DNA of 64,000 bases from the human T2T-CHM13v2.0 reference genome, Homo sapiens. This document shows, piece after piece, positions 1-64,000 of this stretch (position 1 is the stretch's first letter; every line of letters starts with the position of its first letter). The translations under genes were made by a program, and so were the position numbers. The DNA is taken from NCBI RefSeq assembly GCF_009914755.1, contig NC_060940.1. One strand, written 5' to 3'. The notes under the pieces are model-generated. The model was not told the DNA's origin. It saw nothing but the letters and a program-made list of their open reading frames with translations, and made no database searches.

Positions 1-730
1 CCGCCGGGATTCACATTTCAACAGCGACGTCCTTTCTCTGTTGGACTCGGCAAGGAACTACATTTCCCAGCAGGCACCGGCGCAGAGGTCGAGGGGCGAG
101 GTCGCCATCTTTTTCGTAGTCCTCTCCCTCATTTCCGCAGGGAAGAGGCCAGACGCCTGGACTACACATCCCATGTCGCAGTCGCCCCGGCCCTGCAGCC
201 GCCATCTTTGCCGGTAGCCCCGCCCCATCCCCTTCCATTGTCTCGACTTGAGATGATAGACGGGAGCCGGGAGACTGCAACTCCCGTCAGGCCGTGCGCC
301 ACTGGTGGGGGGGATTTCGAGACCACAGGCGGGCGAGGTGCCCAAGGTGGTGGAAAGCGGAGACCGGGAGAGGCTAGGTAGCCTGCCATCTTTACGGTAG
401 TCTCCTCGTCCTCCTGGTTCCGCCATTCTTAAGGAACACTGGAAGGCTATAAAACTACTAATCCCATCGCACCTCGTAAGATCGACTACTAGTCAGGTGT
501 ATGTCCCTCTTCCGCCATCTTGCTTGTAGTCCTCTTTCCTTTTCACCTTTCCATTGTTCCTGACGAGTAGAAATGGCAGCGGGAAGGCAGCAGATGGACT
601 GCGACTCCCGTCAGGTACCACACACGCGGAGGGTTGTGGACAGGAGGGCGTGTGAGTGCCTGGGAAGGAGGTCGGGTCGGGGGAGAAGGCCATCTTGTTT
701 GTAGTCATCGTTCCCTCTCCTTCTCGATGT
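1..730 (-). ncRNA. FBXL19-AS1: 5' part of divergent antisense lncRNA (boundaries approximate)
   Basis: Recalled locus knowledge. YY1 motifs read AAGATGGC on the minus strand, the orientation typical just downstream of a TSS. The transcript itself cannot be shown from sequence. Confidence 0.5.
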
Positions 731-913
731 TCTGCAACTGGGAGCCTCGGGGCAACGGGACTCTAACTCCCGGCATCCTCGGCTCCCGGCTGGGCACGCC
801 CTCCGCCGTCCTGTTTGTAGTTCCCGCTGTCCCCAGCGTCCTATTGTTCCCCCGTAGCATCAGTGGCCGCAGGACTACAACTCCCGTCGAGCCCTGCGTG
901 CGTTCGTCCTGGA

Positions 914-1080
914 AAGTGGAGGTGGTGGAGGAAGGAGGGGGAAGGGGGCGGGGTTCCTCTGGGAGAAGGAGGGAGTAAAGAGGGGGAGGAGGAGGAGGAG
1001 GAGGGAAGGAGGAGGGAGGGGAGGGGAGGGGGGAAGAGAGGAGGAAGGAGGAAGGAGCTGAGGAGGGATGAGAGAGGCGG
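914..1080 (+). repeat. Polypurine (GGA/GGGA) low-complexity tract
   Basis: Almost pure G/A sequence including (GGA)n; a pyrimidine tract follows at 1141-1195. Confidence 0.85.
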
Positions 1081-1229
1081 CCAGGGCCCCGGGCCGTAGC
1101 AGCGCGGGGCTGGGGGACCAGGGGGGCTGAGACACCCCAACTGCCCCCTTCCCCTTTCCCTCTCCCCCTCTATCCTTTCCTTCCACCCTCCCGCTTGAGG
1201 AGGGGGATTTATTCAAATTTTATTTAAAT

Positions 1230-1921
1230 CCCTATCTCCCGAGGGTCGCGCGCTTGGGGGAGGGGGAGAGGTCGGGGGTGCGCGCGGGCTGGGGGGGGCG
1301 GGGCCGGAGCAGCTTCCTTCACCTCCCCCTCCGCTCGCCTCGCAGCCGTAGGGCAGGGGGTCGCAGTCCAGGGGCGGGCCCAGGGGAGGGGGGCAGGTTA
1401 CAGCGACCCCCCCCTCCCCGGGAACCGGCGGTGGGCGGGCTTGAACCCCGGAAACGGTGGGGGGGGCCCAGGCCTGGCACTGGACCCCTGGGCAGTGGGG
1501 TCCGGGAAGGGGCCAGTTAAAGGGCCAGGGGCGCTGGGGAGAGGCGGGGCGGGGTGGGGGGAGGGGAGCTGGGACTCGGACCCGGGACTGAGTGGGCCCC
1601 GGGCAGAAGCTGAGCACCCTGCGCCCAAGGAGCCCCCGTTGGCCTGGGGGGGCTGAGGGACTGAGCCTCCCAGAGCAGGACCTCCCCCTGGAAGGGCCGC
1701 GCCGCAGCCCGTGGGAGGGCCTCGCCCCCGGCGCCCCCCATCTCCACTCGCCGCCGTCCCGGCCTCCGCCGGAGGGAGGGGCCGAGCGCCCTCGGGGGGC
1801 CGTGGACCCCGGCGTTCTGAGCGTTCCGCGCCCCGCGCCGCCCGGCCCCCCCGCCGCCGATGGCCGCCGACCCGCCGGGAGCTGCCGAGAAGGGAGAGAT
1901 GGCTCCCGGGACACGTGTGAG
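1230..1921 (+). other. FBXL19: FBXL19 upstream first exon (5' boundary uncertain)
   Basis: Donor GAG|GTGGGT at 1922 inside the CpG island; would splice to acceptor 3193 and use ATG 3217 (674-aa form). Confidence 0.6.
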
Positions 1922-2194
1922 GTGGGTTCATGCGGCTCCTCCTCACCCCCAGACCTGGGCAGCGCCCACTCCCATTCATCCTCAGCCCGGCCTCTCTCTA
2001 CCTTCCCCGCCCCCAGCCTCACCCTCTCTCTACTCCAAACTCATCTCCAGCCCTCCTTCCTATGACCTCTCCACCCTGGGGAACTGGCCCTCCTTCCTAG
2101 ACCCTGCTTCCCCTTGAAAGCCCCCACCCCCGCCTGCAGTCGCCGCCCTCCAGGCCCCTCCCCTGGAGCGCTGGAGGGCCCCTTAGCCCCATGG

Positions 2195-24693
<22,499 letters not shown>

Positions 24694-25731
24694 TTGGGCG
24701 CCCCCCACCCTCCCCCGGACTCGACAGGAGCCTGGACCTCCGGCTTCATTTCACCCCTGCTGGGAGGCCAGGTTCCCACCTCACCACCCTGGGATTCCTG
24801 AGTGTCAGTGACTTGGGATTCCCACCCAGGGACTCAAGCCAGCCACCCCCTTCTTTCCCCCCTGCACTGATATCTCTGGGGGTTTCTCCTTCCTATGTCC
24901 TGCCCCTGCTACCTGCTTCATTGTCCATCCCCTGGGGGAGTGGGTCAGAGGTACTGGAGGGTGCTGAGCCGAAGGGACGGTGGGAGGGGGGTTATGGTGC
25001 AAGTGTTGGGGGGGAGAATGGGGAAAGGACACACACAGGATATGGGAGCCAGGGGCTGGGGGAGGTGGAAGGGGCGGGGGGCGGGGCAGACAGCAGACCA
25101 CCAAGGGTTCAGGGAACAAAGACCAGTTACTTGGAGTGGGGGGTGGGGGTGGGGCCACAAAAGGAAAACCGGAGGAGCAATTGGGGATCCAGGTGTCAGA
25201 GGTAGGGGAACCAGGGGCAAGCTGGGGCTGAGCTGGAGGTGGGGATGAGAGCAGGTGTGGGGACAGCAATACCCCCTTGGGGGTCACCTCTCTGCTTCCC
25301 CCCTCCCCAGGCTTCAGTTCCTTCCCCCTGACCCTGACTCCTTGAACGTCACTGAAAACGGCAGCTATTGCAAGGAGTGGGGGCCGCGGGCAGCCGCTCT
25401 TCAGCTCGCGGCCCAGGGGAGTGGCGAGGGGCGCCCCAACCCCCTGCCCGCCTCTCCGCACAATACTTGAACATTCATCTGTACTGAAGTGTTACTTGAA
25501 CCGGGGGAATCTCGGACCTGGGGGAGCCGGGGTGTGAGGGGACTGGACCAGCTTGGACTGAGACCTGAGACCGGGCCGGTGGGCGCCCATTTGGGACTGC
25601 GCCACCCCCAGGCTTGTTCTTGTTTTACTGTATTGAGCGGCGGCACCCGCCGGACCCGCATTATGGCTGGGGGCGCCAGCCCAAGAATGGGGACCATGGG
25701 ACTCCTCCAGCCTGGCTCTTCCCACTCTTTC

Positions 25732-25873
25732 ATCGTCATGGAAACTTGTATCCCATTTGCCCAGGGAACTGCCACTCCTGGTTGCCATGGAAATAGCAGC
25801 CAACGGACACCTCCCGATGCCAGTGCTAAGGCTGGAAATGGCCCCCTCTTAGTTGCCATGGGAACCTAGTAAC
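25732..25873. promoter_or_regulatory. RFX X-box cluster
   Basis: GTTGCCATGGAAAT 25781, GTTGCCATGGGAAC 25852, TTTGCCCAGGGAAC 25756, ATCGTCATGGAAAC 25732. Confidence 0.65.
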
Positions 25874-26219
25874 AGACTCTGCTGGCCCTCCTTCCCTGCC
25901 CCTTCCTCGAGCGCGGGGTGGGGCTTCGGGACCCCGGGGATGAGCCGGGCCAGGTCCCGCCCCTCCGCGCAGGCCTCCGGGGGGCCGGGGCTTACCATGT
26001 AGGGGAGGGGAGATCTATCCACATACCTCAGGTAACAGGGAGGTGCGCGGGTGGGGGGAGGGCTGGGCGGACCAAAGGCCGGAGGGGTGGGGCCTGGGGA
26101 TAGCGAGAGGCTTGAGAATGGGGCCGCTTGGGGGAGGGAAGAGGCAGCCCGGCGAGGGGCAAGCGGGGGACCCAGCCGGGCTGGGCCCCTGGGCCCCGGG
26201 TCTGTACAATACGGTTTGC

Positions 26220-26225
26220 TATAAA
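26220..26225 (+). terminator. Probable FBXL19 poly(A) signal (variant TATAAA)
   Basis: I saw no AATAAA in the 3' UTR; TATAAA has an upstream TGTA and a downstream GT-rich element (gttcgtgtgtgtat). Confidence 0.6.
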
Positions 26226-26509
26226 ACTCAAAATCTTCCAGCCGGGGCTGCGGAGTTCGTGTGTGTATCTGCGGGGTCCCTACCTACAGATGAGTGGGCT
26301 CACCTCTCCTGGACTCATTTTGGGAGGGATTTGGAAGTGTGGACACCTGGGGTGTCCAGCTGTACCTTGGAGGGGGCTGGGGTTGGCGTGCACCTCGGTG
26401 GGGTCCGGGCGCTTGGATAACGTTCTTGGTGGGTAGGGGTCGCGGGGAATCTCTGCGGGCCCGGGACTGCGGGGACTTGGTCCCCGGCTCCACCCCATCA
26501 TGTGGCTAG

Positions 26510-27052
<543 letters not shown>

Positions 27053-28947
27053 TAAACAGGTCCCAAGGGAGACAGGTTAAAGGGGGCTTTCGTCAAAGGG
27101 GGAAGGAACAAGGTCCCGCGGGACTGAGCAAGTCCCTTCTTACGGATGTGTGTGTACAGGGGACCCCAGGAGACGGGGCCACCGGAGGACACGAAAGTCC
27201 TAAAGGTGTCGTAGTGGGAGTGGGGTGAACAAATCGCTGGTGGGGTTGACTGCAACAGTGAGGCAGAGTGGTCCAGATGGAGCCTGTACCTGGCAGAAGT
27301 GGTTCCTAAGTCCCAGTGCCAGCTTCAAAGGCAGGTCAGCTGGGTGGGGGCTGCATCAACAGGTGGGGGGCTCGAGATGGATTAGCTGGGTGGAAGGGTC
27401 ACCCAGCTGAAGGTGGGCCCGTCCCAGGGAAGGTGGCCACTCTCCAGCGGGCCCAAGGGGTGCTAGTGTCAACCAGGAAAACTGACAAGAGATCATGCCC
27501 GGGAGGGAACCGCTGGGGAAGGAGGCTGATGAGGAAACTGATAAGCGAGTCTCAAGCTGATAAACCCCAGGTGCAGGAGGACGGTGTTGGCTAACGGTCT
27601 GCCCCAGCAGTGGCCTCACAGGAAGTGGGATGGAGGGAGGTCCCAGGGTGAGGATCAGCAGACACAGTCCTGGCTCCTCCCTGCTTGTGGCCAGCTGTGT
27701 GACCCTGGACAGGCCTCCACCCCGCTTGCAAGCCAGTGGGAAACTGAGATCATGGAGGGTGCGCCCTCTGTAGCCAGCCAAGTAACCGCCCCAGGGTGAG
27801 CCAGGCATGTCAGAGCAGGTCACGTACCAAGGATGGCTCAGACTAGCCTGCTAATTGGACAGGTGTGGAAAGTAAAAGCCTTGCCTCTGGGCAGGAGCGA
27901 ATGAACTGGGACCCAGGGTTGCTGCTCTGTTAGTCTGGGGTTGCCCCACCATCACCCCAGGAAAAAGGAGAAAGTGAGCTGCAGGAGGTACTTTGGGGAA
28001 CGCACTCCTGTGGGGGTGGATATCAGAGGCGGTTGGGGTGGGGACCATGGCGCTAGGGGATCTGGGCTAGTCCCTGCCCTGTCTGTGCCACAACCTCCAT
28101 ATTTGAACAATGACAGGGAAACTCTCTAACCCTAAGGGTCATCATAAGCCTATGGTCTTCTATGTGGGGTCCCAGAATCCACAGACCAGCTTACCTTTCA
28201 TGATGGGGGCATCACCTAGGGACAGGATGTTGGCTCCCCTTCATCTGCACAGCCTGCAGAGGGAAGGGAGCAGCCACCCAAGCTGAGGGAGGTCAACCCC
28301 ATGGTCCAGCCTGTTCCCAAGGAGACAATCCCTCCACGGCAGAATATGCAGGTGCAGGTTGCTGGGGTGACAGCTTAAGGGCCCGAGCCTTCTCTGCAGG
28401 AGGAAGGGGCTGGAGGTTTAGGTTCCGGGGGCAGGACTGGCCGCAGTCCTAGCAGGGGTGACCGAGGCTGGGCCAGGCTCTGGGAGAAACCAGGACTAAG
28501 CCTGGCCCAGATCCCTGTCTGTGGAAAACACCTCCTGACACCTGCCATGGCCCAATTTCCCAAAATACTCAGCCCTGTTTTCCTACCTCCACCCGCCAGC
28601 CTCTACACCTACCTTCTTCTTTCCCCAGGCCCAGAGCAATCGAATGGACCCTACAAGAACCAGGGATGGGGAGAGAGTGGGCTTCTGAAACTCAGGTGGC
28701 CTAAGTTAGAATAGCATTATACAAATTGTATCCAGCTGTCACTAAGCACCAGGCACTGCCCTCAGTGCCTTTATATACATCATCTGTTAGCCTACAAAGT
28801 GGGTACTGCTACTCTGGCCATTTTACAGATGAGGAAACTGAGGATCAGAGATGTTAAGACACCTGCCCAAGGTCCCACAGCAAGTAAGTGGCAGGATTTG
28901 AGCCTAAGCCGTCTGGTTCCAGACTCCAAATTTATAAATTCCTAGAA

Positions 28948-29896
<949 letters not shown>

Positions 29897-30113
29897 ATTT
29901 CATGTATATTTCATTTAATGTTTATACCAACCCTATAAGGCAGGGAGGTGCTGTTATCAATCTCTATTTCCAGATAGGAAATTGAGGCACACAGAGAACT
30001 GACTTGCTCAAGATTACACAGCTAGAGCAGAGAATGATCCCAGGCAGCCCAGCTCCAGAATCTGCTGTTTGATCCCTATGCAGTAAACCTGTTAGAAGCA
30101 TGTCATCCAGCCC

Positions 30114-30426
<313 letters not shown>

Positions 30427-30582
30427 ATCCAGCCCTCTTGATAGGGAGGTGGGGAAACCAGAACAGAACAGAGCCTTTGCAAAGCTGTCCATTCGTTTAC
30501 TCAACAGAGACTGAATGTCTCTGGTTTCTGCCAGGCACAGTTCTAGGTCCTAGGGATATGTATCAGTGATGTATCCCGATAG

Positions 30583-31305
<723 letters not shown>

Positions 31306-31688
31306 GACTGGTGTTAGCCACCGCTCACTGCAAGCACTGCCTCCCTCCGGGGTCTGTAAGAGGCCGCAGGGGCCTACAGACCTCATCCCCCCATCCCCTG
31401 GCTGGAGCCACTTCCAGTGGCCACTCTCAGGCAGAGTTCAGATTCCTGCCCGCAGGGTCCTCTGGGCTGGGCCTTGGGGCAGCTCCCACATTCCCAGGGA
31501 TTTTCCCCATCAGTCTGTCCCTTGGGTTTTGCAAGCTACTCTGCACCTGGGCTGGCCTCAGTTGAAGGATCATGCAGTAGATAGAGGGGAGGCAGGGAGA
31601 GCTTGTGGGACCTTCAGTGCTGACTTTAGCCACCATTTCCATTCCTATACAGGATGTGAAGGTCAGAAGGCAGCCAATTGTTGGTTTA

Positions 31689-31948
31689 ATTTTTTTTTTT
31701 TTTTGAGACAGTCTGTTTCCCAGGCTGGAGTGTAGTGATACAGTCACAGCTCACTGTAGCCTCGACCTTCCAGGCTCAAAAGATGCTCCCACCACAGCCT
31801 CCCAGGTAGTGAGTAGCTGGTACTACAGGTGTGTGCTGCCACACCCGACTAATTTTTTTGTAGAGACGGGGTTTCGCTGTTCCCAGGCTGGTCTCAAACT
31901 CCTGGGCTCAAGTGAACCTCCCGCCTCGGCCTCCCAAAGTGCTGGGAT
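31689..31948 (-). mobile_element. AluJ in ORAI3 3' UTR
   Basis: Antisense Alu between stop 31305 and AATAAA 32380. Confidence 0.88.
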
Positions 31949-32379
31949 TCCTTTCTTTATTTCTGTAGAATCTATTTTATGGTTGGCATTTTGGGGGAAG
32001 ATTTCGATGGGTTCCACATTCTTGCTTTAGTTGTTGTAGAGGGATTTGGGTGTTTCTACCCAAGGCATTGGTCTAGCTTTTCCTACAATGAACCTATCTT
32101 TGGAGGTTCAAGCTCCCCACCTTCCCCCACTGTGGTGACCTGTGGCCACTTGCAGAAGGGATGGTGCCTGACCCACTGCCCTAGCCCCACGCTATGCACC
32201 AAACTTGTTCTCCCCGTCCTGGTCCAGGGCTGGGGTCTTTAGAGACTGACAGCCTCTGCCCCAGGCCTGAGTCCTTAGCAAGGGTTGGGTAAGGAGGTTT
32301 TAAGGGAGAAGGTCCAGTCCTTAGCCCTTGAAATACAAAGCTCTTCTGACACTGAATTTGGATGCACCTTGTTTTATAT

Positions 32380-32385
32380 AATAAA
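32380..32385 (+). terminator. ORAI3 poly(A) signal AATAAA
   Basis: Canonical hexamer about 1.07 kb after the stop codon with U-rich flanks. Confidence 0.85.
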
Positions 32386-32637
32386 TCGTGTTTCACAGAT
32401 GTCCCTGTTGCTGTGAAGGGGATGCAGGGCAGGCCTTCTTAGGATAACTTTACTTGTTCCCAAGAGCCGGGTGGTGGCAAGTTTGGGTGGACAGGACCTG
32501 GGAGGGGAGTGGGTTTCAGGTGTAACCCTGTCAGATGCTAACAAGGGCCAACAGCTTCTGAATGGGGAGAGTTATTCCAAGGCTACAGGCTTTGAACTCT
32601 TGTCCCTGAGTTCAGAGTCTCTATCTCTTCCACTGAG

Positions 32638-33627
<990 letters not shown>

Positions 33628-34559
33628 TAAGCGTTAAGTCTTTATCATTTTCATTTCAGAGATAAGGAAACAGGCCCAAGAAGGCTGAAGATCTTGCCCA
33701 AAACCACACAGCTAGTCCATGAAACTGAACTTGGACTATCTACCCCTCACACGGGAATCTCTCTTTGATTTGAGAAAAGGAACCAGTGCCTTTCAACTGG
33801 AACAGAAAGGAATCTGATCTCAACACCTATGCCTCCACGTAAATTATTTTTTTCAGCCTTATTTCCCTCAAAATTGTAGAGTCCTAATCTTCTTCTATCT
33901 TGTGGTGTGAGACCTTGGATAAGTCTCCCTTCCACCTTTTCCTATTACTTAAAATGGTGAATTTGCATAAACCAGGCTCTAAGGGTCTTTTCTGCACTGT
34001 TCGGATGTGTACAAATTGACATCCAAGTTTAAAGGAAGACTCTGAAACTTAGGTCAATGACTTGCCCAAGGCCATATAGCGAGGGCCTGATGTACACATA
34101 TCAGGAGCTTGGGGCATCCTCAGCTCAGGAAAAGGGACCTCCTGGGAGTGCCTGCGCCCACACGGGATCAAAACGGTGCCCAGCCTTCAGAAACCTCAGC
34201 CCGAGTTCCAGGGGTAGGCCTGGGCCGCTGCTGCCCTTGTGCGGAGGCATCCCGTGAGCATAGGGCGCCATAGCCAAAGAAGCGGGCAGTGGGACCATGA
34301 CGCCAGGAGGACACACCAGTCCAGTCCCGTTCCTGTAGGACCTCGTTTATTATTACAAGGCCCATTTAAGGGCACTTAGGCCCCACTAGGCTCATCAGAA
34401 AACCTTGAGGCGGTCCCTGGATTTAACCACTAATGGTGGGTTTGAGTACGGCAAAGTAGGGCACCTTCTACAGGCCTCACTCTCCCCATCTGGCAAATGG
34501 GCATCCTAAGCAGCCAGACACCCAAGGGCAATAACGGGAAGGAAAGGTACCCTGCATTT

Positions 34560-36110
34560 ATGTGCGAGGCGGGGCAAACCGCCTGAGTCACCGCTCACGG
34601 TTGTGTTTTTCCACCTCCCGGCCGTCCCTCCCATCCGGGTGAGTCCTCGTGGGTCCTCCCGGAGGCGCCCCCTAGTCCCAGGCTCTGCACGCCCTGGCCC
34701 CGCCCCTTGACTCGGCCCCGCCCACAGTGGAATCCGCAGATTCGCCAGGTCGGATCCTCAGAATTCCTCGGGTCCCTCGATACTCGGCTGAAAATTCTCA
34801 TCGGACTCTGAGAGGAGCGCTGGGCTGGAGGCATTTTCCCCAGGGACAGAAGCGGGCTATTCTCTCACTTGGGCCAGTAAGAAAAATCCAAAAAAAGTTG
34901 TCGACTCTGCCAGCAGGGATTGGCTAACGGGCCGTTATTTTCTTGACTCCACCAAGGCGGATGAAGGGGAGGCTACGGCTGAGGCCGGGAACAGTGGCGA
35001 ATCTGCAGCCTCTCAGAATTTGGCAGTGCAAGGAAGGGACGGGGAAGAGAAGCAAAGCGGCGCGCATCCTGTCCAGCGATTCGCCCCGCCCGCCCGGTGA
35101 ATCTGCGTCTGCAGAACGCGCCACTGAAGGTTCCCCAGCGCTGGCTGGCCTCCTCCCCTCCGCCCCGCCCCTTTTCCTCAGGGACTAGTCGCAGCTTTCG
35201 TCGCCGCCGATTCGTCAAGGTCCCGGGCCGCAGCATCTAGATCGTCGTGGCGAAGCCGACTCTCCGGGGGATGCGGCCAATCTCCAAGCTCCCTGGGCCG
35301 CAACTTCCGAGCCTCCCAGGGCGCCGGCCGAGGCGAAGCCGCTACCCTCGGCCCCGTGGGTCCCCCGGCAGCGCCTGTGGCGAAAGTGCGAATGCAGACC
35401 CTGTGCCCGCTGGGCCTCGCGCAGGTGGCAGTGGTGTTTGGTGCGCGCGCCGGGGAGGTGGTGGTGGGGGGGCGCCGCCGCCGCCACCGCTGCGGGGCCG
35501 GGTCTCGCGCTGCCGCTGCCGCCGCCTCGCGCCGCTGAGGTGCCGCGCGAGGTGGGGGGAGGGGGAGCCGCTCGCCGGGAGCGGGTGAGTGGGGCCGCGC
35601 GGCGCGCGTGCGCGGAGACCTGCTGGGGGGGGTGCAGAACGCGCCGGGGCGGGAGGAGAGGGCAGCGGTGCGCGTTCCCCCCACCCCCCCGCCCGCATTC
35701 GGGGTCGAAGCCGGGTCTCGGGCTCGGTCTCGCGGTGTTTCCAACGCCCCGAAGAGGTGCCACCTTTCGGCCGGAGGATCGGGGCGCGGGGAGGAGAGCG
35801 GGTGTGTGGGAGCCGTGGCCGGGCTCGGCCCGGGCCGCTGGCCGGTGAGGAGGCGGGAGGGGGCGGGGCCTGCAGGGGGCGGGGGAGGGGTCTTGCTCCG
35901 AGGCCAAGTGGGGCGCGCGCTAGGGAGAGCGGGAAGGTAAGGGGGCTCGAGACGGGCCTGGGGGCCTGACAGTAGAGTTGGGAGGTGGAAAGAGGCTGGG
36001 TTGTTGTGGCGAAACAGAGGGTACTTGGGGGAGAATCCGGGGGAGCCCCGGGTCAGGGTGAGGGTTGGAAACTGGAGTGATGGGAGAACCTGGAATCGGG
36101 GCTAGCCAAT
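34560..36110. promoter_or_regulatory. SETD1A: SETD1A CpG-island promoter and non-coding first exon(s)
   Basis: CpG-rich; AP-1 TGAGTCA 34584, CCAAT boxes (34919 minus, 35277), GC boxes; candidate donors at 34639, 35425, 35585 and 35937. Confidence 0.85.
34665..34678 (-). promoter_or_regulatory. CTCF-like motif
   Basis: Minus strand GGACTAGGGGGCGC vs consensus CCACTAGGGGGCGC. Confidence 0.5.
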
Positions 36111-36185
36111 GAGGAAAGGCAGGGGAGTCAGGCCCCAAGTCCTGATCCTTCTTGCGTGTCCCTCTTCCCCTAACAGTGTAAATGA

Positions 36186-61465
<25,280 letters not shown>

Positions 61466-62085
61466 GGTGGGGCAGGATGGGTGCCCACACCCCTATTTAT
61501 TCCCCCTGGTGCCCTGAGCTCCCAGCACCCCCCCAGCCTTAGTGGGCTCAGCAGGGCCCACATGCCCCCATCTCCAAGCGTGGGGTTGGGGGCCCCAAGC
61601 CCAGCGAGGGAGCCTCAGTCCCTGGAGGCAGCTTCTGCCTCTCCTGTCGCCCCTGCCCACCACCCCCTGATTGTTTTTCTTTGCGGAGAAGAAGCTGTAA
61701 ATGTTTTGTAGCAGCCAGCAGCTGTTTCCTGTGGAAACCTGGGGTGCCGGCCTGTACAGATTCTGTCCTGGGGGGCTACACAGTCCTCTCGCTTTGTGTT
61801 AATGGGGACTTCCCCTTACGCCCTGCGTGTACCCCTCCCCAGTTTAGGGGTCTCTGGGGCAGTGGCCATGTTCTCCCCCTGGGGGGGCTCTGCACCCCCA
61901 GTCCTGGGGACTCCGTGCCTGGAACCCTGCCTCATCTGTTCCTGCCAGACCCTGAGGGTCACCCTTCCACCCTGGTGTCACTCCCCGGCTCAGCCAGGCC
62001 AGGATGGCGGGGTGGGTCCCTTTTGCTGGGCTGGACTGTACATATGTTAATAGCGCAAACCCGACGCCACATTTTTATAATTGTG

Positions 62086-62091
62086 ATTAAA
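62086..62091 (+). terminator. SETD1A poly(A) signal ATTAAA
   Basis: Variant hexamer in a U-rich context, TGTA upstream, GT-rich downstream. Confidence 0.8.
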
Positions 62092-62553
62092 CTTTATTGT
62101 ACAAAAGTGTTTGGTCGGTGTATTTGGGCAGGAGCGAGGGGTTGGGGGTAGAGGGCACGGAGGGTTGTGCAAGTTGAAGAGAGGGAAAAGTGGGTACCTG
62201 AAGTGTGGGGCAGGTAAAGGGGCCTTCAGGCAAGAGCCCAGACCTGCAGAGACAGTCCGAGACTGTCTCGGACCCCCTGACAGGCTGCAGCAGCCGCACC
62301 CGCACCAGGAATACCCCACCAGTGCCCGCCAGGGTGGTGCCAAGGTCAGGCCTCCCCTTCCTACAATCACAGCTGCAGCTGGACCTCCGGCCTCCTGGGA
62401 AGCCCAGCAGGAGGGAAGGCCTGAGGTCACACTGTGGGATGAGGTCACCGCTGGCTCCACCCACAGCCCCAGACCCCTTCAGCCCACTCTGCAAGTTCGA
62501 GCTTCATCCCCACCAAGTTCTCCGCTGGACCCAGATGCCAGTGGAGCACAGAG

Positions 62554-62572
62554 CGGCCGCCAGGGGGCGCCT
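62554..62572 (+). promoter_or_regulatory. CTCF motif at HSD3B7 promoter
   Basis: CGGCCGCCAGGGGGCGCCT, near-consensus CTCF core. Confidence 0.75.
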
Positions 62573-62639
62573 TGGGGCAAGAGTGGTGGGGGTTGTGGCT
62601 GGGCGGGTCTCTGTTCCTGGAATGGGGCAGGAGGGAGAA

Positions 62640-62739
62640 GGAGGAGCCAGCGGAAGGACGGTGTGCGGGCCGGCCAGCCCTGGACGAAAGAAGAGGGCCC
62701 CTCCAGGCCAGTCTGGGCACCCTGGGATAGCGGCTGCAG
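62640..62739 (+). other. HSD3B7: HSD3B7 non-coding first exon (5' boundary uncertain)
   Basis: Donor CAG|GTAGGC at 62740 downstream of a CpG-rich patch. Confidence 0.55.
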
Positions 62740-63037
62740 GTAGGCAGAGGCGCTGCCAGTGCCCAGGTGGCCTTTCCCTCCATCCGGCCCTTCCCACCTT
62801 CCTATAACCTTCCCTCCACCTCCCTCAACTCCTGGCCTCCCCACCCTTTTACTGCCTTCAAATCTCTCTCCCTAAACCCTGACCCCTTCCTGCACCCCAA
62901 GCCCGCCCCTCTCTCCGTAACTCAGCCATCAGCAGGGGCAGACGGCAGGTGGCCTGGTTGCTGCAGCTCCCAGGATCAGCTCTGCCCTCCCGCCAAACGC
63001 CAGCCTCGTCACCGCTCCAGGGCACCTCCAGCAGTAA

Positions 63038-63974
<937 letters not shown>

Positions 63975-64000
63975 TGAGTGGCAGGCCCTCTTGTCCTCTA

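What the first reader, a model, noticed from the sequence alone, without database searches (positions are those of the whole stretch)
54..892. Strictly alternating two-motif array (7 SBS + 6 fixed-spacing YY1-ACTAC composites) upstream of FBXL19
Seen: motif A (ACTAC/ACTGC-nnn-TCCC, + strand) at 57, 161, 274, 454, 598, 760, 874. Motif B (GCCATCTT-N4-GTAGT) at 104, 201 (N5, GTAGC), 385, 514, 689, 805 (GCCGTCCT). The order is A-B-A-B...A without exception, and five of six B copies have an exact 4-nt spacer although the flanks differ. Known: A matches the ZNF143/THAP11-associated ACTACAnnTCCCA element and GCCATCTT is the YY1 core. Inference: B read on the minus strand (ACTAC-N4-AAGATGGC) looks like an ACTAC half-site fused to YY1 at fixed spacing, a composite I do not recognise as a named motif. 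The array may be a grammar-constrained platform for bidirectional initiation.
Basis: partly seen in the sequence, partly recalled or inferred. Interest (0 to 1): 0.8.

Follow-up and report, generated by a model that had tools for sequence, protein, structure and literature searches.

The report
Tandemly duplicated ZNF143/YY1 promoter module
The alternating motif array at the FBXL19/FBXL19-AS1 promoter is real, but it is an old local tandem duplication of one promoter module, so the order and spacing are inherited rather than evidence of a new general motif.

Summary
The array is a decayed tandem repeat found nowhere else in the genome. It consists of three ~220-320-bp dimers (57-273, 274-597, 598-873), each carrying A-B-A-B, that align at 72-73% identity for neighbouring dimers (z 9.5 and 20.9). 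Same-parity monomers are clearly related and opposite-parity ones barely so. Strict alternation and the 4-nt spacer are therefore inherited by duplication.

Across the six B copies, GTAGT (29/30) is kept as well as the YY1 core (46/48), while the spacer (13/24) and flanks (229/450) have decayed. This points to local constraint on GTAGT.

ACTAC-N4-AAGATGGC has 54 hits against a mean of 56.5 per spacing for k=0-14, and CpG-extended variants show no k=4 peak. Only 1 of 14 other k=4 instances sampled lies in a CpG island.

Annotated start sites fall on the module: + strand 517 is the A of GCCATCTT, and FBXL19-AS1 (731, minus) starts 35 nt upstream of a YY1 motif. This is an ordinary kind of promoter in an unusually repetitive form.

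The parts
57..273 (+). Dimer D1 of the higher-order repeat (monomers M1 57-160 and M2 161-273), carrying A-B-A-B
   Evidence: D1 vs D2 153/211 = 73% identity, z 9.5; D1 vs D3 128/204 = 63%, z 2.7
274..597 (+). Dimer D2 (M3 274-453, M4 454-597), carrying A-B-A-B
   Evidence: D2 vs D3 188/261 = 72% identity, z 20.9; M3-M5 z 10.1, M2-M4 z 8.3, M4-M6 z 9.1
598..873 (+). Dimer D3 (M5 598-759, M6 760-873), carrying A-B-A-B; followed by a terminal A at 874
57..76 (+). A1, SBS/M4-type element ACTACATTTCCCAGCAGGCA (strict M4)
104..120 (+). B1, GCCATCTT-N4-GTAGT; the minus strand reads ACTAC-N4-AAGATGGCG
161..180 (+). A2, ACTACACATCCCATG... (strict M4)
201..218 (+). B2, GCCATCTT-N5-GTAGC (the one copy with a 5-nt spacer)
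274..293 (+). A3, ACTGCAACTCCCGTCAGG (ACTGC variant; fails strict M4)
385..401 (+). B3, GCCATCTT-N4-GTAGT
454..473 (+). A4, ACTACTAATCCCATCG (fails strict M4 at position 6)
514..530 (+). B4, GCCATCTT-N4-GTAGT; the annotated alternative FBXL19 first exon starts at 517, the A of GCCATCTT
   Evidence: hub annotation (exon 517-614)
598..617 (+). A5, ACTGCGACTCCCGTCAGGTA; the 5' splice site CAG|GT of the alternative first exons (end 614) lies in its tail
   Evidence: hub annotation
689..705 (+). B5, GCCATCTT-N4-GTAGT; relative to the FBXL19-AS1 start (731, minus strand) ACTAC is at +27..+31 and AAGATGGC at +36..+43
   Evidence: hub annotation
760..779 (+). A6, degenerate copy ACTCTAACTCCCGGCAT; lies 29-48 nt upstream of the AS1 start on the minus strand
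805..821 (+). B6, degenerate YY1 core GCCGTCCT-N4-GTAGT
874..893 (+). A7, ACTACAACTCCCGTCGAG (strict M4), terminal copy, 160 nt upstream of the main FBXL19 start at 1034
   Evidence: hub annotation
235..244 (+). C block CCATTGTCTC, a third conserved block 34 nt after the start of B2
   Evidence: (family D14)
551..560 (+). C block CCATTGTTCC, 37 nt after the start of B4
   Evidence: (D14)
841..850 (+). C block CTATTGTTCC, 36 nt after the start of B6
725..734 (+). Degenerate C block CGATGTTCTG, 36 nt after the start of B5; contains the annotated FBXL19-AS1 start (731, minus strand)
   Evidence: hub annotation
423..432 (+). Degenerate C block CCATTCTTAA, 38 nt after the start of B3; with the preceding G it reads as an orphan YY1-like core GCCATTCT (422)

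Best explanation
The array is a decayed tandem repeat, found nowhere else in the genome, that makes up the CpG-island promoter shared by FBXL19 and FBXL19-AS1.

Origin. An ancestral ~150-bp module held four things: a YY1 core followed 4 nt later by GTAGT, a pyrimidine tract, a CCATTGTTCC block, and a ZNF143/THAP11-type element (SBS/M4). The module duplicated to a dimer, and the dimer was then amplified to three copies plus a terminal A. Alternation, same-strand orientation and the 4-nt spacer are therefore inherited.

Constraint. Since the duplications, the motif cores, including GTAGT, have been kept while the spacers decayed. This indicates purifying selection on the cores.

Function (inferred). 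The SBS copies act as orientation-independent activators that recruit ZNF143/THAP11/HCFC1. The six co-oriented YY1 motifs read AAGATGGC on the minus strand and so position initiation just upstream of themselves on that strand, the FBXL19-AS1 strand. The CCAT core can also serve as a cryptic initiator on the + strand. Each B-to-A segment thus looks like a small antisense-strand core promoter: SBS about 30-50 nt upstream, start site in the C block, ACTAC at about +27, YY1 at about +36. The copies may work additively or synergistically.

The ACTAC-N4-YY1 arrangement is a property of this repeat and not a general composite motif.
For: Shown by tool results:
- Coordinates and same-strand order confirmed.
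- No paralogue elsewhere in the 3.1-Gb genome.
- Dimer alignments: D2-D3 188/261 (72%, z 20.9); D1-D2 153/211 (73%, z 9.5).
- Monomers of the same parity are related (mean z 5.5, 6 pairs) and those of opposite parity much less (mean z 1.0, 9 pairs).
- With the motif cores removed, B-to-A spacers keep residual homology (mean z 1.5 over 15 pairs; u2-u4 5.2, u4-u6 4.6). A-to-B spacers do not (mean z 0.09).
- B-to-A distances are tight (57-84 nt, four of six within 69-73). A-to-B distances vary (40-111 nt).
- Conservation to consensus: YY1 core 46/48, GTAGT 29/30, spacer 13/24, other columns 229/450.
- The array is CpG-island-like: GC 0.60, CpG observed/expected 0.76.
- Genome-wide spacing tests are negative. 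13 of 14 other k=4 instances sampled lie in AT-rich, CpG-poor DNA.
- The array's B-to-A arrangement has 21 genome hits (1 of them this locus) against 18 with YY1 flipped.

From the hub annotation: + strand start sites at 313 and 517, a minus-strand start at 731, the main FBXL19 start at 1034, and RefSeq functional elements overlapping the array.

From papers (passages read):
- HCFC1-bound CpG-island promoters are enriched for the ZNF143/THAP11, GABP and YY1 motifs (PMC3668359).
- YY1 is strand-specific and activates initiation immediately upstream of itself, whereas ZNF143 is bidirectional (bioRxiv 10.1101/2023.06.27.546584).
- YY1 lies within about 30 bp downstream of start sites. Ablating it loses initiation within 50 bp upstream. 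YY1 submotifs can act as initiators on either strand (PMC11160661).
- Tandem mouse L1 Tf monomers each need their YY1 motif, and these motifs account for the synergy between monomers (PMC11602158).
Against: - No occupancy, start-site or cross-species conservation data could be consulted here, so factor binding and selection are inferred from paralogue comparison alone.
- Only 3 of the 7 A copies in the window meet the strict M4 consensus, so several may be weak or dead sites.
- The annotated AS1 start is 35 nt upstream of AAGATGGC, at the far edge of the roughly 30-bp window reported for YY1. RefSeq 5' ends are also imprecise.
- The older monomer-to-dimer duplication is supported only weakly (opposite-parity mean z 1.0). 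The two monomer types could have acquired their motifs separately.
- Tandem Repeats Finder reported nothing in 54-892.
- That AAGATGGC is the sense-strand reading downstream of start sites is recalled knowledge (Xi et al. 2007 and the human L1 5' end). That paper was not held.
- The strong conservation of GTAGT is not explained by this reading beyond 'a constrained half-site'.
Confidence: 0.72

Rival explanations
1. B is a true fixed-spacing composite element. An ACTAC(A) half-site, of the type linked to THAP11/HCFC1 recruitment beside ZNF143 sites, sits 4 nt from a YY1 core, so the two factors bind side by side and jointly recruit HCFC1. The spacing is kept by selection, not only by descent.
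For: - GTAGT is conserved 29/30 across the six copies, equal to the YY1 core (46/48). The 4-nt spacer (13/24) and flanks (229/450) have decayed.
- On the minus strand the copies read GGACTACG, GGGCTACC, AGACTACC, GGACTACA, TGACTACA and GAACTACA. These resemble the RRACTACAN extension described next to SBS (PMC3082894).
- The composite survives in both monomer types even though these share little else.
- YY1 and THAP11 are both reported to bind HCFC1 (PMC3668359).
Against: - No spacing preference genome-wide: k=4 gives 54 hits against a mean of 56.5 for k=0-14.
- With AAGATGGCG, 4 hits outside this locus at k=4, tied with k=1, 7, 8 and 9 (35 hits in all, hand tally).
- With ACTACA-Nj-AANATGGCG, j=3 has 6 hits outside this locus against 8 at j=7 and 9 at j=8 (65 hits, hand tally).
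- The control 5-mer TACAC gives 50 hits against 35 for ACTAC.
- Only 1 of 14 other k=4 instances sampled is in CpG-island-like DNA.
- None of 16 other multi-SBS CpG-island loci carries it.
- A ChIP-derived extended YY1 motif quoted in bioRxiv 10.1101/2025.11.09.687492 shows no ACTAC.
- The exact-match tests have low power: a use in fewer than about 0.3% of YY1 sites would be missed.
Confidence: 0.12
2. The array is a neutral minisatellite-like relic. The motif matches persist only because the copies are related or are homogenised by gene conversion, and the promoter activity resides elsewhere in the CpG island.
For: - The array is a tandem repeat.
- Four of the seven A copies fail strict M4, and B6 has a damaged YY1 core. 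Both are as expected for decay.
- No conservation or binding data were available.
Against: - Decay is strongly non-uniform: cores 46/48 and 29/30 against 13/24 and 229/450 for adjacent columns. Neutral decay and gene conversion of whole units do not predict this.
- Annotated start sites fall on motif features: 517 on the A of GCCATCTT, and 731 in a C block 35 nt upstream of AAGATGGC.
- RefSeq functional elements overlap the array (hub annotation).
Confidence: 0.08
3. The array is a methylation-sensitive cluster of YY1 sites of the kind found as tandem arrays in imprinting control regions (Peg3, Xist and others), acting as an epigenetic switch and not as a constitutive promoter.
For: - Five of six B copies fit the clustered-site criterion cgCCATntt with at most one lower-case mismatch, with three or more within 500 bp (criterion from PMC2665242; flanks).
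- Three copies have a CpG directly in CGCCATCTT.
- Such arrays typically sit in tandem repeats with poor overall conservation (PMC2665242).
Against: - Nothing seen here links FBXL19 to imprinting or allele-specific methylation.
- FBXL19 is not mentioned in the main text of PMC2665242. Its supplement could not be read.
- The interleaved SBS elements and the annotated bidirectional start sites fit a housekeeping-type CpG-island promoter.
Confidence: 0.04

Closest known systems
Bidirectional CpG-island promoters carrying ZNF143/THAP11 (SBS, M4, ACTACANNTCCC) and YY1 motifs that recruit HCFC1
   Same: The same two motif types occur in a CpG island between divergent transcripts. Both motifs are among the five reported as over-represented in bidirectional promoters (PMC3082894), and both are HCFC1-associated (PMC3668359).
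   Different: Here there are 7-8 SBS-type and 6 YY1 copies, all co-oriented and interleaved, produced by tandem duplication. Typical promoters carry one or two.
Tandem monomer promoter of mouse LINE-1 Tf elements
   Same: Both are tandemly repeated promoter monomers of roughly 200 bp, each with a YY1 motif. In Tf the motif is required for monomer activity and for synergy between monomers (PMC11602158).
   Different: Tf monomers belong to a transposon and are young and nearly identical. The FBXL19 array is single-locus, strongly diverged (63-73% between dimers), dimeric in structure, and also carries SBS elements.
Clustered YY1 binding sites in tandem arrays at imprinting control regions (Peg3, Xist, Nespas) and the conserved YY1 clusters found by ECMFinder
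   Same: Both have multiple co-oriented YY1 cores inside a locus-specific tandem repeat, with motifs kept while intervening sequence diverges (PMC2665242).
   Different: The imprinting-region arrays are described there as arrays of a single motif type tied to allele-specific methylation. This array alternates two motif types and sits on annotated start sites.
Same-strand multi-SBS arrays in other human CpG islands
   Same: Of 16 CpG-rich loci that I picked by eye from the 73 M4-pair hits, all have at least two co-oriented strict M4 copies. One has seven (L017, chr12:133.137 Mb) and one has five at a 31-bp period (L021). ProCapNet notes a high per-peak density of the THAP11 motif (PMC11160661).
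   Different: None of the 16 has two or more GCCATNTT cores or the ACTAC-N3-5-AANATGG composite. The interleaved YY1 copies are particular to FBXL19.

Membership tests
ZNF143/THAP11 binding element (SBS / M4, ACTAYRNNNCCCR) | Match to the published M4 consensus | tested here: inconclusive
   3 of the 7 copies in the window match strictly (57, 161, 874), as does the copy at -89. The copies at 274, 454, 598 and 760 each miss. Consensus taken from the abstract of PMC5006282 in the listing.
ZNF143/THAP11 binding element (SBS / M4, ACTAYRNNNCCCR) | Location in a CpG-island promoter close to start sites | tested here: met
   GC 0.60 and CpG observed/expected 0.76 over 54-892. Annotated start sites at 313, 517, 731 and 1034 (hub annotation).
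ZNF143/THAP11 binding element (SBS / M4, ACTAYRNNNCCCR) | Occupancy by ZNF143, THAP11 and HCFC1 in cells | not testable with these tools
YY1 binding site | Core GCCATNTT / AANATGGC | tested here: met
   5 of 6 copies are exactly GCCATCTT. The sixth is GCCGTCCT, with 2 mismatches.
YY1 binding site | Strand-specific position just downstream of a start site | tested here: inconclusive
   The AS1 start at 731 (minus) lies 35 nt upstream of AAGATGGC of B5. This is within the 50-bp ablation window but at the edge of the ~30-bp enrichment window (PMC11160661). Only one minus-strand start site is annotated. The sense orientation of the motif is recalled, not read here.
Fixed-spacing composite transcription-factor element (ACTAC-N4-AAGATGGC) | Spacing-specific enrichment at independent loci | tested here: not met
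   k=4 gives 54 hits against a mean of 56.5 per spacing. CpG-type variants show no peak. The control 5-mer gives 50 hits against 35. Only 1 of 14 other instances sampled is in a CpG island.
Fixed-spacing composite transcription-factor element (ACTAC-N4-AAGATGGC) | Both half-sites constrained while the spacer sequence is free | tested here: met
   Within the array only: core 46/48, GTAGT 29/30, spacer 13/24.
Tandem repeat with higher-order (dimeric) structure | Copies homologous beyond the motifs, with in-register similarity higher than out-of-register | tested here: met
   D2-D3 72%, z 20.9; D1-D2 73%, z 9.5. Same parity mean z 5.5 against 1.0 for opposite parity. Spacer-only z up to 5.2.
Tandem repeat with higher-order (dimeric) structure | Detection by a standard tandem-repeat finder | tested here: not met
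   Tandem Repeats Finder at minimum score 30 reports nothing in 54-892. The copies differ by many indels and are 63-73% alike.
Bidirectional promoter | Opposite-strand start sites within 1 kb | tested here: met
   From the hub annotation: FBXL19-AS1 starts at 731 (minus) and FBXL19 at 1034 (+), with alternative + strand starts at 313 and 517 that overlap the AS1 transcript.
Imprinting-type clustered YY1 array | Three or more cgCCATntt-type sites within 500 bp | tested here: met
   Five copies qualify (104, 201, 385, 514, 689). Criterion from PMC2665242.
Imprinting-type clustered YY1 array | Allele-specific methylation or imprinted expression | not testable with these tools
   No methylation or allelic expression data are available.

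The most novel reading that the evidence does not exclude
The amplified B-to-A segment is a self-contained antisense-strand core-promoter cassette: SBS about 30-50 nt upstream, start site in the CCATTGTTCC block, ACTAC at about +27 and YY1 at about +36. Within it, the ACTAC half-site 4 nt from YY1 docks THAP11 (or the part of ZNF143 that reads ACTACA) beside YY1. HCFC1 would then be recruited by a YY1-anchored composite that has escaped notice because it is rare outside this locus.
Probability: 0.12. Interest if true: 0.55.

Novelty: new member of a known kind. Interest (0 to 1): 0.3.

Why it matters
The finding looked like evidence for motif grammar: strict order and fixed spacing. Tandem duplication alone produces exactly that pattern, so repeats must be excluded before order or spacing is read as regulatory syntax.

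What remains of interest is modest but concrete. The repeat is a natural experiment in which six paralogous copies show which bases are kept: the YY1 core, GTAGT, the SBS core and a CCATTGTTCC block. The locus offers a compact test bed for how many ZNF143/YY1 modules a promoter needs, and for whether YY1 orientation sets the sense/antisense balance between FBXL19 and FBXL19-AS1.

Tried and rejected
- Tandem Repeats Finder (min score 30) found no array in 54-892, only the purine tract at 962-1068. The repeat had to be shown by pairwise alignment against shuffles.
- The two 'shifted register' controls are invalid because the compared segments overlapped in the window. They were replaced by the monomer matrix.
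- A genome search with the whole array found only itself, so this is not a dispersed repeat family or a segmental duplication.
- Rfam gave no RNA family in 1-6200, so no snRNA-type gene accounts for the SBS copies.
- ORFs in 1-1000 are short and start in different frames. Unit lengths are not multiples of three and no coding sequence is annotated here, so coding constraint does not explain GTAGT.
- The built-in 'reversed pattern' control of the genome pattern search is not usable for the AAGATGGC patterns, because the reversed pattern gains a CpG. Comparisons across spacings and a composition-matched 5-mer were used in its place.
- The whole-window shuffle tests with mismatches allowed are weak: 5 hits against 1.2 expected, and 19 against 13. 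The Markov test on exact copies replaced them.
- Literature searches found nothing on this array or on an ACTAC-YY1 composite. For FBXL19-AS1 / promoter / YY1 and FBXL19 with ZNF143/THAP11/HCFC1 I saw the top 15 listings only. ACTACA plus AAGATGGC returned primer-type hits in the 15 listed of 377. This is not proof of absence.
- The ECMFinder supplement listing the 31 conserved YY1 clusters could not be read. FBXL19 may or may not be among them.
- Xi et al. 2007 is not held.
- The promoter array and the intronic SBS array share only the SBS (local alignment z 0.2).
Full report
**1.

Reading window 1-1500 and scanning with regular expressions puts motif A at 57, 161, 274, 454, 598, 760 and 874. 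Motif B is at 104, 201, 385, 514, 689 and 805. All copies are on the + strand and in strict A-B alternation.

- Six A copies fit ACTRC-NNN-TCCC. The copy at 760 reads ACTCT and is found only with a looser pattern.
- Only 57, 161 and 874 fit the published M4 consensus ACTAYRNNNCCCR (consensus from the abstract of PMC5006282 in the listing).
- Four B copies are exactly GCCATCTT-N4-GTAGT. The copy at 201 has a 5-nt spacer and GTAGC. The copy at 805 has GCCGTCCT.
- Three orphan partial motifs lie inside the array: GCCATTCT at 422, ACTAC at 485, and a reverse-oriented AAATGGC at 573.
- An eighth A copy sits at window -89, outside the window, with no clear B after it.

A first-order Markov model expects 0.016 GCCATCTT and 0.004 ACTAC-N3-TCCC per 839 nt on one strand. 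That gives P about 1e-11 for the counts seen if the copies were independent. They are not independent, which is the main point of this report.

**2. The array is a decayed tandem repeat with a dimeric higher-order unit**

A search of the whole 3.1-Gb genome with window 40-900 finds only the array itself. It is therefore not a dispersed repeat or a segmental duplication. Tandem Repeats Finder sees nothing in 54-892, but alignment against shuffled controls does.

| Comparison | Result |
|---|---|
| D2 (274-597) vs D3 (598-873) | 188/261 = 72% identity, z 20.9 |
| D1 (57-273) vs D2 | 153/211 = 73%, z 9.5 |
| D1 vs D3 | 128/204 = 63%, z 2.7 |
| Monomers M2-M4, M4-M6, M3-M5 | z 8.3, 9.1, 10.1 |
| Same-parity monomer pairs (6) | mean z 5.5 |
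| Opposite-parity monomer pairs (9) | mean z 1.0 |
| B-to-A spacers, motif cores removed (15 pairs) | mean z 1.5; u2-u4 5.2, u4-u6 4.6 |
| A-to-B spacers, motif cores removed (15 pairs) | mean z 0.09 |

The two 'shifted register' controls compared overlapping segments and are void.

- B-to-A distances are 57, 73, 69, 84, 71 and 69 nt. A-to-B distances range from 40 to 111 nt.
- A third conserved block, CCATTGTTCC or a degenerate form of it, lies 34-38 nt after the start of B in five of six units.

Each dimer already carries A-B-A-B. Alternation across 13 motifs therefore reduces to one ancestral arrangement copied three times. The shared 4-nt spacer is likewise inherited.

**3. The cores are kept selectively**

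I aligned the six B copies in register and counted matches to the column consensus.

| Columns | Matches to consensus |
|---|---|
| YY1 core | 46/48 |
| 4-nt spacer | 13/24 |
| GTAGT | 29/30 |
| All other columns | 229/450 |

- In 200,000 draws of five 'other' columns, none reached 27/30.
- GTAGT is thus as constrained as the YY1 core in this array, including between the two monomer types, which otherwise share little.
- On the minus strand the copies read RR-ACTAC-(A/C/G), resembling the RRACTACAN extension described beside SBS elements (PMC3082894, passages).

**4. The composite is not a general motif**

The window's own genome can be pattern-searched, so I ran that test genome-wide.

- k=4 gives 54 hits, 4 of them this locus. 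k=0-14 gives 848 in total, a mean of 56.5 per spacing.
- Requiring the CpG-type YY1 site AAGATGGCG gives 35 hits (hand tally). k=4 has 6, of which 2 are this locus. The remaining 4 tie with k=1, 7, 8 and 9.
- ACTACA-Nj-AANATGGCG gives 65 hits (hand tally). j=3 has 7, one from this locus, against 8 at j=7 and 9 at j=8.
- A composition-matched control 5-mer, TACAC, gives 50 hits where ACTAC gives 35.
- I sampled 14 other k=4 instances: the first 8 listed, 4 CpG-type ones, and 2 whose 17-mers match copies in the array. Thirteen lie in DNA of GC 0.34-0.50 with CpG observed/expected 0.05-0.31. One (L013) is CpG-island-like.
- The array's B-to-A arrangement (GCCATNTT, 46-76 nt, ACTACANNTCCC) has 21 genome hits, 1 of them this locus. 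With YY1 flipped there are 18.

These exact-match tests have limited power, but they exclude any strong general use of the composite or of the pair order.

**5. How the array most likely works**

The array is CpG-island-like: GC 0.60 and CpG observed/expected 0.76. According to the hub annotation it carries several start sites.

- Alternative FBXL19 first exons begin at 313 and 517.
- FBXL19-AS1 begins at 731 on the minus strand.
- The main FBXL19 start is at 1034.
- RefSeq functional elements overlap the array.

Position 517 is the A of GCCATCTT in B4. Position 731 lies in the degenerate C block of unit 5. Relative to that start on the minus strand, ACTAC sits at +27..+31, AAGATGGC at +36..+43, and the SBS at 760 lies 29-48 nt upstream.

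Passages I read in papers support the mechanism.

- YY1 is strand-specific and activates initiation immediately upstream of itself, while ZNF143 acts bidirectionally (bioRxiv 10.1101/2023.06.27.546584).
- YY1 lies within about 30 bp downstream of start sites. Ablating it removes initiation within 50 bp upstream. YY1 submotifs can themselves initiate on either strand (PMC11160661).
- ZNF143/THAP11 and YY1 motifs are two of the three motif classes under HCFC1 peaks at CpG-island promoters (PMC3668359).
- Both motifs are among the five over-represented in bidirectional promoters (PMC3082894).
- In tandem mouse L1 Tf monomers the YY1 motifs are needed for each monomer and account for the synergy between them (PMC11602158).

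My inference is that each B-to-A segment is a small antisense-strand promoter, and that all six YY1 motifs are oriented toward FBXL19-AS1. That AAGATGGC is the sense-strand reading is recalled knowledge, not read here. The SBS copies would supply orientation-independent activation for both strands.

Binding, start-site usage at the other units and selection across species are not shown.

**6. Comparison with what is known**

- The motif types, their co-occurrence and their role in bidirectional CpG-island promoters are established.
- Same-strand multi-SBS arrays recur in the genome. A genome search for two M4 motifs 80-110 nt apart gave 73 hits. Many are Alu-like or VNTR sequences.
- I picked 16 CpG-rich loci from those hits by eye and fetched them. 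All 16 have at least two strict M4 copies on one strand, 7 have three or more, and L017 has seven. None has two or more GCCATNTT cores or the composite.
- The FBXL19 array is therefore a new member of a known kind. Its distinguishing features are the interleaved YY1 copies and the conserved GTAGT.
- My searches found no paper describing it (top listings only). The ECMFinder supplement that lists conserved YY1 clusters could not be read.

**7. Verdict**

Motif identities and the bidirectional platform hold. Grammar and a general composite do not.
- Interest is 0.3.
- The boldest reading still open is a locus-specific ACTAC-YY1 composite within an amplified antisense core-promoter cassette, at about 12% probability.

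Noticed in passing
window 5436-5838, minus strand (FBXL19 intron between exons 5207-5425 and 5929-6090): A second decayed tandem array that also occurs nowhere else in the genome. It has three strict SBS/M4 copies (5470, 5547, 5827, all minus strand) interleaved with six copies of a palindromic GAGCRYGCTC word (5436, 5515, 5584, 5679, 5753, 5790). That word occurs nowhere else in the 64 kb. The variants GAGCACGCTC and GAGCGTGCTC suggest CpG decay from GAGCGCGCTC. The array hits only itself in the genome and shares nothing with the promoter array beyond the SBS (z 0.2)..
   Followed up: partly
L009, window coordinate -89 (outside the window): An eighth SBS copy (ACTACATTTCCCGCC, strict M4) lies 146 nt upstream of A1, with no recognisable YY1/GTAGT unit between them. 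The array decays at its upstream edge.
   Followed up: partly
window 422, 485, 573: Orphan partial motifs inside the array: a YY1-like CGCCATTCTT without GTAGT (422, in the C block of unit 3), an ACTAC without TCCC (485), and a reverse-oriented AAATGGC (573).
   Followed up: no
window 611-617: The 5' splice site CAG|GT (exon end 614) used by the alternative FBXL19 first exons lies in the 3' tail of SBS copy A5 (ACTGCGACTCCCGTCAG|GTA). The in-register copies A3 and A7 lack the GT (hub annotation).
   Followed up: no
window 900-1070: A purine-only GGA/GGAGG-rich tract (Tandem Repeats Finder rows at 962-1068, periods 3, 32 and 39) lies between the array and the main FBXL19 start at 1034. A mirror pyrimidine tract lies at 1141-1180.
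   Followed up: no
L017 (G000:C12:133136900-133138700), L021 (G000:C20:65776900-65778100), L018-L020, L022: Other CpG-island loci carry same-strand arrays of strict M4/SBS motifs. L017 has seven in about 740 bp, L021 has five at an exact 31-bp period, and L018, L019, L020 and L022 have three each. This looks like a recurrent class of tandemly duplicated SBS promoters.
   Followed up: partly
window 235-244, 551-560, 841-850: The conserved C block CCATTGTTCC matches a SOX-type CATTGTT core. On the + strand it also matches the recalled human initiator consensus BBCABW (TCCATT). Its role, as initiator or as a factor site, is unresolved.
   Followed up: no
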